In this document: in pieces, positions 1 through 64,000 of the stretch | How positions within the stretch are numbered: the first letter of the stretch is position 1 | Layout: the number at the start of each line of letters is the position of its first letter | Virus genome (UHGV): UHGV-0367612 | Strand: one strand, 5' to 3' | Length of the DNA stretch: 64,000 bases | From: a virus | Notes under the pieces: generated by a model | Told to the model about the DNA's origin: nothing | The model's database searches: none | Seen by the model: the letters and a program-made list of their open reading frames with translations, nothing else | Made by a program: the position numbers and the translations under genes

Positions 1-41
1 TGGAATTTCTTTCTAGGGTTTGAAAAATTTGCCATGTTGTT

Positions 42-1664
42 TTATGCTATTTCGATTCCTACTTCACCATCGCCTTGTACAAGCATGATGTTCAATGTTA
101 CTTCAATCATTGGTACAATCAACCAAAGTTTCAGATAAGCTTTGTACTTACCCATTTGTACATCGTTCTTCTGGTTAACAACCAAAGTATCCAGAGAACT
201 TGCATCCTGATCTCCCAAGTATTCATACTTCCAAAGAGCTCTGGAAGAAGTTCTTGCCAAGTTATCAAGGAACGGTCTGATTTGATTCCACATGTTTTTG
301 AATGTCACAGTATCACAAGGTTCTTTCAGATAAGAACGGTATACCGGCAACATGGTATTCTTGATGTAGAATACCAAGAACATGGATGATACAAATGAGA
401 GAGCTGAGTTTGTCTTCTGAGAAGTATAAGATGATGTCCACTCAATTGCACCATCACGGTAAACCATTGCATTGATTCCATGATTTGCAAGAGTATTCAA
501 CTCTGAGATCCTAGCTGGAGTACCAAAGTTTTGTACTACTCCAAGTGCATTCAATACAGTTGCACTTTGTTTTGATGCGGGATCAAACCAAGCTCCTCTG
601 TTGTTGTGAGTCCATACTGTCAAACCAATGGTATCGGCTATTTCGTCCAACTCAATCTCAGTATCGGTTGCGGTATCATAATGACGAATACCGCCGGTGG
701 AGATTTGAGCATACTCGGTATCTCCAATTGCTTCATCTTTCTCAGTACAAGCTTCTTCTGCTTTACCAGGTACTGCCAATACAGAACCATAGTATACCAT
801 ATCCTGTCTCAACGTTGCGTAGGCAACACCGGCAGTATGGATGGCATCAATTCTTGCCCCAGGTACTGCAACAATCATTGAATCTGATACAGTGTCAAAA
901 GCATGGAATCCATTGTCTGTACCATCTCCAATAAAGTCAGCATCAACTACTGCCGCACCATCTGACCCACCAGTAAATGCAGTGGTTGCCGGTACAATAG
1001 CAATTGTTGCCTCTGCAGGTACTGTAGGTTCTGTTTCAGCTTTTGTGAATGTGGCGATTGATGATAACTTGTTAAGGTTATTCAAAAAGGTTTGTTTTGC
1101 CCATTCAATATTCGGATCAGGAAGTGGTACTGCAGAATAACTCTCACTCAAGTCTGGGTTGTTAGGCCAAACCAATTTCAAGTCAAAAGCTTTCGGGTTA
1201 CCGTTCGTTGAAGCAGATACCACTACCTGAATACCATTGTAATCTGCTCCGGCATATTTGGGTTGTACCTTGAAAATTTCTGTGGGTGTTGCTGAACCAC
1301 CTTTTGGGGTGATATTCATCTTCACTGAAATGGCAGTGGCTTTCTTTGCCTCAACTTCTTCTGCCGTTTCACTCTGTCCGGCTCTATGAGTTATACGGTT
1401 AATTCTCAACCGAGCTCCATAAGCCAACATTCTCTGTACGTAGATATGGAACTTATCCAATCCTTTCGCATCTGCAGCGAACATGCTTTTTGGAGCGGCA
1501 CCACCATAGAGAGCCTCAAATTGATTCATTGTGGAAATTAAGATTGAGGGATCATTGATAGGCCCTCTTCTCGTAACTCCACTTACACAAACTATCCCAG
1601 TGGCTGGTGTCGATGCCTGTTGGGTAAAGTCCTGTACGTTTACATTAACTACTGGAGTATTCAT
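42..1664 (-). CDS. putative tail sheath protein
   Basis: 540 aa. N-terminus 'TGIVCVSGVTRRGPINDPSILISTMNQFEALYGG' fits the conserved sheath N-terminal pattern (G.a.rGP.n.P.l..S...F...fG). Lies at the distal end of the structural block. Confidence 0.5.
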   Translation of the reverse strand: MNTPVVNVNVQDFTQQASTPATGIVCVSGVTRRGPINDPSILISTMNQFEALYGGAAPKSMFAADAKGLDKFHIYVQRMLAYGARLRINRITHRAGQSETAEEVEAKKATAISVKMNITPKGGSATPTEIFKVQPKYAGADYNGIQVVVSASTNGNPKAFDLKLVWPNNPDLSESYSAVPLPDPNIEWAKQTFLNNLNKLSSIATFTKAETEPTVPAEATIAIVPATTAFTGGSDGAAVVDADFIGDGTDNGFHAFDTVSDSMIVAVPGARIDAIHTAGVAYATLRQDMVYYGSVLAVPGKAEEACTEKDEAIGDTEYAQISTGGIRHYDTATDTEIELDEIADTIGLTVWTHNNRGAWFDPASKQSATVLNALGVVQNFGTPARISELNTLANHGINAMVYRDGAIEWTSSYTSQKTNSALSFVSSMFLVFYIKNTMLPVYRSYLKEPCDTVTFKNMWNQIRPFLDNLARTSSRALWKYEYLGDQDASSLDTLVVNQKNDVQMGKYKAYLKLWLIVPMIEVTLNIMLVQGDGEVGIEIA

Positions 1665-1710
1665 CTTTAACTTTTTAAGGGTTTATGATATTTAATTTTA
1701 GTATTGTCAT

Positions 1711-2427
1711 TTACTTCACTTGGAAGTATAGATTTGATTCGTTTATTTGTACCAAGTCCATGAAAAGGTTAACCTCCAAAAGTGGTGATATCTTATCAGG
1801 ATAAGTCTTAACTATAACTACATCCCAAGCATCTGGTATGTTATACCGGTATACATCTTCTTGGCAGTTGTTCTCTGGACTAGGGTACATGTTAGAGGTT
1901 AATAATTCACAGAAAAAGGTTGGTAACTCTTCAGGTAACTCTATACCATCATATACCATTTTTGTTATCTTATGGAATCCCCTTCTTGGTATTGCCTTAG
2001 CTAATATAGCATTCAATACCCTGCCTTGGTCTATACTGTTGTAGACAAGGTGGATGTTCATCACATAATTAACTGGTTGCGGTGGTAGTTCATGTCTTCT
2101 GAAATTACCATCTGTGTCCAATGTATATTGGGTTCTACCCCATTGTCCGAATTCACCAGGAATACATTGTACTGTCCTTACTACCATCCTGGCAAATTTC
2201 TTCTCTCCCATTTCAACTGGGCTAAGGTTACTCAACACATCAATACAAAAACCCTTATCACTAACCACCCTCTCCTGAGCTTTGACATAATCTGCATACC
2301 CTTGTTTAGTTCTTGGATACTTTGTGATATCAGGCATGTAGCCATAATTCACTGCTTCTAGTCTTAAGTTCTCAACTAAAGTTCTCTCTATTAATGTTTG
2401 AGTAATTGATAAACTAGTTTCAGCCAT
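1711..2427 (-). CDS. hypothetical virion/tail protein
   Basis: 238-aa ORF in the structural operon. No recognisable motif. Confidence 0.3.
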   Translation of the reverse strand: MAETSLSITQTLIERTLVENLRLEAVNYGYMPDITKYPRTKQGYADYVKAQERVVSDKGFCIDVLSNLSPVEMGEKKFARMVVRTVQCIPGEFGQWGRTQYTLDTDGNFRRHELPPQPVNYVMNIHLVYNSIDQGRVLNAILAKAIPRRGFHKITKMVYDGIELPEELPTFFCELLTSNMYPSPENNCQEDVYRYNIPDAWDVVIVKTYPDKISPLLEVNLFMDLVQINESNLYFQVK

Positions 2428-2432
2428 TGGGA

Positions 2433-3032
2433 TTATAATTTTTTAAATGCTCGAACTCTCTGAGCAATAGATCTATTCAAATATTGGGATAACCCTCTAT
2501 TACCACCGAGTTTCTCGTATGTTCTACTAAAGAATGGTCTGGCTGGAGTTCTCCCAGTTCCACCTTCCAAGAACCTCGCATATTCATCTACAGTTACCTG
2601 GTTAGCATACACTTCAGAAATCATGGCATTAGGAGGAATTATATCACGAGGAGTATTCTTTAAAATACCAACCTGTACTAACCCATACCTACCACCCTGA
2701 ATCTTTCTGATAGAGTTTAGTAAATTACCCATCATGTAACCGGCATGATCTGCTCTTTGATCACTCACATAGGTTTTTTTCTTGGCAGCATACAATGGAG
2801 AGTTTTCATCTATACCTATCTCAGCTCCCCCAGTTCTAATATACCTTTTAAGTTGGTGATAATATTTATCTGCGAATGAGGATTGACCTTCTCTAACAGC
2901 ATTAGAAATCTCAGGACCCATGTTCATAAAACGATCAAGGGTATTGAGATCTCCCAATACCCTAATCTCTAAACTTCCAAAGCCTAGATTCCTATTCGAT
3001 ATTTTCCTATAATTAGGATCTTCACGTGCCAT
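2433..3032 (-). CDS. hypothetical virion/tail protein
   Basis: 199-aa ORF, tightly packed in the structural operon. Confidence 0.3.
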   Translation of the reverse strand: MAREDPNYRKISNRNLGFGSLEIRVLGDLNTLDRFMNMGPEISNAVREGQSSFADKYYHQLKRYIRTGGAEIGIDENSPLYAAKKKTYVSDQRADHAGYMMGNLLNSIRKIQGGRYGLVQVGILKNTPRDIIPPNAMISEVYANQVTVDEYARFLEGGTGRTPARPFFSRTYEKLGGNRGLSQYLNRSIAQRVRAFKKL

Positions 3033-3589
3033 TATATTTCAGTGTTTTCTTTCTCAGCTCTTTTTAAGATTAACCGATAAAGAAGTGGGTTGTCCCCTGC
3101 CTGAGCAACTGGTTTATCTCCAGAAGGCCTGTACTTAATACCATCAAGGTAAAAGTAATCCCTTACAGAGTCCATATCCATCGCAAGGTCTTCTTCTGTT
3201 TCCCCACGAGTATATCCCAATTCTTTAAGGTATTTAAGGTTTATATACACTACCACATGTTCTTCATCAAAAGTACCAGTGGTAGTCTCGGTATTTAGAG
3301 GCCAATTCTTTATGGTATCATACATCACGAGAACTTTTATTTCTCGTTGTTCCCATTTAGAATTTTTATCTGTATTCTCACCAAACTGGTTCATTGAGAA
3401 AAGGTAATGATACCAAGTCAACTTATTCCTGAAAGCATCATGTCGGAATTTGTTGATGATATTCTTATACCTATTCCAATTCTTAATACCTACGTAAGCC
3501 ATGGAACCTCCTCCTGTTTCCAGTGAATTTTTGTACTCGTGGGCCAGATACTTTGAATCTGTTGTTATATAGGCTTCTATCATCATCAC
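3032..3589 (-). CDS. hypothetical virion/tail protein
   Basis: 185-aa ORF. Starts with MMM inside the 3' end of the upstream ORF, overlapping it by 107 nt. Confidence 0.3.
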   Translation of the reverse strand: MMMIEAYITTDSKYLAHEYKNSLETGGGSMAYVGIKNWNRYKNIINKFRHDAFRNKLTWYHYLFSMNQFGENTDKNSKWEQREIKVLVMYDTIKNWPLNTETTTGTFDEEHVVVYINLKYLKELGYTRGETEEDLAMDMDSVRDYFYLDGIKYRPSGDKPVAQAGDNPLLYRLILKRAEKENTEI

Positions 3590-4052
3590 AGTAAGGTACT
3601 TTAATACCTATCCTACTTGCCATAGAACATATTCCCTTAAACAACATATCCATCACAGAACCATTTTGCCCATTTGAAGATAATAAATCTTTCAATGCTG
3701 TAGAGGTAGAATAGAACTCTACCTTAGTTGGGCCAGTCTCAATACTTTTAATATTTCCCCCATCAGGTTCTGAGTCTGGGTCTACCTCTGTTTCTCTGTT
3801 TGTATTACTACTTCCCCCTATGAAAGCTATGAATGATCCCATAGCTGCCATCTGAAAAGCATCATATACTACTAACTTCGCGATTAATGAGTTACACATA
3901 TCCTCGAAGTTTTCGCAACGTAACTCCTCTGGAATTGATTTGAAGCCTGGCTCCATAAACAATTCCCAATATTTCTTTTTACCTTGTACCCATTTAGAAT
4001 CAAGGGATAGGTTACCAGGAACCTCAAGGTCTATGTATTCATTAATTGTCAT
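3483..4052 (-). CDS. hypothetical virion/tail protein
   Basis: 189-aa ORF. Its 3' end overlaps the next ORF in the +1 frame. Confidence 0.3.
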   Translation of the reverse strand: MTINEYIDLEVPGNLSLDSKWVQGKKKYWELFMEPGFKSIPEELRCENFEDMCNSLIAKLVVYDAFQMAAMGSFIAFIGGSSNTNRETEVDPDSEPDGGNIKSIETGPTKVEFYSTSTALKDLLSSNGQNGSVMDMLFKGICSMASRIGIKVPYCDDDRSLYNNRFKVSGPRVQKFTGNRRRFHGLRRY

Positions 4053-4459
4053 AAGTCTATCTCAATCCAAACTTGTTCTTTTCTTTCGATGGCCTCATTG
4101 ATTCTCTTGTTCAACTCATCTGAGTATTTCCTTGAGTTAATCAATTGGCCTTTTTTCTTGTTCTCTCCCACCAAGATACATCCTAAAGTATCCTTAGGAG
4201 TATTACCAGGGTGTATCATGATACCGGTGAATTGTGGTACATTCTCTAAGTAAGGCATTACCCTTTTAAACTTAGAAGACATAGACATCACCACCTTATA
4301 TTTACCAGCTGGGATAGCTGTTTCTCCATAGACCTTCTTCTCACTGTTCAGGTCTCTTACCTTATCCTCTAACGTATCAGAGAATTTCTCACCATCTACC
4401 ATCAGAACTCCAATAGTATAGGTATCTTTTTTGTATAGCCTTTTAACTTCTAGCAACAT
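4049..4459 (-). CDS. hypothetical protein, possible cell-wall-active enzyme domain
   Basis: 136 aa. Segment 'IMIHPGNTPKDTLGCILVG' with His...Gly-Cys loosely resembles the His/Cys catalytic loop of L,D-transpeptidase/YkuD-type folds. Weak evidence. Confidence 0.2.
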   Translation of the reverse strand: MLLEVKRLYKKDTYTIGVLMVDGEKFSDTLEDKVRDLNSEKKVYGETAIPAGKYKVVMSMSSKFKRVMPYLENVPQFTGIMIHPGNTPKDTLGCILVGENKKKGQLINSRKYSDELNKRINEAIERKEQVWIEIDL

Positions 4460-5198
4460 TTTTGTATATATTATCTATGAACTCTGATCTTAATTGCTTG
4501 TAGAATATCTCTACGTTATTTTTAGCAACACGAGCATTATACCCGTCTTCGCAATATATTTGTTTTAACATTACTTCTTTCAATCTCTCTTTCCAGTTCT
4601 CTGGGATAAAGAAGCTTAATGGAGAGCCCTTGAATTTAAAACTCAAGGCTCTCTCTCGATCGTAAGCGACTATATTTGATGACAAAAGCTCAACTTTCTT
4701 TTCTATAGCTTCTCTGTTATCTATATGATTATCCCTTATAATTTGCTCCAAATAATTCACAACCCTTAATTGGCTTTTAGCAAAAAACATATCAGATAGA
4801 TCATCTACTTGCTTTGAAGAAATCTCATCTGATACCCCCTCTACTAAAGTTCTCAGTAACTGGGTGTGACCTTGTAAAAGGTTTCCTTGATCAATTAAAG
4901 TATTTCTCAACTCAGTTAACTGACCAATGTATTCCTTGTTAAAGGCATCTGATTTCCTGTTGTCCCTTATCATGTTAAGGAACATCACTATAAATCCTAT
5001 AAACAGGATTGCCATGGCAACTACCATGGCTGATTGTTCGTTTATTAACTTTGACATATTACCAACAGCATCTACTGTCTGTTGTAATCCTTCTTGTGGT
5101 GACAGTTGTAAAATCATTTTAGTTTGGTTATTAAAAGATTGGGAGGAGTATAAAAACCAGGCTAAAACTCCTCCCAAGTGGTGTGTGAAAGAACTCAA
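4443..5198 (-). CDS. membrane-anchored coiled-coil protein
   Basis: 251 aa. Hydrophobic helix 'AMVVAMAILFIGFIVMFLNMI' near the N-terminus, followed by a long predicted coiled-coil. Confidence 0.3.
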   Translation of the reverse strand: MSSFTHHLGGVLAWFLYSSQSFNNQTKMILQLSPQEGLQQTVDAVGNMSKLINEQSAMVVAMAILFIGFIVMFLNMIRDNRKSDAFNKEYIGQLTELRNTLIDQGNLLQGHTQLLRTLVEGVSDEISSKQVDDLSDMFFAKSQLRVVNYLEQIIRDNHIDNREAIEKKVELLSSNIVAYDRERALSFKFKGSPLSFFIPENWKERLKEVMLKQIYCEDGYNARVAKNNVEIFYKQLRSEFIDNIYKNVARS

Positions 5199-5224
5199 TT
5201 ATAATTTTTAAAGTCTCGTATCAG

Positions 5225-7024
5225 TTATATTTGCCTAAACCCATCTTCAAAGTTGGATTGTTTAATTACTGTGAATTGGTTCATGTCGTAATAAGTATTT
5301 AAAAGTAACATGTATAATAATATTGTTTTACCATCAGTCTCAGTAATACTATCCCAAGCACCCTCTGTAGTTTCTGCCCCAGATTGTACATTACCTCTTA
5401 GAGCACCTGGGTTTACAAGAAATACCACTGGGTAGTTATTTGTCCATGGTCTATGGGCTGTTACAACTCCTCCCATATTCTTATCTGTATCACCAGTTGA
5501 ATCATACAGAATAGTTAATAGTGCTACTGGATCCTCTACGTCAGTGAATACAAGTTCTTGATTTAAGAGGTCCATAAATACTATTGAACCACTTATCAAA
5601 TTTGTACTACCACCGTTTCTATGATAAGCTGGTAAAGCTTGTAATACCCAATTACTCAAAGTTTGTTGGGTATATGATGATTGTCCACCATATAATATCC
5701 TTAATCTAATATCATATAGTTTGGATGTCTGGGTAATCTTTACAGTGATTGTCTGCTCAGAATCAAATCCAGGTAAGTATGCTACAACTGTGTTGTTACC
5801 AACAATAAAAGCATTCTTTGGTATTAAGAAAACTGTACCAGAACCATCTACATTGAAATTCAATCTACCAAGGTTACAAGCTGTATGTATGTACTCTGTA
5901 CCTCTCACAGTAAACTTATACCCAGTTGCCCCACCTCCCCTTATACTTGAATCTAGAGACCTGTTAATATAAAATTTAATATAATCATCTGTGACAGTAG
6001 ATATGTCAAGTTCTATGGTTGTTGCTTTTTCTCCATTAGGTTTAACCCTGTTATCAATACAATCAAACCTATTGGTTATCATACTAGATATAGACCCACC
6101 ACTACATACAAAAACCCCACTGTGTTTTAAACTATTTATAGGTAAATATCCTCCTGTATATGAACCTATCATATTACCTATATACCTGTTAAATACAATC
6201 TTCTTCTCTGCATCTGTTAATTTTCTATTCCATAATACAAAATCCTGTATATCTCCACACCACCAGTCCTTTGGAGTACCTGTAGTTTGAAAACATCTCC
6301 CTAACCAGATGTTACCGTCCCAACCTCTATCTCTATCATTATAGTTCACATTACCTTTTTGGGCAGTTGTTAAATAAGTACCATACCTATACCCATTAAG
6401 ATACATACCTCTTCCTTCTAATGTACTATCAAACTCTAATAACAGGTGCATCCATATACCCAAAGTTTGTGGCCATACATCTGAGTTTATACAATAACTG
6501 CCATTAACGTTTGGACTCACTTGGTTTTTTGGATATTGTTGGAATTGAAATCCTTTAGATAAATCTTTACCATCTCTTGCTGCTACAGCGTAACCTAATC
6601 CAATAGAATTGTTACCAGAAATAACTCCTCCCATTAATCCATTCCTTGTAGTTTCTTGAGTTACTACTTGAGGATTTATTAACACTGATATAGTGAATGG
6701 TCCAACTACTTTCGCTGCGGCATTTAAGGCTACAGCAAATTGGCACATACATTGAAGTGACTTTCTACCATCTATACCCTCACCCCAAAAGGTAGTACCT
6801 GTAGAACCAATTGGGTTGTTATTATTACCAGAGTAATCTAATAAATCTCCATTTAATGGCATTAATATAGTTGGATTTAATCCTATAATAGGATCGTCTG
6901 GCCACACTTGTACCACCGTGTTACCGGTGGTACATATCCCTATCTTCTTTATGGTTTTCTTTGCCCCAGTGGAATCTACTAACATCCCAGCTTTGAGCGA
7001 TTGATTTGCTATCTTTATTCCCAT
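5225..7024 (-). CDS. tail fiber / receptor-binding protein
   Basis: 599 aa, Gly/Asn/Thr-rich and beta-rich. Sits immediately downstream of the giant fiber gene. Confidence 0.4.
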   Translation of the reverse strand: MGIKIANQSLKAGMLVDSTGAKKTIKKIGICTTGNTVVQVWPDDPIIGLNPTILMPLNGDLLDYSGNNNNPIGSTGTTFWGEGIDGRKSLQCMCQFAVALNAAAKVVGPFTISVLINPQVVTQETTRNGLMGGVISGNNSIGLGYAVAARDGKDLSKGFQFQQYPKNQVSPNVNGSYCINSDVWPQTLGIWMHLLLEFDSTLEGRGMYLNGYRYGTYLTTAQKGNVNYNDRDRGWDGNIWLGRCFQTTGTPKDWWCGDIQDFVLWNRKLTDAEKKIVFNRYIGNMIGSYTGGYLPINSLKHSGVFVCSGGSISSMITNRFDCIDNRVKPNGEKATTIELDISTVTDDYIKFYINRSLDSSIRGGGATGYKFTVRGTEYIHTACNLGRLNFNVDGSGTVFLIPKNAFIVGNNTVVAYLPGFDSEQTITVKITQTSKLYDIRLRILYGGQSSYTQQTLSNWVLQALPAYHRNGGSTNLISGSIVFMDLLNQELVFTDVEDPVALLTILYDSTGDTDKNMGGVVTAHRPWTNNYPVVFLVNPGALRGNVQSGAETTEGAWDSITETDGKTILLYMLLLNTYYDMNQFTVIKQSNFEDGFRQI

Positions 7025-7035
7025 AATATTTCTAT

Positions 7036-10000
7036 TTATCCTACTTCAAAATAGATGTTCCCTGCCGTACCAGTTGTGGGTAATGTAGTTACTATATTTA
7101 AAGTATAACCACCCCACTTTGTTGAATTATCAGCCTTACCATTAAGATCACCTATAAATTTATTAGCGTAAATACTAGCCAAATTATTTGACCTATCACC
7201 TTTCAAGAACCTGTAGTATGATATAGGGTTTGTTACTGCTTTTGTCTTACCTGAAAAGTTAATGTTAAGTATTGTTCCAGCACTACCACTCCCGTTTAAT
7301 ATCCCCACATCTGGGATGAAATTAAATTGGTTCTCACCTACTATAAAATCATTATTGGCATCTTCTCTAGCCACCCCAGATATCTCGGAAGCTGTGTATG
7401 TGGGTTTTGTTGCTGCTTTAGCCCAACTATATACATCACTTGCAGGCATAGATGAAGGGAAATCAGTGATTTGTGATTTGGTATGAGTATGAGCTGATGG
7501 CGTAAAGGTTGATGGTTTTCCAGTTATAGAACCCCAGGCTATTGATGGTTTCACTACAGGAGGAGTTGTCAACTGTGTTACAGCAGATAGATCAGTTAAG
7601 AAACTTACTGTAACTCCAGATAATACAGTATTATATGCTGAGTAACCCCTATCTATCTCATTAACCCATACTTGTGGATAAGCCCATGAGTCACCAGATG
7701 AACCGATTATGATAGCACAATGTCCATTATAATAACCTAACCTTACAGTATACTCATATCCTTCTATTGTACATGTGGTATTCACCCATGAGGAACCTGA
7801 GTAATTATAACCCCAAATATGTATACGTGAAGATTTACCAGTAAAGTAATGAAATATTGTCACAATATAGTGGGCCATCGTTGAAATCCAACCGTACGGA
7901 AGCTCTATTACTATTGCCCCGGTTTTATCTGTACTAGCTACATGTCCCCCTAAATCATGGAATATAGCATTCTCCTCGAATGTATCTGGATTTAATCCCC
8001 TAATAGCTATTTGTTTACCAGCTATAAATCCTCTAGCATCACCTGAAGCTTTACTTATCTCAAAGTCGGGTGTCCTACCCATCATTGAGTTAGCAGTAAC
8101 TCCATTAGTTAAATCCAACCCTGCGTGCCACCTTAACCTTGTCACATTATTTTTTGCCCAAATAGCAACACACTCATTACCTTGAGTATCATACCCTATA
8201 CCTCCACCATAAGCACCTCCCAAATCATTACCCCTAAAGTTTAAGGTTTTACCATTATTAATATTGATATTCCCTTTTGAATATATACCCAATGAAGGTA
8301 CTTTAGTGTAATCTGCCCAACTATCTGATACAAGTAAGTCCTTGATATTAATCCCTTTAGCAGTGTTTCTACCAGCAACTATACGACCTCCACCATCTGA
8401 ATAAGAATACCAACCAAAGTCTGCTGTTGCCCCGATCTGTAATCCAGATATAGCTCTTATTAATCCAGCTGTTATTCCAGCATAAGTACCACCAGTACCG
8501 TTATAAAAATTATAGGTAGTAATGGCTGCTCCATCCTGAGTACCTAACCCATTTCTATAGTTAATAGCTACGGTTGTTTGAGTTTTATTGGCAAAGTTAA
8601 ATTCATTACCATGAGATATCATGTTATTGTCACTTGCTCTAATAGCGAAATCTACATCTCTAGTTAACTCAGATACCTTACTTGGAATTGCCACTGAAAC
8701 AGCTGCAGAACCATTATAGGTTTTGGATTGATATCCTGTAAATGTAAGGGCATAAGGATTGGGTAATGATCCTGGTATACTTGGGATTGTAGGCTTATCA
8801 CTTAAGTCATTATAACTACCAGAAGTAGCTACAGTAGCAAATGTGGGTTTCCCTTGTAGTGTTGCCCAAGTAGGATATGCTGGAAGGTTTCCTGAATGGT
8901 AGATGATTTTTGATCCCCATTGTACTTTATCAGGATACACTCTCAATGTATTTTCACTGCTGTACTCATTACCCTCAGTACCAAAAAATAAGTAATTAGG
9001 TACTTCTCCATTTCCAAAAATACCCAATGTACCTATAACATCCCTACTACCAGTTGCAGCCTTGGTATGTCTAAAATAAAACCCATAAGACCAACCTCCA
9101 GTTCTAGTACACAATGCACTAACAGATTCCCCAAACATGGGGGAGTCACCCTCTTTATAATATTTTGTTAGGTCAGAAGTCTGTACTGGATTAGGTAGGT
9201 TGTAAGCATCCCAAATTTTGTAGTTAACATTATTCCTTCTGTGGATAAGGTCGTTAGCCGCTGATCTTATGTAAGTTGTACCTAGGGATGTACTAATGTA
9301 ATTCTCACTACCATTAAAGGCTAATAGAGCATATCCAGAAGCGTTATATATACCCCCAGTTGTTAAATTTGCCCCACCATCTTTTAACCATAGAGGTCCT
9401 ATATTCCTTCCACCTGCAATAGGGATGTAATTAGCTAAGTCGGTTGTACTTGCAGGAGATGGAAGGTTTAAGGCATCCCAAATGGCATAATTTGTACTAC
9501 CAATCTTGTGTTGTAAAGCTGTATTATTTGCTGATTCTATGTATGTACCACCAGAATTAGAACCAAAGTACTTATTCCCAACACTATCTACACTTAATAA
9601 TTGTTCTGATCCATTACGGAGAGTCCAAGATCTTTGTGGTACATACAAATCACCAGTCATGGCATGAGAAGATCCACCTGATCTAGGGATATAATTAGTT
9701 CTAATATCTGTTAAATCATCAAGGATATTCTGGATAATGTCTGGGTTATTTTGTAAAGCCTCAGCTAATTCTCCCAAAGTATCCAATACATCTGGAGCAT
9801 CACCTATAAGGTCTTGGATTTTCTGAAGTACAAAATCCTCGGTAGCCTTAGCATCCCATGTATCTTTATCCTGTTTGGTTACGTGAACGTTGGCATTTGC
9901 TATGTGAGTAAGTATGGGTTGAATCCTACTCAACTCTGATTGAGTGATAACATCCAGAGTGGTGTCGTCTATTGGGTCTACAGAGATACATACTCTATCA

Positions 10001-11856
10001 ACTTTGTTTGTTGACCAATCAGCCGGCTTGGTTACAACAGCTTCTCCCTCCCCATCAGGTACCTCTACATCAGGCATTTTAGCTGTGGGAGTGAATACCA
10101 TCTCTATCGTCAAGAAGTTATTAGTAGATGAATCCAATGAGGTTGTATTCAATTCCACGTATCCATTGTATACACCCTCTAAATCACCAGTCAATAGAGA
10201 AATTGCTCCTAATGTTGTACCAGATTTACCATTCTTAATTGTGATTTTTACAGAAGCCTGCTCATTCACTAGTGTATCAAAATCCATAGAACAATATAAC
10301 TTGTTAGTTAATTTTATTCTATCCACTAGTGAACCAGTTAGGATTACTGTACCAACTACAGAGTTAGTAGTCCCAACCATCTCACTGTTCTGTTTTAAAA
10401 GGATTGAGTTATTATCTCCCCCACAACATTCGGTTAATCCAACTGAATAATCCCAGAAGGGTGTTACTGGTCTACCAGTCCCAGTACTACCACTATTATA
10501 AATAGCCTTAATTGGGTTACTCATATCAAGGATAGAGTAATTTACCCCTACTCTGGCAAGATCTAGAATTTGTTGGATTTGTTCATATATTAATACCTCT
10601 CCATCTGATGTGGCAGAGGCTCCTGATTTCAATTTACTCTCTGATGTGTACTTGGGAATGATCCCAGCTGCTGGAGTAGAAGATGCTCTACTCACGTCAT
10701 AGAAATGTTCTTTCGGATATAAACCAGTGACTGTGTCAGAGGCTAAAGGTATCTCAAACCCAGTACCAGCTGTATTGGTTATGGTTGCTTTCTTATTGGG
10801 TTCACTATATGAATAAGCCAAGTTAACCCACCACATAGTTTTTCCGATAACTCTCCATTGAGTACCATCTTTCATCACTACATCACATGATGTAAAGTTT
10901 TGTCCTGTTACAGCATCTGTGATAGTGGTTGTGGGAGTTGCTAACTTACTTACGTAAAATACTGCTCCGTCTTTCTGGCTATTTATATCTGGTATTCCGG
11001 CAGAGTTACCAGCTTCTCCAACAAAGTGTAATACTTTACCCATGTCAGATATAGCTGAGTCTACCAGGTCAAGTACTGCCTTTTGAATTGTGGCTCGGTA
11101 ATACTTACCATCTGCTCCCATGACAAGTATCTCATCATTAGCCACTACGCTTGTTTTTGACCCTTGTCTACCTATTATGGTATCAATGTAAGCTTTTACT
11201 ATCTTGTTAGAGATTGCCTTTGTAGATGTATCTGACATTGTCTGATCCACAATCTCGGGATGAGCGTTGGGATCCTTCATGTGGTTAATTAACTCTTGTC
11301 CAATCTCCTCTCCTGAAGTTTCAAGGTCATTTATTTGGTTTTGTAAATCAACATCTTTAGCATCTAGCCTAGCCATCTCACTATCATGTTTTGATTCTAG
11401 GTTATCTAAAGCCTCTTGAGTGGCAGTAGATATGGGTTTATCTAAGTCTGAAGTGTTGTCTACATTTCCAAGGCCAACATCAGACTTGTTTAACCAAATA
11501 TCTTTATCTAAAGCATACCCATTCACTTTTCTTGTGATAGGAACATACTTCAGTAACTCTTTATATACTTGATCACCCGTAACAAATCCTTGTGAATCCT
11601 GAACTACAGAACCACTGAAATACTCTTTGATTTGGTTAGGTGTTAATATCTCTGGTTCAGGTAGTTTACCTTGAACCATCAACATCTCTTCTCCTGTTAG
11701 TGGCATCCCAATATTGGGGAAACTATCAGGAAATATTACATAGTCTCTTCCGCCAATGGGTTCAGTAGCTCGGCTACTTCTTAAGAAATAAGGAACGAAC
11801 GGCTCATCGGAAGAAGGTTCTATTGGATATTTTGAATTATTCTTAAAATTACTCAT
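7036..11856 (-). CDS. large tail fiber / tail spike protein
   Basis: 1606 aa. Gly/Ser/Thr/Asn-rich repetitive beta-structure composition. A coiled-coil segment ('LDAKDVDLQNQINDLETSGEEIGQELINHMKD') sits near the N-terminus. Confidence 0.55.
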   Translation of the reverse strand: MSNFKNNSKYPIEPSSDEPFVPYFLRSSRATEPIGGRDYVIFPDSFPNIGMPLTGEEMLMVQGKLPEPEILTPNQIKEYFSGSVVQDSQGFVTGDQVYKELLKYVPITRKVNGYALDKDIWLNKSDVGLGNVDNTSDLDKPISTATQEALDNLESKHDSEMARLDAKDVDLQNQINDLETSGEEIGQELINHMKDPNAHPEIVDQTMSDTSTKAISNKIVKAYIDTIIGRQGSKTSVVANDEILVMGADGKYYRATIQKAVLDLVDSAISDMGKVLHFVGEAGNSAGIPDINSQKDGAVFYVSKLATPTTTITDAVTGQNFTSCDVVMKDGTQWRVIGKTMWWVNLAYSYSEPNKKATITNTAGTGFEIPLASDTVTGLYPKEHFYDVSRASSTPAAGIIPKYTSESKLKSGASATSDGEVLIYEQIQQILDLARVGVNYSILDMSNPIKAIYNSGSTGTGRPVTPFWDYSVGLTECCGGDNNSILLKQNSEMVGTTNSVVGTVILTGSLVDRIKLTNKLYCSMDFDTLVNEQASVKITIKNGKSGTTLGAISLLTGDLEGVYNGYVELNTTSLDSSTNNFLTIEMVFTPTAKMPDVEVPDGEGEAVVTKPADWSTNKVDRVCISVDPIDDTTLDVITQSELSRIQPILTHIANANVHVTKQDKDTWDAKATEDFVLQKIQDLIGDAPDVLDTLGELAEALQNNPDIIQNILDDLTDIRTNYIPRSGGSSHAMTGDLYVPQRSWTLRNGSEQLLSVDSVGNKYFGSNSGGTYIESANNTALQHKIGSTNYAIWDALNLPSPASTTDLANYIPIAGGRNIGPLWLKDGGANLTTGGIYNASGYALLAFNGSENYISTSLGTTYIRSAANDLIHRRNNVNYKIWDAYNLPNPVQTSDLTKYYKEGDSPMFGESVSALCTRTGGWSYGFYFRHTKAATGSRDVIGTLGIFGNGEVPNYLFFGTEGNEYSSENTLRVYPDKVQWGSKIIYHSGNLPAYPTWATLQGKPTFATVATSGSYNDLSDKPTIPSIPGSLPNPYALTFTGYQSKTYNGSAAVSVAIPSKVSELTRDVDFAIRASDNNMISHGNEFNFANKTQTTVAINYRNGLGTQDGAAITTYNFYNGTGGTYAGITAGLIRAISGLQIGATADFGWYSYSDGGGRIVAGRNTAKGINIKDLLVSDSWADYTKVPSLGIYSKGNININNGKTLNFRGNDLGGAYGGGIGYDTQGNECVAIWAKNNVTRLRWHAGLDLTNGVTANSMMGRTPDFEISKASGDARGFIAGKQIAIRGLNPDTFEENAIFHDLGGHVASTDKTGAIVIELPYGWISTMAHYIVTIFHYFTGKSSRIHIWGYNYSGSSWVNTTCTIEGYEYTVRLGYYNGHCAIIIGSSGDSWAYPQVWVNEIDRGYSAYNTVLSGVTVSFLTDLSAVTQLTTPPVVKPSIAWGSITGKPSTFTPSAHTHTKSQITDFPSSMPASDVYSWAKAATKPTYTASEISGVAREDANNDFIVGENQFNFIPDVGILNGSGSAGTILNINFSGKTKAVTNPISYYRFLKGDRSNNLASIYANKFIGDLNGKADNSTKWGGYTLNIVTTLPTTGTAGNIYFEVG

Positions 11857-11865
11857 GGCTTTAAG

Positions 11866-11910
11866 ACTTAAAACGAAAAAACCGAGTTAACTGACAAGAG
11901 CAACTCGGTT
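11866..11910 (-). terminator. Rho-independent terminator between head block and fiber gene
   Basis: Perfect 8-bp stem accgagtt/aactcggt (11881-11910). On the minus strand it is followed by TTTTTCGTTT. Confidence 0.6.
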
Positions 11911-11938
11911 TCTTACGCATGTAATTGGAAATAATATA

Positions 11939-12502
11939 TTACTTCTCTCCCTCTTCAGGGTCTTCTTCGGAATTTTTTTCGAGCTGATAAGCATAGTCTA
12001 ACTTTTCTTCGAAACTCATAGCCTTGTAAGCTTTTTGCTCTTTCTTTTCAAGGTCATAGGTTTCCAGGATGTACTTATCCAATTCGGTTTCGTCTTTTGC
12101 AAAGACATCCTCCTTACCGGTGGAGAGTAACTCGATACGAGCTTCAAAAATGGCTTTCTCTTTCTCAAGGGTAGAAACTCTTTCTAAGGCTTCTGTAAGA
12201 AGTTGAGATTTCTCTGAGTTCTCATTTCTCAAGGATTCTACCTCTGCAAGAATCTCAGATACATCTTCTTTATCTACCTTCACTCCTTGTGGTCTTTCTT
12301 GGCCCATCTTTTCCATATAAGCCTCTACCTCTTCAGGAGTTGCTATACGAATATGGCCATTACCAAGTGCTGTCATGAACGTACCGTCCATCATAGCTTT
12401 TTCCGGAAATTCTTTTATTTCACCGGGAAGGAGCTTAAATCTAAGGACTGAAGAATAAAAGCTTGCAGCCTTTGCTCCTAATCTAGCATATTGTTTTGCC
12501 AT
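11939..12502 (-). CDS. acidic coiled-coil head-associated protein
   Basis: 187 aa, Glu/Lys-rich coiled-coil. Sits between the capsid gene and the fiber gene. Confidence 0.3.
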   Translation of the reverse strand: MAKQYARLGAKAASFYSSVLRFKLLPGEIKEFPEKAMMDGTFMTALGNGHIRIATPEEVEAYMEKMGQERPQGVKVDKEDVSEILAEVESLRNENSEKSQLLTEALERVSTLEKEKAIFEARIELLSTGKEDVFAKDETELDKYILETYDLEKKEQKAYKAMSFEEKLDYAYQLEKNSEEDPEEGEK

Positions 12503-12537
12503 AATTATAATAATCTTGTTTACACTCTAAATATTTA

Positions 12538-12576
12538 CTAGAAATAAGAATAGGGAGAGAATTTTCCCTCCCTAAA
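12538..12576 (-). terminator. Rho-independent terminator after capsid gene
   Basis: Hairpin tagggag-N9-ctcccta at 12551-12574. On the minus strand it is followed by TTCTTATTTC. Confidence 0.55.
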
Positions 12577-12583
12577 ACTCATT

Positions 12584-13705
12584 TTAGTTTTTCAATTCAA
12601 CAATTTGTTTTGAATTGATATCGAAAGCAGCCGGGAATCCGTTGGTAGCAAAGTCTTTGGTCTTATCCAAGATGATCACTGAATCTTTCCAAAGCTTAGC
12701 AAACCCAATTTGCAATGAAGCATAGAATGCTTCCGTTTGGTTAGAAACGATTCTCTCAGATTCAACCTTCAACGGGAACCCATTCAATTTCAGCAAACCT
12801 GCTGATTTGTCAAGCATAAGGATTTGATCTTCGTCAACTCCACCATGGATGAAGAAATCCAAGTTTTGAGGGATCGGAGTTTTGATGTTCAGGTTAGCCC
12901 GAGTGGTACCTGATTCACGTTGACTGAATTCCGGAAGATCCAATACATCGATTGCCATTTCCTCCCCACCAATCAAGGTAGACGGAGTACGTCCAAGACG
13001 AGACATACGAACCAAGATTTTCAAAAGGTCACGATAGGCAACAGTTCCCACCGTCTTAACTCCAATTACAGGAGCAGCTTCTGAACCATCTTTCTGTTCT
13101 CCATTGATTGCACACTCAATTGCTAATCCATCAACCACGTGACCAAGCAATACCCCGAAATCTTCCAAGAAAATGGAAACAAGGTTCAGAGATGAATACA
13201 TCTTGATTTCATCGGTAAGAGAGATACCACGTCCAATCTTGAACATAGTGTATTCTTTCTGACCGAAAGAAACAGCTCCCAATGGAATTGTCTCAGCTTC
13301 ATTTACTTTACGAGGAGCAGCATCTGACATATTGATGTACGGTACTTTCATTACCGGGCCAGACATTTGCTCTTCTCCACGAATAATGTTCGGATAAATA
13401 GGTGCTCCCCGATATCCTTTTCTCAATGCTGCACGGAAGATTTCCGGAACGATCCAACGAATTTGGTCAACCTCTGCCTGATTCAAGATCATGGCAACGG
13501 TATCTTGGTTCGGGTTGATTCCCATCTTGTACAAGTAAGAATCAAACTCCATATTGTATTTCAGTTTGATGTAATCTTCAACCAACACATCGTTGGGTCT
13601 TTGAGCATCAAAACGCAAGGCATTCAATTCATCGAATACCGTCTTAACTTCTTGGCGGAGTTTGGTTCTCTCAGCCTTTTGCTCTGCTGTTAATTCAAGT
13701 GCCAT
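12584..13705 (-). CDS. putative major capsid protein
   Basis: 373 aa. Position after portal/protease/scaffold-like genes and followed by a strong terminator. Size typical of an HK97-fold MCP. The call rests on position and size only. Confidence 0.45.
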   Translation of the reverse strand: MALELTAEQKAERTKLRQEVKTVFDELNALRFDAQRPNDVLVEDYIKLKYNMEFDSYLYKMGINPNQDTVAMILNQAEVDQIRWIVPEIFRAALRKGYRGAPIYPNIIRGEEQMSGPVMKVPYINMSDAAPRKVNEAETIPLGAVSFGQKEYTMFKIGRGISLTDEIKMYSSLNLVSIFLEDFGVLLGHVVDGLAIECAINGEQKDGSEAAPVIGVKTVGTVAYRDLLKILVRMSRLGRTPSTLIGGEEMAIDVLDLPEFSQRESGTTRANLNIKTPIPQNLDFFIHGGVDEDQILMLDKSAGLLKLNGFPLKVESERIVSNQTEAFYASLQIGFAKLWKDSVIILDKTKDFATNGFPAAFDINSKQIVELKN

Positions 13706-13737
13706 TTTTATTTGGTATTATAAAGTTTCACAATTTG

Positions 13738-14235
13738 TTACGCAACCGTAATATTCATCGGTGCATCTAACACAAGGATACGCATTTCCGGAGTGTTGTC
13801 ATTCTCACAAGGTTCCATAGCGATAGCTACTACAGCACCAGTTGCAGCAATCTTGGTTGCAATCAAGTGAGGATATGCTCTGATATCAGTTTCCGGGAAT
13901 GTTGCCGGTACTCCATCTTCTCTCGTAACTGTAACACCATCACCGGCTTTGAATGCTCCGGCAGATTCTGCGTAAAGGATAACGTGTCCTACAAGGATTG
14001 ATACTGTAGTGATACCACCTGCAACAGCACCATCCAAAAGGTTGATACCGATATATTTACCGGAACCATCATTCACGTATGACTTGATTGAACCATCTTG
14101 CAATAACATTACAGGTTCACCCGGAAGAATCGGTTTTGCTTGAGTAGTTGAAACAAGGAATTGGTTTGCCAACTTATCCTGTTCTCTTTTGTAAATCGCG
14201 GTAAACGAAAGTCCACCAAATTGGTCTCCGTACAT
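13738..14235 (-). CDS. hypothetical head protein (decoration/scaffold?)
   Basis: 165 aa. Lies between the protease/scaffold-like ORF and the MCP candidate. Confidence 0.3.
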   Translation of the reverse strand: MYGDQFGGLSFTAIYKREQDKLANQFLVSTTQAKPILPGEPVMLLQDGSIKSYVNDGSGKYIGINLLDGAVAGGITTVSILVGHVILYAESAGAFKAGDGVTVTREDGVPATFPETDIRAYPHLIATKIAATGAVVAIAMEPCENDNTPEMRILVLDAPMNITVA

Positions 14236-14301
14236 AATTGTCTATTTTTATTTGTTATTAATTTCCTGCAATTAAACTAAGTTAAGGTCTGGAAGTTTAT
14301 T

Positions 14302-15753
14302 TTACTTCTTCTCTCCCTTAAAATCTCTCCGGTAAATCAACTCTTCTTTGATACTCTCGAAAGAACGAATTTCTTTGTCATCATTGTTCTCGTTGTCGTT
14401 TGAGTTGGATTTGAAAGAAGAACGAGAGATATCGTGGCCTCCACAATTCTTGCAAGTTAAGGGAGCATCTTTCTCCAGCTGAGCTTGGTATTGAGCAAGC
14501 ATTGATTTTGCCTCTTTGGCATCGGCTTTGTTGATAAGAGCAACAATAGCTTCATCCTCTGTTTTACCCTCTTCTAAGGTCATCTTGTAAAGATTGATAG
14601 CCTCTTCTCTCAATTCTTTCAGATGATCTTCACCAATCTGAATAAACTCTGCTTTCTCTTTCAGAGCTCTCAATTCGGTTAACTCCGTGGTCATTGCATT
14701 GAATGACTCTTGAATCTTATCCCAACCGGTAACATCACCTAACTTCAGAGAAGCAGGGTCTACCAGTTTATCCATGTTCGCCTTGAAAGCATCCAAGGTC
14801 GTTTTAAAGTTCTCAGTGGTCATTCCTGATAAACCCAAAGCCTGAGAAGCTAAATTAATGATTTCTTCTGGGGTCATAACTTTTTGATTATTTTGGTTAC
14901 TGTTAATTCTGAATAGTCCGTTGAAAGAGTTTGTCTCTTCATTTAGAACAGACTTAAGGTTCCTCCAATCTACATTGTAAGCAAAATTGGTCTGGTCTAC
15001 TTTTACTGACTGTTTCTCTGCAAAGTTGGGTAACACGATTTTACCATTCTCATCAAGTTTTTTTGCAAAGGGGTCTGCTCCATGAGGGACTAAAGATAAC
15101 TCCATGTAATAAACTATCTCAGTAGCTATCTTACGAACGAGTTGTCCTTTCTCATCATAGGTACCCATCTTCTCGTAAAATTCCCATTCTTTCTCAAATG
15201 AGTGAGAAGGTTTCCACCGATAAACAACAGTACATGATACCGAGTGAATTGATGGAGGGGTCATATTCAACCCACGTGCAATATTGGGATGAGATTTGGC
15301 ATCAATCTTTAAACGAGCGTTAATTCCAGCCGGAATAGTTTTGTCGCCCACCTTGTAAGATTCTTGCCAAACATTATCTACTACTGCACCCAGCTCGTTA
15401 CCCACTTGCATATCATGGTTAGGATAAATTGATTGACCAACCATAAGTCCCATAGATTTCTTAAGAACATCAACTGGAAACTCAATCAATCCTCTATCTG
15501 ATATAACAACTGTGTTAGATAACATCCGGAATAGTGGTTGGATGAACTCACCATCCTTGGCAGTGAAATCTTCTTCCTTTGCTTCAGGATAATAAGTGTT
15601 AAATGCAGGTGGATCATTCCAGAATCCGAAACTTGATTGATCTTTCATGTTTTGACCCAGCTCCTCTTTTAATGGAAGTTGGGTCGGTATATTAGAAGCA
15701 ATCAGAGATCGAATCCCACAAAGTGTAACCTGCTCTTCATAAATCTCTTTCAT
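14302..15753 (-). CDS. putative prohead protease/scaffolding protein
   Basis: 483 aa, immediately downstream of portal. C-terminal third is a long Glu/Lys/Ala coiled-coil typical of scaffold. The N-terminal region is globular. Confidence 0.35.
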   Translation of the reverse strand: MKEIYEEQVTLCGIRSLIASNIPTQLPLKEELGQNMKDQSSFGFWNDPPAFNTYYPEAKEEDFTAKDGEFIQPLFRMLSNTVVISDRGLIEFPVDVLKKSMGLMVGQSIYPNHDMQVGNELGAVVDNVWQESYKVGDKTIPAGINARLKIDAKSHPNIARGLNMTPPSIHSVSCTVVYRWKPSHSFEKEWEFYEKMGTYDEKGQLVRKIATEIVYYMELSLVPHGADPFAKKLDENGKIVLPNFAEKQSVKVDQTNFAYNVDWRNLKSVLNEETNSFNGLFRINSNQNNQKVMTPEEIINLASQALGLSGMTTENFKTTLDAFKANMDKLVDPASLKLGDVTGWDKIQESFNAMTTELTELRALKEKAEFIQIGEDHLKELREEAINLYKMTLEEGKTEDEAIVALINKADAKEAKSMLAQYQAQLEKDAPLTCKNCGGHDISRSSFKSNSNDNENNDDKEIRSFESIKEELIYRRDFKGEKK

Positions 15754-15754
15754 G

Positions 15755-17191
15755 TTATTTCACTTTTGGTTGTGGTTTATTCTTTTCACGAGTTCTTTTA
15801 TCTGACTCGTCTTTCTCTTTCTCTCTCGTTTGTTGAGCTCCATTCTCTTCAATAGGTGCTCTTGGTTCTTTCTCAGCTGGGGCATCGTATCCCAGCTCAT
15901 CAGCAGCTTGCTCTTGAGAAATGATACCCATCATGTACTTATTAGAGGTATTCCTGATCTTGTACTCGTTGGCTTGTTCTGTTTTCAAGATATCAGTGAT
16001 TGTTGAAGGATTAAACTCTACCTTCAGAGTTTTAAAATTAAACCCAGCTAACAATAATTCATACCTATACCCTATCTCAAGGTCTGCAGCCACTATACTT
16101 TGTACTGCTCTAAGTTGAGATAACATCTTGGTAAAGATGATACTTAACCCAGTTTCAGTTCCCCCAGTAGTATTTAACCCCATGAATGTTCCAGGATATT
16201 TCAACGAGTTTGCCACTTTCCGTTGAGCTTCTGAGTATAGTTCAGATACTCCATTCATATCCTTAGTAGCTGTATGGAAATTAAACTCATGATCATCCTG
16301 GAATCCGGTTACCACTCCATTAGATACCCCTTTCATAATCTCCTTTTGAGTTTTCAGTAGGAAACTATCTAACTTGGATATGTAAGCGTTATCACTCTCA
16401 CCATCTTCTTGTGTAGGTTTAGCAACCTTAACTTCAAGAAAACCTACCAACCCCATAAGAGTTAACAAGTTATCAACGTTCTGATCCATCCGGTATAACT
16501 TTGCTATGGTTCTCAAAGCCGGTAACCAAGGTGGAATACCATATGGAACTTCTGAGTAACCATTGATGGCAAAGTATTTGTAGGTCTTTGGGTTTAACTT
16601 CATGTAAAAATCCTTTACATTACTCCCAATAGGTGTATCACCCTTTGTACCCACTATGTATTGATATGGGAAATACCTTTGTTTCCTTTTATCATACACC
16701 CAACGAATATTCTCAGGTTCAACCATGAAACAGGATTTAATTCCTTTCAAATCATTGTCTATCACCCATTCATTGGATATACAACCGGTAAGGTATGCTT
16801 GAGCTATAAGCTTACTGACAAAGTTATCAGTATTGGCTATACCATCAACCCATGTTTTACATTTCTCGTTTAGATGATCTCTCATCTTCTTTACCTGGTC
16901 AGCTGGAACCTGTGGGTCAAATTTTATCTTGTGCCCAGTATTGGTCAGTAAAACCAAATCGTTCAGGGCTAAAGATAAATTGTCATCAAGCATAGCTAAC
17001 TTTCTGATCTGCGGAAGTACCTTCAAGATAAGTTCTGGTACAATGAGCTTCTTGTTTGGAGATAGCTCATTGACAACAAAATCCCCACCAATATCCAAAT
17101 AACTATCCCTACCTGCTGATAAGGATTTTGGGTTGGTAGAGACATCCGTTACAGAACCTCCTGCAAGGGCTTTGTCTTTTAGCTTTACCAT
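15755..17191 (-). CDS. putative portal protein
   Basis: 478 aa. Immediately downstream of large terminase (2-nt gap). Acidic/basic C-terminal tail. Confidence 0.5.
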   Translation of the reverse strand: MVKLKDKALAGGSVTDVSTNPKSLSAGRDSYLDIGGDFVVNELSPNKKLIVPELILKVLPQIRKLAMLDDNLSLALNDLVLLTNTGHKIKFDPQVPADQVKKMRDHLNEKCKTWVDGIANTDNFVSKLIAQAYLTGCISNEWVIDNDLKGIKSCFMVEPENIRWVYDKRKQRYFPYQYIVGTKGDTPIGSNVKDFYMKLNPKTYKYFAINGYSEVPYGIPPWLPALRTIAKLYRMDQNVDNLLTLMGLVGFLEVKVAKPTQEDGESDNAYISKLDSFLLKTQKEIMKGVSNGVVTGFQDDHEFNFHTATKDMNGVSELYSEAQRKVANSLKYPGTFMGLNTTGGTETGLSIIFTKMLSQLRAVQSIVAADLEIGYRYELLLAGFNFKTLKVEFNPSTITDILKTEQANEYKIRNTSNKYMMGIISQEQAADELGYDAPAEKEPRAPIEENGAQQTREKEKDESDKRTREKNKPQPKVK

Positions 17192-17192
17192 A

Positions 17193-19655
17193 TTAAATCG
17201 GATTTGTTACTAAGTTTTTCTTACCTTTTCTGATATAGTTAGTTATGGCTTCAGCCATTATGCAGTCATCTGTGTATACTGCATCATCATCGTAGATGTT
17301 ATCATCGTTTGCCTTATCTTTACCCATTGCCACTGGCCTATTTCTGGAATCGAATATGAATGTATATGACTCATCCACAAAGAATTTGTTACATATATTC
17401 ACTTGGTCAAAACGGATATCTTCTTCTAACTCATCTATAATAATTGGTCTAGTGGATGTGGTTGTATACCAACCTGGGATATCTTCTACCTCAGGCTTAC
17501 TTTTACCTTTCTTTTTCAAGAGTTTTTTGGCGTAATACAAGTTAGGATAACCGTGATCCTGAATCTTAGAAGTTACTGCCAACCCAATATCATTTGATTC
17601 TGGTGCTATCAAAGCATTGTTGAAACGTTTACCGGTATGCATGAGGAGGTTTGCATACTTAGAGGGATTTATCTTTCCCCTAAAATAAGCTAACTCCTCC
17701 CCATACCGGTTCATAACAGAAAATGCAGAATAGTCGTTTGCTCTACCAATAGCAACGTCTGCTCCGATAAAGCATCTCTCACCAGGTTTAGCGAAACGTC
17801 GTATGAAAAGTTTCCCATTCTGTTCAATGGAAATATAATCATCTGGATAAGGTAAGCATTCCTCTATTGCTCTGATACAATTCAAATCGAATACCGTATT
17901 ACCTGAAGAAAGGAAGTCACCATCAATCTCCTGTGCTGTTCTCCTTGGACCCAGTGACTTAGCCATCGAGTTATACCACTCCTCGTTTCTTTCAGGGTGC
18001 ATTTGCCAATACAACCGAATAGGATTGAAATAACTATCTCCATTTTTGGCATCAACCCATTGTTTGTGAAAGAAGTTCCCAATACCCATTGGCGTGTTAT
18101 GGTTGATATACAGCGAGTTACATATATAAGATTGATCCTCTTCTACTGAAATATCATATATGTTCTCATAGGTGACGTTCACTAATTTTAACTTAGAAAT
18201 ATTCACCTTTGTAACCCTCTTGTTGTTTATAACTCTACTGATATATGAAGCATTTACTCTTAACCCTAATTCATCTTCAATCTCTCTCATAATAATCTTA
18301 GATGAACCATAGGAGTTACCATACTTTTGATACTTCTCTTTTATCTTACCTATCAATAAGATATCTGGAAATTTATCACCCACACTTGGAGCAACTTTAA
18401 ATGTGGGGGAAAGGTTTACTGCTCTCTTAGTATTTTCTGATTGAGATAGTATTTGTAAGTTTGTTACATAATTATGAGAATGGTCACAATCTATATGGTC
18501 TACTACATAACCTTCTGGAATATCACCTATAAATAATTTAGCTACTAATCTTGATACTGAAAAGTTCTTACTCTCCCCATTTGCCCAAAGCTTAAACCTA
18601 TAATACCCAGAATTACCTAGTATGGGTTCTTTCTCTATCAGAGAATCACCATCCTTTATATATAACTTACCCCAGTTAGATAACATATATTTTGGATAAC
18701 CAGGTATATTCTTGAATATCTCAATACTTGGTTTCTCGGTTTTTTTTGTTTCTAACTTCTTAAACCCTGTATCAAAGGTTATTATATTTAAACCTTCTCT
18801 AACAATTCTACCTACTGACCTCCAACCCTCTGTAGTATATAATTTATGAGCTGGAGTACATCTCAAAGTATTTCCTTGTTCATCTTCTACTTCCCAGGTT
18901 TTCAATATACCTTTGTTCACAGAGTGTGTTACTTTTCTCCACTTACCAGTATGTGATAATACTTCTATCCCTAAATGAGATATATCTTTTATCCCCATTT
19001 CTTTTGGGCATACAGTATCAATTCTCAATGGTCCTTCTTTTGTAACTATTTCAGTATCACCTGTAACGCAAGAGTTTAGGATAGCACTACCTCCAGTTGA
19101 TAGAGTGGGGAATGCTGCTGCCCAGATCCTATCAGCCCATCTTACAATTGCCGCCTCGTCTATCACAAGAAGAGAAACTGCCTCTGAACGACCGGCTTCT
19201 TCTGTTGTGGGGACTGATGTTATTGATGACCCATTCACAAACTCAAGTACTGTGGCAGTACCAAATGAGTCTCCACGTATTTGAGTTACAGGAGTTTGTA
19301 ACCATTCTGGCAGGTTTTTGTACATGTACTTAATCCTTTTCAAAACTCTCTTTGCAACCATATCCTTGATCGAGATAATCTGGATATTCTTGTTGTCATT
19401 AAACATGGCTAACCATAAGCAAAAGAAAGCGATAAGCTCTGTTAAACCTGCCTGACGAAACTTAAGTATGATGTTGAAACGGTTGTTCAGAAAATTCCAG
19501 AGAACTGCTCTCTGGTATTCGTAGAGTTTGAATTGTACTTTACCCTTAACAGGATGAATGATATACACAAAGTTTGCAAGGTAGAATGGATTTACCTTGC
19601 ATGTCCTGTATATTTCAAATTGTTCCTTCGTAAGAGTTACTATCTTTTTCTCCAT
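17193..19655 (-). CDS. terL: terminase large subunit interrupted by an intein
   Basis: Walker A-like 'KFRQAGLTE' and Walker B 'LLVIDEAA' at the N-terminus. The C-terminal nuclease/extein part resumes after 'HN|T'. A 325-aa insertion begins 'CVTGDTEI' and ends '...SLYINHN'. An 820-aa TerL is plausible only once the intein is accounted for. Confidence 0.8.
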   Translation of the reverse strand: MEKKIVTLTKEQFEIYRTCKVNPFYLANFVYIIHPVKGKVQFKLYEYQRAVLWNFLNNRFNIILKFRQAGLTELIAFFCLWLAMFNDNKNIQIISIKDMVAKRVLKRIKYMYKNLPEWLQTPVTQIRGDSFGTATVLEFVNGSSITSVPTTEEAGRSEAVSLLVIDEAAIVRWADRIWAAAFPTLSTGGSAILNSCVTGDTEIVTKEGPLRIDTVCPKEMGIKDISHLGIEVLSHTGKWRKVTHSVNKGILKTWEVEDEQGNTLRCTPAHKLYTTEGWRSVGRIVREGLNIITFDTGFKKLETKKTEKPSIEIFKNIPGYPKYMLSNWGKLYIKDGDSLIEKEPILGNSGYYRFKLWANGESKNFSVSRLVAKLFIGDIPEGYVVDHIDCDHSHNYVTNLQILSQSENTKRAVNLSPTFKVAPSVGDKFPDILLIGKIKEKYQKYGNSYGSSKIIMREIEDELGLRVNASYISRVINNKRVTKVNISKLKLVNVTYENIYDISVEEDQSYICNSLYINHNTPMGIGNFFHKQWVDAKNGDSYFNPIRLYWQMHPERNEEWYNSMAKSLGPRRTAQEIDGDFLSSGNTVFDLNCIRAIEECLPYPDDYISIEQNGKLFIRRFAKPGERCFIGADVAIGRANDYSAFSVMNRYGEELAYFRGKINPSKYANLLMHTGKRFNNALIAPESNDIGLAVTSKIQDHGYPNLYYAKKLLKKKGKSKPEVEDIPGWYTTTSTRPIIIDELEEDIRFDQVNICNKFFVDESYTFIFDSRNRPVAMGKDKANDDNIYDDDAVYTDDCIMAEAITNYIRKGKKNLVTNPI
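18096..19070 (-). mobile_element. intein with HNH homing-endonuclease domain inside terL
   Basis: Splicing block A 'C-VTGDTEIV', C-terminal block 'IYDISVEE...LYINHN' followed by the +1 Thr. The internal HNH motif is 'VVDHIDCDHSHNYVTNLQILSQSENTKRAV'. Confidence 0.75.
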
Positions 19656-20326
19656 ATCCTAAACTTTAATCCAACCTCTAATCTTGGTTTTTCGTTAAAC
19701 AATAGAACCTCAGAAGCCCGGAGAAACATGAATGAATTGTTATTAAACCGATAATCTAACTGAAACTCTCCGAATGGCTTTTCCCGTAAAAAATCCAAAC
19801 CGAAAACAAGAAAATAGGAAAGCCTTGGCTCCTGAGGTCTGTATTTTGTTTTCGAATACCCCATAACTCCTGATGCCCAATGATAGTTGTAATCCTGGTA
19901 AAACAGGTTATAGTGTTCCGAATAAACTTGTCCGTTAATTCCAAGAAGAGAAATGTTAAGTGAATCTCTGAATAAACTCATTTCCACTAACTTTGGGTTT
20001 TGGGGATAAAGCTTTAGGAAATTCTCAGAAATCTCTATCTCTTCCTGTAATCCTTGGATGATGAAACTGTAATGAAGGCTGTCCTTCAAAATCCTTAATT
20101 CCAATTCCTTTATTCTGGATGAATCTTCCCGGTAAATCGTTACTCTATCAGGTTTCAGTGTATCTCTGATGATTTTGATTTCAGGATAAGGTTTTGAAAT
20201 GAAGATTGTATCTGTAACCACCTTTACATGGGGATTTGGTGATTCAGATTTGTTGGTTCTGAATCCGAGATAAAAGGTTAAAGCCAGTATCCCAATGATG
20301 GTTATGATTTTGATTGTTGTCTTCAT
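19640..20326 (-). CDS. secreted/outer-membrane-like protein (possible moron)
   Basis: 228 aa. N-terminal signal/TM segment 'TIKIITIIGILALTFYLGF'. C-terminal alternating hydrophobic beta-strand pattern ending in an aromatic-rich motif. 16-nt overlap with the terL start. Confidence 0.35.
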   Translation of the reverse strand: MKTTIKIITIIGILALTFYLGFRTNKSESPNPHVKVVTDTIFISKPYPEIKIIRDTLKPDRVTIYREDSSRIKELELRILKDSLHYSFIIQGLQEEIEISENFLKLYPQNPKLVEMSLFRDSLNISLLGINGQVYSEHYNLFYQDYNYHWASGVMGYSKTKYRPQEPRLSYFLVFGLDFLREKPFGEFQLDYRFNNNSFMFLRASEVLLFNEKPRLEVGLKFRIWRKR

Positions 20327-20480
20327 CCATGTTTCCTGTTTGGTTTCAGTGTATTAGAACCTCGAAAGTAAAATTTTATCAGTTCTAGAAATCAGGGAAA
20401 GGATATCGCGTGTATGCGTATAGACTAGGCTTAGGATTAAGCTTAAAGATAGAGTTAGAGAAAGAGTAAGGTAATAATTT

Positions 20481-20571
20481 TTAGGCTTTAGCCTAAAAAT
20501 ACTTAGGATACGTAGTATCCTAAGTTTATACTCTTTTCTCTTTCTAAAAAGGATATTACGTAGTAATATCC
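20481..20571. promoter_or_regulatory. cluster of three perfect palindromes (operator/terminator candidates)
   Basis: Three palindromes: ttaggctttagcctaa (20481-20496), cttaggatacgtagtatcctaag (20502-20524) and ggatattacgtagtaatatcc (20551-20571). The last two share a TACGTAGTA core. Confidence 0.5.
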
Positions 20572-20592
20572 CAAAAAGGTTTTCTCTTCTCT

Positions 20593-21603
20593 CTAAATAA
20601 ACTTTTTGTGTCTGAAAATCCATTCCAATGATTGTTTTATCCATGTCCCTACTTCATAAGGGGGGCACTTAGCTACTGTAGTACGGCCTTTGTTTATCCA
20701 ATAGTTGATGTTCTCCCTCTCTGCATGGATTATGAATTCATCAGGTATTCCCTGTATCCTAGCTAATTCTCTAGGACTCATCTGATAACCATCGGGATTG
20801 AATTGTCTGTTTGATTTCCTAGCTACTTGAGGATATGAATGCTTCAGGTTTCTGTAAACACCCGGTGCAGAAGAGTATTTACGTTTACTAGCTATGAATC
20901 TCTTTTCATTCGGATGATCTATCCAATACCTTCTTACTTCAGATAATGTCATCTTAAATCCGGCATACATAGTTACTTCAGAATTTATCAACTCAGTGAT
21001 ATGTCCCCAAGGTATAGAATGGTTGTTGGATTTTAATCCTTTTAACAAAATTCCAGTAGTTTTAGGCTTATGTTCTTTAAATTTCGTGATGTGTTTCCAT
21101 ATCAGTTTATGATTAACTGGGAAATCTTTCCTTATACCCATCACTATAAGCCTTATTCTCCCAACTTGAGAATTCCCAAACTTTAACACTGAGCCAGTTA
21201 AGTAATGTAAGTGGTATTCTTCACTAAGCCATTTTATCTCCTTAACAGAATATTTGGCTTTCGGTAAATTCTCCATGAAAAATATACTCGGTTTATAGGT
21301 TTTTATCTGGTCAAAGAACATGGCAAATGAATCATTATCAAGAGGATTAGAGAATTCTTTTGCCCTTGTTAAAGCCATCATTGATGATGATCCACAATCT
21401 GGTGCTCCCACTATCACATCTGGGAAATCAAATACTTCTTCAGGTTTTTTGTAGAATGGTATACCTTCAAAATTCCTATTCCACTGGATATTGTTTTGAG
21501 TATGGAATAAACTCCTACTCTCAATATTTCCAGTAAGGTTGTCTTTCATTGGGTATAACCAAGAACCATTACCCCCACATACTGCTAAAATTTTGTGTTT
21601 CAT
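20593..21603 (-). CDS. DNA (cytosine-5)-methyltransferase family protein
   Basis: Motif I 'LAVCGGNGS', ENV-like 'FFMENLP', motif VIII-like 'SQVGRIRLIVMG', motif IX/X 'SPRELARIQGIPDEF'. The catalytic PC motif is atypical ('GAPDCGSSS'). Confidence 0.6.
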   Translation of the reverse strand: MKHKILAVCGGNGSWLYPMKDNLTGNIESRSLFHTQNNIQWNRNFEGIPFYKKPEEVFDFPDVIVGAPDCGSSSMMALTRAKEFSNPLDNDSFAMFFDQIKTYKPSIFFMENLPKAKYSVKEIKWLSEEYHLHYLTGSVLKFGNSQVGRIRLIVMGIRKDFPVNHKLIWKHITKFKEHKPKTTGILLKGLKSNNHSIPWGHITELINSEVTMYAGFKMTLSEVRRYWIDHPNEKRFIASKRKYSSAPGVYRNLKHSYPQVARKSNRQFNPDGYQMSPRELARIQGIPDEFIIHAERENINYWINKGRTTVAKCPPYEVGTWIKQSLEWIFRHKKFI

Positions 21604-21777
21604 ATTAATTGTTTTTATTTTGCAATAGTTGGTATTGCCAAATCTATCATTTGGATGGGTAAATATTGAATCTAGAAGAAAATTATTGAGTAAAAGCTAA
21701 GTTAATTCATTGGCCCTAAAAAGTTTAAACTAGATAACTCTTTCTATCTTGGTTCTAATAATCCTAAAATCAAACAA

Positions 21778-22173
21778 ATGGAAACACAATTCAAGAATAG
21801 GCAGGATTTAGTGGATTACTTTGAGAATCTCCCAAGGATGTTATACATCGTTATGGGTGATAAACGAGTTACTTTACACTCATATAAATTCGCAAGGTTA
21901 ATCCTTTTCTCTATGGGTGCTGAAATGCACAGAGATGGTAAGTTAGATTTACTTGCATACACCAAATTAACTCGGATGTATTCCCAAGATTTCATTGACA
22001 ATCAAGGTGGAACAAACAGACAAGAATACCAATATGATGACAGTGAGATGGATTTCATTGAAGAAATGGTATCTCTATTCTCACTTGAGATATTGAGAGC
22101 TGGGTTTATATCTGATGTACAATTCAGAATCCTATTATGTAATGAGAATGTGATAGATGTTATACTCCAATGA
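21778..22173 (+). CDS. hypothetical protein
   Basis: 131-aa ORF, first gene of the plus-strand block. Divergent from the MTase gene. Confidence 0.35.
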   Translation: METQFKNRQDLVDYFENLPRMLYIVMGDKRVTLHSYKFARLILFSMGAEMHRDGKLDLLAYTKLTRMYSQDFIDNQGGTNRQEYQYDDSEMDFIEEMVSLFSLEILRAGFISDVQFRILLCNENVIDVILQ

Positions 22174-22718
22174 GAAAATGTAAGGATAAAAGGATGTATG
22201 AACCTCATGTAGAGGTTTTGAAGTATATACTTGATTTAGACCAAGACCCATTTTGTGGTTTTGTTTTACCTGATTGCACAAGGAACAATCTTATAAACCT
22301 TGACAGAGTGAATTACAGTATAACTGGGATAAGGATTATAGATGAGACTTACATGTGGCAGGATATTGAGGTTGATGGTAAGTTACACATAACAAGCCCG
22401 CTTTACATAGAAACTATTACAGAATACAACAAGTATTTAAAACACATATCAAAAGAGATGGCAGTAAATTACGAAATAGGGGATTTAAGACCAGTTGATT
22501 TCAAGGAGGCTAACAGATTATTACAAGGTAGTGATGAGAATATAGAACCCTTGAAAGTTTATAATGATGGTACAATGTCAGTATCCTGTTGGAAGATGAC
22601 ATTAAGAGATATACTTAGGTTATTATTTAATCCTAAGAAAAGATATATTTGGATGGGTATAAAAGCTGGACAATCGCAACCACCAGTATGGTTAACCACC
22701 AGATACCCGTTCAAATAG
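22170..22718 (+). CDS. hypothetical protein
   Basis: 182-aa ORF. 4-nt overlap with the upstream gene. Confidence 0.35.
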   Translation: MRKCKDKRMYEPHVEVLKYILDLDQDPFCGFVLPDCTRNNLINLDRVNYSITGIRIIDETYMWQDIEVDGKLHITSPLYIETITEYNKYLKHISKEMAVNYEIGDLRPVDFKEANRLLQGSDENIEPLKVYNDGTMSVSCWKMTLRDILRLLFNPKKRYIWMGIKAGQSQPPVWLTTRYPFK

Positions 22719-22801
22719 ATATCCATGAGTGTTAGATTTTACCCAGACTTTTACAGGAGTCTGGGTTTTCTTTGCGTGAACTAATTTAAAATAAACAAGT
22801 T

Positions 22802-23242
22802 ATGGAAATTCCAAAGAACCTACAAAAGTATCACAGTTATTTATGTAATAGCCTACAAAGGCTTAAAGATATGAAGTTAAAGCCTAAACAGATGAAAAAA
22901 GAAACTGTGGGTGTAGAGATAAGGTGTTATAAATGTGGTAAATCATTCAAGATGGTTTTCACCATTGCAGAGTGGGCAGCATACCTTGATACTCAAAGAA
23001 AACTGATAGAAGAGAAAGGTATTGTGATGAGTAATCAAGATACAGTGTCTATGTTCAGATACAAGAACATGAGATTCTTGAAACACCTATTCCTTGAATG
23101 TTGTGAATCCTGTTTACAGGAAGAAGAAAGGATTCAGGTAGATGGGTTAATGTCACTTGAGAATAACATCAAATTAATTCTCGGAACCTATGAAAAAGGA
23201 AAAGAAGAATACGAGAGAGCACCCATTACAAGTTTACTGTAA
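22802..23242 (+). CDS. hypothetical Cys-rich protein
   Basis: 146 aa with 'CYKCGKSF' and 'CCESC' pairs, a possible zinc ribbon. Confidence 0.3.
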   Translation: MEIPKNLQKYHSYLCNSLQRLKDMKLKPKQMKKETVGVEIRCYKCGKSFKMVFTIAEWAAYLDTQRKLIEEKGIVMSNQDTVSMFRYKNMRFLKHLFLECCESCLQEEERIQVDGLMSLENNIKLILGTYEKGKEEYERAPITSLL

Positions 23243-23441
23243 AACCTGTGGTAAACTGTTAGTAGAGGTAGAAGCTGATTGGTACCAGTTTAATTGGTAT
23301 TACGCTCCGTTAGAGATAAGACCACCATTAAGAGAACTGTTTCCTGGAATTACTCATGAACAGTTCTTGGGTTTGAAATACAGGAAATGTGAGCAATGCA
23401 GGAAACAAAAGAAACAAAAGAAACAAAGGATTTGCATTTAG
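23190..23441 (+). CDS. hypothetical zinc-ribbon protein
   Basis: 83 aa with CxxC...CxxC ('CKTCGK' ... 'CEQCRK'). The start may be internal because it overlaps the upstream ORF by 53 nt. Confidence 0.25.
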   Translation: MKKEKKNTREHPLQVYCKTCGKLLVEVEADWYQFNWYYAPLEIRPPLRELFPGITHEQFLGLKYRKCEQCRKQKKQKKQRICI

Positions 23442-23485
23442 TAAAACGGGATATTATATTTGCATTATAATTAAATAATAAAAAT

Positions 23486-23743
23486 ATGGTTATTAAGACT
23501 TTACTAAAATTGATTATCCTAATCCCCACTTTAAAAATCTTAAAATGGTGGTACAGGGGATTTAATATGTTTATTTGGGTTGGATGTGGTATCACATTTA
23601 GTTTTGCAAGGGTATCTGGAAATATGGATTTACTAGATAAAGGGTGGTATAAAACATTCACAGAAGTTTTGGGTTTTAGTTTATACATGATACTTCATGT
23701 ATTATGGATATTAGCTATCAGAGAATTAATCATTAAGTTATAA
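23486..23743 (+). CDS. small membrane protein
   Basis: 85 aa with two or three hydrophobic helices. Confidence 0.3.
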   Translation: MVIKTLLKLIILIPTLKILKWWYRGFNMFIWVGCGITFSFARVSGNMDLLDKGWYKTFTEVLGFSLYMILHVLWILAIRELIIKL

Positions 23744-23744
23744 T

Positions 23745-24809
23745 ATGTTACAGTACTTAGAGTTATTAAAGAAAGTCCATGTTTTAGGGACTTATAGAAA
23801 GCCGGCAAGAGAAGGGATGCCTGCTTCTAAGAATTTATTCGGTGAGATGATGGAAATTGATTTACGTGATGGGTTTCCATTATTAACTACTAAAAAGATG
23901 GCTTGGAATGCTATCAGGGTAGAGTTATTATGGTTCTTGAGAGGAATACCAAACCTAAGGTATTTATGGAGATATAATGTACATATCTGGGACCAAGATG
24001 CTTATAGGTTTTACAAGAGAAAATGTGAGACTTATACGAGGACTCCCATATCTACTTACATGAAGACTCCATTATCTTATGAGGGTTGGTTAGAGAGATT
24101 ATGGGTTATGAGAAATGGTTCTTTCTGGGAAAGAAATCAGGACTTTGACAAGATGACCTATATGGGAGCAGTTTACCCAGCTCAATGGAGAGGTACATTT
24201 GTTTTTGGAGGGTCTTCTCATACTGATCAAATCCTATACATGATAGAGAATATCCGAAATAATCCTACGAGTAGATACCATATAGTTGATGCTTGGAATC
24301 CTATGGATATTGACCTGAACAAAAGGACTCCAGTGTTAGCTTTACCACCTTGTCACATGAGCCACCAAATCTTGGTAGATGTGAAGAGTGGTGAGTTTGA
24401 TATGCTCATGTACCAGAGAAGTGCAGATATTTTCTTGGGAGTACCATTTAACATAGCTAGTTATGCTTTACTATGTTACTTCTATAGCATGATGACTGGA
24501 TATCAACCTAGGTATCTCAAAATGATTTTTGGAAGCGTTGATTTATATGAAACTCATTTTGAGCAAGCAAGAGTTCAATTGAACAGAGATCCCAAGTTAT
24601 TACCGAGATTAAAACTATTACCAAATGAGAATGGTGTTATGGATAGAGTGATGGAGTTCAATATGAAGGCTAAGGAGTATTATGATAACCCCACTCATTC
24701 GAAGTTAAATGAAGTGGTCAATACATTACAACCTTCAGACTTTGAGTTAGTGGGATATGACCCACATCCTGCAATAAAAGGGAAACTAGATACTGGGTTA
24801 GGAATCTAA
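23745..24809 (+). CDS. thyA: thymidylate synthase (ThyA) family enzyme
   Basis: Conserved ThyA blocks 'DGFPLLTTKK', 'ELLWFLRG', 'LPPCHMSHQ' (catalytic Cys) and 'YQRSADIFLGVPFNIASYALL' (Asn of the dUMP-specificity position present), plus C-terminal 'GYDPHP'. Carries a ~48-aa insertion in the folate loop and R->Y at the second Arg of the DSRR motif ('TSRYHIV'). Confidence 0.8.
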   Translation: MLQYLELLKKVHVLGTYRKPAREGMPASKNLFGEMMEIDLRDGFPLLTTKKMAWNAIRVELLWFLRGIPNLRYLWRYNVHIWDQDAYRFYKRKCETYTRTPISTYMKTPLSYEGWLERLWVMRNGSFWERNQDFDKMTYMGAVYPAQWRGTFVFGGSSHTDQILYMIENIRNNPTSRYHIVDAWNPMDIDLNKRTPVLALPPCHMSHQILVDVKSGEFDMLMYQRSADIFLGVPFNIASYALLCYFYSMMTGYQPRYLKMIFGSVDLYETHFEQARVQLNRDPKLLPRLKLLPNENGVMDRVMEFNMKAKEYYDNPTHSKLNEVVNTLQPSDFELVGYDPHPAIKGKLDTGLGI

Positions 24810-24870
24810 CATAATATGTTATAGAGGCATTGTTATTTATACTGTATCTAAGTTTTGAATCTAAACAACA

Positions 24871-24906
24871 AAGGGGACCGTCTAGATGACAGACCCCTTC
24901 TTTTTG
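24871..24906. terminator. bidirectional Rho-independent terminator between convergent genes
   Basis: Stem aagggg...cccctt with an inner gtc/gac pair, followed by CTTTTTG. Confidence 0.55.
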
Positions 24907-24909
24907 TGA

Positions 24910-25092
24910 TTACTTATTTACTGGACGGATGTACTTGTCATAGAACATCTTTGCCCACCAACCTATCACTACTCCCGCTGCAAATGATACCAGAGCATTA
25001 ACTGATACCCAGAAAGGAGCACACTTAACGAACACTAAAGCTACGATGATGATAGCTACTACCACCAACCAAAAAATCTGTTTCTTTTTCAT
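24910..25092 (-). CDS. small two-TM membrane protein
   Basis: 60 aa. Sequence 'IFWLVVVAIIIVALVFV' ... 'LVSFAAGVVIGWWA'. Holin-like size and topology, but no lysin is adjacent. Confidence 0.3.
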   Translation of the reverse strand: MKKKQIFWLVVVAIIIVALVFVKCAPFWVSVNALVSFAAGVVIGWWAKMFYDKYIRPVNK

Positions 25093-25105
25093 GATAAGAA
25101 TTTAT

Positions 25106-26452
25106 TTAGTTAACAAATGGATCTTCATTTGAGAATACCTGTACATTACCAATTACCCAACCAACTTGCTCACTTGGTTTTAATATAGTGGCTACATTCA
25201 CATAACTTATGGTTACTTGATTTTTACCATCAACCTGACTTACCTTGTGAACTGGAAAATATAACTGATACTCAGTGTCACTGATTTTAATTACTTGAGA
25301 ACAATTCAAAGTATAAACTTGGCCACTTGAGTTAGCTGTTTTGGGATAAGTTAGAATGGTATTTCTAAGAATTTCTTCTAAAGTATACCCAGCTTGTGTT
25401 AGTGTAGATATCCCACTAATAACTGTACCTCCAGAAGTACCTCTTTGACCAGTTCCAGTTACTGGATTGCCATTTACCATAAATATGGCTTGTATGGTTA
25501 ATTTCCTTGAAAGGAGCATAGCACTACTCAATATTCTCCCTTGGTTTGCTGATAATGGAGCCTGTTTATCGGCTGAACCAAGGTGATCTACCACTATATT
25601 ACCGGTTAAAACTGGGGTATTGTACCTTATTCCTCTCTCGACATACTCTAAACTCTTCTGATTGAAAGTAATGGATAGGTAATATGAAATACTGTTATAA
25701 ACAACAGTCAATACTAATTCACCGGTTTCCCATGCTTGAGGATTATCTTTAAGGTTTGTGATAGTTATATTAACAGGTATATATCCTCGTACATTATCTG
25801 AAGCCTTGATTAGGAATTGTGTTTCCTTCTTATTTAGTTCAGTAATCTCTTGTATAGTCCCAATCCTCTCATTAATAAAGGCAGCCCAAGAAGCTACACT
25901 ATCCTCTACCTCGTCATTGAACAGGTTATATAGGGTATTTGGTAATACATGGACCTCACCACTACCACCCCCTATATCCGATAAGTAGGCTATTTGGTTT
26001 GCCTCTTCTCCAGTTTGACCAGCTTCTTGAACAGTTGGTCGAACTCCCTTAGGAGTGTTCAGGTTAATGGGTAATTCTGAAGTACCGAGATCAACTACAT
26101 CCCACTCATTTACCATGGCAATGTTCACACTACCCAAACCCTCTTTCTTAGCCACTCCTGTGATAAGGTCACCATTCTTCAGTTGAATGGCTAACCTGTT
26201 TGGGTGTTGTTCATCCTTAGCTTCAACATACTTCACCACATCATCAGATGTAGTGGCTATCTTACCAGTATCTTCATATTCACCAGTTTCATTGTTGTAT
26301 ATCCACCAGTTATTATTCTCTCCAATCATTGGAGATTTACCTGGTGCTCCCTTCACTATATTACCCATAGTGATTTGAGCAAATACTCTCTCGTTTGTTA
26401 CAACTGGAAAGATATTTAGCTCTCCATTATAAATTTCTAGCTTACAAATCAT
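25106..26452 (-). CDS. fiber-like structural protein with short collagen-like stretch
   Basis: 448 aa. Contains 'GNIVKGAPGKSPMIGEN' (G-X-Y triplets), is Thr/Gly/Asn-rich, and has a beta-rich C-terminus. Confidence 0.3.
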   Translation of the reverse strand: MICKLEIYNGELNIFPVVTNERVFAQITMGNIVKGAPGKSPMIGENNNWWIYNNETGEYEDTGKIATTSDDVVKYVEAKDEQHPNRLAIQLKNGDLITGVAKKEGLGSVNIAMVNEWDVVDLGTSELPINLNTPKGVRPTVQEAGQTGEEANQIAYLSDIGGGSGEVHVLPNTLYNLFNDEVEDSVASWAAFINERIGTIQEITELNKKETQFLIKASDNVRGYIPVNITITNLKDNPQAWETGELVLTVVYNSISYYLSITFNQKSLEYVERGIRYNTPVLTGNIVVDHLGSADKQAPLSANQGRILSSAMLLSRKLTIQAIFMVNGNPVTGTGQRGTSGGTVISGISTLTQAGYTLEEILRNTILTYPKTANSSGQVYTLNCSQVIKISDTEYQLYFPVHKVSQVDGKNQVTISYVNVATILKPSEQVGWVIGNVQVFSNEDPFVN

Positions 26453-26458
26453 AGCAAA

Positions 26459-26863
26459 TTATATTTTTCCTATTACTGCATATTTTACCTCTAGAATGTT
26501 AGAGAATACACCTATGATTGAAGTCTCAACATTCTCAGCCTCTGATACCGTTACCTGCATCACTTGGATATCATAAACTCCATCCATATCCTTAGTCTCA
26601 TCAGGAGTGAAGTTTATGAGGAGTTTGTTCCCATTCACTCCCATTTTCCCGTATTGAAGGTCTGGGTATTCTGGAATTGGGTCTAAGATTAATGGCATGG
26701 GATTTTGGTATATAGCTACAACTTGTGAACCTTGAGCCACTACAACTCTCATTACCTTGTCTTCTAAAGTGATTGGGGTGAGTCCATCATCCTCATACAT
26801 AGCTAACACTATACCAACCGTCTCACCGGTATAAATGGTATGTTTTTTGTTACAACTGTTCAT
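26459..26863 (-). CDS. hypothetical protein
   Basis: 134-aa ORF upstream of and co-oriented with the fiber-like gene. Confidence 0.3.
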   Translation of the reverse strand: MNSCNKKHTIYTGETVGIVLAMYEDDGLTPITLEDKVMRVVVAQGSQVVAIYQNPMPLILDPIPEYPDLQYGKMGVNGNKLLINFTPDETKDMDGVYDIQVMQVTVSEAENVETSIIGVFSNILEVKYAVIGKI

Positions 26864-26993
26864 GTTCGTTAATATTTTAGTTTATATGATGATACAATAT
26901 GGTCTGGACAACCTACATAGGATAAAATATAGCCCTAGTAATGTTACAAGTGTACTTACTTCCCACTAATACATATAAATTAAAACCAGGATT

Positions 26994-27272
26994 ATGAAGT
27001 CAGTAGAAGAGTATTTCTATTTATACTATGATCTAAAAGATGAGATGATAAGGTTATCCAAAGAGGGTAATGATATAAGGAAAGCTTTTATCACCAAAAT
27101 TTACTGTGTCCCAAAGAATGAGGTTAAGAGTAATTATCAGGACCTGAAGAAAATTGTGAGGACTTTTAAACAAGATGGGTTTTGGGCAAAGGCTTCTAAA
27201 AATAGAAATGGGATTTTAAGGATAGTAGTATTTTTCAAAAAACCAAGTATAATAGTTAGGATATTAATATGA
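26994..27272 (+). CDS. hypothetical protein
   Basis: 92-aa ORF, first of the second plus-strand block. Confidence 0.3.
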   Translation: MKSVEEYFYLYYDLKDEMIRLSKEGNDIRKAFITKIYCVPKNEVKSNYQDLKKIVRTFKQDGFWAKASKNRNGILRIVVFFKKPSIIVRILI

Positions 27273-27664
27273 AAATTAAAGTTTTGATTAGGTACTTAGA
27301 CATTGATAAGAAAGGTAATAAGACTTACACTAAAAAACCCATAAGTAAGTTCTCTGCTAAAGTGATAGTTTTAAAAGGTGGGCCATGGCTTGATAAATTG
27401 ATACTGAAGTTTAACAATCAAGAGGTAATGGCGTTCGAGTATAACGAGCAAACTCTTACCTTCCTAAAGAAGATTACTAGTGAGTACTTTGCAGTAACTA
27501 AAGTGTATAGATGTCCATTTTACAGCTATTATCTAGTAAGTCGTTATTCGAAGGAGATAGTATCAAACTTGAGTGATTTACTGAAGCAATGTCATTACAT
27601 GGATTTAATAACAACAGAAGAATATTGGCAAAACCAAATACCCGTAAAGTTATGGAAAGAATAA
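27269..27664 (+). CDS. hypothetical protein
   Basis: 131-aa ORF, 4-nt overlap with the upstream gene. Confidence 0.3.
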   Translation: MKIKVLIRYLDIDKKGNKTYTKKPISKFSAKVIVLKGGPWLDKLILKFNNQEVMAFEYNEQTLTFLKKITSEYFAVTKVYRCPFYSYYLVSRYSKEIVSNLSDLLKQCHYMDLITTEEYWQNQIPVKLWKE

Positions 27665-28053
27665 GTATAGAAGAAGCTAGGGAGATAACCCAGGTAGCAA
27701 AAACAGAGTATGACAAAAAGGTATCTCAACGAATGAAGGATGAGATACTGTGCCTTACTAATAGTATCATTTACCAAGCTAATGGGGGAAAATATGATAC
27801 TCACAATAGTATACGTTTCAGAGATAAAGATGGTGTTACCCTTGACAAATACTGCATGAAAAGTATAGTGTCCTATTTCAAGGATCAAGGTTATAAGGTA
27901 GAATGGGGTGAAAATAACCAATCAGACAGGTACTGGATAAGGATATCTTGGTACAAATCTCCAAAGATCACCTGGTACCAATGGTTGATTCTTATTGGGA
28001 TACCAGCCATGTTAATTTATGGATTTATTAAATTATTGAGTTATGGGATATAA
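27589..28053 (+). CDS. hypothetical membrane-anchored protein
   Basis: 154 aa with C-terminal TM 'WYQWLILIGIPAMLIYGFIKLL'. The start may be internal. Confidence 0.3.
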   Translation: MSLHGFNNNRRILAKPNTRKVMERISIEEAREITQVAKTEYDKKVSQRMKDEILCLTNSIIYQANGGKYDTHNSIRFRDKDGVTLDKYCMKSIVSYFKDQGYKVEWGENNQSDRYWIRISWYKSPKITWYQWLILIGIPAMLIYGFIKLLSYGI

Positions 28054-28402
28054 TGCAAGAAAAGCCTACAAGGATGTAGTGAAATCTGGGATAAACTCCA
28101 AAAGGGATAAGGATAGGTATATTATGTTACAAGAAATCCTGACCAAGATTGAGGGAAGAGCCAAACAAGGTGAAAGGTCAATTGTGATAGAGGAACCCAT
28201 AAATAGTTGGGATTTTATTTTACCGGTAGTGGAGAAGCTAAGAGAATTGGGATTTACAGTAGACCCAAAATTCTTACAATCCAGAGGTTGGGTATTAGCT
28301 ATCTATTGGAATAACAAACCCAGGAATAAAGGAGAAAACGTGATCATTCTGGGATTGGTTTTATTAGTTTTAACCTGGTTAATTTGGTTGATATGGCTTT
28401 AG
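28043..28402 (+). CDS. hypothetical membrane-anchored protein
   Basis: 119 aa with C-terminal TM 'VIILGLVLLVLTWLIWLIWL'. Confidence 0.3.
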   Translation: MGYNARKAYKDVVKSGINSKRDKDRYIMLQEILTKIEGRAKQGERSIVIEEPINSWDFILPVVEKLRELGFTVDPKFLQSRGWVLAIYWNNKPRNKGENVIILGLVLLVLTWLIWLIWL

Positions 28403-28638
28403 ATAGAGATGAAAAACTCCTGAAGAAGATAGCTAAATTCCCATCAAAGAAACAGTGGGATGATTTGGCCTATTCTTGGTTGAAGGAAAGGTTTCCTAAT
28501 GCAGAGGATATAATGATCAGGGAAGCAAAATTCAACCAAGGGATATTCCACGTAGTGGCTTACATCGACTGGCAGAAGGTGAGTTTCACGGTTAATTCAA
28601 CAGCACTTTTGTTTCACCTTATTAAAAAGTATTTATAG
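28384..28638 (+). CDS. hypothetical protein
   Basis: 84-aa ORF. Confidence 0.25.
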   Translation: MVDMALDRDEKLLKKIAKFPSKKQWDDLAYSWLKERFPNAEDIMIREAKFNQGIFHVVAYIDWQKVSFTVNSTALLFHLIKKYL

Positions 28639-28639
28639 T

Positions 28640-28861
28640 ATGGCTTTAGAAATGGACAAGGTCTTAGGTAATATCCTAAAAGAAAGGTTCCCACAATATC
28701 CAATGAGGTTATTGTCCTATACCGATACAGGGACTGGATGGGAAGTAAGGGCTATGGTAAAGAACTCCAACATGGCTACAGTATTAGAGGATGGATTCAA
28801 TATCCTAATCTCAGATAGGGAGGTTTTAATTCACTTAATCCAAAATTATACCTGGATATGA
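28640..28861 (+). CDS. hypothetical protein
   Basis: 73-aa ORF. Confidence 0.25.
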   Translation: MALEMDKVLGNILKERFPQYPMRLLSYTDTGTGWEVRAMVKNSNMATVLEDGFNILISDREVLIHLIQNYTWI

Positions 28862-29067
28862 ACAGGGAAGTTAAATGTGAGTTGGTAGGATCCATATCCC
28901 CAATTATATGTGGGATGTTATTCATATTTGGATACTGGATTGGAGGTGGGAGTAGTGAAGACGTTTACGCTTCAGCAATCCTTTTAACCCTGATCTCAGC
29001 AGTTTGGGGAGGTTTAATGGGTAGTATTTACGGGTCACCAAACGATGGCCCCATTTGTGGGCCGTAA
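28858..29067 (+). CDS. small membrane protein
   Basis: 69 aa, Gly-rich with two hydrophobic helices. Confidence 0.3.
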   Translation: MNREVKCELVGSISPIICGMLFIFGYWIGGGSSEDVYASAILLTLISAVWGGLMGSIYGSPNDGPICGP

Positions 29068-29086
29068 AAAGTGGTGGAAATTTTTT

Positions 29087-29117
29087 GGAGGATATGGATA
29101 ACGTATCCTCTTTTTTG
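29087..29117 (+). terminator. Rho-independent terminator of plus-strand block
   Basis: Hairpin gaggata-N9-tatcctc followed by TTTTTTG. Confidence 0.6.
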
Positions 29118-29277
29118 TATGTATAGGGTGATGGGGTGGCTTTGAATCCTTGTCCTTGATCCTTGTTTGTGGGGCTTGGGAAAGTCGTAGCTGTAGGGGG
29201 GCCGGTCGGTAGGATATAATTAAAAAATAAGTGTTAATTTTTTAGGGGACAAATTAACACTTATCTAATTTAAAAAT

Positions 29278-29388
29278 TTAACGTTTTTCTTTCTTGAAAC
29301 ACACGTACAAAATGCAAACAATAACTAAAATAATAATCTGCATAATGAAAGAAAGTATTTCAATTAATGCGTTTAAAATAGCGTCCAT
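29278..29388 (-). CDS. 36-aa hydrophobic peptide with charged C-terminus (type I toxin-like)
   Basis: Not in the ORF track (below 60 aa). Minus-strand translation is MDAILNALIEILSFIMQIIILVIVCILYVCFKKEKR*. The stop is followed by an 11-bp perfect inverted repeat hairpin (29229-29262) and a T-run. Confidence 0.35.
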   Translation of the reverse strand: MDAILNALIEILSFIMQIIILVIVCILYVCFKKEKR

Positions 29389-29558
29389 ATCTAAAAACAA
29401 TTATAGATAAATATATCATATTTCTTTTTGAAAATTTTTTCATAGAAATATTTTTTTAGTTTTAAAATCTTTTTCTCCATTCTAAAATAATTGAATACAC
29501 GAAACAAATAAAAATGAGTAGTACAAATGTACTACTCACTAATGTAAAAATATTCATT

Positions 29559-29939
29559 TTATTTTGCGGTCTGTTTGAAATTCTTTGATTTTGCAGTCTG
29601 CAAACGTGCAAACAATTTTTTCATTGCGTCCTCTTTTTCGAGTGTCGAAGTATTATATAGCTCTTTTGCGCTATTATACTCTCCTTGCACTTCTACAATC
29701 GTGTCGTGTAGTTCTTTCAACTCGACTAACGTTTTTTTGTCAACGTTAAATGCAAAATCAAGAATGAATTTTTGATACAATTTGCGTACACTCTTTTTTT
29801 CGTGCGTTTTTGAATCCATTTTCGCTAAATTATTAGGAATCTCTAGTCCTAATAATTTATACAACTTTTCGTAGTTAATTTTACCTTTGTTGTTACTACG
29901 ATTTACAACGCTTTTAGAAAATTCTTGAAATAAACTCAT
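29559..29939 (-). CDS. hypothetical protein with non-phage codon usage
   Basis: The likely start is MSLFQEFSKS... because the annotated upstream extension overlaps a hairpin (ggtgaac...gtcacc). Coiled-coil, Lys-rich protein. Frequent ACG/GCG/TCG/CGC codons are absent from the rest of the window. A terminator hairpin agtagtaca-aa-tgtactact (29517-29536) with a T-run follows on the minus strand. Confidence 0.4.
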   Translation of the reverse strand: MSLFQEFSKSVVNRSNNKGKINYEKLYKLLGLEIPNNLAKMDSKTHEKKSVRKLYQKFILDFAFNVDKKTLVELKELHDTIVEVQGEYNSAKELYNTSTLEKEDAMKKLFARLQTAKSKNFKQTAK

Positions 29940-30232
29940 AATATAAATTATTAAAAATAAAAGGTGAACTTTTAAATTTGGTGTCACCTCATAGCCAAAT
30001 TATATTTTTACATTTTTTCAACATTTCAAAGAACTTGTTTTTTTATCGTTTTTCGATATACGAATGTACAATTAATTTTTGAACTACAAAAATATTTGCA
30101 AGAAAAAATCAAATTATTTTCATGAAAAAATTAATTTTATTTTCATTCTAAATTAAATAAAAATCGAAAAATTTTTGATTAAAAATTTGTTTTTGTCAAA
30201 AAAATTTCGTAGATTCAATATATAAAATATCC

Positions 30233-30400
30233 ACCTGCCCGCCTGCCCACCCTATTCCTAATTCCAATCTAGCTCTGGCTTCCGCTCCTAGTCCTGGTAT
30301 CTTCTGAGCCCGCCTACCTTCTTAGCCTTAAATTAAACCCGCCTTCCTATTCCTAACCTATTAACATTAACCCAATAGCTCTCACCTTTCAGTTCTCCGG
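30233..30400. repeat. polypyrimidine (plus-strand) tract with iteron-like direct repeats
   Basis: About 170 nt of almost exclusively C/T on the plus strand. CCCGCCT occurs three times (30238, 30309, 30338). CCTATTCCTAA occurs twice (30252, 30347). Confidence 0.5.
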
Positions 30401-30661
30401 TTAACTGATAAGAAGGCTTTAAGATAACTAGGATATAAGGCCTTATGACCACTAATTATGATATCTAGTTGATCAACTCTTATCAAACATGTAAATATTC
30501 TCATAGAATAACTACTTTTCTTCTAGAAATTCATTCTGGCTGTCCTAAAATGACAGAAAAGCGAGCTTTCATTCAGTCAAACTTTCTCACACAATCAATC
30601 ACAAAAATAGAGTGGCTGTATGGGTCACTCTATCATTACATCTAATACAGCTCTTACAGCC

Positions 30662-31177
30662 TCAGTTCTTTTTCTCAAGCATTTTCACTACCTGATATCC
30701 GACCTTTGCCTGGATAACATCCATCCGGTAATCCTGGAATTTACTGTAGTGGGTGTACTCTTCCAGTTCCCTTGTCTTGATAACCTTCTCAATCCTGTTG
30801 ATGAAATCCTGAACATCAACCTCATATTGTGCCTGATGTAGTACCTGATAGTACTGGGATATCAGATCCGGAATATAGTCGCAGAGCTCATCATCCTCTG
30901 TAACCTCCATAGCCCTCTCATAAACTAAGAGTCCCAACATATTCAGATAAGCTGTTAACCTTGTTTCCGGTACGTTGACTTCCCATATATTATCCGGTAA
31001 ACATCCAAATACATCCATTATGGGTTCCATCTCTTCCCAATCCTGAGGGTCGTAAATCTTGATAGCCTTGAGCCCTGTGATCTTCTCTGCCCAAGCTAAC
31101 AACTCATATTCTCCGGTTGAACCTACAGTTAATAACTTAATTTCCTTGATTCCCTGATTTGCTTGTTCGTTCTCCAT
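30662..31177 (-). CDS. hypothetical acidic protein
   Basis: 171-aa ORF, preceded by a conserved early promoter copy at 31205-31242. Confidence 0.4.
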   Translation of the reverse strand: MENEQANQGIKEIKLLTVGSTGEYELLAWAEKITGLKAIKIYDPQDWEEMEPIMDVFGCLPDNIWEVNVPETRLTAYLNMLGLLVYERAMEVTEDDELCDYIPDLISQYYQVLHQAQYEVDVQDFINRIEKVIKTRELEEYTHYSKFQDYRMDVIQAKVGYQVVKMLEKKN

Positions 31178-31204
31178 AATTTTATTTATTTTAAAAATTA
31201 ATAT

Positions 31205-31242
31205 ATTGCAAATATAATAAACCCTGATTGCTGATGCAAATC
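31205..31242 (-). promoter_or_regulatory. conserved early promoter copy (Bacteroidetes sigma-A type)
   Basis: Plus-strand ttgcaaatataataaaccctgattgctgatgcaaatcc. On the gene strand this reads GGATTTGCA-N-TATATTTGCAA. Confidence 0.55.
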
Positions 31243-31494
31243 CTTTTTAACCCTAATAGGGATCTGAAACCCGCCCACTTATCTTAGAGGCCTTAACATC
31301 ACCAAGCCGAGATTTAGGATAGGGCTGAAGGACCTATCCTCCATGGCTATGGTTCTCTATCCTAATTCTAATCCTTAGCCTGATATCCATAGCCTGACAA
31401 AGCCAAACACTAAAAGTTCTCCCAGTACATTATATAAGTACAAAGGAGAACTGATCAGGCTTGGGTTGTTGGCCTTGATTTGGGGATATGGCTC

Positions 31495-32988
31495 CTATTC
31501 TCTGTTAGGTAGTGAATCGTCCTCTATAACATCAACCTGTCTTCTGGCTAAGGATTTGAGATGTCTTTGGGCCTTTTTGTCCTTAGCCTTTAGAGGCTGT
31601 ATGGTATCACCATATTGGTATTTCCTTTTCTTCTTTGGTGATAAGGATATAGGGCCCTTATTCCCTGATACTGGATTAGGATTTAAGGCTGTTTGAGGCT
31701 TAGGATCAAGGTCCTTGAGGCCATCATGGCTATCCTGGCCTTTACTGTCATTGGGCCTCAGTGATCCCTTTCCCATCCCCAAAAATTGAGGCCCGGACTC
31801 CATCCTTGATCCTTGATTTGTGGCTAATAAATCCTCTACAGATCCCTGAATGTCTGATACAGCCTCAGTATAATCATTATCGGATACTGGAACACCATCC
31901 AAATAAGGAATCCCATTACCTAAACCCAAATCCATACCTATACTATTACTCTCTTTAGAATTACTCTTAGATAATGTACTTGTAGATTGATGAATTTCTT
32001 TGTTTTTTGTGGGTTTTTCTTTTTGTAGGCTATCAGGGATAAGGTCTTCATCCGTATCCTGGTCTATATCTTCCTCTTCCCAGTCCTCTACCTGATCCTT
32101 TATCCCTTTAGATTTTCTCTCTTCTGCTTTTTGTAATGTCAGGATTTTATCCTGGATCCTTTGTCTTAGGGTTTTGTCTTCTGTTTCTTGTAGTTGTTTT
32201 TGTAATTCTGGGATTGTGTCCTCTATCCAGTCAACGTCTTCGATTTGTTGCATTCTTTTCTCTGATCTGGCTTTGGATACAGAGTTGTCGATGTGATCAT
32301 ATTTATGTAGTATATCTAGGGAGATATGTTCTTTCTCTTCTAATAGTTTGAGCTGAGGTTGGTCTAGGATTTTAGCCTGTTTTATGTTATCTGTTTGTAT
32401 TTCTTTCGGTTGGGATGTTTGAACTATTTTGTAGGCTTCCTCTACAGTCAAGGATTGGGATTGGTTATTTTGAGTGAGGTTGTTGTTGATGTTGATGGTA
32501 GATCCTGAAGCATAGAAGGTCCTGAATATCTCTGCTACTTGTTTATTAGATTGTAGTAGAGTGGATAGGGTTCTGGATATCTCTCCTGATATGAAGGGTG
32601 CGTATTTATCTCCTTGTGATTTTAGTAGGATTTCTAGTTGATGTTGGATTGTACCTCTATCCTGAATAGCCCAAAGTGTGGACATGTTGGCTAAGGCTGC
32701 AGCAGTATCCTGTAACCTTTGAGGGTCTTTGAAGGCCTCTAATGTATGAGAGGTTCCGAGCATACATGATTGTATTGTTTCTACTTTGGTATTTAAAAGA
32801 TGGGCCAGTTGAGGGATGGATAGTGTCCTATCATTTAGCCTGAATCCTGACATTGTGTAGATATTGACAATGTGGGAAATCAGTTTCTCTTTCCTGGTTT
32901 TTCTTAACTTTTTGCTCTTTGCTTTATTCATTTGCTGAGCTAGGATTGTAACCCCAGTAGGTCTGGGCATTCTTTCAATTTGTGTCAT
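31495..32988 (-). CDS. hypothetical protein, basic N-terminal domain and long acidic Gln/Glu-rich C-terminus
   Basis: 497 aa. Basic N-terminus 'KAKSKKLRKTRKEKL'. The central and C-terminal parts are low-complexity, acidic and Q-rich, with a Gly/Asp/Ser-rich tail. Confidence 0.4.
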   Translation of the reverse strand: MTQIERMPRPTGVTILAQQMNKAKSKKLRKTRKEKLISHIVNIYTMSGFRLNDRTLSIPQLAHLLNTKVETIQSCMLGTSHTLEAFKDPQRLQDTAAALANMSTLWAIQDRGTIQHQLEILLKSQGDKYAPFISGEISRTLSTLLQSNKQVAEIFRTFYASGSTININNNLTQNNQSQSLTVEEAYKIVQTSQPKEIQTDNIKQAKILDQPQLKLLEEKEHISLDILHKYDHIDNSVSKARSEKRMQQIEDVDWIEDTIPELQKQLQETEDKTLRQRIQDKILTLQKAEERKSKGIKDQVEDWEEEDIDQDTDEDLIPDSLQKEKPTKNKEIHQSTSTLSKSNSKESNSIGMDLGLGNGIPYLDGVPVSDNDYTEAVSDIQGSVEDLLATNQGSRMESGPQFLGMGKGSLRPNDSKGQDSHDGLKDLDPKPQTALNPNPVSGNKGPISLSPKKKRKYQYGDTIQPLKAKDKKAQRHLKSLARRQVDVIEDDSLPNRE

Positions 32989-33165
32989 ATTATCATGGTT
33001 TTAGTAATCACTTATATGATATCTGGAAATCTGGGTCTTAGACCTACTTATGAGTAGTTTAAGATAAATCTCTACAAATTCTTTTTAGTTAACTAGATAC
33101 ACAAAAAGAAAGAGCCAAATCATTCAATTTGACCCTTTCCAGTTAATTCAAATTATGGAGTTTAC

Positions 33166-33432
33166 TCAAAAAGTCGCATCTATGTCGATATATACTAAAG
33201 TCCCAGGATTAAACCTGTATTCCTCTTCCTCCTCTGTTTCTATTACCAGTTCCTCAGTCTCATCATCCATGTATATAGATTGAACGTGATCTATGGTTTG
33301 TTCTTTACTGATTTCTGATATGGTTACTATTACTGATTCTTCCATGTTTGAGAAAGCCCATTCTATTATTCCTAGAATCTCAACCGTTTGTTCTAAGGTT
33401 TTCTCTCGTAGTTGTACTGTTAATTGATCCAT
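33166..33432 (-). CDS. hypothetical small acidic protein
   Basis: 88-aa ORF, last gene of an early operon. Confidence 0.35.
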   Translation of the reverse strand: MDQLTVQLREKTLEQTVEILGIIEWAFSNMEESVIVTISEISKEQTIDHVQSIYMDDETEELVIETEEEEEYRFNPGTLVYIDIDATF

Positions 33433-33448
33433 GATTAATCATTATTAA

Positions 33449-33754
33449 TTATAAAGCGTATTCTGATTTTGTAGTCAGAGATATCTGATCTATCTCATCA
33501 TATTCAAATATCTTTTTCTTACCTGCATCCCAGCAGAATGTGGTAAACTTGTTGGGCGTTATATCCGCTATTGTCGGATCTACCAGGTTAATTTTCATTG
33601 TACATCTCTTGGTTTCTTTGAGTTGAATTATCATTTTAATTTCAACTCTTTCATTGTCTTCTACCATCCTAAGGTATAATGCTAGCAACTTTATGAGTTG
33701 TTGCTTAGCATTATTACTTAAGTCTTTAAAGTCTAAAACTAGATTCTCATTCAT
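33449..33754 (-). CDS. hypothetical protein
   Basis: 101-aa ORF. Confidence 0.35.
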   Translation of the reverse strand: MNENLVLDFKDLSNNAKQQLIKLLALYLRMVEDNERVEIKMIIQLKETKRCTMKINLVDPTIADITPNKFTTFCWDAGKKKIFEYDEIDQISLTTKSEYAL

Positions 33755-33756
33755 GA

Positions 33757-34332
33757 TTACTCATTTTTGAGTTTATTCCAAACTTCCAGGACATTCTTGC
33801 AGGTAAGAACCTTATCATGGTTAGTACCAATGGCAGTTGAGGTCATCCATTGTACCATATCCTGAAGTTCATCATCAGAATTGATATAATCACTATCCTC
33901 ATTAGAGAGGTATTCTTCCCACATTCCCTGAACCCATTTATCAATGAGTGCATTCTTTTCCGGGCAATTTGGAATCTGATACAATAACATTTGGATTTGT
34001 TCGGATAGATCTGGTACATAATCATAATAGGAATCATCTCCACCGTCGAAGTTATCGAGCATTACCTCCAAGTATTTACCAGCCTCTTCTAATAGAGTTT
34101 TTAACATCTTATCCCCTGGAAACTCAGGATCCTCAAATGTCCTGACAAATATTTGGGTTGACATATCAATCTCTAACCCTTTCAAGGATTTTAAATACTC
34201 TTCGAACTGTTTATCCTTTTCTGGATTTTCTTCTAATTCGAATTTATCAAAAGCCTTTACCCATTGTTCTCCAATGAACTGATCAGGAGTGTATTCTCCA
34301 ATTTCTGTTAAAATATAAAACTTCTTTTCCAT
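33757..34332 (-). CDS. hypothetical acidic protein
   Basis: 191-aa ORF. Confidence 0.35.
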   Translation of the reverse strand: MEKKFYILTEIGEYTPDQFIGEQWVKAFDKFELEENPEKDKQFEEYLKSLKGLEIDMSTQIFVRTFEDPEFPGDKMLKTLLEEAGKYLEVMLDNFDGGDDSYYDYVPDLSEQIQMLLYQIPNCPEKNALIDKWVQGMWEEYLSNEDSDYINSDDELQDMVQWMTSTAIGTNHDKVLTCKNVLEVWNKLKNE

Positions 34333-34334
34333 AA

Positions 34335-34661
34335 TTAATCTCTAAATAAGGTTAAACTTTTACCTATCTCTTCCCAATCTTTTAGTACCGGAGAATCTGG
34401 TACAAATCTTGAGTTTAGGGCTTCATTTATTTTATCCCTATGTTCAATAACGAATTTTCTCATCTGATCATTTAGGTGATCTTCATATTCTGTTACAGCA
34501 GATTCGATGAAGTCGAATAAATTACCTACTTTTGTTTCGTCTGCATCCAGTAAGATATATTCCTCATGGTCGTTGAGAATCTGTTCTATTTTCCTAAAGT
34601 CTTCTCTTAATTCAAGTAATTCATTACCTGAAAAACTTAAGGTTTTAGTGAACTGTTCCAT
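34335..34661 (-). CDS. hypothetical protein, paralog of 34668..34964
   Basis: 108 aa. Shares a pattern with the adjacent ORF (ELL.L ... EY ... DWE ... L). Confidence 0.4.
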   Translation of the reverse strand: MEQFTKTLSFSGNELLELREDFRKIEQILNDHEEYILLDADETKVGNLFDFIESAVTEYEDHLNDQMRKFVIEHRDKINEALNSRFVPDSPVLKDWEEIGKSLTLFRD

Positions 34662-34667
34662 GGCTCA

Positions 34668-34964
34668 TTATGCTAAAGGTTGTAACAATTCTTTTACTCT
34701 CTCCCAATCTCTTTGGAATCCTGAATTGGGATACCCAACTGAAATAGCATTGCTGATTTCTTCTAAATGATCCTCAAGGAACTCCATGACATCATCGAAA
34801 ATACTTTCCTTATATTCATTTACTGTATCTTCGAGTGTCTCGAAAAATTCTCTTAAACATGGGGTATCACATCTTGAATTCGGGTTAACCTGGTCTTTAA
34901 TCTCCTTGTATAACCCTAATAATTGTGAGCCTTTTAACTCGATTGATCTTTTAATATTCTCCAT
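34668..34964 (-). CDS. hypothetical protein, paralog of 34335..34661
   Basis: 98-aa tandem paralog. Confidence 0.4.
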   Translation of the reverse strand: MENIKRSIELKGSQLLGLYKEIKDQVNPNSRCDTPCLREFFETLEDTVNEYKESIFDDVMEFLEDHLEEISNAISVGYPNSGFQRDWERVKELLQPLA

Positions 34965-34992
34965 AACTCTTTATATTTTAATTATTTAATAT

Positions 34993-35030
34993 ATGCAAAT
35001 ATATAAAACCTGTTTTACTTTTGCAAATCC
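34993..35030 (-). promoter_or_regulatory. conserved early promoter copy
   Basis: Plus-strand atgcaaatatataaaacctgttttacttttgcaaatcc. Identical 39-mer to the copy at 39.5 kb. Confidence 0.6.
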
Positions 35031-35043
35031 TAAATAACCAATT

Positions 35044-35520
35044 TTACTCATCCCTATTTGTGTAATCTACCACCCTAACATAGATATGTCTATTAGGATC
35101 TTTCATTTGGTGTACGTTCTTTTCCTCTTCTCCATCAATGATGAACGGGAATTGTACTGGAGACATGGTCATCTTGAAGGTGTACATCTCAACCCCAAAT
35201 TCATTTTCCAAGATTTCAATGGTTCTCTTAAATACCTGGAAATAGACAAACGGGTAATTCTTTTCAAATTGCCGGGTCTTAATGACAAACTTTTGCATTG
35301 CTGGTGTAGTATAGCTCATTTGACAAGCATCCCTCTCAGATACCTTGAGTGCTGCAGACTGAGCTATCACAACTATGGTGGGTTTATTCTCACCATGTCT
35401 CCCCTCGATTTCAGAGGTAAACAGATAATCTATTTCCTCTGCCTTTAAGGCGATTATCAACTGTTCAATGAATTGCTTAAACGTGCAATCGTAATTTAAC
35501 TGATCTAACTTAACTTCCAT
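35044..35520 (-). CDS. hypothetical protein
   Basis: 158-aa ORF. Confidence 0.35.
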   Translation of the reverse strand: MEVKLDQLNYDCTFKQFIEQLIIALKAEEIDYLFTSEIEGRHGENKPTIVVIAQSAALKVSERDACQMSYTTPAMQKFVIKTRQFEKNYPFVYFQVFKRTIEILENEFGVEMYTFKMTMSPVQFPFIIDGEEEKNVHQMKDPNRHIYVRVVDYTNRDE

Positions 35521-35523
35521 AAC

Positions 35524-35859
35524 TTAAATGTCTAAAATTAACTGAACTCCAACTAATTTGATTGAACCTTCATAAGGTTTCATATATACTCTCTCGTATT
35601 CCGGTAAAGTCATACCTAACATCTTGGCATCGTGTTCAAGCATATCCGTGGGCTCTACCTTAAGTATGTTATCGTCCTTTTGAACATAAACATAAACCCT
35701 CTCATGTTTTTGGGCGTTGGCGATAAAACTCTCAATAAAGTATTCCTTACCATAATGGTCATTACTATCGGATATTTGCTCATCCTTTACCCGTAAATAC
35801 TTATTGTTTAACTCATCCCAAATTAACTCAGCTGCCTGTTGTAACTCTTTTTGCTCCAT
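35524..35859 (-). CDS. hypothetical protein
   Basis: 111-aa ORF. A promoter copy lies at 35888-35923, overlapping a hairpin (acccaag...cttgggt). Confidence 0.35.
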   Translation of the reverse strand: MEQKELQQAAELIWDELNNKYLRVKDEQISDSNDHYGKEYFIESFIANAQKHERVYVYVQKDDNILKVEPTDMLEHDAKMLGMTLPEYERVYMKPYEGSIKLVGVQLILDI

Positions 35860-35954
35860 AACTTAAATATTATTAATTATTTAATTTATGCAAATATAAA
35901 AAACCCAAGTTGCTAATGCAAATCTTGGGTTTCCTTATTAACCTGAATAACCTT

Positions 35955-36320
35955 TTATTCTGTGATGATAACTCCTGACCTCATACCTTCATAAATAAGA
36001 TAAGAGATTAACTGAAGAGGGCAGTTTACCACTCTTTTTCCATATCTCTCCAAGTCCAGAGCATACATGGTTACAAGTGATACTGTGGTAAACGTGTCTG
36101 TTTCTGGGTCATAGCTCCCACGTCCTCCAACTTCTTCGTTAATCACATCCCAATCTACAATTTCGGGATTTTGTACTGTGATACCTTCTACCTGGTCTAT
36201 GTCTGGGATGGGTACTCCTCTCAAGAAATACCTATCATCTTTTTTCTCTAACATCTCATTATCTCTAAGATAATACTGTGTTTTCAGTAGGTCTTTACCC
36301 TTAAATTTCTTGATTGCCAT
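35955..36320 (-). CDS. hypothetical protein
   Basis: 121-aa ORF. Confidence 0.35.
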   Translation of the reverse strand: MAIKKFKGKDLLKTQYYLRDNEMLEKKDDRYFLRGVPIPDIDQVEGITVQNPEIVDWDVINEEVGGRGSYDPETDTFTTVSLVTMYALDLERYGKRVVNCPLQLISYLIYEGMRSGVIITE

Positions 36321-36585
36321 TTTCTACGATTTCTAAAATGTAAGTGTTATTATCCCATACAAATGTGGGATTGTTGATTGATTTCGCTTTACTTTGTAAT
36401 AACCTCAACCCTACTGATTGTGGTATTCTTATCATTACCTTATCACGTATCCTACCGCTCTCTACTACCTCTTGGTGTATTTTATTATCCCATAAGAAAA
36501 GCGTTTCCTTCTCAGAATCCATGTAAATGAAATCTCTGATTGGGATTTGCTCTAATAAATATTCAAAATCTTTCGTGATTAGCAT
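36301..36585 (-). CDS. hypothetical protein
   Basis: 94-aa ORF. A variant promoter and a hairpin (aaaggagta...tactccttt) lie upstream at 36601-36640. Confidence 0.3.
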   Translation of the reverse strand: MLITKDFEYLLEQIPIRDFIYMDSEKETLFLWDNKIHQEVVESGRIRDKVMIRIPQSVGLRLLQSKAKSINNPTFVWDNNTYILEIVENGNQEI

Positions 36586-36645
36586 ATCTAGTTTACATTA
36601 AAAAGGAGTAAAGCATAAACTCTACTCCTTTGCATAAATACTCGC

Positions 36646-37137
36646 TTATTGGATATTATAGGATGTCATATACCTTTTTATCAAATACAATAGCATGATA
36701 AAAGAGTATAACCCTTCTTCTTTAGAGGATACAACTCCATACCCAAATAAATCCATGAAGAAATTCTTATAGATTGATGTCATATTATCATCAATCATGA
36801 GTTGAACAATATTGATGATATCACCAATCCTGTCCTTTTGTACCAGGATAAACCGACGGTCAATGTCTATGTATAACCCATAACTCTTAAACAAGGTATT
36901 CAAGATTTCAGCTATATCCACCGTGTTAATCTTGAAGTCTGGGCTTATACCCTGAATTAACTCTACCGGAGTTATAGCTTTACCTGGATTTACATCACTC
37001 TCCATTGAGAATTCATACCCATCAACATCAAGAACATTGTTTATGCTATATTCTTTGATGATATAGTCCTTGAGTTCATCGATGTCAATGTAACTATTGT
37101 GCATCACCTTGGGTCCCTCCAGTGACCAATTGCTCAA
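36646..37137 (-). CDS. hypothetical protein
   Basis: 163-aa ORF. Confidence 0.35.
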   Translation of the reverse strand: MSNWSLEGPKVMHNSYIDIDELKDYIIKEYSINNVLDVDGYEFSMESDVNPGKAITPVELIQGISPDFKINTVDIAEILNTLFKSYGLYIDIDRRFILVQKDRIGDIINIVQLMIDDNMTSIYKNFFMDLFGYGVVSSKEEGLYSFIMLLYLIKRYMTSYNIQ

Positions 37138-37705
37138 GGATACATTTTAACCGGGTCAAAAGGTCGCAGATAACCTCTGGATTCTTTGCTACCCATGAGT
37201 GGTTGTTGATAACCCATTGCCGATGTTTGTGATATACCAGTAATGAATCAATCATCTCATTCACTGATAGGATAGCATATTCAATGGGTGCCCTGAACTC
37301 GAAATGGAGTGTAGGTTTTCTTGAACCTTGAGTCTCAGCCCATACTACTTGGAATGGGTCAAATTCCAATGAAATCAAATCCCATGGTAAATCATTTACC
37401 TGTTTCCAAAAATCCTCTTGGAATTGTCCCAAAGTCTCCTCTGCAATCCGATCATGTAAAGTGGCTTTACCTGATTTTACTTTGGATTGCAAGGTTCTCA
37501 TGGCAGCTAACGTGATTGCATCTGCCGAAAGTAAGAGTGGTTTTCTCTTCTCTTCTTGTACCGGAGCATCTTCTACTCCAGTATTCTCTGCTACTTCCTG
37601 AACTCCTGCTAATGGTGCCCCAGTTTCGGGGTCAAATTTTGGTTGTGGAATCTCAACCTTTCTTCCTCTTTTTGCCATTTCTTTTAATTTTAAGTTATAT
37701 AACAA
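37094..37705 (-). CDS. hypothetical protein
   Basis: 203-aa ORF. Confidence 0.35.
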   Translation of the reverse strand: MLYNLKLKEMAKRGRKVEIPQPKFDPETGAPLAGVQEVAENTGVEDAPVQEEKRKPLLLSADAITLAAMRTLQSKVKSGKATLHDRIAEETLGQFQEDFWKQVNDLPWDLISLEFDPFQVVWAETQGSRKPTLHFEFRAPIEYAILSVNEMIDSLLVYHKHRQWVINNHSWVAKNPEVICDLLTRLKCILEQLVTGGTQGDAQ

Positions 37706-37718
37706 TGGTTATTAGTTC

Positions 37719-38228
37719 CTATGCTTCACCCATGATTTTATTGGGTACATAGCCGGCTTTTGGTTTACCTATTTTCATAAATCCCTGAATCCATGCTTTA
37801 GCAGCATCTCCAACTGCCATAATGGCCAGATCATTTATATTTTCAATGGTCATGTTCTTACTTTTCTCATTTTGCTTATGAATAATGGGTAGTGCTCTCA
37901 ATACCAAGGCATGGTTATGGGTTTGATCATTCACTTCTTCCATTAACTTAACCATAATACTGATCTTATCATCCTCGTTAAACTCCTTGTGGTCTTTAAG
38001 GAAACCATCCACTGTATCTGTTAACATACTGTGTAATTCCTTATCCAGATCATCCATATCTCCCATAGTTGAGAAGTAATTTCTGAACAGATTCATCACT
38101 ACACTTACCATTAAACTATCTATAAAAGTCGGGGTTATAATACCCGACTCTATGAGTTCTTGAATTTTTCTGATTTCTTCCAACTCTTTATCTGGAAGAG
38201 AATCCAGACTATTTATTCTTTTTCCCAT
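37719..38228 (-). CDS. hypothetical protein
   Basis: 169-aa ORF. Confidence 0.35.
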   Translation of the reverse strand: MGKRINSLDSLPDKELEEIRKIQELIESGIITPTFIDSLMVSVVMNLFRNYFSTMGDMDDLDKELHSMLTDTVDGFLKDHKEFNEDDKISIMVKLMEEVNDQTHNHALVLRALPIIHKQNEKSKNMTIENINDLAIMAVGDAAKAWIQGFMKIGKPKAGYVPNKIMGEA

Positions 38229-38461
38229 TATTTATTCTTTAAGGTTTCATAATCTTCTTCTGTAATCTCTGAGCATCCGGTAATTTCTACTGTGTTACCG
38301 ATAGGAGCATATTTGGCTGTAGTCTCCACTCTAATCTGGTTTTTGATCTCTTCAATCTCTCCCATTGGGTGTTCTCCCTCGGTTTCTACATAGAAAATGT
38401 GTAGTGACTTTCTACCCCTGTAGTTTGTCACGTTTGCGAAAATCATAAAATAGCGTTTCAT
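38228..38461 (-). CDS. hypothetical protein
   Basis: 77-aa ORF. Confidence 0.3.
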   Translation of the reverse strand: MKRYFMIFANVTNYRGRKSLHIFYVETEGEHPMGEIEEIKNQIRVETTAKYAPIGNTVEITGCSEITEEDYETLKNK

Positions 38462-38465
38462 CTCT

Positions 38466-38876
38466 TTATCTTATTTTAGTCCATTCAATCGGTTTACCTT
38501 TTATCTCTGTAATAAAAGAGTCCCAGTTCTGATTGACAAGCAATATATCCATGGGCTCAACTTTTGAGAATTTTTCCAAGAACTCCTCAAAGTTGTTCAT
38601 GATATTCTGGGATAGCTCCTCATTCTTTCCAAAATGTTTGTGTAACTCTTGCCTGAGTAATTTCTCAGATTGGATTCGGAATTGGTCTCCAGCCACTTTT
38701 AATTTCCCAGACCAGATATTCGTGTATTTCAAATCATCCAGTTTTTCCATTAATACAGTGGATACCAGAACAAGCACCATGTATGATGATGCCTGTTCCA
38801 TTGTAATCTTAGTTCCCATAAGCTCTCCCCCTTTTAACCATTTTCTCATGGTGACCCTTAACTGCTTCTGGGTCAA
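38466..38876 (-). CDS. hypothetical protein
   Basis: 136-aa ORF. Confidence 0.35.
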   Translation of the reverse strand: MTQKQLRVTMRKWLKGGELMGTKITMEQASSYMVLVLVSTVLMEKLDDLKYTNIWSGKLKVAGDQFRIQSEKLLRQELHKHFGKNEELSQNIMNNFEEFLEKFSKVEPMDILLVNQNWDSFITEIKGKPIEWTKIR

Positions 38877-39165
38877 ACCCTTTCACTTTTTCCCTTATGG
38901 GCACGATGTGAGTCTTATATAAAGACTTCCATAAAAACTCAGGTAAGGGTCTAAATGAATTCTCTGATACCTTATCCCACTTTGCCCGGAGTGAGTTAAT
39001 GCAAAACCGGAATGTACTCATGTCCTCCATTGCATTAAAATTCGTTATCAGATCATCAAAATCCTTTTTCATGTCCTCAATAAAATTGTTATAAGGGAAA
39101 TTCTCAGTGTTCTCCAAATTATACTTTCCCAAATACTCTGTTACTTCCATGTACCTAACCTCCAT
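38809..39165 (-). CDS. hypothetical protein
   Basis: 118-aa ORF. Confidence 0.3.
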   Translation of the reverse strand: MEVRYMEVTEYLGKYNLENTENFPYNNFIEDMKKDFDDLITNFNAMEDMSTFRFCINSLRAKWDKVSENSFRPLPEFLWKSLYKTHIVPIREKVKGFDPEAVKGHHEKMVKRGRAYGN

Positions 39166-39458
39166 TAAGCTAAATATTTCTCTTGCAATTCTTTTAACTC
39201 TTTTTGTGCCTTTCTCAACTCTTTTGCATCCTCTCCACCAGATGCTCGGAATACCCTTAATTCGGCTTTCTCAATTTGATTCCGAACCTTTTGCCGGTAA
39301 GACTTCCTTTTAACCGTGTCAATCATACCCTTTGGGTATTTGTACCTGAGTTCTTTTCTCACTACCACTTCCTTAACAACCTCTAACTCCATTTGTTCTT
39401 TGGCAGACTTGGTTTCCTTAACCTGTTCTTCCTTTTTTGTTTTGACTTTTGTTTTCAT
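39165..39458 (-). CDS. hypothetical Lys/Glu-rich protein
   Basis: 97-aa ORF. Promoter copy upstream at 39496-39537. Confidence 0.35.
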   Translation of the reverse strand: MKTKVKTKKEEQVKETKSAKEQMELEVVKEVVVRKELRYKYPKGMIDTVKRKSYRQKVRNQIEKAELRVFRASGGEDAKELRKAQKELKELQEKYLA

Positions 39459-39495
39459 AACTTACTCATTATTAATTATTATAATTATTATTAAA

Positions 39496-39537
39496 TGCAA
39501 TGCAAATATATAAAACCTGTTTTACTTTTGCAAATCC
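39496..39537 (-). promoter_or_regulatory. conserved early promoter copy
   Basis: Plus-strand tgcaatgcaaatatataaaacctgttttacttttgcaaatcc. Confidence 0.6.
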
Positions 39538-39541
39538 TTTG

Positions 39542-39736
39542 TTACCCAATTATCAATCCGATAATCATTATTATCAGGAAGAATAAGAAGGCGATCCCCA
39601 CTATGGTGTCAGCTCTTTTCTTATTCTTTTCCCTGATCTCTTCCATGGTCATGGGTTTGGTTATTTTTGAACCTCCATCCACTATAGCCCCGTAAATTAC
39701 AGCTACCACTATTATTACTAAGATGATTGTAATCAT
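39542..39736 (-). CDS. small two-TM membrane protein
   Basis: 64 aa. Sequence 'IILVIIVVAVIYGAIV' ... 'IVGIAFLFFLIIMIIGLIIG'. Confidence 0.35.
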   Translation of the reverse strand: MITIILVIIVVAVIYGAIVDGGSKITKPMTMEEIREKNKKRADTIVGIAFLFFLIIMIIGLIIG

Positions 39737-40041
39737 GATTTCTTTGTTTTAAGTTTGTAAATCTTGTCAATCTCAGTTTGAGATACCACCAATACGTTAT
39801 TCTCTTCATTGAATGTCCAATCCAATTCCTTAAATAATGGATCCATTCTTAAACTCTCTATCAACCTTTTCATGGGTAGTTTATCTGAAAAATAGATAAT
39901 ATTGTTGGTGATGTCTATGGATACCCTTATACGATTATGAGAATCCTCTATCCCATGATTTAACTCTGAACTCTCTACGATGTAGTCTAAGAAATCACTT
40001 AAACTCTCATCTAAAACTGCATTACCTGTTGAGCCTTTCAT
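39733..40041 (-). CDS. hypothetical protein
   Basis: 102-aa ORF. Confidence 0.3.
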   Translation of the reverse strand: MKGSTGNAVLDESLSDFLDYIVESSELNHGIEDSHNRIRVSIDITNNIIYFSDKLPMKRLIESLRMDPLFKELDWTFNEENNVLVVSQTEIDKIYKLKTKKS

Positions 40042-40385
40042 AATCCTAAATACTTTTCTAGTTCTGCTTCTTCTTTTAATTCACGTAATTGCTTACGAGT
40101 CGTTTTCTTTTTACTTTGAAGCTCTTTAATTTGTCTCTGTAAATCCTCCACTGCCGCTTCAATATCATAAGGATCATTCCCATCCACTGAAGTCCCAGTA
40201 TAAATCTCACCCTTGGGAACCTTAATCCCATAATCAGATAAACTCTTGTCCCGATATGGATAGGGAATAGTAATCTTCCCGTAATTCTTTGGAGCATCCC
40301 ACTTTTTCTTCATCTCGGTTTCATTAATCCCATATACACATGATATGAGAATCCCTATCAATACTGCCACTACGTATTTCATCAA
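40038..40385 (-). CDS. putative lipoprotein with coiled-coil
   Basis: 115 aa. Signal peptide with lipobox-like 'ILISC', then a coiled-coil C-terminus. Confidence 0.3.
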   Translation of the reverse strand: MMKYVVAVLIGILISCVYGINETEMKKKWDAPKNYGKITIPYPYRDKSLSDYGIKVPKGEIYTGTSVDGNDPYDIEAAVEDLQRQIKELQSKKKTTRKQLRELKEEAELEKYLGL

Positions 40386-41191
40386 TAATTGAATAAGTGA
40401 TCCAAGACCTGTCTATCTAACCCAATCTCTTTTGCCGGTTTCAAGTCAAACTCATGGTTTAACTGGTAGTTAAATCCATTATAGACGTAATAGTCATTGC
40501 AAATGGCTATCTTGTTTTTCTCCATTTCCAATTTGATCCGATCTACAATATTCTCTCTATAAGTTCCCGGGAATCCAGTTTCTTCAATAACATCCACTAC
40601 CCGATCTTCAAATGATCTTCTAACCTTTTGAGATTCTAATTCTCGGAATGGGTAAATTGCCTCTTCAAACCTGTTGATAAGGTCATTGGCTGAGTCCAAG
40701 AGATATTCCGGATTGAGCATCTTTTCTAAGGCTTCTGTGTGTAACCCCTTGACATGAATCCCAGCACCTTCCGGAATGCACATCCCATTAGTGCATATTT
40801 GCCGGTAAATGGCTGCGGTCATTTGGAATTTCATTGACCCATCATAGGAATTGTAAAAACTCAATTTCGGGTGTAATGAATCTACTCCCTCCATTTTAAC
40901 CTTTTGGTCTTTGAGAATCAAATCCAATCGAGTGATAGCCCCACCCTTAATGAGTTTAGCCTGAGGTTCTACCTTGAATTTATCAGAAAATAATTCAATG
41001 ATAGGTTGAAATACTACCTTATTCTCAACCAAGTGGTATTTCTCAGAGCAAAAATTCACTATTCGTGCATTCTCTGTTCCTGGATTGACAATCACTGCAT
41101 ACTCATTGCTGGAATTAACCTGAATCCCCGGTATCAATTCTGATACCTTTCTTTTAATAACTGGTTGGTAAATCTGTTCTAACGTACTCAT
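40382..41191 (-). CDS. hypothetical protein (DUF932-like?)
   Basis: 269 aa. 'SFYNSYDGS' resembles the NSxDGS signature I recall for the phage/plasmid DUF932 family. Weak evidence. Promoter copy at 41218-41259. Confidence 0.25.
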   Translation of the reverse strand: MSTLEQIYQPVIKRKVSELIPGIQVNSSNEYAVIVNPGTENARIVNFCSEKYHLVENKVVFQPIIELFSDKFKVEPQAKLIKGGAITRLDLILKDQKVKMEGVDSLHPKLSFYNSYDGSMKFQMTAAIYRQICTNGMCIPEGAGIHVKGLHTEALEKMLNPEYLLDSANDLINRFEEAIYPFRELESQKVRRSFEDRVVDVIEETGFPGTYRENIVDRIKLEMEKNKIAICNDYYVYNGFNYQLNHEFDLKPAKEIGLDRQVLDHLFNY

Positions 41192-41271
41192 AATTAATTA
41201 TTTTATTTATTATTAAATGCAATGCAAATATAATATACTCATATTCACATTGCAAATCCTATTTTACTTTA

Positions 41272-41700
41272 TTAACTTTCCCATCTCTCTGTTACGAAGA
41301 TGAAATCGGCTGCAAAGGTAACATCTACCCCATTCTCGAAAAATTGACTGATACCTCTTTGACATTGGTACTCATCAAAATCATAATACTCATCTCCATC
41401 TATATCAAAGTCCTCATTAACAGATTCAAATACCCATTGGTGAAAACCATAACCTCTGGCATCATTCTCGAAGGTATCGAAATGACATAACTGCCAATTC
41501 CTATCTCTGAACCATTTGAAGAAATCCTTCCAGTAAATATTGTTTTTCTCCAATTTCCCATTAATTAAAGTGTAACCCGTTATATATTCCCATACTCCGG
41601 TTCTATTCTGAGAATCATTCCGGATGAATCTTTTGATTGCATCCTCTGTAGTCTTCTTTGCTAATTGCAAGCTTAACTGGTTTAAATCTTGTATCTCCAT
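41272..41700 (-). CDS. hypothetical protein
   Basis: 142-aa ORF. Promoter copy at 41723-41759. Confidence 0.35.
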   Translation of the reverse strand: MEIQDLNQLSLQLAKKTTEDAIKRFIRNDSQNRTGVWEYITGYTLINGKLEKNNIYWKDFFKWFRDRNWQLCHFDTFENDARGYGFHQWVFESVNEDFDIDGDEYYDFDEYQCQRGISQFFENGVDVTFAADFIFVTERWES

Positions 41701-41794
41701 ATATTTATTATTAAAAATTATAATGCAAATATATAAATCCTCAGTTTCCTATGCAAATCTCTTGTTACGTGATTAACATGAAAAGAGGCTCATT

Positions 41795-42214
41795 TTACTG
41801 AGCCTCTGGTTTTAGTCCAAATTTAAGATTGAAATCTCTGAGCTTCTCTCGTGCTCTCTCTTTATAAAAGATCTTTTCCCACCATTTTAGTTTCCCAATA
41901 AAGAAATCTAGTATTGGTTGTTGGTTTTTCAATATAACTTTATGTAGCAATGAAAATTGCTCACTAGATAAATCGTGCATGATATTAGCCATAGCCCCTG
42001 TATTGATCCCCAATTTGGTGTACAAACTGATAGAATCTAGGTTGAGGTCTGTCCAATCATCAACTGATATCCCGGGTATAACACATTCTACTGATTTACC
42101 TAAAACCTTTTTATTAGCGGCTGCTATAACCTGAGCCAGAGTTTTAATAACTGCCAACTCATCCTGGTTAAAAGGAGGCCTATTCTTCATCGCTGTCCTC
42201 GGCATAACTTTCAA
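41795..42214 (-). CDS. hypothetical protein
   Basis: 139-aa ORF. Confidence 0.35.
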   Translation of the reverse strand: MKVMPRTAMKNRPPFNQDELAVIKTLAQVIAAANKKVLGKSVECVIPGISVDDWTDLNLDSISLYTKLGINTGAMANIMHDLSSEQFSLLHKVILKNQQPILDFFIGKLKWWEKIFYKERAREKLRDFNLKFGLKPEAQ

Positions 42215-42989
42215 GTTGTTTAAGTGGTTGTGACGTAGTTACCCATTTATTCCATCGTAAATAGAAAGGAGTGGGTTCTTTCTCCGGGTCTCTCTCCATT
42301 TCTCTATACTCTTTCCGGAATCTCTCTTTCTCTTTCTCACTCATGAATTCTGGGAAAATGTGGAGTTTCTGTGTTGTGAAGGATTCTTGAGCTTTTCCTG
42401 GAACCTTGATCTCAAGTGTACCAGTAAATTCTCCAAACCTGTATACTTGGACTTCATCTGTCCTTTTCTTGTATATCTTTATCCCCACTATAATGGTTGG
42501 GTCGAATTTATCTAACATGGGGTTCTTTGATTCTTTGATTAACCGAACCATGTATTGGAACTTGTCTGTTCTCCAATCATCATTCTCCCACTCTACCTTT
42601 TCAAACCTCTCCATTTGGTGAAGTAAATCTCGAGTCACGAATACAAATCCCTGTTCTCGTAAAGCCTTGATTAATTCATCTTGATCCTGAGAACTGTTAA
42701 TGATCTCCATGATCTCTTCTACATAGCTCTCTGAATCTGAATCGATCTTACCAACCTTTTTAGCCTTTTTCTCCTTAGCTTCAAGTGGCAATAACCCGGA
42801 TAACTTCTTGAGATATGTGATAGCTTTCTCCACATCTTCCTGATTATCCATTGTAACCTCAATTCTCATTGGACCGTTGTGGGTAAACTTTGGTCCAGTT
42901 GCAAACTCTGATCCCTGTTTATAGAGTTTATCTGATATGAGCCTTGACTCTTCATCAAATAATTGTACTCTTATTCTTTTCTCTTCCAT
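42180..42989 (-). CDS. hypothetical protein
   Basis: 269-aa ORF. Confidence 0.35.
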   Translation of the reverse strand: MEEKRIRVQLFDEESRLISDKLYKQGSEFATGPKFTHNGPMRIEVTMDNQEDVEKAITYLKKLSGLLPLEAKEKKAKKVGKIDSDSESYVEEIMEIINSSQDQDELIKALREQGFVFVTRDLLHQMERFEKVEWENDDWRTDKFQYMVRLIKESKNPMLDKFDPTIIVGIKIYKKRTDEVQVYRFGEFTGTLEIKVPGKAQESFTTQKLHIFPEFMSEKEKERFRKEYREMERDPEKEPTPFYLRWNKWVTTSQPLKQLESYAEDSDEE

Positions 42990-42990
42990 A

Positions 42991-43287
42991 TTAATATCTC
43001 TTTTTACTAATTACTTTAAAATCTTTTGGATAACCCTCTCTCCATATAATCAACATGGATTGATCCTGAATCTCAGTCTCAATTACTATGAATTTAGTAC
43101 CACTACTGTAAGGAATAATCCATTCTCTTATGGGATTTTTCTGAAATTGGGGGGTTGAATCTCTTTTGGAGTTTACCTCTACTATCGTGTTATCTCTTAC
43201 TATGGGTTTTGAAATATATACCCCCATGAATACCCCTATTAACCAGGATACCACCATTCCGATAATTAAAACTGTTTTGAAATTCAT
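42991..43287 (-). CDS. hypothetical N-terminally anchored protein
   Basis: 98 aa with N-terminal TM 'VLIIGMVVSWLIGVFMGVYI'. Confidence 0.3.
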   Translation of the reverse strand: MNFKTVLIIGMVVSWLIGVFMGVYISKPIVRDNTIVEVNSKRDSTPQFQKNPIREWIIPYSSGTKFIVIETEIQDQSMLIIWREGYPKDFKVISKKRY

Positions 43288-43414
43288 AATCTTAAATTTT
43301 GGTTTGTGGGCTGTTGAGACTCGAACTCAACTAAAAACCACTTTAGCCCTTATAATAAATGGCCAGTTCATTATTAAAATCCCTGGCCATTCCTGAAATT
43401 ATGAAGTTACCTGA

Positions 43415-43945
43415 TTAATCTTCATCTTCCTCTGCCTCAACTTCTTTGGCTTCCTTCTTAGCCTTTTTCTTAGCCTTTTTGTCGGCTTTTGATTCTTTTG
43501 GAGCTTCTTCCGCTTTTTCCTCTTTGGCTTCTTTCTTAGCCTTTTTGGATTTCTTCTCTGCCTTTTCTTCTCCATCTCTGGCTTCTGCCTTCTCAGCTGC
43601 TGCCTTCTCCCGTCTCATTTTTGCCCGCCATTTTTTACGTTCTGCTTTGTCATCCATTCCCTCCGGATACTCATATTTTTGAGCGAATGCACCGGTTCCT
43701 GCAGGTTTCAGTTCTTTGCATTGGTCATTGATATTGTCCAATTCTTCTGAAGCAACATCCACTGCCTTTTGCAGTTTGTCGAATTCTTTGCGGATTTTCT
43801 TGTCTTCGATTTCTTCCGGATCTTTGATTGAGTTCTCTTTCTTAAAAGTTCTCAACTCAGCTTTCGCAGTTTTTAACGTTTCCTTTGCGGTTTCCTTTGC
43901 AGCTTTTGCATCTTCGTAATTCTCAAACTTTTTCATCTTATTCAA
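43415..43945 (-). CDS. Lys/Glu/Ala-rich low-complexity protein (histone H1-like tail)
   Basis: 176 aa. C-terminal sequence 'KKSKKAKKEAKEEKAEEAPKESKADKKAKKKAKKEAKE'. Confidence 0.35.
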   Translation of the reverse strand: MNKMKKFENYEDAKAAKETAKETLKTAKAELRTFKKENSIKDPEEIEDKKIRKEFDKLQKAVDVASEELDNINDQCKELKPAGTGAFAQKYEYPEGMDDKAERKKWRAKMRREKAAAEKAEARDGEEKAEKKSKKAKKEAKEEKAEEAPKESKADKKAKKKAKKEAKEVEAEEDED

Positions 43946-44041
43946 ATTTTAAATTAATATATCCTATCTTTGTATTAACCATTAGTCCTTGACCTTGATT
44001 CTCGTGTTCTAGATGCTCATTATTTTTATTTATTATTTAAT

Positions 44042-44082
44042 TGCAATGCAAATATAATATCCTATAATATCATTTGCAAATC
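44042..44082 (-). promoter_or_regulatory. conserved early promoter copy
   Basis: Plus-strand tgcaatgcaaatataatatcctataatatcatttgcaaatc. Overlaps the last codons of the upstream ORF. Confidence 0.5.
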
Positions 44083-44427
44083 TAAAGTTTCTGAGGTTTC
44101 TATTTTAATCACCTTATAATCAATGATTTCCATTCTGTTTAACAGATACCTAATCTCTGATTCTTTGAGTTTACTCACATAGAGAACTTTATTCTCCCTA
44201 TTATCTCTAGTTGGAATGATCACTTTATAAATATCTTGCAAGCTGATCATCTCTAAAAACTGATCCAGGTAATCTTTGCAAGCTTTTCGGTATTGGTTAT
44301 ACCTTTTGGCGTACATCTCTCCTTTGGTTTGTCCCCGATATTCATCCTCTAACGTGTAGAGATTTCTCTTTTGTTGCATTAGGCTCTCAACTACCAGTTC
44401 GACCCTATTCATCTCTTCTACTCCCAT
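44062..44427 (-). CDS. hypothetical protein
   Basis: 121-aa ORF. Confidence 0.35.
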   Translation of the reverse strand: MGVEEMNRVELVVESLMQQKRNLYTLEDEYRGQTKGEMYAKRYNQYRKACKDYLDQFLEMISLQDIYKVIIPTRDNRENKVLYVSKLKESEIRYLLNRMEIIDYKVIKIETSETLDLQMIL

Positions 44428-45011
44428 TTTAAAATCCTCCTGTGTTTGTATTCATTAGTAATTGCACATTTAATCCTTTTCCTTGGAGTATCTGTTTTCA
44501 GATTATACCTCTTGAAGTTCAGTTTCTCCATGAGAATCACATTCTCACATAGATTGTACATGTATTCGTTTTTACTCACGTCATCAATGAGACTTTCTTT
44601 TAAACCTGACCTGAAAATTTTGATTTTCTCATCTATGGCTTTGGCCATCAATTTCTCAGCTAGTTTAATGGGGTCTCCCTTAACCAACTTATAGTTCTCC
44701 ACTCTATTCTTTAACTTAGTAATGAGCTTGTATACCCCTCCAAAGCTGTAAATAAAGTGAGATACATTATCCTGTAAACCATATACCCGGAAATTCTGGT
44801 CTATTTCCTTTTCCCCAGAATAACCAATAGTGTCCAAGCATACAAGGATAACCCCACATCTGGAAGAACAGAGTTGGGCCAATCCCAACTCCTTTCCCTT
44901 CAACCCATGTTTGAGTTTGAATTCCTTGCATATCATATCTTTGCATACTGGTCTTTGATCCCAGTTTACAGAAGCCTGATATCCTTCAAAATTACTTTTT
45001 AGTTTTTCCAT
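44418..45011 (-). CDS. hypothetical protein
   Basis: 197-aa ORF. Confidence 0.35.
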   Translation of the reverse strand: MEKLKSNFEGYQASVNWDQRPVCKDMICKEFKLKHGLKGKELGLAQLCSSRCGVILVCLDTIGYSGEKEIDQNFRVYGLQDNVSHFIYSFGGVYKLITKLKNRVENYKLVKGDPIKLAEKLMAKAIDEKIKIFRSGLKESLIDDVSKNEYMYNLCENVILMEKLNFKRYNLKTDTPRKRIKCAITNEYKHRRILKWE

Positions 45012-45429
45012 AATAACTATCTGACATTAATTCATGTTCCCATTTCTTAATTACTTTAGCATAACCCATATTGGTTCTCATTAACCAATTAACTTCATCT
45101 CGATGAGATTCTAAATCACATTTAGAATCATCATCTTCATCTGTATCTTCAATCTTTTCCAGTTCCTCATCATCGCAGAATTTTACATCGCAAATGGTAA
45201 TTGGTTTCTCCTCTCCTACATTGGTCATGTTGTAGAATACCTTGTATAAAAGTTTTAGAGAATCGTCTGAAGCCATCAGATTTTCAAGGGTGTGTTCATC
45301 TCCATTAGCTAGGCTACCTATAAAATCCCAAAATAAAATCCGATACCGATAAAACTTGGGTAATCTGGGGATTAAGAAGTCGTATGCTTCCCAACCATCT
45401 TCCCTTCCATAAAATAACTTATTATCCAT
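44992..45429 (-). CDS. hypothetical protein
   Basis: 145-aa ORF. Promoter copy at 45453-45489. Confidence 0.35.
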   Translation of the reverse strand: MDNKLFYGREDGWEAYDFLIPRLPKFYRYRILFWDFIGSLANGDEHTLENLMASDDSLKLLYKVFYNMTNVGEEKPITICDVKFCDDEELEKIEDTDEDDDSKCDLESHRDEVNWLMRTNMGYAKVIKKWEHELMSDSYYGKTKK

Positions 45430-45569
45430 GATAAATGTTTTTAATTATTATATGCAAATATATAATCTCGTTATCTTGTTTGCAAATCCCCATTTACTAA
45501 AATAGGGAGCTTGTTGCTCCCTATTCCAAACATAAAATTCTCTAGGCTGATTTTAAAACTGGCAACAGT

Positions 45570-45995
45570 TTACTTTTTACCTTTCTTTCCTTTTTTCGGA
45601 ACCTCAATATCAAGTTCTTTGGCAATTGCAACCCGGAGCTTCTCAACTTCATCCTCATCATCTTCGTCGTAGTCCTCGACATCGATGTCCTCCAGCTCTT
45701 CATCGTCAACCAATTCGGAAAGTTCGTCGTAATCCATGTCTTTGATGTCGTCCCAGGTATATTCGTCGTCATCATCGTCATCGTCTTCTGGTTCTTCCTT
45801 CTTTGCTGGTTTTTTGGTTTCCTTTTTGTGTTCTTCTTTTTTACCTTTTTTCGGAGCTTCTTCCTCCGGATCCTCTTCATCTGCCAAAGCCTCTGCCAAA
45901 GCTTCCAAGTCCAAATCTTTCACTGCCAAAAGAACTTTCTCTCCATCCTCTTCTCCGAGGAAATGTTTGTCATCAATTTTCTTTACAATTTTCAT
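45570..45995 (-). CDS. extremely acidic protein (possible DNA mimic)
   Basis: 141 aa. Asp/Glu runs ('EDDDDDDDEYTWDD', 'DIDVEDYDEDDEDE') with a short basic KKGKKGKK C-terminus. Confidence 0.4.
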   Translation of the reverse strand: MKIVKKIDDKHFLGEEDGEKVLLAVKDLDLEALAEALADEEDPEEEAPKKGKKEEHKKETKKPAKKEEPEDDDDDDDEYTWDDIKDMDYDELSELVDDEELEDIDVEDYDEDDEDEVEKLRVAIAKELDIEVPKKGKKGKK

Positions 45996-46067
45996 TTTTC
46001 TCTGTTTTTAAGTTATTTAATTAACCTTATATCCTAATTTCAAGGTATATTAGCACTTCCAGTATTT

Positions 46068-46739
46068 TTAATATTCTAGGCTTTTTACTGATAAATCCTT
46101 AGTTACATCCACTGCCTCAATAAATTCCTTTGAGAACATTGTCCAGAGGGATAAGGATAAGTGATATCTGTAAAAAGGTCCGTTGTCATATTTCCATTCT
46201 GTTAATGTTTTAAGGATATTAGTTCCATAGACAAAGTCTTTAAGAGGGACCTTATCCCACTTCCTGGTTTTGGTTCTACCACCACCCAGAAATTCTATAA
46301 TATGTTGGGCTCCTTTTACACTATTTAGCTCTGCCAAATTGGTTGTAAATCCTTCTTTAAATCTGGCTATAAATAAGGGAAGATCGTCCTCTACACACCT
46401 TAACAACCAAACTCGATTCTCCAACCTTGCAGTGGCTTGTCGTTTTCTCCTAACTCTCAACCGTTTACTAGTCCTTTCTGCATGAGCTTTGTCTATAAGG
46501 TTAGAAGGTTTGACATCATTTCTAGCTTCACTTATAAGAGGGAGTTTCCTTACCTCAAATAAGGCCTGATCTAACTTGGTTATTTGATAGCCTGGTTTGA
46601 CTTTGAACTCATAATCCTTGAAATAAACCTTGGCTATCTCCAAAGCCTGTTCCTTGAATTGGAATGGCTTATTGATAATCCCAGGCTTTAAAACATCTCT
46701 AAAGTCTAGGATATAATAATGGAGATACTGTATTTTCAT
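46068..46739 (-). CDS. hypothetical protein
   Basis: 223-aa ORF. Confidence 0.35.
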   Translation of the reverse strand: MKIQYLHYYILDFRDVLKPGIINKPFQFKEQALEIAKVYFKDYEFKVKPGYQITKLDQALFEVRKLPLISEARNDVKPSNLIDKAHAERTSKRLRVRRKRQATARLENRVWLLRCVEDDLPLFIARFKEGFTTNLAELNSVKGAQHIIEFLGGGRTKTRKWDKVPLKDFVYGTNILKTLTEWKYDNGPFYRYHLSLSLWTMFSKEFIEAVDVTKDLSVKSLEY

Positions 46740-47272
46740 CCTTTCGCCTTTCTTTTAGCTTTGTTGTACCATATTCCAATTGATTTAGGTGAAGCATCTG
46801 GGAATTGTTCCAATACTGCTTTCTCAGCTTCTTGTTTACTCATTTTTAACCGGAAACACTCAAATGTTTTGGCTTTTGCAGTTCCAGCCATAACTCCATC
46901 AGATGTTTTCTGTTTCTTTTTTCTCGGAGGTTTTTTACTCATCCCGGCAATCCTCTTCATTTTGATAACCATACCGTCATCATCTCTCTCCCCAATAAAT
47001 CCCAACCTCAATGATGGGTGTATCAATTCTTCTGCATCCTCTCCTAAAGTCATTCGGAGTTGTTTCTCCACCCAATCATCAAAATCATCCAATAATTGAG
47101 GATTCTTGGGTTTGTGTAAGTTCTCTATCCAGAATGAATATAACCGGGGAACATCCGCATCAATTACCTCACTGAAAGGCATACCCCTTACAACGCATTC
47201 TCTTTTAAAATCCTTGATGCTCATCTTATCCGCCTTGGAATAAGCATGGGCTCTTCCCTTATCTTTTGCCAT
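46736..47272 (-). CDS. hypothetical protein
   Basis: 178-aa ORF. Confidence 0.35.
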   Translation of the reverse strand: MAKDKGRAHAYSKADKMSIKDFKRECVVRGMPFSEVIDADVPRLYSFWIENLHKPKNPQLLDDFDDWVEKQLRMTLGEDAEELIHPSLRLGFIGERDDDGMVIKMKRIAGMSKKPPRKKKQKTSDGVMAGTAKAKTFECFRLKMSKQEAEKAVLEQFPDASPKSIGIWYNKAKRKAKG

Positions 47273-47275
47273 TGT

Positions 47276-47617
47276 TTAAAAATCTTCGTGATCAATATCC
47301 TCAACCTCTATTTTATTATCTGGGAATTTATAATTCCAGAAATCCCTATAAACCTTTTTGAAATCCTCATTCTCAGGCCCAACCAATTCTGTGTATACAT
47401 ATAATACCCAGTTTATCTTTGGACAAGGAATCTCATGTACTATCTTATCCACCACCCATTCCCAAAATTCCTTTTGAGTGTTTGAGAATCTGGGAAAACT
47501 TGGAGTGATTTTCTCTAACTCATCCTTAAATAGGTGAGAGAACATGAAAACAAGGTCATCTCTATTTAATTCTCTGATTCCCTTGTAATGCTCTATTAAT
47601 ACTTTACTTGTTGCCAT
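47276..47617 (-). CDS. hypothetical protein
   Basis: 113-aa ORF. Promoter copy at 47643-47684. Confidence 0.35.
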   Translation of the reverse strand: MATSKVLIEHYKGIRELNRDDLVFMFSHLFKDELEKITPSFPRFSNTQKEFWEWVVDKIVHEIPCPKINWVLYVYTELVGPENEDFKKVYRDFWNYKFPDNKIEVEDIDHEDF

Positions 47618-47688
47618 GTTTTATTTATTATTAAATATTAAATGCAATGCAAATATAATAAACTTGTTTTTCTCATGCAAATCCTTTG

Positions 47689-48591
47689 TTACCCTTTTTG
47701 CCCTTGTATCCTCGCAATAACATGTTTTCTGAAAACGTTTACGTTTTCTATCTCCTGGAAGTTGATAGCGTATTGTCTTATATCCCTGAATTTAGGCCAG
47801 AACTTCTGACCTGATTTTGCTGACTTATCCTCAGCTGTCAGGTATTCAACAACCAAGCCAGCAAAGTTATTTGCTAGCGTCTCGTTATCAAATACATATA
47901 AATATAGATGTGAGAGTGCTTTTATATTCTTCTGGGTATATCTAACGGGCACTAAGATATACCCATTTGGAAAATCTAAATGTATTAACGGGAGAAACAT
48001 CTTTTGGTACTTCCCATTATACTCGTATAAATCCTTGATATACTCTATTGAGGCCATTGGGATCTTAGAGATATTCCTTAAATGCTTTGCTTCCCTAGCC
48101 TTATTGCGTCTTTTATATGCTGATGGCTCCTGAAGATTGTCTGGAAGAACTCTGAAATTGTTCCAGGCATCAAACTCCTTGATTAGGTTGTATAGGTCTC
48201 TATCACAATCATTCCTGGATTCCATGAGTTTATCCATACCTTCAGTTATAAGCCTTGTCCTACTCTCTTTGATACTCCACACATCATTATTGAACATCCT
48301 TCTTATAGCTTCCTTCACTGGTAACCTCAACTCCATTACACCTTGGAAATACTCCCTAAAATCTTTACCTACCACTGATTCATCTGGAAATAATTCCCCA
48401 TAGGTTTCATAATGAGTGGTGAACATCTCGAAGAATTTCACACATCTTTTCTGAATCTCCAACAATTTGAAATGGGCTTTCTGAACTATCTCCCCTATCT
48501 CCCATGAAGATTTCCCATGTACAGCTGTTAGGTTTAGAACTAACTTCTCTTCATCTGTCAGTATATTCCAGGCTTTATCATTTTTCTTCAT
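47689..48591 (-). CDS. putative HTH transcription regulator (sigma region-4/LuxR-like helix-turn-helix)
   Basis: 300 aa. N-terminal 'LTDEEKLVLNLTAVHGKSSWEIGEIVQKAHFKLLEIQKR' resembles a region-4-type HTH. Confidence 0.3.
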   Translation of the reverse strand: MKKNDKAWNILTDEEKLVLNLTAVHGKSSWEIGEIVQKAHFKLLEIQKRCVKFFEMFTTHYETYGELFPDESVVGKDFREYFQGVMELRLPVKEAIRRMFNNDVWSIKESRTRLITEGMDKLMESRNDCDRDLYNLIKEFDAWNNFRVLPDNLQEPSAYKRRNKAREAKHLRNISKIPMASIEYIKDLYEYNGKYQKMFLPLIHLDFPNGYILVPVRYTQKNIKALSHLYLYVFDNETLANNFAGLVVEYLTAEDKSAKSGQKFWPKFRDIRQYAINFQEIENVNVFRKHVIARIQGQKG

Positions 48592-49255
48592 AATCCTCTG
48601 TTTCTAGTGATATGGTTGCATAAGCTTTATTTAATTTCCTTTCTCCTACCTCTTCAAATCCATTCTCAAGGTAATCAGTACTGTTCATATCGTAATGATA
48701 CATCGTGTAGTATATATTAAAGAAAGGGACAGTTATCTTGAGTGGTGCTCCGTTAGAGATTTCAACTGCGATAATCATGTTCTGTTTCTCCTTGTTTATT
48801 TTCTCAACTACTCCATATAGTCCCTCAAAGGGATACCCACTCAATTTTATACTGTCCCCAACTTTAATGTTCTCCTCTTGATGTTCACTGTATATAGATG
48901 ACTGGCCTGCATCCCTTATTATACGGTTAACCTCTTTAGAGGAGATCATAGCGTAATTAAAACCCTGACTAGGTAATGTCGTATCTCTCAAGAATCCCAA
49001 CAATATTGGGATTTCTCTTTTCAATTTCACTAAGTAATCTATATCATATCTCCTGAACTTAGGTACCCTCATGAACCCAAAATTAAAGAGGTATGGTACA
49101 TCCTCGTAATTATTTCTTCCCCGGTGTTTTCCCTTGAGAACTCGAGTCACTGGGATAACTATCTCTATCCCATACTCTTTCTCAACTTTCTCTATATCTG
49201 TATCAAGGAATTTATTCCTATCGATATATATGATCATCCATGGCCAGTTTTTCAT
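48578..49255 (-). CDS. NusG/RfaH-like transcription elongation/antitermination factor
   Basis: 225 aa. Clear KOW motif 'IKVGDSIKLSGYPFEGLYGVVEKINKEKQNMIIAVEI' and an NGN-like N-terminal domain. Confidence 0.5.
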   Translation of the reverse strand: MKNWPWMIIYIDRNKFLDTDIEKVEKEYGIEIVIPVTRVLKGKHRGRNNYEDVPYLFNFGFMRVPKFRRYDIDYLVKLKREIPILLGFLRDTTLPSQGFNYAMISSKEVNRIIRDAGQSSIYSEHQEENIKVGDSIKLSGYPFEGLYGVVEKINKEKQNMIIAVEISNGAPLKITVPFFNIYYTMYHYDMNSTDYLENGFEEVGERKLNKAYATISLETEDYEEK

Positions 49256-49267
49256 AAGTTTCTCAGT

Positions 49268-49831
49268 TTAATATATGGATTTACAGTATGGTTTTAGAAC
49301 CTTCTTATGTAAATCCTTGTAGTTTATCTGTTTCAAATCCTCTGAATTTAATATTACCAATCCATAATACATGGACAAGTAAGCAAGTTGCCCGTATTTC
49401 TCCGGGTAAAAATTTAACTCTCTCACTATCTCATTATATAACTCGTTGCTTATGACTACAAAAAAGGTACCCTTTGCCATACCGTTTCTGTGGATGAATA
49501 ACATGGGTACCTTCTGAACAGCTTTAGCATCACTGTTACATTGGTTCCAATAGTGATTTAGCTTATCTGTGTTCTTTCCCTTAGTGGGAAGTAGTAAGTG
49601 TTCAAAGGCTATCTCTTTTGGAGCTTTCACCTCTATACTTATCCTACAATTTCTCTCATGTTTAGCATCTGTACAAATTACATCACCAGCTATAGATTTA
49701 CGATTCTGCCAACGTAATCCACCAGATTGGGGGACCCGAGAGAATTCATACCCAGTCCATTCTTTCATGAACTTAGTAACATCCCTCTCGCATTTATTAC
49801 CTTTGTTTTTACTATTAATCCTTTCAGCCAT
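49268..49831 (-). CDS. putative PD-(D/E)xK-family nuclease
   Basis: 187 aa. 'GDVICTD...ISIEVKA' gives a D...ExK arrangement. Cys-rich. Adjacent to Rad50/Mre11 genes. Confidence 0.3.
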   Translation of the reverse strand: MAERINSKNKGNKCERDVTKFMKEWTGYEFSRVPQSGGLRWQNRKSIAGDVICTDAKHERNCRISIEVKAPKEIAFEHLLLPTKGKNTDKLNHYWNQCNSDAKAVQKVPMLFIHRNGMAKGTFFVVISNELYNEIVRELNFYPEKYGQLAYLSMYYGLVILNSEDLKQINYKDLHKKVLKPYCKSIY

Positions 49832-49870
49832 ATTGTCTTGTTATTAATTACTATACCAGTTAGCATCATG

Positions 49871-51748
49871 CTAGCTGAGTAAGGTCGTGATACCATTCAC
49901 ATTCTCAAGCTTTATGACTTCTGAATTTTGGATGTTGAAATCTAACAAATGGGTTACTAAGAAGATAGATTGTTTCTCAGCTCTATCTTGCAAGATATTG
50001 GCCACCACTTCTACATTAGTTTTATCCAGTGACTCAAATAACTCGTCCCCGATAAATAACCCACATGGCTTGGTCTCCTGTATCACTTCATTTATGGCGA
50101 AAATGGTTGTCAGGTTTATTAACTGTTGTTGGCCTCCCGATAAGTCTTCATAGGGGACTTCAATACCGAACCTGTTGACCAATACTCTGATATCTCCATT
50201 AGCTGATCCCATATCTACCCAGAATACTACCTTGAATCCGGATAGTTGTTCGTAATTTTCTAACCTCTCATTCACCTGTTCAAGAAGGATATTAAACAAC
50301 CAAGGTTTTATCCCCTTATTAGAGAATGATTCCATAGCGAACTGGTAACGGTTCTTCTCCACTCTTCTCTTGATGAGTTCCTTTTTCAGGTTGTTAATGA
50401 ACTTCTCTGTTTTACCTATACAGTTCCTGATCTCTTCTATATTTAAGCCTTCATCTGGTACATATCTCTCTTCTTTACATTCTTTCAGGTTTTTCTTGGC
50501 TCTCTTCACTTTTTTAGTTAGGATTTCTCCCATTTGAGTGTTATCCTCTTCTTTTTGGAGGGCATTTTCTAGTGACTCAATTTTGCTATCTAAAGAGTTT
50601 ACTTGGTTTAACTGTTCTTTTAAACTAGAAAGTTTTTCTTTAGCATCCAAAAGGCTTTTCTCATGTTGTTTTTTTGCAAGAGTATAAGCTTTCTTATCCC
50701 TATTGAATCCCTCAATCTTTTGTTTATAGGTATCAACTGATTTCCGTAAATCCTCTTTATTATATGGTCTACCACATTCTGGACAGGAGGTTGGAAGGTT
50801 TGCTATATTCTCTTCATTAGCCTCTATTATCTTATCACAGTTGCTTATAGACTTCTCATCTAATTTGATATCTGATTCCAACCGGATAACATTAGAGTTG
50901 GCTTCATGGTATTTTGTGAATACATCACCTAATTCCTTTCTCTGTTTCTTTAGCTCCTTGATCTTACCTCTGAGCTCTACTAGGGAATCATCTTTTTTAT
51001 CTTCCCATTCTTCTAACTCTTCTCTGGCCTCTTCTAAAGCGTTCTCTAGAAAACCAATCCTTTTTACATGTTCATCAATCCACCTATCCTCTAATCTCTT
51101 CGCCATTTCAATCTTCTCTTCCATGGCTTTAATGGATTTATTCTTAACATCAATATCTGTTTTAAGACTGGTCACCTCATAACTCACTTTCTCAAACTTA
51201 GCCTTAGCTTTGGTATAGGCATCTTGAAATATACCAACCTCAAAGGCCTCTTCAAAAAACCTTTTCTTGTTGGCAGATTTATCATCCATTAATCTGGCTT
51301 GCTTTTGTCCAAAAACCACTGAATTGAGAAATAGTTCTGGTGAGTATCCCAGGATTTTATCAATTCTTTCCTGTATCCCTCGTTTATCTCTTCCTGTATC
51401 GAGATTTCCCTCTTGATAGAAGAAGAGTCCATTTTTACCTGTTCTTCCTTCGACTTTTCCGGTGTATCCTTGGCACCTGATGACTTTATAGTGTCTTCCA
51501 TCCTTTTCAAATTCAAGTTCAACTTTCACTCCCTTGTAATCTTTGGGTCTTATAGATTCCCACATCTCCACTGCTCCACTCATGGTTTTCCCATATAAAG
51601 CCCAGAAAAGTGAGTTTATCAATTTTGATTTACCTGACCCATTACTGGCAGATATAATGACTATACCTCTATCCTGGGAATTCCAATTAAATTCCATGTA
51701 CTGGATAGAAGCAAACCCCTCTATTTTTGTGTTAAGAAATCTCAGCAT
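49871..51748 (-). CDS. Rad50/SbcC-like recombination ATPase (T4 gp46-like)
   Basis: Walker A 'SASNGSGKSKL', long central coiled-coil with zinc-hook 'CPECGRP', signature 'LSGGQQQL', Walker B/H-loop 'IFLVTH'. Confidence 0.8.
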   Translation of the reverse strand: MLRFLNTKIEGFASIQYMEFNWNSQDRGIVIISASNGSGKSKLINSLFWALYGKTMSGAVEMWESIRPKDYKGVKVELEFEKDGRHYKVIRCQGYTGKVEGRTGKNGLFFYQEGNLDTGRDKRGIQERIDKILGYSPELFLNSVVFGQKQARLMDDKSANKKRFFEEAFEVGIFQDAYTKAKAKFEKVSYEVTSLKTDIDVKNKSIKAMEEKIEMAKRLEDRWIDEHVKRIGFLENALEEAREELEEWEDKKDDSLVELRGKIKELKKQRKELGDVFTKYHEANSNVIRLESDIKLDEKSISNCDKIIEANEENIANLPTSCPECGRPYNKEDLRKSVDTYKQKIEGFNRDKKAYTLAKKQHEKSLLDAKEKLSSLKEQLNQVNSLDSKIESLENALQKEEDNTQMGEILTKKVKRAKKNLKECKEERYVPDEGLNIEEIRNCIGKTEKFINNLKKELIKRRVEKNRYQFAMESFSNKGIKPWLFNILLEQVNERLENYEQLSGFKVVFWVDMGSANGDIRVLVNRFGIEVPYEDLSGGQQQLINLTTIFAINEVIQETKPCGLFIGDELFESLDKTNVEVVANILQDRAEKQSIFLVTHLLDFNIQNSEVIKLENVNGITTLLS

Positions 51749-52700
51749 CGTTCAATAGGTCTTTAAGTAATTTTTTACGTTTCTTTCCCTTTTCCCCAAT
51801 ATAACTGGTGTACTCATCCACCATGGATGACCAGTCATTGAGTTTTATCTCATTAGCAATGGCTCCATCCTTTTCCTTAGTCTTGACGACTTTTCTTTTA
51901 ATGTAAATATCAAAATTTTTTCCAGGTTCACCCTCATACCGAAATTCGGGTAGTTCTGCCTTTTCGAAAGTAAAACCATCCCTATCTAATACCCAATACC
52001 CCATATCCGTTCCCATGTCACAGGTTCTCATCTGCATGGGTGACCCACACATTAAAATATTTTTCCGGAGAAGTTGGGGTTTATGTATATGTCCACATAC
52101 TACGTAATCGAAATGTTGGAAGAAGGTACTTAACTTAGTTTGTTTTCCCTTATTCTCGCATTTCATACCGTTAGTATCCTCTGCACCTGGTAATTCCTTG
52201 TGGATAACCAATATTCTGGGTACATCATGTTTACTCCTCTCCACCACTTTCATAGCATTCTCCAATCCCACATCATCTTTAAGATAAGGTATCCCAATCA
52301 CTTCATAAAATATCCCATCCACTGTTGTGAAATCAATACACCTGAAAAATGGATATAACTCTGAAAAAGTTTTGACCCAGCTCGGAGATTTCCTAGGATC
52401 ATCTCCATCCCTATCATGATTCCCAGTTATACAATATACCACTTCTCCACATACCTTCTGATATATGTAGTGGAAATATTCATTCACTAACCTAAAGAGT
52501 TCATTAGACATGTGGCTTGGGTTATGAAAAAGGTCCCCAGCAATGAGGACCTTAGCTTTTTCATCAGAAGCTTTTACAACCAATTTCGAGAACCAATTAA
52601 GTAGCATCTTTGTCCTGTACAAATCTTGGTTAAATGTGTTCCAATCGTGGATGTGTAAATCACCAAGACAGTAGAATTTACTTGTAAGCTTCATAATCAA
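51732..52700 (-). CDS. Mre11/SbcD-like nuclease (T4 gp47-like)
   Basis: Calcineurin-like phosphoesterase motifs 'GDLHIHD', 'AGDLFHN', 'GNHDRDG', 'CGHIHKP'. Confidence 0.75.
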   Translation of the reverse strand: MIMKLTSKFYCLGDLHIHDWNTFNQDLYRTKMLLNWFSKLVVKASDEKAKVLIAGDLFHNPSHMSNELFRLVNEYFHYIYQKVCGEVVYCITGNHDRDGDDPRKSPSWVKTFSELYPFFRCIDFTTVDGIFYEVIGIPYLKDDVGLENAMKVVERSKHDVPRILVIHKELPGAEDTNGMKCENKGKQTKLSTFFQHFDYVVCGHIHKPQLLRKNILMCGSPMQMRTCDMGTDMGYWVLDRDGFTFEKAELPEFRYEGEPGKNFDIYIKRKVVKTKEKDGAIANEIKLNDWSSMVDEYTSYIGEKGKKRKKLLKDLLNDAEIS

Positions 52701-53421
52701 ATTTGTTGTAGGTTATATACTCGTGGAGTCTCACATACTCATCACCTTCAAAGCAACCCACATTCTCAATAATATGAGCTACTGCCAATACTCTATGTTT
52801 AAAATCCTTGGCATCTATCTTGGCACTATAGATGATATTCTTTCTCCCTAAGAATCTCAACTCTCCCCAACTGAAAGGTAATACCTGTTCATGGTAATAA
52901 TGTTTCACGTTCTCCATGAAATACCGGAAATCAAATCCACTGAACAATAGGTTGGATTTTAATTGGTATGACTCATCAGATATCCTTTTACCATCAGCTT
53001 CTGTTTCCCATGAGAAAGGTCTTATCAATCTGATAAAGATTGTCGTGTAGTTGTGATTTTCCAAATCACTTCTCAACATCTCCATACATTTCTCACAGTA
53101 CTCTCTATGTAAAGAATATGGCTTTGGCATATCCATATAATAAATCAGGTTGTCAATGATTGACCTGTCTGTGATAAAGTTTACCTTATCACCCAATACT
53201 TTCTTCCGGTTTTCAAGAATAGCCATTTGGTATTTGTGAGCCCAATTATAATCTCCTGATAACTGGAGAGCATGTTCATGGGATTTTATTCCAAACTCTT
53301 CCCAAACATTGCTGGCAGAAGTGTTCACGTATTCTAAACCAAGTTCTTGGGAAATACATTTAGCCAATGTTGTTTTTCCTAGACCTGATGCTCCGCTGAG
53401 ATAAATTCTTAAAGGTTTCAT
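52678..53421 (-). CDS. P-loop nucleotide kinase (putative dNMP kinase)
   Basis: Walker A 'SGASGLGKTT' at the N-terminus. 247 aa. Sits in the nucleotide-metabolism/replication block. Confidence 0.45.
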   Translation of the reverse strand: MKPLRIYLSGASGLGKTTLAKCISQELGLEYVNTSASNVWEEFGIKSHEHALQLSGDYNWAHKYQMAILENRKKVLGDKVNFITDRSIIDNLIYYMDMPKPYSLHREYCEKCMEMLRSDLENHNYTTIFIRLIRPFSWETEADGKRISDESYQLKSNLLFSGFDFRYFMENVKHYYHEQVLPFSWGELRFLGRKNIIYSAKIDAKDFKHRVLAVAHIIENVGCFEGDEYVRLHEYITYNKFDYEAYK

Positions 53422-54295
53422 AGAAGTTCTTGTCTTTTAAAAATGATTTCAATGTAAAAGATCCACAGTAGTTCTCAAATAGAGTTTTATTGGGCTTTGG
53501 AAATGGTTCATTCTTATACCAATTGATTTTAACATCCCTCATAAACTTAAGGTGATACGCTTTCAATGATATAAGGAAATGGTTTTTCTTGTATAGCTTA
53601 GCCAAGGCATTCTTACTTACCACTGAGTTGGATTCTCCCTCTCTCAAAAATTTCTTGATTGACCCATACTTCTCAAGGAATTGGATAGCCCTCTTCTCAC
53701 CCACTAGAGGATAACCTTTGATGTTATCTGAATCATCTCCTACCAGAGTAAGGTAATCCACTGTTTGCTTTGCTTCATACCCTTTGAAATGCTTACAGGT
53801 ATTTACTGTAATCTTCTCTTGGTTGTGTGGGTTATATATCACCACATCCTTGGTAGTGGCTAACTGATTGAAATCCTTGTCTGATGAGATGATTATGATT
53901 GTCCCTACATTTTGTTTTTGTAGGAGTTTGACCACAGAATATATCATATCATCAGCTTCCTGATCATCATTGTACACTACTGATATACCCAAGTTGTATA
54001 GGCATTCAAGGACTTCATCTCTCTGCCTTAAGAAATCTTCCCTGTCAAAGTCAATTTTCTGAGTCCTTGAACCCTTATACTCGGGACATAGTTTCAACCT
54101 ATGTTTACTTCTTGCCCCATCAAACACTGCAATTACAAGGTCAGGTTGAAATTTCCTGACCTGTGATTCTATCACGAAAGGTACCCCATATATCACTGAA
54201 GTTGGTCTACCACTGATATCAGTAAAATTACTGAACCTATGGTATGACCTGTGCATAAGGTTATTCGCGTCAAATATTAAGGCTGTTTCTACCAT
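53360..54295 (-). CDS. 5'-3' exonuclease / flap endonuclease (T4 RNase H-like)
   Basis: 'LIFDANNLMHRSY', 'AVFDGARSKHRLKLCPEYKGSR', 'QEADDMI', 'ISSDKDFNQL', 'LVGDDSDNIKGYPLVGEKRA' match FEN/Pol I 5'-exo motifs. Confidence 0.8.
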   Translation of the reverse strand: MVETALIFDANNLMHRSYHRFSNFTDISGRPTSVIYGVPFVIESQVRKFQPDLVIAVFDGARSKHRLKLCPEYKGSRTQKIDFDREDFLRQRDEVLECLYNLGISVVYNDDQEADDMIYSVVKLLQKQNVGTIIIISSDKDFNQLATTKDVVIYNPHNQEKITVNTCKHFKGYEAKQTVDYLTLVGDDSDNIKGYPLVGEKRAIQFLEKYGSIKKFLREGESNSVVSKNALAKLYKKNHFLISLKAYHLKFMRDVKINWYKNEPFPKPNKTLFENYCGSFTLKSFLKDKNFYETFKNLSQRSIRSRKNNIG

Positions 54296-55413
54296 TACTC
54301 TTCCTCCTCTCCTACTGGGAATAGGTTTATCTCCTTATCATTGAGATCTTCTAGTATCTTTTTAGTATTACTAAAAGTGTTTATTCCAGCAAGTTTAATT
54401 AGTTTACTTCTCATTTCTTTATTCTCTTCCAAAAGAGATTGTAAAGCGTCTTCTCCCCTTGCAATTTTATTACCCTCTTTATCGTAATAAATTGAAGAGC
54501 CTTTCTCCCGTTTCACTGCTCCAGATGATTCCAATACCTCAGCTAATCCAGCATATCTGGAGAATCCAGGTTGGCAATAATCAGCCAAGAAATATACCTC
54601 AGTCTCCATCGTTGGCCTAGGAGGAGCTACTTTGTTTTTCTTCATTCTCAAGGAAACGTAATTACCTACCCAGGTTTCTTTCCCGTGTACCTTTTCCTTG
54701 ATTTGTTTCTTTCTATAAAATCCCATGCGTATGTGTGCGAAAAACTTCATAGCCTCTCCCCCGGGTGTTGTCTCTGGATCCTCAAACATAGTTCCCAACT
54801 TCTTCCTAAGCTGATTGATAAAGATACAGGTTACTCCCAAATCTGCAAGTTCTTTACTTCGTTTCCGAAGAAAGTTACCCATGGCTTTGGCTCGAATACC
54901 CATCTCAGCTTTCTCATCTGTTTGTTCCATTTCCAATCTCTCAATTGTATCTAACGCTGCAATGGAATCCAGTACATATAGGATAGGTTCATTGTGAGTT
55001 AACTTCTTTCTCAAAGCCCTTGCTGTTTCTATAGTCCAATCAGAGATAACCTCTATGGCATTCTCATGGAATACCAACACCTTACTTAGGTCAATACCAT
55101 TTGTAGTCCACCAATCCTTTGAGTAAGAACTCTCAGCATCAACCCACATTCCCCAACCTCCAAGCTTTTGACATACTGCTAAGAAGTCCAAAGCCACAAG
55201 AGATTTACCTGAACTCTCTTGACCAAATAACTCAAGTACTTTACCGAAAGGTATACCACCTCCCATAACCCAATTCATCACTAAACTTCTGGAAGGTAGC
55301 CAAGGCATATTCTCCACCTCATTATACATTTCAGAAGCCAGTGATACCTGTGAGTATTTATTCATAATACTTTGCAGGCTCTTGGTCTTTTTACTCTTTG
55401 TTTTCTTTGCCAT
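54295..55413 (-). CDS. RecA/UvsX-like recombinase
   Basis: Walker A 'LFGQESSGKS', similar to RecA 'GPESSGKT'. 372 aa. Confidence 0.65.
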   Translation of the reverse strand: MAKKTKSKKTKSLQSIMNKYSQVSLASEMYNEVENMPWLPSRSLVMNWVMGGGIPFGKVLELFGQESSGKSLVALDFLAVCQKLGGWGMWVDAESSYSKDWWTTNGIDLSKVLVFHENAIEVISDWTIETARALRKKLTHNEPILYVLDSIAALDTIERLEMEQTDEKAEMGIRAKAMGNFLRKRSKELADLGVTCIFINQLRKKLGTMFEDPETTPGGEAMKFFAHIRMGFYRKKQIKEKVHGKETWVGNYVSLRMKKNKVAPPRPTMETEVYFLADYCQPGFSRYAGLAEVLESSGAVKREKGSSIYYDKEGNKIARGEDALQSLLEENKEMRSKLIKLAGINTFSNTKKILEDLNDKEINLFPVGEEEE

Positions 55414-55664
55414 TAATCACACCTTTCAAATATTACTACTATACCTACATCACTTTTTAGATCAATAGGTGTCATTGTTTTTACTAACCAACCATCCTTT
55501 AACCTAGAATCTATTTCCTCTTCATAATTATAGAAAAATTCTTTGACCATTTGCCGGTATACAGGTACCCTTATCTTAGATGATTCAATATTACCGGCTA
55601 CTGTATTTCCAGGAGGAATGAGGGGCCATTCACCCCTCATTTTCTCGATATGTTCTTTACTCAT
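55413..55664 (-). CDS. hypothetical protein
   Basis: 83-aa ORF. Confidence 0.3.
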   Translation of the reverse strand: MSKEHIEKMRGEWPLIPPGNTVAGNIESSKIRVPVYRQMVKEFFYNYEEEIDSRLKDGWLVKTMTPIDLKSDVGIVVIFERCD

Positions 55665-56445
55665 CGTCGTCCTCTGATTTTGATTTGTGTTTCTTAGACT
55701 TCTTTGCTTTTTTCAAGGTAGCCTTTTCCTTTTTTACTTTCTTCTTACTACCCATGTCATCGTCGTCCTCTTCTGTATCTTCGGGTTCTTCCTTACCACC
55801 GAGATATTGTTCGATGTATTCCTGAGTTTTCTCGTAAGTTGGGATAACCTCTTTTACCAAAGCCTCAATATCTATATCCTCTTTAGGCCTACACTTTGTA
55901 GGAATTGAGTTTGGTTTGCAAGGTTTAACTGTATACTCGGTATCATTTTTACCGGAACCAGTTCTCTTCAACTTAAGGTCATAACCTTCATCCAAATCAG
56001 TCATATCCCCCCACTCTTCTTCATCAAGGTAAAGGTCAATGATCTCTGAGTATTGAGATTGGGCCAACTGAATGAGTTTGGGTTCCGGATCATAGTCTTT
56101 ACCTTTCCCATCATTGCATACCAATACAGCAGCCATGTATTTTTTCTTGGGAGAAAGGTCTTTGGCAAGTTCCTTGTCATCTGGGTCTTTGGATTTCTTT
56201 AGCTCCTCATACTTCTCATAGATAGCACAAGGCTCATCAAAGGTCATGGGAGAATAAACTCCTTTGATATCTCCTCCTAAGTAGAATTGTACTACCTCTT
56301 TGATAAACTCTTGTTCTTCTCCAGCAGAGAGTAATCTTACTCTCAGTTCTTCATCTGCCTTTTGGAATAGTACTTTACCGTTTCCCTTACTCTTCAGGGA
56401 CTTTTGTCTTTCTCTTAATCTCTCTTTCAAATTTTTCTTTGCCAT
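55657..56445 (-). CDS. putative ssDNA-binding protein (gp32-like)
   Basis: 262 aa. Sits between the recombinase and ligase genes. Has the highly acidic C-terminal tail ('TEEDDDD...SEDDDE') characteristic of phage SSBs. Confidence 0.35.
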   Translation of the reverse strand: MAKKNLKERLRERQKSLKSKGNGKVLFQKADEELRVRLLSAGEEQEFIKEVVQFYLGGDIKGVYSPMTFDEPCAIYEKYEELKKSKDPDDKELAKDLSPKKKYMAAVLVCNDGKGKDYDPEPKLIQLAQSQYSEIIDLYLDEEEWGDMTDLDEGYDLKLKRTGSGKNDTEYTVKPCKPNSIPTKCRPKEDIDIEALVKEVIPTYEKTQEYIEQYLGGKEEPEDTEEDDDDMGSKKKVKKEKATLKKAKKSKKHKSKSEDDDE

Positions 56446-56459
56446 AACATAAAATTTAA

Positions 56460-56924
56460 TTATACTTTATCCCGCCTAATATTAGCGGATACTGTTTGCA
56501 TTAACATAGAACGTTGCTCGAATGCTCTAACACATACTTCTAGTATGTCAACATCTGCACTAACTGATAAGAACTCCTTGTACTTATCTTGATACTCTTT
56601 ACTCTTCATTACCATAGCCTCAGCTAAGTCATTTGCCATCTTCTCTTGGCTTTTGTATTGGGAGAAAAGTCGGGACCTAGTTTTCTCTAAGACCCGTTCC
56701 TTCTCCCTTTTTAATACTAAAGCTTTTTTATGTAGCATGGCAATGAATGCGTAATGATTTGGTTGGTCTTTTAACTCCGAGTTTACTGAGTCATTGTTAA
56801 ATGATAATTCATCCTTCAAGTTAAAGACTATCCTTTCTTCACCGAGTTGAATATCAACCACTGTTATGTTGGTGTTTGTTTCCCAATACTTTAGCTTCTT
56901 TATTTTCCTTAGGTTGACAGCCAT
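56460..56924 (-). CDS. hypothetical protein (possible recombination mediator)
   Basis: 154 aa. Size and position are reminiscent of UvsY, but the sequence evidence is weak. Confidence 0.25.
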   Translation of the reverse strand: MAVNLRKIKKLKYWETNTNITVVDIQLGEERIVFNLKDELSFNNDSVNSELKDQPNHYAFIAMLHKKALVLKREKERVLEKTRSRLFSQYKSQEKMANDLAEAMVMKSKEYQDKYKEFLSVSADVDILEVCVRAFEQRSMLMQTVSANIRRDKV

Positions 56925-56955
56925 ATCTTTTTATTTAAAATAGCACCAGACCAAG

Positions 56956-58308
56956 TTAGATATCCCTCTTCTTATCATAGAAGGTTTTCACTGTTGGAAA
57001 TCTTAAACTTATATTTCCCAATTTGTTAGTGGTTTCTTCAAAATATTTAATGGTTGCCCATTTCCCTATAATAAGTTTAGGATTCTTAAACCATTTCTTC
57101 CTATCTTCTATGGTATACCCAGAACCAACTGATACTCTGAATCCCTTATGTTCTATGATAAGATTGGTTACCATATCCTCTACCTTTCTTTTCTTGATTG
57201 GTTTTCCTTGGTTATCAAGAGAATCAAAGTAATAAGTAAATGGTCCCGTCTCAACATCTAGGATTTGGTATTCTGCATCAGAGAATGATTTGATCTTTAA
57301 TACTACATTGGTTTTTATCCCCACATATCCCACGTTCTTATGAATTACTAATCCTTCCCATCCCTTATTATTGGCCTCTTCAAAGTCTTTCATAAGTTCA
57401 TCCATATTCTCTACTTTAGTTTGTTCAAGCATGAATATATGAGGGTATTTCATGGTTTTTAAATCCTTCTCTAATTGAGATAACCTATCCAAGAATGGTC
57501 GAGTACCCTTTGCTGAGTTATGTTCTTCCCAAGTAACATAATCATAAAGAGCATAATGTGGTTCTGGAATAGTGTAATCCTTTTTCTTTACATCTCCCAC
57601 TACCTTTTGAAAATCTTCGTTACCATCTTCTCCAATAAGGAATATCTCTCCCACTAAAACCATGTTCCTTATCTTAGATTGTTTTACAGCATCCTTTATA
57701 ACCTGTAAAGTTGTGAACTCATTCCCCTCTCTTGAGTATGTTTTACAATCCCCTTTCCCATCTACAAAGGTTTCACATCTTACTCCATCAAGCTTCCTTG
57801 ATTTTAACCATGTATCTTTCTTGAAATCCAATTTCTTCTGATACTCGAAGAAATTCTTGGCTCTGGTAATAGAGAATTGTGGGATAAGGTTCTTCTTTAA
57901 AACTGTGAAGTAGGCAGCATTTATATTAGCTACGTTCACTCCTTGCTTTAACCCCTTGTCAAGGATACTTAATAATGTATCTTGATAAGCTGAGTACTTA
58001 TCCAGGAATGCAACACATTTGTGGAGAGCGTTATGACCAGTTAACTTTCTATTGCACAAGTCTCTAAACAAATCATATATGCTATAGTCTTCTGGTAAAT
58101 CCTCTACCGTTTCATGAGAATCCCTAAATTTAAGTATCCCATTTTTAGTAACACCAAACTTCTTGAATGGGTTATAGGTCCACCAAAGAAGTTTCTTACA
58201 TTCTGGATAACTCAAAAGGACATTGGTTTTGACCGAGGCAGTATTTGTCTGCCTTAGGTCATCCACCAATCCTTCCAAACTATCTAATAATCTCTCATTA
58301 TAATCCAT
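56956..58308 (-). CDS. ATP-dependent DNA ligase
   Basis: Motif I 'KLDGVRC', motif IV-like 'WEGLVIHK', motif V-like 'VVLKIKS'. 450 aa. Confidence 0.7.
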   Translation of the reverse strand: MDYNERLLDSLEGLVDDLRQTNTASVKTNVLLSYPECKKLLWWTYNPFKKFGVTKNGILKFRDSHETVEDLPEDYSIYDLFRDLCNRKLTGHNALHKCVAFLDKYSAYQDTLLSILDKGLKQGVNVANINAAYFTVLKKNLIPQFSITRAKNFFEYQKKLDFKKDTWLKSRKLDGVRCETFVDGKGDCKTYSREGNEFTTLQVIKDAVKQSKIRNMVLVGEIFLIGEDGNEDFQKVVGDVKKKDYTIPEPHYALYDYVTWEEHNSAKGTRPFLDRLSQLEKDLKTMKYPHIFMLEQTKVENMDELMKDFEEANNKGWEGLVIHKNVGYVGIKTNVVLKIKSFSDAEYQILDVETGPFTYYFDSLDNQGKPIKKRKVEDMVTNLIIEHKGFRVSVGSGYTIEDRKKWFKNPKLIIGKWATIKYFEETTNKLGNISLRFPTVKTFYDKKRDI

Positions 58309-58507
58309 ACTTAATTCCTAAATCGTCCAAGATTGTTTTACCATACCAGTTCATGGGTACTGATTCTCCAGTCTCTTCACTCATCTCCATGTTTCTTTCA
58401 AAAATGGTTTTCCCCCTGTATAGGATTTGTAACTCCTCACATTCAATACTTATCAAATGGTCAAATAATTCCTGAGTTAGCTTTTCTCTGTATATCTGTA
58501 TAATCAT
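58298..58507 (-). CDS. hypothetical protein
   Basis: 69-aa ORF. A variant promoter copy at 58542-58578 overlaps the 3' end of the polymerase gene. Confidence 0.3.
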   Translation of the reverse strand: MIIQIYREKLTQELFDHLISIECEELQILYRGKTIFERNMEMSEETGESVPMNWYGKTILDDLGIKYGL

Positions 58508-58557
58508 GGTTAAATATTTTAATGGTTAAATATTTTATTTATTGCAAATATAATATC

Positions 58558-61500
58558 TTAAGAAGCCTCTTGCAAAGCCACAATTTCCTTATTTTCCCAC
58601 CAATGGTCAATGTAGCAATCTTTATATACTTCTGCATAATCTGTTCCCCTCTTATACCCCTTCAGTTTTGACCACCTTAATCCTAACTCAAAGTCAACTG
58701 CCATTGTGATTCCTTTCAGTTTAAATCCAAAATACTTTTGAGTATCTGGGTCCTTACAGATATTGAATAAGTGGTCTACCACTTCATCATTCATATCCTT
58801 GGGATCAAGGTAGAACATGATAGAGTCATGGATTGTACCTATCTGTTCTATAGATGCTGGTAGTTTACCTTGCATGATTTGCTCTCGGATTAATATACTG
58901 GAGAATAGAGCAAAGTCAGAAGCTGTACCTTGGATAGGGGCATTTACAGCATCACGTAGTGCTTTAGCATACTTACCTTGTTCTCTCTTATTACGTGCTT
59001 CTGGAAGTCTTCTTTTCCTTCCAAACGGAGAAACCACATACCCATGTTCTTCAGCGAATTTCTGTTGTTTCTTTACAAACTTTCTAATTCTTGGGAATGT
59101 ATCAAACCACTCATCCAAGAACTCAATAGCCTCTTCCTTGGTTGCTTTATGATCTGGAGTAGATAGTGATTCTTTCAGGTGATTGGGTCCCTGTTGATAT
59201 AATACCCCAAACCCTATGGTATTTCCAGATAGTACTATCTTATTGTCCTTTCTCACTAATAGGTTATGATCATCTACTGTTACCCCCCACATATCTCTTC
59301 CTCCTTCTGTTTTTGTTAAGATAGAATTATTAAGATCAACTCTAGTAAGATGAGTATCCCTTCTTAAATTATACCCCAAGTGATACCTAGTCCTATCTCC
59401 TACTTTAGTCTCACTGAATGATACCATTATACCATTCATATGTCCCATAGCTTGCATAACTTGAGCAGTCTGTTTCACTACAGTACTGAAAGATACATAC
59501 CCAGTTTTATTACTAATATTTGAATCCCAATATTGAGCTTCTTCTAAGTATATCTTACCGGATATATGGCTTAAACATTCCCAACTTAATTCCTTACCCA
59601 TACTTACCCAGTTAGATAACCACTGATACAACGGTTGGTTAGTTTTCTTTATGATACAGAAGTAATGTTTTCCATTTCTTATAGCTTCTGTATAATCTAT
59701 GTTACATAAAGCTAATAACTCTCTACATCTGTTTGCCTTATGTTCTTTACTAAACCCAAACCTGATCTTTTCCCATTGATTTTTGATATTACCATCAGCA
59801 GTGAACATTGCTAAAAACCTAGTTAAGTTCTCATCCTCAAACTCAAAATTAACTTTACCAGCTACTGGCATATATCCAGACTTATTTACTAGGTTCTTGA
59901 AATCTGTCCTAATCTTTTTCTGGTGTCTTGTTACAAATAAAGTCTTATGAGTAGAAGTTACATCTAAACTTACAGTCCTTGATTTGTAAGTATAATTATT
60001 CTTAGAAATCACCTTACCATAAGCTGAAGGTTTGACCCAGCTTATCTCCTCTGTATCAAAATTATATTGGGCCACCAAGGATTTACCATCGTAAGAATCT
60101 AATCTTTGCCAACCAGTAGGTGTTAATATCTCGGTATCACCTGAATAACATTTAGCTTGTTTTCTCCTTACTTTCCAAGTTTTATAGTTGGGATCATCCT
60201 CGTTAGAGTATATCTTATAAGCATCCTCATAGGATATCTTGTATTTTTTACAAGCTGTAGCCAAGTGAATATCATGTCCAACCCTAAACCATTCAAGCAT
60301 CTGTTTATCCTGTGACCAACCTGCAACTACTCGTAGCTCTGCCTGAGAATAGTCTAACTGCATCATCACTTTCCCTTTCGGACAAACGAACATATATTTA
60401 ATATCCTTTGCCGTAGTATCTCGTGGCATATTCTGCAAGTTGGGGTTCCTTGAACTCAACCTACCAGTAACTGTACCATGTATTAAGAATGAACCATGAA
60501 GAGTGTTATCTGGGTTAAGTATATCTCTGATACCGACTATATAGGTTGAGTAGAGTTTTGTTATCTCTCGATACTTCAAAAGGGTTTCTATAAACCCAGT
60601 CTCATCCTTATCCTTCAACTCTAATAATACATCCTCACTTGTTGCTGGATTCTTGGTGGGTTTCTTGGTTTTCTTATCCTCCGTGTACTTTATGATTGGT
60701 AACCTCAATCCATACTTGTTATAGTATAGGAAGTCAATCAATTGTTTAACTGACTTCAGGTTCAGTGGTTGTAAAGATTCTTTATCTTTCTTTGTTAACC
60801 CAACTCCAGCTGAGTAATTATCATACTTTTTCTGGAGGTTTGTGATACTCCTTTGTAGGCTACCTAGTTTCTTCTTGTCAGTTGTGTTATCTAACTCGTT
60901 AGTCTTTATCTCAATTTGTTCTAGAAGACCATCCAAAAGTGCCTTTTTAGCAGCCTTAACTCTCTTCTTATTATACTTAACAAGAGATGGTACTGCATAC
61001 ATCTTGGCTTCTGCTTCCTCTATCTTGATTTTGTATGATTCACAAAGCCCATCAAGGTATGGTCTATCAACTAGATAACCCCTACTCTCTACTTCTGCTA
61101 GGTTATAAGAAGCCATTTCCAAAAGGTTTCTGTATAACTGGTAGAATCCACATTCTCTAATTCTCTGTTCAAGGTATATTGATAACCGAAGACAGAGATC
61201 AGAGTCCAAAGCATTGTAAGGTGCTAACGTTTCCAACGGTACATTTGACCAGAACTGAACAACCTCTTCTGGAGTTCTCTCAGTATCTTCTCCCTTGATT
61301 GAGTAATTCGCATATTGTGGGAAAAATGAATAAGCCAATGACTTTAAGTCATGTGGTCTTTTCTCATTCAAGAGATACTTCATTAACATGGTATCAAGGA
61401 TAACCCCTCTTGGTCTTATCCCATACTTTAACCACCAACCATGCTCGAATTTAAAGTTGTGTGCTACCTTTACTATCCTGTCATTTTGTATAAGTTCCCT

Positions 61501-61767
61501 ACCTATATATTTTAATACCCTTTTCCACTTATTCCCTTTTCTCAATGGAGAATCTTTATGAGCTAAAGGTATTACATAAGCATACCCAGGTTGGAATGCT
61601 ATAGATATACAAGTAGGATATCCTCTATGATCAGAACTATGATGACCGGATGTCTCATAGTCATGGGCACAATATCCGGTCATCTTGCAGTACTTAACAA
61701 CTTTCTTTACATCGGCCATGGTTTTGGCCCAACTAAAGTGATAGTTATCTAGTACGTCCTTGTTCAT
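58558..61767 (-). CDS. family A DNA polymerase with 3'-5' exonuclease, interrupted by an intein
   Basis: Exo I 'AHDYETSG'. Pol motif A 'LDYSQAELRV'. Motif B is split: 'RRKQAK' [310-aa insert 'CYSGDTEIL ... IVLSGN'] 'TIGFGVLYQQG'. The C-terminal part carries the motif C region. Confidence 0.85.
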   Translation of the reverse strand: MNKDVLDNYHFSWAKTMADVKKVVKYCKMTGYCAHDYETSGHHSSDHRGYPTCISIAFQPGYAYVIPLAHKDSPLRKGNKWKRVLKYIGRELIQNDRIVKVAHNFKFEHGWWLKYGIRPRGVILDTMLMKYLLNEKRPHDLKSLAYSFFPQYANYSIKGEDTERTPEEVVQFWSNVPLETLAPYNALDSDLCLRLSIYLEQRIRECGFYQLYRNLLEMASYNLAEVESRGYLVDRPYLDGLCESYKIKIEEAEAKMYAVPSLVKYNKKRVKAAKKALLDGLLEQIEIKTNELDNTTDKKKLGSLQRSITNLQKKYDNYSAGVGLTKKDKESLQPLNLKSVKQLIDFLYYNKYGLRLPIIKYTEDKKTKKPTKNPATSEDVLLELKDKDETGFIETLLKYREITKLYSTYIVGIRDILNPDNTLHGSFLIHGTVTGRLSSRNPNLQNMPRDTTAKDIKYMFVCPKGKVMMQLDYSQAELRVVAGWSQDKQMLEWFRVGHDIHLATACKKYKISYEDAYKIYSNEDDPNYKTWKVRRKQAKCYSGDTEILTPTGWQRLDSYDGKSLVAQYNFDTEEISWVKPSAYGKVISKNNYTYKSRTVSLDVTSTHKTLFVTRHQKKIRTDFKNLVNKSGYMPVAGKVNFEFEDENLTRFLAMFTADGNIKNQWEKIRFGFSKEHKANRCRELLALCNIDYTEAIRNGKHYFCIIKKTNQPLYQWLSNWVSMGKELSWECLSHISGKIYLEEAQYWDSNISNKTGYVSFSTVVKQTAQVMQAMGHMNGIMVSFSETKVGDRTRYHLGYNLRRDTHLTRVDLNNSILTKTEGGRDMWGVTVDDHNLLVRKDNKIVLSGNTIGFGVLYQQGPNHLKESLSTPDHKATKEEAIEFLDEWFDTFPRIRKFVKKQQKFAEEHGYVVSPFGRKRRLPEARNKREQGKYAKALRDAVNAPIQGTASDFALFSSILIREQIMQGKLPASIEQIGTIHDSIMFYLDPKDMNDEVVDHLFNICKDPDTQKYFGFKLKGITMAVDFELGLRWSKLKGYKRGTDYAEVYKDCYIDHWWENKEIVALQEAS
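59221..60150 (-). mobile_element. intein with LAGLIDADG-type homing endonuclease in DNA polymerase motif B
   Basis: Starts at Cys after 'RRKQAK' and ends 'VLSGN' before Thr. The internal 'LTRFLAMFTADGNIK' is LAGLIDADG-like. Coordinates are approximate (plus or minus 3 nt). Confidence 0.7.
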
Positions 61768-62530
61768 CTTCTATACAATTTTTAAGTATATCCCAATCTT
61801 TCCTGTAAGAGTGGAGTGATGCAATATTATGGTACAGGTATCCAGGTTTTAAATCCTTCATACCCTTTGATCTCAATACCTGGGTAATGTATTCTTTCAA
61901 CTGCCAAGCCAGGAATACATCATTACCAAAGTGAGTTACTACATCCGCTGAACGTTGGTTGTAAATAATATGCAACCTGTTTTCTCGGATAATTAGTTGG
62001 TAATACATTGAGCATGGTACCCTTCTCTTTCCTCCAATATATGCTCCATCATTTTCCAAATCCCAGATAGGTAAAATACCTTGACGAGTATCTGGGTTAC
62101 GGAATAATTCATCTACCACTCTCTCAAGATTACCTACTTCATCTTCCTCTTCTCCACCTGGGCAGAAGTTCATCCTCTCTCCATAGGCATAATCGAATTT
62201 CCCATTTACCAAGAACTCTTCCCAAATCTCTTTTCTGATTTTCCAAGCTTCACCTGGGTTTAATCTTGCAGGATTTACTCTCTCATTAAACTCTGCAATA
62301 GCCCACTTCTTGGTGGTTTCAATATCTGTTTGGGTTCCATTGAAAAGGTACTCTTCTCTGTTCAATGTCAATAAACAGTAAGAGTAATTCAGAATTTCCC
62401 GGGTCTCAAAGTTAATGTCACCTTCAATATTTTTATTCTGCATTGACTTTGGCCTAACTATAGATGACATCTCCCACACCTCACGTCTTATTTCAGACAT
62501 TAACTGATAGCAATCATCGTATATCCTCAT
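61745..62530 (-). CDS. deoxynucleotide hydroxymethylase (T4 gp42 / dCMP hydroxymethylase family)
   Basis: 'RRVPCSMYYQLIIRENRLHIIYNQRSADVVTHFGNDVFLAWQ' aligns with T4 gp42 'FMC(148)TNTVQYLIRDKKINAVVNMRSNDVVFGFRND(179)YAWQ', as recalled from memory. The catalytic Cys and the Asn-Asp pair are both present. Confidence 0.7.
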   Translation of the reverse strand: MRIYDDCYQLMSEIRREVWEMSSIVRPKSMQNKNIEGDINFETREILNYSYCLLTLNREEYLFNGTQTDIETTKKWAIAEFNERVNPARLNPGEAWKIRKEIWEEFLVNGKFDYAYGERMNFCPGGEEEDEVGNLERVVDELFRNPDTRQGILPIWDLENDGAYIGGKRRVPCSMYYQLIIRENRLHIIYNQRSADVVTHFGNDVFLAWQLKEYITQVLRSKGMKDLKPGYLYHNIASLHSYRKDWDILKNCIEDEQGRTR

Positions 62531-62533
62531 CCC

Positions 62534-62890
62534 TTACTCCTCCACCTTTTCGATTGTACCCCAAATATCAATGTCAGTGATAAGTTTGAAAGGCTTTGCA
62601 TCTTTCAATTCTTCACCAACTCTTGTCTTCATCCTCAGTTTCATTTCAACTCCTGAATAATGAGAGAAGATAACCAAATCCCCAATCTTCCAATCCTCAA
62701 CTGCAGAACCAATTCTCACGATTTCTCCAAGTACTGGTTTGTTCTCTTGTGCAGCTCCCGGGATTATGATACCACTTTTTAATATCTCTTCTCCGTCTAC
62801 TACCTCTACTAATACTTTACTTGCCCCAATCTTTGGGATATCAACCTGATCTCTTAATAATGAAATCTTCGCTTTCTTTGTATTTTCCAT
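62534..62890 (-). CDS. GroES-like co-chaperonin (gp31-like)
   Basis: 118 aa. 'SKVLVEVVD...SGIIIPGAAQENKPVLGEIVRIG...KIGDLVIFSHYSG' follows the GroES pattern (mobile loop, GD.V.F). Confidence 0.5.
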   Translation of the reverse strand: MENTKKAKISLLRDQVDIPKIGASKVLVEVVDGEEILKSGIIIPGAAQENKPVLGEIVRIGSAVEDWKIGDLVIFSHYSGVEMKLRMKTRVGEELKDAKPFKLITDIDIWGTIEKVEE

Positions 62891-62936
62891 ATCTCTTTAA
62901 GTTTTTAATTAAATAGTACTCAACATGTTAGTGGGT

Positions 62937-63719
62937 TTATTGACCCGGTAGTTTGCAATTCTTTGCAAGAGTTTTAAGTTTTGCTTTGTAACCAATAAAA
63001 CCATCCTCTGCTATCAATTGCCTACATATCCTTATATGTACTTTATATTTCAGGCTAGAGGCATATTTTTTATCAGTAAACTTTTCAAGCAAGTCTAACA
63101 TCTTGTCTGTTACATCATTCTCTTTACCCTTCACAAGTTTACGTAAATCCTTATGAATGTGGTATCCAGTTAATAACTCGATTGATGACCACATGTTCCC
63201 GCAGAATAAGGTAACTGCCAAGTCTACATCCTTACCATAGATATACTCTCCCATTCTCTGGATAAGTAAGAAGTCAAAGATCAACCTCTTGGTAACTTCT
63301 GAAGACCTGATACTTACTACCATCCTTCTTACATCGTCCTTGTGTCTTTTCTGAAATACCACTGAAAGAAGGCAACCTTTTCCTGAATCGTGTTGGTTAG
63401 AGAATTTGTAAGCTATGTTATATGATCCGGCATTTACTTTCTCTTTGGCTTGTACCTGTGACTTTACTAAATCCAAGTGATTCAGGTCAAGGTAGTTTGC
63501 TATAAGACGAGTCCATTTTTGTTCGTGATACCCAAAAAGCTTAGCAAAATCAAATTCTGGATCAACCCATGCTTTGGTTATATCAAACATCACATCATAA
63601 GCGATGAGTTGTGATGATACTCTAACACCACTCTTGAGTAGCTTTTCGCCACTCAAGATAAGGTATTCATTAATTGCCTCCCATGCTGCCTGTGTAGTTG
63701 GTGCTGTGAATGTAAGCAT
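62937..63719 (-). CDS. hypothetical protein
   Basis: 260-aa ORF. Adjacent to the hydroxymethylase, so possibly nucleotide-metabolism related. Confidence 0.3.
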   Translation of the reverse strand: MLTFTAPTTQAAWEAINEYLILSGEKLLKSGVRVSSQLIAYDVMFDITKAWVDPEFDFAKLFGYHEQKWTRLIANYLDLNHLDLVKSQVQAKEKVNAGSYNIAYKFSNQHDSGKGCLLSVVFQKRHKDDVRRMVVSIRSSEVTKRLIFDFLLIQRMGEYIYGKDVDLAVTLFCGNMWSSIELLTGYHIHKDLRKLVKGKENDVTDKMLDLLEKFTDKKYASSLKYKVHIRICRQLIAEDGFIGYKAKLKTLAKNCKLPGQ

Positions 63720-63720
63720 A

Positions 63721-63990
63721 TTAATATTTTGATTGGATTCTGAAGCGATTTACCAAATTCTTCTTGTAATAAATGTGATGCAAACTCTTTGCAGTCATAC
63801 CTGAGAAAGCAAAGAACCCGAACATGTATAGGGTTCCCTCCATCAATCTCAACCGGTAAGTAGATTCATCTGTCATCATTTGGGTTTGCTTCCAAGGTTT
63901 GTTCTTCAGACAATTCCTTGCAATTTGGAATTTGTAAGTGGCTCTCCATAAGAGTTGGCACATTTTCTGATCTCTCTCAATCCCAAGCAA
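63721..63990 (-). CDS. hypothetical protein (5' end probably beyond window)
   Basis: The ORF runs to the window edge. Confidence 0.25.
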   Translation of the reverse strand: MLGIERDQKMCQLLWRATYKFQIARNCLKNKPWKQTQMMTDESTYRLRLMEGTLYMFGFFAFSGMTAKSLHHIYYKKNLVNRFRIQSKY

Positions 63991-64000
63991 GTTACCACCA

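Follow-up and report, generated by a model that had tools for sequence, protein, structure and literature searches.

Does the gene at positions 23745 to 24809 of this phage DNA encode a thymidylate synthase (TS) or a dUMP hydroxymethylase? The initial annotation of the window (the whole 64,000-nucleotide stretch analyzed, which is part of the genome) recognized a member of the ThyA superfamily and left it between a conventional TS with decorations and a dUMP hydroxymethylase. Judged by its sequence, the protein (hereafter, the query) is very probably an ordinary, though divergent, ThyA-type TS, functional as a homodimer and forming dTMP.

Membership of the ThyA superfamily was confirmed with PF00303 (residues 3 to 347; E = 8.9e-71, 238.6 bits, cutoff 24.3) and TIGR03284 (240.1 bits; curated cutoff, 108.35); under the stricter NF0024xx equivalog models the query stayed below the cutoff (243 versus 325). 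It was also matched by phrog_160 (E = 8e-79), its top PDB match was the E. faecalis TS 3uwl (E = 4e-56), and its AF2 model (pLDDT, 89.8) is a confident fold prediction. All motifs cited earlier from the sequence (LPPCH, VPFNIASYALL, IWDQD, AVYPAQWR, TSRYHIV, and GSVDLY) were found. The E. coli (Ec) numbering used here was checked against PDB 1aob (100% identity); one MAFFT run misaligned the IWDQD segment of the query and the GND motif of its paralog, and HMMER and larger alignments were used there. Features are listed in Table 1. The ATG of the gene sits 1 nt past the stop of the preceding open reading frame (ORF). A megablast search of 50,697 phage records with the 3 kb surrounding the gene gave no match; the phage is new at the DNA level.

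Table 1. Features of the predicted TS gene, its product, and other genes in the window
Feature	Positions	Strand	Remarks
Five ORFs of unknown function, upstream	21778..23743	+	Conserved block; the TS gene is its last member
ThyA-type TS gene (predicted)	23745..24809	+	354 aa plus stop, ATG start
Small-domain insert, residues 83-143	23991..24173	+	Between W82 (Ec W80) and Y144 (Ec Y94)
S176-R177-Y178	24270..24278	+	Arg126' retained, Arg127' to Tyr
Loop PMDIDLNKRTPVL before catalytic strand	24300..24338	+	+6 aa versus E. coli
Catalytic motif L200-P-P-C203-H204	24342..24356	+	Leu at -3 (Ec L143), His at +1 (Ec H147), TS-type
Q224-R225-S226-A-D228...N236	24414..24452	+	Ec Q165, R166, S167, D169, N177; all conserved
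G263-S-V-D266-L-Y268	24531..24548	+	Ec D205 to Ser, H207 to Asp, Y209 kept, no indel
C-terminal insert, ~+27 aa	24618..24737	+	Two confident predicted helices, 299-314 and 318-327
C-terminal tail GKLDTGLGI	24780..24806	+	9 aa past conserved Lys versus 5 in E. coli
Thymidylate-kinase-like P-loop protein	52678..53421	-	AAA_28; phrog_2107 thymidylate kinase, E = 6.6e-13
Paralogous TS-family gene, 261 aa	61745..62530	-	Cytosine-type (Asn-Asp at specificity position)

The query keeps R21, K48, E58, W80, V93, Y94, R126', L143, C146, H147, Q165, R166, S167, D169, N177, and Y209 (Ec numbering), and no variation was seen within its clade at R22, E60, Y144, R177, C203, H204, R225, S226, or D228 (query numbering). 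The catalytic Cys and the dUMP-specificity Asn named in the initial annotation are C203, in LPPCH, and N236 (Ec N177), in VPFNIASY; the stretch from Q224 to N236 carries phosphate, folate, and uracil-specificity residues. Hydrophobic L200 (Ec L143) and V143 (Ec V93) are both present.

These last two positions separate methylation from hydroxymethylation. Hydrophobic Leu143 and Val/Ile93 exclude water, giving hydride transfer and not hydration (PMC6400193, PMC13326640). In hydroxymethylases, an acidic residue at -3 from the catalytic Cys activates the substrate water, and the signature is Asp/Glu at -3 plus a Ser aligned with Ec V93; this signature is absent from the query. All six hydroxymethylase-type enzymes compared (SPO1 gp29, PA_LZ03, S118, AB434P2, T4 gp42, and the L011 paralog) show Asp at -3 and a residue other than His at 147, and the residue following the Cys in hydroxymethylases is Asn or Thr, against His in the query. 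At 177 and 147, the two positions that MetaGPA uses for discrimination, the query has TS-type residues; the T4 gp42-type dCMP hydroxymethylase state (Asp at 177, non-His at 147) is not found, these residues being Asn and His. The query was TS-type at every residue marker from the literature (L143, H147, N177, V93, and D169), and it has a C-terminal tail, a putative lid.

Similarity scores and phylogeny point the same way. With BLASTP, the query scored 166 bits when compared with E. coli ThyA and 152 with T4 td, but only 20 to 44 bits with hydroxymethylases (29 to 44 bits with four dUMP hydroxymethylase-type proteins). In a neighbor-joining tree (numpy, 200 bootstraps), a query clade with 100% support sat on a long branch among bona fide TS, and the split that separates the hydroxymethylases had 97%; clustering with bona fide TS was the phylogenetic one of the two outcomes that the initial annotation had named as telling against a hydroxymethylase. 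Of its two options, the conventional TS with decorations thus appears to be the right one, going by residue states, scores, and tree.

We regard it as very improbable that the query hydrates the exocyclic methylene intermediate to 5-hmdUMP for hmU-containing or hypermodified DNA. N177 does point to a uracil substrate, the lid is altered, and the phage is distantly related to the SPO1-like Herelleviridae; dUMP hydroxymethylases (SPO1 gp29, M6-like, and ViI-like) share with the query the fold, the uracil-specificity Asn, and a Ser at Ec 205, and they use dUMP and CH2-THF, the substrates predicted here too. D205 to Ser with loss of R127 recalls SPO1 gp29 in particular (Ser at 205 and Gln at the 127 position; Ser and Tyr in the query). 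Unlike the query, however, these enzymes have Asp at -3 and Asn at 147, lack the IWDEW segment, and differ in the C-terminal region. The T4 D145N mutant is dead for hydroxymethylation, and the query has Leu at that -3 position, keeps His147 (Asn or Thr in dUMP hydroxymethylases), and has a C-terminal tail; the low bit scores and the bootstrap separation weigh on the same side. Trp83, said to control solvent access, is Asp in the query, but Asp is also found in dihydrofolate reductase (DHFR)-linked TS and Asn in T4 td. Among the Pfam-scanned ORFs, most of them without a family match, there was no gene for dTTP exclusion or dUMP supply (dUTPase/dTTPase or dCMP deaminase) and no DNA-glycosylase-like hypermodification gene. 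The clade could inform annotation rules against TS/hydroxymethylase miscalls in either direction.

The most conspicuous difference from E. coli ThyA, an insertion of about 48 aa already noted in the initial annotation, is real: the W80-Y94 segment spans 61 aa in the query versus 13 in E. coli (+48 aa). The same segment is 63 aa long in Lactobacillales ThyA (L. casei/E. faecalis type), and 47 of 118 close homologs have an insert at this site, with segment lengths of 37 to 63 aa. With helices predicted at residues 83 to 97, 112 to 123, and 132 to 137, the insert aligns along L. casei/E. faecalis TS and is the known small-domain insert of long-form Firmicute (L. casei/E. faecalis-type) ThyA and no novel folate-loop decoration. 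L. casei TS (1lca/4tms) and E. faecalis TS (3uwl) are the best sequence matches (E = 4e-56 to 4e-54) and also the best fold matches (target-normalized TM, 0.83 to 0.91; identity, ~34 to 36%); they carry a helical small-domain insert of ~50 aa at the same W80-Y94 site and an identical YQRSADIFLGVPFNIASYALL core. Unlike the query, they keep W85, R179, D257, and H259 (L. casei numbering) and a short APVAV tail, and they lack its +6-aa loop and +27-aa C-terminal insert.

Where the insert starts, D85 replaces Ec W83, a change overlooked in the first reading of the sequence. The best named phage matches, the "type 1" TS of Bastillevirinae (015DV004, Moonbeam, Deep Blue, and BSP14; PMC4528723; ~36 to 39% identity), have the same substitution (IW.DDAY), a medium-length insert at the same site, an extended IKGKLS[VT]GL tail similar to that of the query, and, like it, a Herelleviridae-type phage background. 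They keep SRR and GDAHLY, unlike the query, and lie in a TS-dNMP kinase-DHFR cassette, whereas the query gene stands in a separate block on the plus strand, with no DHFR found in the scanned ORFs. We counted Asp at position 83 and the long tail, both common to these DHFR-linked enzymes, in favor of a TS, DHFR being required only where dihydrofolate is made. Although Trp83 and the 5-residue tail are regarded as invariant in model TS, only a minority of these phage-type relatives have them.

The phosphate site differs as initially described, with an Arg-to-Tyr change in the DSRR motif: the second Arg (Arg127') is Tyr178, which leaves the four-arginine site incomplete. Tyr stands at 127' in 30 of 149 diverse representatives, and phage TS commonly have a natural Tyr where the fourth phosphate-binding arginine would be (~20% of the nearest diverse clusters). 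The equivalent of Ec R127' is documented as nonessential in L. casei. The TS of Vibrio parahaemolyticus (VAAP clade) also lacks this arginine, having a natural Gly reported by one paper as the first natural case, yet is experimentally active (PMC6005164); that enzyme is bacterial, not closely related, and keeps H207. Since the residue is nonessential and is Gly in an active Vibrio TS, it does not define the family, and the Tyr is a recurrent natural variant at a nonessential position. R127L is linked to reduced ThyA function in Mycobacterium tuberculosis, and we counted this effect against the TS assignment.

The sugar pocket is more unusual. A one-residue deletion near His207, as initially suspected, was not recovered, as HMMER and MAFFT both align GSVDLY gap-free to GDAHLY/GDTHLY; the differences are the substitutions D205 to Ser (S264) and H207 to Asp (D266). 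Of the pair that binds the 3'-OH of dUMP, Y209 is present (Y268) and H207 is Asp266. H207 was retained in 147 of 149 diverse representatives and in every characterized TS-family enzyme compared; Asp is invariant within the query clade, and the only other representative with it, P0341, is a cytosine-type enzyme. The H207-to-Asp change is the sole truly unusual one in the active site, a rare natural experiment at a residue regarded as invariant, and the clade could help to define the truly indispensable part of the TS active site.

Two further ideas about these substitutions were rejected. R127 to Tyr goes with D205 to Ser among the 120 closest matches (P0024 excepted), but the coupling is not strict, as 16 of the 30 Tyr127 proteins among the diverse representatives keep D205. 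Nor is R127 to Tyr a ribo/deoxyribo switch by analogy with MilA K133', a residue that corresponds to Ec R126' and not R127'; R126' and S167 are both TS-type in the query.

Three differences in length were also overlooked in the first reading: the +6-aa loop, partly helical by prediction (helix 186 to 194), a +27-aa insert between Y209 and K259, and a tail 4 aa longer than that of E. coli. The Y209-K259 span is 76 aa in the query versus 49 in E. coli and reaches 70 to 78 aa in the query clade only. The tail includes the conserved P-A-I-K motif and has low pLDDT, as expected of a mobile lid. In TS the C-terminal tail seals the active site, and model enzymes altered there no longer form dTMP; PDB 6cdz (I264Am) was among the structures listed in the fold comparison. 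The H207-to-Asp change, the 27-aa helical insert, and the longer tail are clade specific. Besides the R127L effect, we counted against the TS assignment Asp at 207, the 4 additional tail residues, the long branch, and the lack of a DHFR among the scanned ORFs of the window.

Could these features mark a TS-fold enzyme with a new function? Y178, S264, D266, the helical insert, and the longer lid would then alter its substrate (for example, to a different sugar or phosphorylation state), its regulation, or its docking into a phage complex that synthesizes dNTPs. We give this a small chance. It would suit the Asp at 207, invariant in the clade and nearly absent elsewhere, the long branch, the confident two-helix insert unique to the clade, and the finding that, when 11,107 TS-family representatives were clustered at 50% identity, the clade formed a single cluster. 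Yet Ec R126' and S167, on which ribose selectivity depends in MilA, are of the deoxyribo/TS type here, Asp can still accept a hydrogen bond from the 3'-OH, the catalytic residues are all intact, and an insert at this C-terminal site also occurs in T4 td, a normal TS. We allow a slightly smaller chance that remodeling by Tyr178, Ser264, Asp266, the two-helix insert, and the 4-aa-longer lid altered which ligands the enzyme binds or which products it releases. Such a TS might accept or use some nucleotide besides plain dUMP, or its lid might leak and let some 5-hmdUMP form; if true, either would represent a naturally evolved intermediate between methylase and hydroxymethylase.

The gene is the last of six plus-strand ORFs (21778 to 24809) amid minus-strand packaging and fiber genes, in agreement with the separate block described earlier. 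The label "moron-like" was dropped: the same ORF block, with the TS gene in the same position, occurs in relatives L002 to L005, which are only 55 to 67% identical, and the GC content of the gene (37.1%) is close to that of the window (36.8%). The gene is no recent moron, and with a dN/dS of 0.12 to 0.22 versus orthologs, it is under purifying selection. An impaired or decaying TS copy in a nonenzymatic role, such as binding its own mRNA or nucleotides, is extremely improbable. Two ligand-contact residues are substituted, the lid is altered, and the codon-usage correlation with large genes is somewhat lower (r = 0.68 versus 0.75 to 0.90), but decay is opposed by the dN/dS values, the conserved synteny, the confident fold prediction, and catalytic residues that are invariant in relatives down to 50% identity.

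Taking the query as a TS, the product and pathway role that we infer are as follows. Cys203 would attack C6 of dUMP, and the one-carbon unit of 5,10-methylene-THF would move to C5; in the hydrophobic, lid-closed site (Leu200, Trp82, Val143, and the C-terminal tail), H4folate could then give a hydride, with dTMP and dihydrofolate as products. The lineage would be one of phage-borne TS with a long small-domain insert, Asp for Trp83, a longer lid, and Tyr for the dispensable fourth arginine. In the infected cell the enzyme would supply dTMP. As a candidate dNMP kinase downstream of TS, the thymidylate-kinase-like protein may then phosphorylate it. No DHFR, dCMP deaminase, or dUTPase was detected with Pfam or PHROGs among ~45 ORFs of the window, most of them orphans in a partial genome. 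Many phages depend on host FolA.

The second, gp42-like TS-family gene proposed in the initial annotation is present beside the DNA polymerase gene (PF00303, E = 1e-15; top PDB match, T4 dCMP hydroxymethylase). Its product lacks the C-terminal tail, has Asp in place of Asn177 and no His at 147, and carries Arg where the hydroxymethylase signature calls for Asp. It would handle dCMP, splitting the labor with the TS as T4 td and gene 42 do, and by analogy the pair matches the classical T4 td/gene 42 arrangement, in which a phage TS (1tis) accompanies a cytosine-type paralog. T4 td, a proven TS, likewise has Asn in place of both W83 and D205, carries a smaller C-terminal insert at the site of the one in the query, and begins its tail with IKGK; it differs in keeping R127 and H207, in its short 5-aa tail, and in adjoining frd (DHFR) and nrdAB. 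As it stands, the gene would belong to routine phage nucleotide metabolism, as one of a T4-like enzyme pair.

The plus-strand gene under study was confirmed as a real open reading frame (ORF) of 354 amino acids, whose ATG comes 1 base past the stop of the plus-strand ORF before it, and every peptide string quoted in the initial annotation was found in its product (the query). Judged from its sequence, the query is very probably a genuine, though divergent, thymidylate synthase (TS) of the ThyA type. It is a full-length family member (Pfam PF00303, E = 8.9e-71, residues 3 to 347; TIGR03284, 240 bits, cutoff 108; phrog_160, E = 8e-79). Unless stated otherwise, residues are numbered as in Escherichia coli ThyA (reference 100% identical to PDB 1aob, residues 1 to 264), with primes marking the partner subunit. 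The 120 best homologs formed three layers, namely, canonical ThyA; a phage-borne “SRY” subfamily (Tyr127, Asp83, Ser/Cys205, and a tail ~2 amino acids longer); and a small clade of the query and six clusters (50 to 92% identity), which adds Asp207 and a C-terminal insert to the SRY traits and extends the tail further.

The initial annotation weighed a conventional TS with decorations against a dUMP hydroxymethylase, which would make 5-hmdUMP instead of dTMP. Asn at position 177 and His at 147 set dUMP-methylating TS apart from enzymes that modify cytosine (PMC8670742), and hydroxymethylation is marked by an acidic residue at −3 from the catalytic Cys and a Ser two before Tyr94/96, where TS has Leu143 and Val93 (PMC6400193; PMC13326640). 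T4 D145N is unable to make 5hm-dCMP, and T4 dCH lacks the C-terminal tail that seals the site in TS (PMC6400193); 5-hydroxy-dCMP synthases are marked by D169N (PMC13326640), and R126′ and S167 are positions of ribo/deoxyribo preference (PMC5175136). The query and its entire clade have Asn177, His147, Leu143, Val93, Asp169, Arg126′, Ser167, and the tail. Asp at −3 with Asn or Thr at 147 was found in 6/6 hydroxymethylase-type proteins compared (SPO1 gp29, M6-like Pseudomonas and ViI-like Salmonella phage homologs, an annotated Agathobaculum phage dUMP hydroxymethyltransferase, T4 gp42, and the carbamoyltransferase-linked paralog in contig L011). By BLASTP, the query matched E. coli ThyA and T4 td at 166 and 152 bits, dUMP hydroxymethylases at 29 to 44 bits, and T4 gp42 at 20 bits. 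A neighbour-joining tree (46 taxa, 286 columns, 200 bootstraps) gave 100% support for the query clade and 80% for its grouping with the SRY subfamily and homolog P0024, with T4 td more basal than the query. SPO1 gp29, T4 gp42, and the second TS-family gene of the window split from all TS (97% support); this phylogeny places the query inside TS and speaks against the hydroxymethylase reading.

The insertion reported between Trp80 and Tyr94 has exactly the ~48 amino acids claimed (61 in the query versus 13 in E. coli), but it is not a new decoration, as long-form Firmicute enzymes carry the same insert. These are the best solved relatives (Enterococcus faecalis TS 3uwl, E = 4e-56; Lactobacillus casei TS 1lca and mutants, E ~ 4e-54), and HMMER aligned the query over their whole small-domain insert. 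The segment is 63 amino acids long in Lactobacillales-type homologs, and 47 of the 118 closest homologs have an insert of 37 to 63 amino acids there. An AlphaFold2 model (pLDDT 89.8, pTM 0.90) predicted the insert to be helical, and its best Foldseek matches were L. casei and E. faecalis TS (~350 to 360 aligned columns).

Residue states were counted in 149 diverse representatives. The Arg-to-Tyr change in the DSRR motif is present (TSRYHIV for DSRRIIV; query Tyr178 at R127′) and is a recurrent, tolerated variant, with Tyr in 30/149. A claimed one-residue deletion at GSVDLY proved wrong: alignment with GDTHLY/GDAHLY is gap-free, with two substitutions, D205 to Ser (query Ser264; Ser in 16/149, Asp in 119/149) and H207 to Asp (query Asp266; His in 147/149). 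At position 83 (query Asp85), Trp is a minority state (35/149; Asp, 87/149; Asn, 26/149). Three length changes had been missed, namely, 6 additional amino acids in the loop before LPPCH, a 27-amino-acid insert in the Tyr209-Lys259 stretch, and a C-terminal tail of 9 residues versus 5. Asp207 recurred in only one other representative, a cytosine-type enzyme (N177D, H147L). When 1.84 billion cluster representatives were searched exhaustively, the query clade collapsed into one cluster at 50% identity (552 bits; next match, 225 bits). What is new is therefore confined to three traits of this rare clade: the His207-to-Asp change, the helical insert in the C-terminal part, and the lengthened lid.

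The odd residues appear compatible with TS chemistry. Arg127′ (L. casei R179′) tolerates substitution: Vibrio parahaemolyticus TS, whose natural residue at this site is Gly, is active with a raised Km (PMC6005164), and structures of L. casei R179A/E/K/T are present in the PDB. That Vibrio enzyme was described as the first natural loss among the four phosphate-binding arginines (PMC6005164), which, given the Tyr127′ count, understates its frequency in phage TS. T4 td, a biochemically proven TS, has Asn at Trp83, and Bastillevirinae TS share Asp with the query, have long IKGKLS[VT]GL-type tails, and are encoded in TS-dNMP kinase-DHFR cassettes; DHFR is required only if the reaction gives dihydrofolate, as in TS chemistry. 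His207 bonds the dUMP 3′-OH (PMC6005164; PMC5175136), an interaction in which Asp can likewise serve as acceptor; neither precedent nor mutational data were found for His207 to Asp. Weak counter-evidence comes from Mycobacterium tuberculosis R127L, linked to reduced ThyA function. Tail changes, likewise weak counter-evidence, inactivate model TS.

The window belongs to a novel AT-rich phage (36.8% GC; no megablast match) with a replication module of PolA, ligase, gp32-like SSB, RecA/UvsX, FEN, SbcCD, and RusA, whose SbcD-SbcC-RusA-regulator part has the gene order of SPO1. Its polymerase is only 29 to 40% identical to those of Spounavirinae and a human-faecal phage contig; tblastn matches came in two pieces only (~67%), which suggests an inserted element or domain mid-polymerase. 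The SPO1 polymerase gene is intron-interrupted, and the L012 polymerase has a LAGLIDADG match. No DHFR was found among the window ORFs scanned. The TS gene is the last of a six-ORF plus-strand block, which separates fibre genes from a C5-cytosine DNA methylase and a terminase that contains an intein. Relatives keep this arrangement although their TS shares only 55 to 67% identity with the query, TS gene GC equals window GC, and dN/dS was 0.12 and 0.22 (two orthologs); the gene is a conserved fixture and not a recent moron, and the earlier label “moron-like” is wrong. The methylase, which adjoins the block in all relatives, would be left without substrate were every C replaced ahead of replication, and is curious beside a nucleotide-level cytosine-modifying TS paralog.

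Coordinates of genes discussed in the window, in relatives sharing the TS block (L002, L003, L005), and in contigs with SRY-type TS (L010 to L013)
Feature	Sequence	Coordinates	Strand	Remarks
TS (query)	Window	23745-24809	+	
Cytosine-type TS paralog	Window	61745-62530	-	
Thymidylate-kinase-like P-loop gene	Window	52678-53421	-	
C5-cytosine DNA methyltransferase homolog	Window	20593-21603	-	PF00145, E = 3e-15
C5-cytosine DNA methyltransferase homolog	L002	6482-7495		
C5-cytosine DNA methyltransferase homolog	L003	6481-7494		
C5-cytosine DNA methyltransferase homolog	L005	6653-7780		
Large terminase subunit	Window	17193-19655	-	Intein with HNH/NUMOD4 homing-endonuclease domain; likewise L002, L003, L005
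Family-A DNA polymerase	Window	58558-61767	-	1069 amino acids
Locus noted in contig with SRY-type TS and QueC	L010	12521-16088		Radical-SAM protein also in L010
Locus noted in contig with SRY-type TS and QueC	L012	10599-11333		
Locus noted in contig with SRY-type TS and QueC	L013	10582-11226		
Carbamoyltransferase, AAA_28 kinase-like gene, dUTPase, T4-like dCMP hydroxymethylase, SRY-type TS	L011	1381-8897		Logan SRR21150925_39079

The second TS-family gene, called gp42-like in the initial annotation, is cytosine-type and lacks the C-terminal tail. Its pairing with a TS is no surprise, because T4 already combines td with gene 42. The paralog belongs to a large, strictly cytosine-type metagenomic family (468 matches) that keeps all catalytic residues; the Asn-Asp, Cys, Glu, Tyr, and His/Tyr ligands do not vary among 120 members. 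Arg takes the place of the hydroxymethylase-signature Asp (T4 D145) in 119/120, signature Ser94 is Tyr, and R124 is Gln. These states carry the signature neither of T4 dCMP hydroxymethylase nor of D169N-type 5-hydroxy-dCMP synthase, and they do not fit a methylase closed by a lid; the paralog may carry out new chemistry.

Other SRY-type TS are likewise phage-encoded, and their genomes contain base-modification modules; this fits a TS that maintains the dTMP supply during modification of a different base. QueC and radical-SAM genes, of the 7-deazaguanine-type DNA modification, co-occur with a CbbQ/CobT-like ATPase pair. The L011 dCMP hydroxymethylase has the Asp and Ser signature, and this contig appears to combine the 5-carbamoyloxymethyl-cytosine system of PMC8670742 with a dTMP synthase of its own.

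Follow-up and report, generated by a model that had tools for sequence, protein, structure and literature searches.

Early units driven by host promoters are found in virulent phages, with T7 gene 0.3 and the immediate-early genes of T4 as examples. Small accessory units are also found as morons, among whose products HK97 gp15 is a moron-encoded membrane protein that confers superinfection exclusion. Classical morons are present in some close relatives and absent from others, are taken to be recent acquisitions, and are usually expressed from a repressed prophage. The moron concept was defined in lambdoid and Mu-like phages (PMC4378225, citing Hendrix/Juhala). The candidate family 'Flandersviridae' comprises phages of Bacteroides and Parabacteroides, reported to be among the commonest in the human gut, with a colinear ~85 kb genome, a PolA replication module and a contractile-tail structural block; extrachromosomal persistence has been speculated upon for these phages (PMC8008677).

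The window analyzed here is the whole 64,000-nucleotide stretch of virus genome UHGV-0367612. Compared by description only, its family of ~84 kb Bacteroides phages fits the published 'Flandersviridae'; its relatives span 82-85 kb, and PolA, an SbcC-like protein, ligase, major capsid protein, portal and protease were identified. The promoters, which are of Bacteroidota type, and the family description would favor a Bacteroides host. The window contains an AT-rich island (29218-30226) that is probably best read as an ancestral, vertically inherited, moron-like autonomous transcription unit, driven by the host polymerase and encoding host-directed products, rather than as a recent insertion.

Composition and gene content of the island

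Composition was scanned across the whole window in 1-kb windows with a step of 100 nt. The 1-kb window starting at 29201 was both the GC minimum and the CpG observed/expected (o/e) maximum. GC content of the island was 0.238, compared with 0.370 for the remainder of the window, and its 28 CpG sites corresponded to an o/e of 1.99 versus 0.39 elsewhere. The dinucleotide distance between island and backbone (delta* x1000 = 369) was the maximum among 1-kb windows, for which the median was 88, and the segment 30001-30200, at 16% GC, was the most AT-rich DNA of the stretch. The same contrast was found in coding sequence, with a CpG o/e of 1.90 in ORF126 versus 0.16-0.94 in 41 backbone ORFs. The original prediction of a segment unlike the phage average was upheld by this sliding-window check, with GC, CpG o/e and delta* all extreme, and the sharp edges were borne out. 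An assembly artefact was ruled out, as the island was found in more than 20 independent assemblies.

Arginine codon usage was also compared. All three Arg codons of ORF126 in the window are CGT/CGC, as are 91% of those in a Bacteroides typA gene, and 80% of those in the phage backbone are AGA/AGG. The idea of host-like codon usage thus held only in part, since island genes pooled over lineages have just ~60% CGN.

The island encodes a minus-strand mini-operon in the order AT-rich upstream region, promoter-like core, leader, ORF126, pepA, pepB, pepC, and terminator hairpin with U-run (Table 1). Two minus-strand genes had been predicted, and both exist (29559-29939, 126 aa, and 29278-29388, 36 aa); the conserved ORFs, however, number four, pepA and pepB having been overlooked. 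All four are conserved with pN/pS below 1, and ~70% of the island codes for protein and is under purifying selection. pepB starts within the 3' end of pepA, in a different frame, and pepB and pepC were each present in 13 of 13 close relatives.

A factor-independent terminator lies 3' of the island genes in the window, and equivalents were found in every lineage, folding at -14 to -23 kcal/mol. The apex, UUUGUCCCC(U/C)A, was kept in seven lineages including MT121964, although the stems were wholly different between lineages. The further claim that each gene has its own hairpin terminator stood only in part: the hairpin after ORF126 is real, but it sits within a conserved ORF of 31 aa and has no counterpart in the 70% lineage. 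L004 carries a compensatory G:C to A:U change in this pepA hairpin, and the L001 lineage lacks the hairpin. In the lineage of the window, it may attenuate expression of the downstream peptides.

Table 1. Features of the island and its surroundings in window coordinates
Feature	Position	Strand	Details
Last gene of converging plus-strand operon	28858-29067	+	
Intrinsic terminator of that operon	29087..29117	+	GGAGGATA...TATCCTC hairpin, then T-run; -14.3 kcal/mol
Left spacer	29118..29217	+	G 39%, C 13%; G/T-rich; C-rich on island sense strand
TCCTTG x3	29147-29165	+	Inside left spacer
Distal block GTCGTAGCTGT-GGGGGG-CCGGT-CGGTAGGATATA	29184-29218	+	Conserved; left spacer
Island operon terminator	29221..29264	-	14-bp AT-rich stem 29227-29240 / 29251-29264, 14/14 complementary, then U-run (29221-29226); -14.8 kcal/mol
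Its apical loop UUUGUCCCCUAAA	29243-29250 (GTCCCCTA)	-	Within island operon terminator
pepC	29278..29388	-	36-aa single-pass hydrophobic, MDAILNALIEILSFIMQIIILVIVCILYVCFKKEKR; pN/pS 0.13-0.52; GRAVY 1.51
pepB	29391..29480	-	29-aa basic, MEKKILKLKKYFYEKIFKKKYDIFIYNCF; pN/pS 0.10-0.43; pI 9.7
pepA	29462..29557	-	31-aa hydrophobic, ends EWRKRF; pN/pS 0.20-0.79; GRAVY 1.38
Terminator-like hairpin in pepA	29513-29540	-	-15.8 kcal/mol; z -4.0 in window
ORF126	29559..29939	-	126-aa basic all-helical orphan; pI 9.6
5' leader, long	29940..30083	-	Upstream of ORF126
Leader hairpin AATTTGG/CCAAATT	29975-30001	-	
Invariant leader box GTTCTTTGAAA	30024-30034	-	Identical in L022; near-identical in L015, L016
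Second -7 box TACATTCG	30061-30068	-	Degenerate in window; TAyATTTG in relatives
Promoter-like core TTTTTTCTTGCAAATATTTTTGTAG	30084..30108	-	Invariant across 6 aligned relatives
-7 motif TAnnTTTG (TATTTTTG)	30087-30094	-	Inside promoter core; invariant in relatives
Upstream AT-rich region	30109..30226	-	~16% GC
Three AAATTTTT-N3-4-CAAAA repeats (T5-N4-A5 type)	30159-30207	-	Spaced 19 and 14 nt
Right spacer	30227..30608	-	Non-coding; G 28%, C 12%; G-richest beside island
Conserved block GCCAGAGCTAGATTGG	30264-30279	-	Right spacer; relatives' alignment
Conserved block GTGAGAGCTATTGGGTTA	30368-30385	-	Right spacer; relatives' alignment
Terminator of upstream minus-strand operon	30609-30631 (region 30609..30660)	-	AGAGTGAC...GTCACTCT + T-run
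GCTGTA-type repeats	30637-30660	-	9-nt period; directly after stop of 171-aa ORF

Conservation of the locus and the question of insertion

Relatives were retrieved independently of the island by means of the flanking 497-aa gene and were counted when the downstream sequence sufficed to judge. The island was present at the same locus with the same composition in 14 of 14 relatives, and an empty site, with the spacers joined without the island, was found in none of them. Divergence of the island followed that of the flank: identities of ORF126 and the flank were 94/93, 86/86, 71/68 and 71/62% in the pairs compared. Between lineages, pS was 0.76-0.87, near saturation of synonymous sites, while CpG o/e ranged from 1.2 to 1.9 in the island and from 0.4 to 0.6 in the flanks. 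The deviant composition has thus been kept despite saturated synonymous sites, and a recent arrival is ruled out because saturation was reached with the composition unchanged.

The original prediction had favored an inserted or mobile cassette. A full form of such a reading would be that a small IS/MITE-like element or classical moron was recently acquired between the operons, its edges marked by G-rich terminal inverted repeats with GGATAT at their ends. It would account for the foreign composition, the abrupt edges and a unit with a promoter-like block and terminator of its own. The predicted mirror-like boundaries gave a divided result: in-register identity of the flanks (17/30) exceeded that of shuffles (p ~0.003), but local alignment of the 60-nt flanks scored 11 compared with 8.0 +/- 1.5 for shuffled controls and was not significant (p ~0.07). 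GGATAT did not hold as a repeat end, as GGATAT/ATATCC occurs 108 times in the window, ~3.5x the expected number, and the right-hand copy is missing in ~70%-identical relatives; the inverted repeats are weak and unconserved in relatives. No transposase or recombinase domain and no second copy of the island were found in the window. DNA similarity searches of GenBank phages, in near and distant modes, returned no match to the island, and protein-level searches of the same phages returned just one 36-residue match (E = 2). A scan of 185,579 species genomes yielded a 22-residue match only and no full-length homologue, and therefore no donor or prophage copy. Since related phages carry a segment of the same composition at the same locus, an outcome that the original prediction itself had named as refuting it, insertion is unsupported; given also the co-divergence with the flanking gene and the synonymous saturation, a recent mobile cassette is already largely refuted and is very improbable. 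What survives of the claim is that the unit is self-contained: it has a promoter-like block and a terminator of its own, and its composition is foreign to the backbone. Foreign composition combined with a private promoter and terminator is usually annotated as recent horizontal acquisition, which would be wrong here.

The layout was also recovered in distant lineages. ORF126 homologues with 42-48% identity were found in L015, L016 and L022, whose backbones have 42-50% GC. In each, a G-rich spacer is followed by an abrupt AT-rich promoter region, the ORF126 homologue, variable small ORFs, a hairpin with GTCCCC, the boundary block and a C-rich spacer. In MT121964, whose portal is only 37% identical, a single window combines the lowest GC with the highest CpG; its promoter is canonical, its two ORFs encode a basic helical protein of 109 aa and a product of 56 aa, and its terminator carries GTCCCCTA. 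This locus is a positional analogue of the island, although homology between ORF126 and the 109-aa protein was undetected by hhalign (probability 2-5%). The positions of pepA, pepB and pepC hold unrelated small ORFs in L015, L016 and MT121964. Because the downstream small ORFs differ between distant lineages, the three peptides are not the conserved core; among the island's genes, ORF126 alone is constant from lineage to lineage.

Promoter region, spacers and flanking operons

The backbone contains 11 stereotyped promoters, GGATTTGCA-N17-TATATTTGCATT, of the Bacteroidota -33/-7 type, all with 20-nt spacing. The island boxes depart from this pattern. The -33 TTTG stands at non-canonical distances of 15 nt (box 1) and 18 nt (box 2), and neither box has one at the ~19-21 nt of a Bacteroidota sigma-A promoter. 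The -7 sequence TATTTTTG occurs in L015 as well, and an IMG/VR motif scan for TTGTCCCCTANAAAATT recovered only the known family plus a few chance-level matches. Repeats similar to those of T5-N4-A5 type in the upstream region were found in L005, L001, L015 and L022, and may be UP-element or operator-like sites. We propose that host sigma-A RNA polymerase would transcribe the island independently of the flanking operons and that the long leader (~100-150 nt) and upstream repeats would allow separate regulation. Use of the host polymerase is not unique to the island, because replication-module genes of the backbone use the 11 host-type promoters.

The same upstream DNA could belong to a replication origin, in which the AT-rich stretch would serve as an unwinding element, the repeats as initiator sites, and transcription coming from the flanks or the island promoter as an activating or priming event. 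This is the most AT-rich DNA of the window, its AAATTTTT-N-CAAAA motifs are repeated and recur in relatives, transcription polarity and GC skew switch here, and the architecture is conserved irrespective of cargo. However, most of the island is coding and under purifying selection, and the direction of the genes accounts for the skew switch. From both sides the G-rich RNA strands face the island, an arrangement ill-suited to bidirectional priming; short repeats at irregular spacing and the lack of an adjacent initiator gene also speak against an origin. An origin is therefore unlikely, and the earlier suggestion of an oriLyt-associated locus has little support.

An intrinsic terminator closes each of the two converging operons and is followed by a spacer of skewed base composition; the island sits between the spacers. 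In relatives, the stem of the plus-strand operon terminator is kept and its loop is variable. Several small proteins with C-terminal hydrophobic segments are encoded by this plus-strand operon. The GCTGTA repeats beyond the right spacer are inverted relative to GCTGTA at 29190 (+), and GCTGTA(G) repeats were found in L015 and L022 too.

The length and internal repeats of the left spacer differ among relatives, but its boundary block (CCTACCG..CCCC..TACAGCyAC) is conserved in L001-L008 and recognizable in L015, L016 and L022. Two earlier statements on the flanks were revised. The three tandem copies of TCCTTG are present (29147, 29153 and 29160), with a hexamer core spaced 6 and 7 nt in place of the heptamer described, and the G4 potential was not confirmed, as neither flank contains a canonical four-run motif even with loops of up to 20 nt allowed. 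The right spacer contains no conserved ORF, a 40-aa ORF at 30382-30504 being broken in L001, and had no match in Rfam. RNAalifold of this spacer (435 nt) gave -15.7 kcal/mol with a covariation term of -0.23 and no credible conserved structure except the terminator. A tRNA scan of the window found none.

From their base composition, the spacers may act as insulators. Island transcripts running outward in either direction would be C-rich and G-poor, the Rho-substrate type, and the converging operons would therefore be shielded from antisense transcripts arising in AT-rich DNA. The sense strand of the phage has more G than C overall, and the inward-facing G-rich flanks are in part an extension of the strand bias in the converging operons. 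That the skew of the flanks also matches this phage-wide bias counts against the Rho-insulator idea.

A more speculative and improbable proposal is that the CpG contrast is itself a functional signal, with a CpG-reading factor of the host or phage purging the backbone in all codon contexts. Such a reader could be a nuclease, a methylation-dependent system, Rho or nucleoid proteins. As an insulated segment, the island would then be deliberately exempt or deliberately targeted and would meet a fate unlike that of the remaining genome, for example as an immediate-early unit that is quickly shut off or as a decoy; recognition or insulation would fall to the conserved UUUGUCCCC apex, the boundary block and the inverted GCTGTA repeats. 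Whatever the cause, the CpG o/e of the island exceeds 1 where that of the backbone is 0.4, and explaining this contrast would reveal the driver of CpG avoidance in these gut phages.

Encoded products and comparison with known systems

Searches of Pfam, PHROGs and PADLOC found no family for ORF126, the three peptides or the neighboring small ORFs; for the peptides, Pfam at E <= 1 returned chance transmembrane-segment matches below the cutoff only and no toxin family, and pepC in particular had neither a Pfam nor a PADLOC family. A profile search of 1.84 billion representatives recovered just two full-length distant homologues. ORF126 is 100% identical to UniProt A0A8S5VN19, labeled 'Ackermannviridae sp.' The products are most likely host-directed, with pepA and pepC, both of which have basic C-termini, predicted to lie in the cytoplasmic membrane and ORF126 and pepB to be soluble basic partners. 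Because ORF126 and the peptides match no known family or fold, a role at the host membrane is a guess from size and hydrophobicity. By analogy with moron-encoded membrane proteins, superinfection exclusion or host takeover is plausible, and the earlier idea of a toxin-like or exclusion module is possible for the membrane peptides.

A more specific proposal is type I toxin-antitoxin addiction, in which one or both hydrophobic peptides would be membrane toxins controlled by antisense RNA, and the module would stabilize the phage as a plasmid-like carrier. The two conserved hydrophobic peptides, toxin-like in size and shape (29-43 aa, basic C-termini), are consistent with this, as is the extrachromosomal persistence speculated upon in the family paper (PMC8008677). 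A weak Rfam match to ctRNA_pT181 at 29502-29576 (E 0.37) points the same way, but at 29 bits against a cutoff of 56 it is far under threshold and at chance level. Against the proposal, no Pfam toxin family was matched, and 29218-29560 has no TAnnTTTG on its antisense (+) strand. The peptides are predicted to share a transcript with the 126-aa gene ahead of them and form no stand-alone toxin locus, and L015, L016 and MT121964 have unrelated small ORFs in their place. We consider a type I system doubtful.

Characterized holins are longer than the 29-43 aa of the peptides. This size difference speaks against a lysis-timing cassette, in which the small transmembrane peptides would be holin- or antiholin-like or would act as lysis-inhibition factors. 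The two single-pass membrane peptides and the hydrophobic C-terminal segments encoded in the neighboring plus-strand operon would suit such a cassette. However, no endolysin or spanin was identified nearby, the peptides are unconserved in distant lineages, and the unit appears to be constitutive or early and not late. A lysis role is accordingly quite unlikely.

Under the preferred reading of a vertically inherited autonomous unit, the island is a clean natural case of a 1-kb segment at its own mutation-selection equilibrium, inherited with the surrounding genome. It is also a compact conserved unit of promoter block, leader box, four small ORFs and terminator that lends itself directly to deletion or to expression in Bacteroides. 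Next to nothing has been learned about the early biology of 'Flandersviridae'-type phages.

Compared with type I loci such as hok/sok, fst, ldr and tisB, the island shares hydrophobic peptides of ~30-40 aa with charged C-termini and AT-rich coding DNA with strong hairpins. It differs in that an antisense promoter or RNA was undetected and no family was matched, and in that its peptides follow a 126-aa gene in one operon and are unconserved in distant lineages. With the early units of T7 and T4, it shares a short gene set, a putative host-type promoter, its own terminator and small orphan proteins that are likely host-directed, but it has no homologue among known early proteins. The likeness to morons extends to a predicted independent unit of putative promoter, small gene(s) and terminator between phage genes, a composition unlike that of its neighbors, small products including membrane peptides, and the lack of a role recognizable from core phage modules. 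Unlike classical morons, however, the island belongs to a family of probably lytic phages, is fixed across all examined relatives, and has been inherited vertically through synonymous saturation with its deviant composition, flanks, boundary block and hairpin apex conserved.

Phage, host and backbone promoters

The window derives from a tailed-phage genome, in which a major capsid protein, portal, protease, family A DNA polymerase, SbcC-like protein and ATP-dependent ligase were found. No close relative was found among GenBank phages by DNA similarity; the portal was 37% identical to that of MT121964.1, and likewise to that of a human faecal contig. Many metagenomic contigs, 82-85 kb long and in several cases labelled human gut, encoded homologues of ORF126, the 126-aa orphan protein of the AT-rich island (29218-30226), and a BFVD entry labelled 'Ackermannviridae sp.' was 100% identical to this protein. 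The Flandersviridae section of PMC8008677 describes this candidate family as phages that are abundant in the human gut, infect Bacteroides and Parabacteroides and are possibly obligately lytic. Compared by description only, the window phage fits that account in size, colinearity, PolA and host type. Within a limited literature check, the same section contained no mention of the island.

The backbone, that is, the window DNA outside the island, carries 11 near-identical promoter copies, GGATTTGCA-N17-TATATTTGCATT, located ~25-35 nt 5' of start codons. Promoters of the Bacteroidota type consist of a -33 TTTG and a -7 TAnnTTTG motif. The match to this type supports a Bacteroidota host, whose RNA polymerase the phage would use. 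Their consensus takes in more than the host motifs, with GGAT on the upstream and GCATT on the downstream side, and a 31-nt core is identical in the copies at 34996 and 39503. The structural module (1-21 kb) has none of the 11 copies.

Conservation of the island among relatives

The original prediction described the island as resembling a self-contained inserted cassette, with a small mobile element among the options. All loci fetched through ORF126 homologues had the same two converging operons with an AT-rich, CpG-rich island in between. When the flanking 497-aa gene served as bait, the island was present in 4/4 relatives from IMG/VR and 10/10 from metagenomes, counting only contigs that reached far enough to judge, and no empty site was found among these 14. 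ORF126 identities of 94, 86, 71 and 71% were paired with flank identities of 93, 86, 68 and 62%. No full-length ORF126 homologue was found in 185,579 species genomes and none in GenBank phages, and thus no donor can be named. With a constant locus, no empty site, divergence parallel to that of the flanks and no donor, these sequence comparisons essentially exclude a mobile element.

The surroundings are more variable. One or two small genes, differing among relatives (30662-31494 in the window versus 4276-5277 in the fetched locus L005), separate the 497-aa gene from the island, and ORF126 lies 1357-2203 nt from the end of the 497-aa gene. In another locus, L014, unrelated sequence takes the place of the initial ~300 nt of the right spacer. 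Thus, what lies upstream of the conserved end of the spacer is mosaic. The converging plus-strand operon (26994-29067, +) encodes seven small orphan proteins without a family match, several with C-terminal hydrophobic segments, and its gene content differs among relatives.

Among 1.84 billion representative proteins, a profile search recovered only two further distant full-length ORF126 homologues, and a follow-up search a third distant lineage. The backbones of these loci (L015, L016 and L022) are of 42-50% GC. Each has an abrupt AT-rich promoter region, a CTTTGAA box, an ORF126 homologue and different small ORFs, then a GTCCCC-containing hairpin and, past the boundary block, a C/A-rich spacer. 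On L015 and L022 this series is preceded by GCTGTA(G) repeats, then a G-rich spacer; L016, a short contig, starts within the AT-rich region. In the distant relative MT121964, exactly one window combines the lowest GC with the highest CpG. It contains a canonical TTTG-N20-TATATTTG promoter, two ORFs of 109 aa (basic, helical) and 56 aa, and, as terminator, TAGGGG...GTCCCCTA followed by a T-run. No ORF126 homologue was detected in MT121964, and a test for homology between the 109-aa protein and ORF126 was negative. We regard it as a positional analogue only. We infer from these comparisons that the island architecture predates the family. The converging gene adjoining the MT121964 unit is a 161-aa ORF resembling, by eye, an HNH-type homing endonuclease, and the record annotates a DNA cytosine methyltransferase at 4682-5677.

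Genes, signals and boundaries of the unit

Of the genes proposed originally, the two minus-strand ORFs are both real; alignment with relatives and ORF comparison across 13 loci added pepA and pepB, giving four conserved minus-strand ORFs. Non-synonymous changes were rarer than synonymous ones in all four (pN/pS 0.21-0.28 for ORF126, 0.20-0.79 for pepA, 0.10-0.43 for pepB and 0.13-0.52 for pepC). ORF126 is basic (pI 9.6) and helical; its AF2 model (pLDDT 78, pTM 0.69; 14-sequence alignment) matched no known fold or family, and pepA, pepB and pepC had no family match. On an 8.3-kb human gut contig, L042 (OHCX01001064.1, 5423-8326), the sequence is phage-like through ORF126, pepA and pepB into pepC, and after ...TATATTGCAA continues as a Bacteroides typA promoter and gene, whose protein belongs to a cluster bearing the name 'uncultured Bacteroides sp.' TypA. 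This switch reflects either a chimeric assembly or a genuine junction of phage and host DNA.

Features of the island, its flanks and comparable loci
Feature	Position	Strand	Remarks
ORF126	29939-29559	-	conserved ORF
pepA	29557-29462	-	31 aa, hydrophobic, C-terminus EWRKRF
pepB	29480-29391	-	29 aa, basic, out-of-frame overlap with pepA
pepC	29388-29278	-	36 aa, hydrophobic
Leader box GTTCTTTGAAA	30024-30034	-	invariant; within leader of roughly 100-150 nt upstream of ORF126
Block TTTTTTCTTGCAAATATTTTTGTAG	30084-30108	-	invariant; holds -7 motif
Unit terminator	29221-29264	-	14-bp hairpin and U-run, -14.8 kcal/mol
Plus-strand operon terminator	29087-29117	+	
Minus-strand operon terminator	30609-30631	-	
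Backbone promoter	23432-23462	+	
Backbone promoters	31209, 34996, 35891, 39503, 41225, 41726, 44049, 45455, 47650, 58545	-	
AT-rich, CpG-rich analogue unit	1420-2680 of L024 (MT121964.1)		109-aa and 56-aa ORFs

The block at 30084-30108 is the putative promoter of the unit, an assignment that is probable only, because its -33 spacing is non-canonical. Beyond it, AAATTTTT-N-CAAAA sites recur in a stretch of ~120 nt that is extremely AT-rich. At the other end, the terminator stems differ entirely among seven lineages, yet UUUGUCCCC(U/C)A is kept at the apex or 3' side, which suggests sequence-specific recognition besides termination. The hairpin at 29513-29540 (-15.8 kcal/mol), formerly read as the terminator of ORF126, sits inside pepA; it is retained, with a compensatory change, in closer relatives and is missing from the 70% lineage, and would be at most a lineage-specific attenuator.

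The two converging operons flanking the island each have their own intrinsic terminator, and skewed non-coding spacers (left ~100 nt, right ~380 nt) separate these terminators from the island. The left spacer ends in a block common to relatives, CCTACCG..CCCC..TACAGCTACGAC on the island sense strand. The right spacer holds conserved blocks, and no conserved ORF, Rfam family or convincing consensus structure was found in it. GCTGTA repeats with a 9-nt period lie directly 3' of the upstream operon's stop codon, inverted relative to the GCTGTA of the left boundary block.

The boundaries had been described as mirror-like G-rich repeats ending in GGATAT. Their symmetry was only partly upheld: alignment of the 60-nt flanks did not surpass shuffles (score 11 against 8.0 +/- 1.5, p ~0.07), and the in-register match was 17/30 (p ~0.003). 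GGATAT is frequent, with 108 copies in the window (GGATAT/ATATCC, ~3.5-fold over-represented), and its right-hand copy is replaced in the ~70% relatives. The canonical G4 motif is absent from both flanks, and the TCCTTG triplet exists but is not conserved in relatives. Given that two operons converge, the inward-facing G-rich flanks are in part an extension of the G > C bias general to the phage sense strand. We propose from their composition that the spacers act as directional insulators through Rho: any transcript running out of the island, on whichever side, would be rich in C and poor in G, the Rho-substrate type.

Other similarities were seen nearby. The terminator loop at 30609-30631 (-) occurs in both orientations among relatives, CCCATACAG versus CTGTATGGG (alignment A4, columns 25-49), as if the segment between the stem arms had been inverted. 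Just 3' of the plus-strand operon's stop, 27 nt (29066-29092, +) are 74% similar, in direct orientation, to one arm of the island terminator (29223-29249, +; shared motif AATTTTTTRGRGGA). The AAATTTTTTGG motif that follows the stop of the converging operon can also be recognised in L015 and L016.

Composition and kinship of the island

The claim of a foreign composition was confirmed. Among 1-kb windows of the 64 kb, the island has the lowest GC (0.238 versus 0.370 elsewhere) and the highest CpG (observed/expected 1.99, with 28 CpG, versus 0.39), and its symmetrised dinucleotide distance from the backbone (delta* = 369, x1000; window median 88) is an unmatched maximum. The CpG ratio of ORF126 is 1.90, outside the 0.16-0.94 spanned by 41 backbone ORFs. 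Backbone CpG is depleted in all three codon contexts (0.44, 0.26 and 0.43), making this a dinucleotide-level property rather than codon choice; backbone GpC is low too (0.70). Synonymous sites are near saturation between the main lineages compared (pS 0.76-0.87), yet the island ORFs keep a CpG ratio of 1.1-1.9 in every lineage while flanks have 0.3-0.8. Thus, as judged from these alignments, the contrast is an equilibrium maintained in a vertically inherited segment and not the fading trace of a transfer.

The small host sample, the Bacteroides typA gene on L042, has a GC of 0.487 and a CpG ratio of 1.19, indicating that host DNA is not CpG-depleted. The island is nearer to this DNA (delta* 211) than to the backbone, and like neither. 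Arginine codons are 91% CGT/CGC in typA and 80% AGA/AGG in the backbone; ORF126 in the window uses only CGT/CGC (n = 3 codons), and island genes pooled over lineages have ~60% CGN.

The anatomy of the island supports an autonomous unit that host RNA polymerase would transcribe, with products including two predicted single-pass membrane peptides. We hold this structural description with considerable confidence. By analogy with moron-encoded membrane proteins, a host-directed accessory role for the products, such as superinfection exclusion or host takeover, is a tentative suggestion. Readings of the island as a type I toxin-antitoxin system, a replication origin or a lysis-timing locus are weakly supported. 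What remains is a conserved orphan mini-operon of stably maintained foreign composition in a probably very common gut-phage family, and it is experimentally tractable.

Of known systems, the phage moron comes closest, defined by promoter, gene, terminator and deviant composition (PMC4378225). Three of four defining features apply to the island, with its own promoter only probable; presence/absence among relatives, which implies recent acquisition, was tested and does not apply to it. Thus, we view the island as moron-like in its workings, yet as a fixed and ancient variant whose flanking architecture is conserved.

Follow-up and report, generated by a model that had tools for sequence, protein, structure and literature searches.

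ORF-C, a minus-strand frame of 36 codons, is a genuine gene and not a chance ORF, and it is the fourth and last cistron of an operon that runs from a 126-aa protein through two other micro-ORFs, ORF-A and ORF-B, to an intrinsic terminator (Table 1). It lies in a stretch of 64,000 nucleotides of viral DNA, analysed here over its whole length and called the window. A sequence-only reading had described ORF-C as an unannotated type I toxin-like or holin-like peptide with its own terminator. The reading that we favour, and hold to be somewhat probable, is that ORF-C is a translated single-pass membrane micropeptide, made last from a translationally coupled four-gene operon, which serves as an accessory factor altering the envelope. 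As to kinship, ORF-C is best read as an accessory membrane micropeptide whose orphan family is new but of a common type.

Table 1. Features of the operon that ends with ORF-C (positions in the window)
Feature	Position	Strand	Remarks
Tandem Bacteroides-type -7 boxes	30061..30094	minus	TATTTTTG (30087-30094) and TACATTCG (30061-30068)
5'-leader stem-loop, then U-rich tract	29961..29990	minus	22 nt before the start codon of the 126-aa gene
First cistron, 126-aa protein	29559..29939	minus	predicted all-helical
ORF-A, 31-aa hydrophobic peptide	29462..29557	minus	MNIFTLVSSTFVLLIFICFVYSIILEWRKRF; predicted transmembrane
Terminator-like hairpin and T-run inside ORF-A	29513..29540	minus	TACATTTG box in loop
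ORF-B, 29-aa lysine-rich peptide	29391..29480	minus	MEKKILKLKKYFYEKIFKKKYDIFIYNCF; net charge +6
ORF-C, 36-aa micropeptide	29278..29388 (including stop)	minus	MDAILNALIEILSFIMQIIILVIVCILYVCFKKEKR; predicted single-pass membrane peptide
Operon intrinsic terminator	29219..29264	minus	stem 29251-29264 / 29227-29240; T-run 29219-29226

Translation of the minus-strand frame gave exactly the peptide that had been reported, and the claim of a hydrophobic stretch followed by a KKEKR tail was borne out. The 17-residue Kyte-Doolittle maximum of ORF-C was 3.19, and its residues 3-34 formed one long hydrophobic span. Just two intergenic ATG-initiated ORFs of 25-60 aa in the 64-kb window were as hydrophobic as ORF-C, and both belonged to this cassette. 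By the positive-inside rule, the N-terminus is predicted to lie outside and the KKEKR tail in the cytoplasm. One helical-wheel calculation placed D2, N6, E10, S13 and Q17 on a polar stripe; the whole-peptide amphipathic moments of ORF-A, ORF-B and ORF-C were not significant against shuffles (193/2000 for ORF-C), and amphipathicity is claimed here only locally. Two further identities were considered and rejected: a lipoprotein, since the N-terminus is not basic and Cys25 is preceded by valine and not by Gly, Ala or Ser, and a secreted signal pro-peptide of the AimP/Phr type, since ORF-C lacks a basic N-region and its host is Gram-negative. The description of ORF-C as unannotated was wrong. An identical 36-aa protein is present in NCBI nr and UniRef (DAG92373.1 / A0A8S5VMQ9), the record of DAG92373.1 being entitled 'MAG TPA: hypothetical protein [Ackermannviridae sp.]'.

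ORF-C was present in 21 of 23 distinct related contigs, with its ATG, stop and frame retained across four clades of ~84-kb human-gut phages. It occurred as a single copy per phage genome and varied in length from 29 to 43 aa. Between the window and the related contig L002, we counted 13 synonymous and 6 non-synonymous differences in ORF-C (pS 0.58, pN 0.07). Its pN/pS ranged from 0.12 to 0.33; in each of the six pairs tested, the other five frames all gave higher values than the sense frame. Variable sites fell on the first, second and third codon positions in 16, 9 and 27 of 29 cases, and the motif LYVCFK[KR][ED][KR] was invariant among relatives. In the L022 lineage, ORF-C was swapped for an unrelated 69-aa soluble ORF, which recurs in five protein clusters, whereas ORF-A, ORF-B and the terminator were kept. 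Because of this replacement, and because the adjoining plus-strand block is likewise variable, we regard ORF-C as accessory.

These data also bear on whether ORF-C is a gene at all, or a chance AT-rich ORF that is conserved by way of an overlapping RNA element or antisense ORF. ORF-C is very short, and the antisense frame that shares its wobble positions is open in most relatives, with a reduced pN/pS (0.23-0.66). However, the sense frame was always the more constrained of the two, and the antisense frame contains a stop in contig L010 and lacks an ATG in L002. In addition, the start, stop, hydrophobicity and C-terminal motif of ORF-C were conserved despite low DNA identity, and several independent annotation sources call the gene. 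The six-frame substitution analysis largely refutes this explanation, which we regard as extremely improbable.

The word-indexed protein search with ORF-C used a 40-aa, TTG-extended frame as the query, since 36 aa is too short for it. The family amounted to three clusters among 1.84 billion representatives, with no homologue found outside the phage clade; the 29-aa form of ORF-C from the commonest clade was returned by neither protein search. Two GTDB scans covering 185,579 species genomes gave no bacterial or archaeal relative of ORF-C or of the 126-aa protein, and no prophage copy. Searches of Pfam, NCBIfam and PHROGs at E values up to 1 returned only non-specific transmembrane matches to ORF-C, and a PDB profile search returned nothing. 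An Rfam scan of positions 28800-30800, also at E values up to 1, gave just three sub-threshold chance hits.

The peptide had been assigned to a foreign AT-rich island, but no such island exists: GC content was 0.34-0.41 throughout the window. The entire window belongs to one phage genome and includes genes for capsid, TerL, PolA, RecA, gp32 and ligase. When the surrounding 6 kb were compared by megablast with 50,697 GenBank phages, nothing matched. The closest capsid match, MT121964.1, was 47% identical; this genome has no homologue of the 126-aa gene, and no equivalent micro-ORF cassette was seen in the syntenic place. The carrier is an uncultured 'Flandersviridae'-like human-gut phage that probably infects Bacteroides and is, again probably, virulent. 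We use the family name because size, PolA, TerL affinity, Bacteroides hosts and a probably lytic lifestyle fit the published description. Phages of this kind have been reported among the most often detected in the human gut, and ~20 kb of the "Flandersviridae" genome is without functional annotation (PMC8008677). The plus-strand block beside the operon is variable and holds many membrane-anchored small proteins.

Relatives of the 126-aa protein encoded by the first cistron formed 148 clusters, all 69-98% identical to it and all on phage contigs of ~82-85 kb. The protein had no significant match in Pfam, PHROG or NCBIfam. Its AlphaFold2 model (pLDDT 69) contains five helices, and a Foldseek comparison of it with PDB structures returned no hit below E = 2.9. 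The ATG of ORF-A follows the stop of this gene by 0-1 nt in the window's clade (1 nt in the window itself), and in the L007 clade a spacer of ~50 nt lies ahead of ORF-A. The sequence of ORF-A is divergent (pN/pS 0.15-0.96), with its predicted transmembrane character and an EWRKRF tail retained in all clades. ORF-B begins inside the 3' end of ORF-A, the two overlapping by 19 nt. Its pN/pS was 0.05-0.37, variable sites fell on the three codon positions in 8, 12 and 19 of 29 cases, and its N-terminal 18 residues are moderately amphipathic (hydrophobic moment 0.48-0.57). The stop of ORF-B and the ATG of ORF-C are 1-2 nt apart in three clades, and the two frames overlap by 29 nt in L010. A Shine-Dalgarno motif is absent from 73 of the 83 genes, and none is therefore expected for the cistrons of this operon.

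This arrangement could also be that of a split or recoded two-helix protein, in which the three ORFs would be pieces of a single product of ~96 aa, either joined by frameshifting or left as fission relics of a class-II-holin-like ancestor. The order of a transmembrane, a basic and a second transmembrane segment followed by a charged tail resembles such a protein. Furthermore, ORF-A and ORF-B overlap within an A-rich stretch, GAATGGAGAAAAAGATTTT, ORF-B and ORF-C nearly abut, and contig L024 carries two additional A bases in the A-run of ORF-B. Against this, ORF-A, ORF-B and ORF-C each retain a separate ATG in every clade, and inspection of both junctions revealed no canonical X XXY YYZ slippery heptamer. 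The L007 clade has its spacer before ORF-A, and the L022 lineage demonstrates that ORF-C can be swapped independently of ORF-A and ORF-B. We therefore consider a split protein very unlikely.

The two boxes upstream of the operon match TAnnTTTG, the Bacteroides -7 consensus that Bayley and colleagues reportedly defined in 2000. Both lie within a block that is conserved in all clades amid divergent non-coding DNA, and the second box reads TAYATTTG in all relatives. Motifs of the same class, TATATTTG, also precede another nine genes in the non-structural module, for the most part at a distance of 26-38 nt from the start codon; the extended promoter block did not recur elsewhere in the window. The operon leader is ~110-150 nt long. 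Its stem-loop is weak (-7.1 kcal/mol), and the stem pairs in L001, L002 and L012 despite changed sequence (AGGTGA/TCACCT vs TCGTAG/CTACGA). The hairpin inside ORF-A is stronger (-17.6 kcal/mol, z = -5.4) and is confined to the clades of window/L001 and L002, being absent from the L007 and L010 clades; in L012 it shows a compensatory change from G-C to A-T. The long leader, the leader stem-loop and the internal hairpin show that 'early and constitutive' is too simple a description of how the operon is regulated.

The hairpin and T-run that had been noted after ORF-C proved better than described, with a perfect 14-bp stem followed by TTTTTT. The hairpin begins 13 nt past the ORF-C stop codon, and its 10-nt loop contains TTTGTCCCC. 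Its folding energy was -15.8 kcal/mol (z = -6.1), and none of 200 shuffles folded as well. The stem carries a compensatory A-T to G-C change in L002, and in L010 and L011 it is wholly different yet perfect (15 bp), with the loop motif unchanged. Neither this loop motif nor the motif ATATCCTACCG recurred above chance elsewhere in the window, and the flanks contain no inverted repeats of an invertible or mobile segment beyond a short GCTGTA/TACAGC motif. Thus the terminator claimed for ORF-C is real, but it closes a four-cistron operon and not a stand-alone gene.

Fst/RNA II (pAD1 par) and the TxpA/RatA and BsrG/SR4 pairs of Bacillus subtilis prophages are type I systems in which the toxin mRNA has a 3'-overlapping antisense RNA. 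If ORF-C were a membrane toxin of this sort, the 3' end of its mRNA would be targeted by a convergent antisense RNA starting just past the shared hairpin, as in txpA/RatA, bsrG/SR4 and pAD1 par. The architecture of the peptide is compatible with this idea: similar to Fst, TxpA and BsrG, ORF-C is a hydrophobic peptide of ~30-40 aa with one predicted helix and a charged C-terminus. As in those systems, a terminator hairpin, here a perfect palindrome, follows the stop, and a convergent transcript could theoretically use it too. A conserved -10-like motif on the plus strand, GGTAGGATATAAT (29208-29220), which reads TATAAT, TATATT or TATAAA depending on the clade, adjoins the hairpin and points into the cassette.

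In contrast to Fst, TxpA and BsrG, ORF-C stands at the end of an operon, with coding DNA upstream and its translation coupled to that of ORF-B, and has neither a promoter nor a 5' UTR of its own. No host-type antisense promoter was found, the plus strand from 24202 to 29881 being without any TAnnTTTG box. The TATAAT-like motif has a poor -35 region and is absent from the sigma-70 scan list, and the sigma-70-like hits were only weak (9 of 12). The plus-strand side of the hairpin lacks a T-run, and no Rfam hit supports an antisense RNA. Synonymous sites in ORF-C are near saturation (27 of the 29 third codon positions vary), which would leave no room within it for a conserved antisense element. 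ORF-C matched none of the described toxin families (Fst, Ldr, TisB, Hok/Gef, Ibs, ShoB, TxpA and others), and its sequence is related to none of them. Whereas Fst, TxpA and BsrG are encoded on a chromosome, plasmid or prophage, ORF-C belongs to a Bacteroides phage that is probably virulent and was not seen as a prophage, and it has no homologue in bacterial genomes. The type I toxin label thus fails on context, and we judge such a system to be highly improbable here. ORF-C may still act physically on the membrane in a toxin-like or pore-like manner.

Holins and pinholins such as phage 21 S68 and T7 gp17.5 consist of a transmembrane helix followed by a charged tail, and ORF-C, likewise encoded by a phage, combines a predicted helix with a short, highly charged tail that would be cytoplasmic. 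The operon might accordingly set or assist the timing of lysis, with ORF-C, alone or together with ORF-A, depolarising the inner membrane as a miniature holin, pinholin or antiholin and ORF-B attacking the outer membrane. Little is known of the lysis systems that Bacteroides phages use, and a set of three peptides, transmembrane, cationic and again transmembrane, could just as well act in lysis. The 56-aa phiKT gp28 is a cationic peptide with which ORF-B, though not ORF-C, may be compared in composition only: ORF-B is also small, strongly cationic and partly amphipathic. This phage protein, a 'disruptin' of the cationic antimicrobial type that disrupts the outer membrane, provides a precedent for a cationic lysis peptide (bioRxiv 10.1101/515445). 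Unlike phiKT gp28, ORF-B has 29 aa, lies outside a lysis cassette and shows no sequence similarity to it.

Several observations argue against a role in lysis. Pfam scans of the 83 ORFs in the window, which covers all but ~20 kb of the genome, detected a single lysin-like gene, encoding DUF5675 (4049-4459), a domain grouped structurally with C82 peptidases in a 2026 preprint. It is 25 kb away from ORF-C and has a membrane-protein neighbour of its own, with 224 aa and an N-terminal transmembrane segment. A more conventional candidate for the holin is the 60-aa protein with two helices encoded at 24910-25092. ORF-C, at 29-43 aa, is well below holin size, about half that of the smallest holins. 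It lacks both an adjacent lysin and a dual-start motif with an intervening basic residue, and it matched no PHROG 'lysis' family or Pfam holin. Also unlike holins, it is under promoter boxes of the non-structural class and is dispensable in the L022 lineage. Distant lysin, tiny size, promoter class and replacement in L022 all deprive the holin label of its context, and we consider a lysis module unlikely.

ORF-C is probably neither the lysis trigger of the phage nor an RNA-controlled toxin. On the favoured reading, an accessory envelope factor, host RNA polymerase would read the operon from the conserved Bacteroides-type boxes and stop at the terminator hairpin. Because these boxes belong to the class of the phage's non-structural genes, the operon would probably be switched on before the late and lysis genes, in early or middle infection. 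ORF-C itself most likely enters the inner membrane of the host, where it would act by making specific helix-helix contacts with a membrane protein of the host, with its operon partners or with both; such contacts are suggested by the polar stripe and by the invariant juxtamembrane motif LYVCFK+-+. In this way it may change the envelope of the infected cell, for example by excluding superinfecting phages or by blocking a membrane-bound host function.

MgrB, AcrZ, MgtS and SgrT are single-helix peptides of 30-50 aa that bind a specific larger membrane protein and do not form pores. ORF-C resembles them in being a small single-helix peptide, and its position-specific purifying selection would fit a partner-binding mode by analogy. 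Those four are encoded on chromosomes and have known partners, whereas ORF-C is carried by a phage. Thousands of small-gene families have been predicted in phage genomes (Fremin et al., Cell Rep 2022, as cited in ref. 32 of PMC11364881), and small proteins of the human microbiome have been catalogued (bioRxiv 10.1101/494179). ORF-C, with fewer than 50 codons, purifying selection and a predicted transmembrane helix, has the generic marks of a small phage membrane protein. Like the catalogued ones, it is conserved within a lineage, lies in an accessory region, was found by comparative genomics and is annotated at most as 'hypothetical protein'. It differs from them in belonging to an orphan family and in being one of a constant set of three micro-ORFs that follow a 126-aa gene.

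Taken alone, a hydrophobic 'hypothetical protein' encoded by a phage is nothing unusual. What is found here is a strongly constrained trio of micropeptide genes with a defined promoter, leader and terminator, in a functionally unannotated region of "Flandersviridae"-like genomes, and it illustrates that gene tracks with a 60-aa floor overlook real phage genes. More tentatively, the three coupled micropeptides could form, together with the 126-aa protein, a membrane-targeting module not described before, in abundant gut phages that infect Bacteroides; its last position, filled by ORF-C or by the 69-aa alternative, would be an exchangeable slot for specificity or for an arms race. This is a speculative proposal that we hold with low confidence. 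If it were true, the four-protein module may be a new kind of complex for superinfection exclusion or anti-defence, or else a holin-like device that is 'split'. The peptides of 29-36 aa offer a small, synthesisable target for work on the ways in which these uncultured phages manipulate the envelope of Bacteroides.

The minus-strand frame of 36 codons at 29278-29388 (ORF-C) exists as described in the sequence-only reading and is translated as MDAILNALIEILSFIMQIIILVIVCILYVCFKKEKR. It had been called unannotated, but an identical 36-aa protein is already held in NCBI nr and UniRef (DAG92373.1 / A0A8S5VMQ9, 'MAG TPA: hypothetical protein [Ackermannviridae sp.]'). When the whole window was scanned for intergenic ORFs that start with ATG, span 25-60 codons and contain 17 consecutive residues of strong hydrophobicity, only two good candidates emerged, ORF-C and another located 74 nt upstream of it. 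The locus was also obtained from 23 distinct contigs of relatives (IMG/VR, JGI and ENA metagenomes, Logan assemblies). These form four clades, in which the 126-aa neighbour, the first cistron of the locus, shares 94-98%, ~85%, ~75% and ~71% identity with that of the window. Absence or lack of conservation in relatives had been named as evidence against the gene; ORF-C was found intact in 21 of these contigs, the exceptions being L018, where it is cut by a chimeric assembly junction, and L022, described below. L018 fuses the phage, within ORF-C, to a bacterial TypA-like gene with a Bacteroides-type promoter and is probably a chimera; another contig, L017, terminates in Nextera adaptor sequence.

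The window and L002 versions of ORF-C differ by 13 synonymous and 6 non-synonymous changes (pS 0.58, pN 0.07), and among nine distinct DNA versions the first, second and third codon positions vary in 16, 9 and 27 of 29 codons, respectively. Residues S13, F14, I18 and L27-K32 (LYVCFK) are invariant across the variants. Because the wobble-sharing antisense frame would mimic a coding pattern, pN/pS was computed for all six frames. The ORF-C frame gave the lowest ratio in 6/6 pairs (0.12-0.33); the wobble-sharing antisense frame was second lowest (0.23-0.66, six pairs), and it contains a stop in L010 and has no ATG in L002. Judged from these alignments, ORF-C is very probably a real protein-coding gene.

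Two further micro-ORFs, ORF-A and ORF-B, are conserved in every clade between the 126-aa gene and ORF-C; both are too short to show on a 60-aa ORF track. ORF-A diverges fast (pN/pS 0.15-0.96) yet always encodes one hydrophobic helix with an EWRKRF end, and ORF-B is well constrained (0.05-0.37). In the window's own clade, the ORF-A ATG lies 0-1 nt past the 126-aa gene's stop codon. The ORF-B ATG lies 19 nt within ORF-A, and the ORF-C ATG lies 1-2 nt past the ORF-B stop, or overlaps ORF-B by 29 nt in L010. The four cistrons are thus arranged for translational coupling, and given this tight packing ORF-C lacks a separate promoter, UTR and ribosome-binding region. In L024, two extra A residues in an A-run shift the frame of ORF-B, an assembly oddity of that public contig. 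L022 (ORCN01000054.1) retains ORF-A, ORF-B and the terminator, with ORF-C exactly swapped for an unrelated, soluble and unannotated 69-aa ORF (about 2085-2300 in L022 locus coordinates, beginning MDSNKIKEIASQLF...). The replacement ORF is found again in five protein clusters, so assembly error does not account for the swap.

Features of the ORF-C operon, ORF-C variants, and other genes and boxes discussed in the text
Feature	Position	Strand	Description
126-aa gene	29939-29559	-	first cistron, helical product
ORF-A	29557-29462	-	31 aa, MNIFTLVSSTFVLLIFICFVYSIILEWRKRF, transmembrane peptide
ORF-B	29480-29391	-	29 aa, MEKKILKLKKYFYEKIFKKKYDIFIYNCF, net charge +6
ORF-C, window clade	29388-29278	-	MDAILNALIEILSFIMQIIILVIVCILYVCFKKEKR
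ORF-C, L002 clade			MDAIINALLEIISFVIQILILVIVCILYVCFKKEKR
ORF-C, L007 clade			MFIEILSFILQIIILIILCVLYVCFKRDK, 29 aa
ORF-C, L019			MFIELFLEILSFILQIIILIVLCILYVCFKRDK
ORF-C, L010 clade			MTILFITVFEALKDTLIDVVSFLLPIAVCTIIFFLYVCFKRDR
TATATTTG boxes	31209, 34996, 35891, 41225, 41726, 44049, 45455, 47650, 58545	-	match TAnnTTTG
Candidate lysis genes	4049-5117	-	DUF5675 protein and 224-aa protein
Candidate holin	24910-25092	-	60-aa two-helix membrane protein, end of tail-fibre block
Large terminase subunit	17193-19655	-	split by insert; residues 8-190 match T4 gp17 ATPase

A perfect 11-bp inverted repeat with a T-run had been placed right after the ORF-C stop. These elements are real, but the stem is longer, a perfect 14 bp (29227-29240 / 29251-29264) enclosing a 10-nt loop, TTTTTT comes next, and the repeat begins thirteen bases past the TAA. 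The free energy of the RNA hairpin was -15.8 kcal/mol, as compared to -4.3 ± 1.9 for shuffled sequences (z = -6.1; 0/200 shuffles as good). In L002 a compensatory change has replaced an A-T pair of the stem by G-C, and L010 and L011 have a wholly different perfect 15-bp stem with the loop motif TTTGTCCCC unchanged. The hairpin is a real terminator, although it terminates the four-cistron operon and is not ORF-C's own. A second terminator-like hairpin, inside ORF-A (29513-29540; -17.6 kcal/mol, z = -5.4), is present only in the two clades nearest the window and shows a compensatory G-C to A-T change in L012. A TACATTTG box forms its loop, 43 nt upstream of the ORF-B ATG, and the hairpin might either attenuate micro-ORF transcription or start it anew.

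The sequence separating the two convergent terminators (29112-29226) is C-rich on the minus strand and consists of a degenerate repeat array (units TACAGCTACG, AAACAAGGAT and CAAGGAT); relatives differ in the number of copies and in array length (about 130-330 nt). The inverted array core GCTGTA, present three times at a 9-nt period (30637-30660), precedes the terminator of the upstream 171-aa gene. The array could bind proteins, act as an origin or encode a non-coding RNA. The convergent block itself comprises seven small plus-strand genes (26994-29067), three with C-terminal transmembrane anchors and one a 69-aa two-helix ORF (28858-29067) that is missing from L001; gene content here differs among relatives, the L007 and L010 clades having other genes.

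The peptide architecture of ORF-C fits a type I toxin, as the sequence-only reading had proposed. However, ORF-C belongs to no toxin family in Pfam, PHROGs or NCBIfam (E up to 1), has no independent promoter or 5' UTR, and is not resident in any bacterial replicon among 185,579 species genomes. The plus strand was searched for a promoter of an antisense RNA. No TAnnTTTG box was present from 24202 to 29881, and sigma-70-like matches were weak and comparable to those in shuffles. One conserved plus-strand motif, GGTAGG(A/G)TATA(A/T)(T/A), abuts the terminator hairpin and points into the cassette, which is the geometry of txpA/RatA or bsrG/SR4. Yet the plus-strand side of the hairpin lacks a T-run, Rfam returned no match, and synonymous sites of ORF-C are near-saturated, which leaves no room for a conserved antisense element inside it. 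We consider it highly improbable that ORF-C is a type I toxin controlled by an antisense RNA.

Upstream of the operon lie ~700 nt of non-coding DNA, in which the best-conserved block of the all-clade alignment, CTTGCAAnTATTTTTGTAG...TAYATTTG (30061-30102), contains two copies of TAnnTTTG, reportedly the Bacteroides -7 promoter consensus (Bayley et al. 2000). In the form TATATTTG, the box also precedes nine further genes of the non-structural module, all on the minus strand at 31-59 kb, standing 26-38 nt from the start codon in eight and 113 nt in one (44049). The structural half of the window has only two intergenic TAnnTTTG boxes, neither of them TATATTTG, and the density of TAnnTTTG per kb per strand is 1.59 in intergenic DNA versus 0.44 in genes. 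The TATATTTG boxes look like the phage's host-type promoter class, and because the operon has conserved TAnnTTTG boxes, as do the non-structural genes, it appears to be read by the host polymerase together with them. The leader is unusually long (about 110-150 nt) and holds a conserved GTTCTTTGAAAT motif and a stem-loop (29961-29990) whose arms vary in sequence with pairing kept in relatives. Within the otherwise AT-rich non-coding region, which is partly conserved in relatives, a GC-rich 11-mer, GCCCGCCTGCC, and its variants occur in four copies (30229-30347).

The foreign AT-rich island in which ORF-C had been placed is not found in the window: GC is 0.34-0.41 all along, and the entire 64 kb is phage, encoding a capsid protein, T4 gp17-like terminase, family A DNA polymerase, RecA, gp32, ligase and thymidylate synthase. 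The terminase insert is an intein-like segment with an HNH homing endonuclease (residues about 196-520). Thymidylate synthase-family matches are twofold: a 354-aa protein (23745-24809, plus strand; E = 9e-71) and, more weakly (E = 1e-15), one gene of the replication module at 33-64 kb. The 6-kb neighbourhood of ORF-C had no megablast match among 50,697 GenBank phage records, the 126-aa product falls in 148 protein clusters, all from ~82-85 kb contigs, and related contigs, where a source is stated, come from human-gut metagenomes. In a survey of 83 gene starts, a five-base Shine-Dalgarno motif was present in only four and absent from 73, and the -14 to -10 region was A-rich, which is the Bacteroidota pattern. 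"Flandersviridae" have a median genome size of 85.2 kb, PolA, no lysogeny genes, a TerL branching beside Ackermannviridae, Bacteroides and Parabacteroides as hosts by CRISPR spacers, and a 20-kb block of unassignable ORFs (Benler et al., PMC8008677). From this published description we infer that the phage matches that group. Neither the 126-aa protein nor the ORF-C peptide had a relative in 185,579 bacterial and archaeal species (one genome each), which fits a non-integrating phage.

A role in lysis was also considered, since the helix and charged tail of ORF-C are indeed holin-like and the cationic ORF-B invites comparison with 'disruptin', the lysis peptide of phage phiKT. However, ORF-C is not adjacent to a lysin, belongs to no holin family (Pfam, PHROGs, NCBIfam), is not of typical holin size, and is dispensable, as its replacement in L022 indicates. 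The only lysin-like gene in the window encodes a 136-aa DUF5675 protein (4049-4459; E = 1.8e-34), a domain that a 2026 preprint groups structurally with C82 peptidases and treats as a lysin; the gene directly upstream encodes a protein of 224 aa that has a transmembrane segment at its N-terminus and matches a PHROG holin faintly. Because the search for lysis genes covered the 64-kb window of a genome about 20 kb longer, and because ORF-B invites the comparison with disruptin, we retain a lysis-related role for ORF-C or its operon as an unlikely alternative.

The locus is an operon with translational coupling, a host-type promoter and a terminator; its products are one helical protein and three micropeptides, of which two are hydrophobic. 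By the positive-inside rule, ORF-C would insert in the host inner membrane with its KKEKR tail on the cytoplasmic side. The polar residues D2, N6, E10, S13 and Q17 of the peptide fall in an 80-degree arc of the helical wheel; E/D at position 10, S13 and Q/P at position 17 are kept across clades, as is the juxtamembrane LYVCFK. This position-specific constraint, with a pN/pS near 0.1 and tighter than that on ORF-A, would fit specific helix-helix binding better than bulk membrane damage. Considered alongside the promoter's non-structural class, a variable neighbourhood with many small membrane-anchored proteins and the swappable slot, it favours an accessory role at the envelope, for example in superinfection exclusion or interference with host membrane function. 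We lean toward ORF-C being an accessory envelope-modifying membrane micropeptide, the specific role being the weakest link in this reading.

A word-indexed search of 5.8 billion proteins with ORF-C gave nine clusters, all at least 78% identical, and an exhaustive HMMER profile search against 1.84 billion representatives gave three, one per clade in which ORF-C has sufficient length for gene calling. Pfam, PHROGs and NCBIfam (E up to 1) returned generic transmembrane matches and no toxin, holin or other specific family, a PDB profile search returned nothing, and scanning species genomes at the DNA level for the LYVCFK motif gave no relative. In these searches the family is restricted to this phage lineage. 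ORF-C represents a new orphan family, though one of a familiar type, the small hydrophobic 'hypothetical proteins' common in phage genomes, and was itself already in databases. What is new is the evidence for a real gene under tight constraint, the fixed trio of micro-ORFs to which it belongs, and the anatomy of an operon whose last position is exchangeable.
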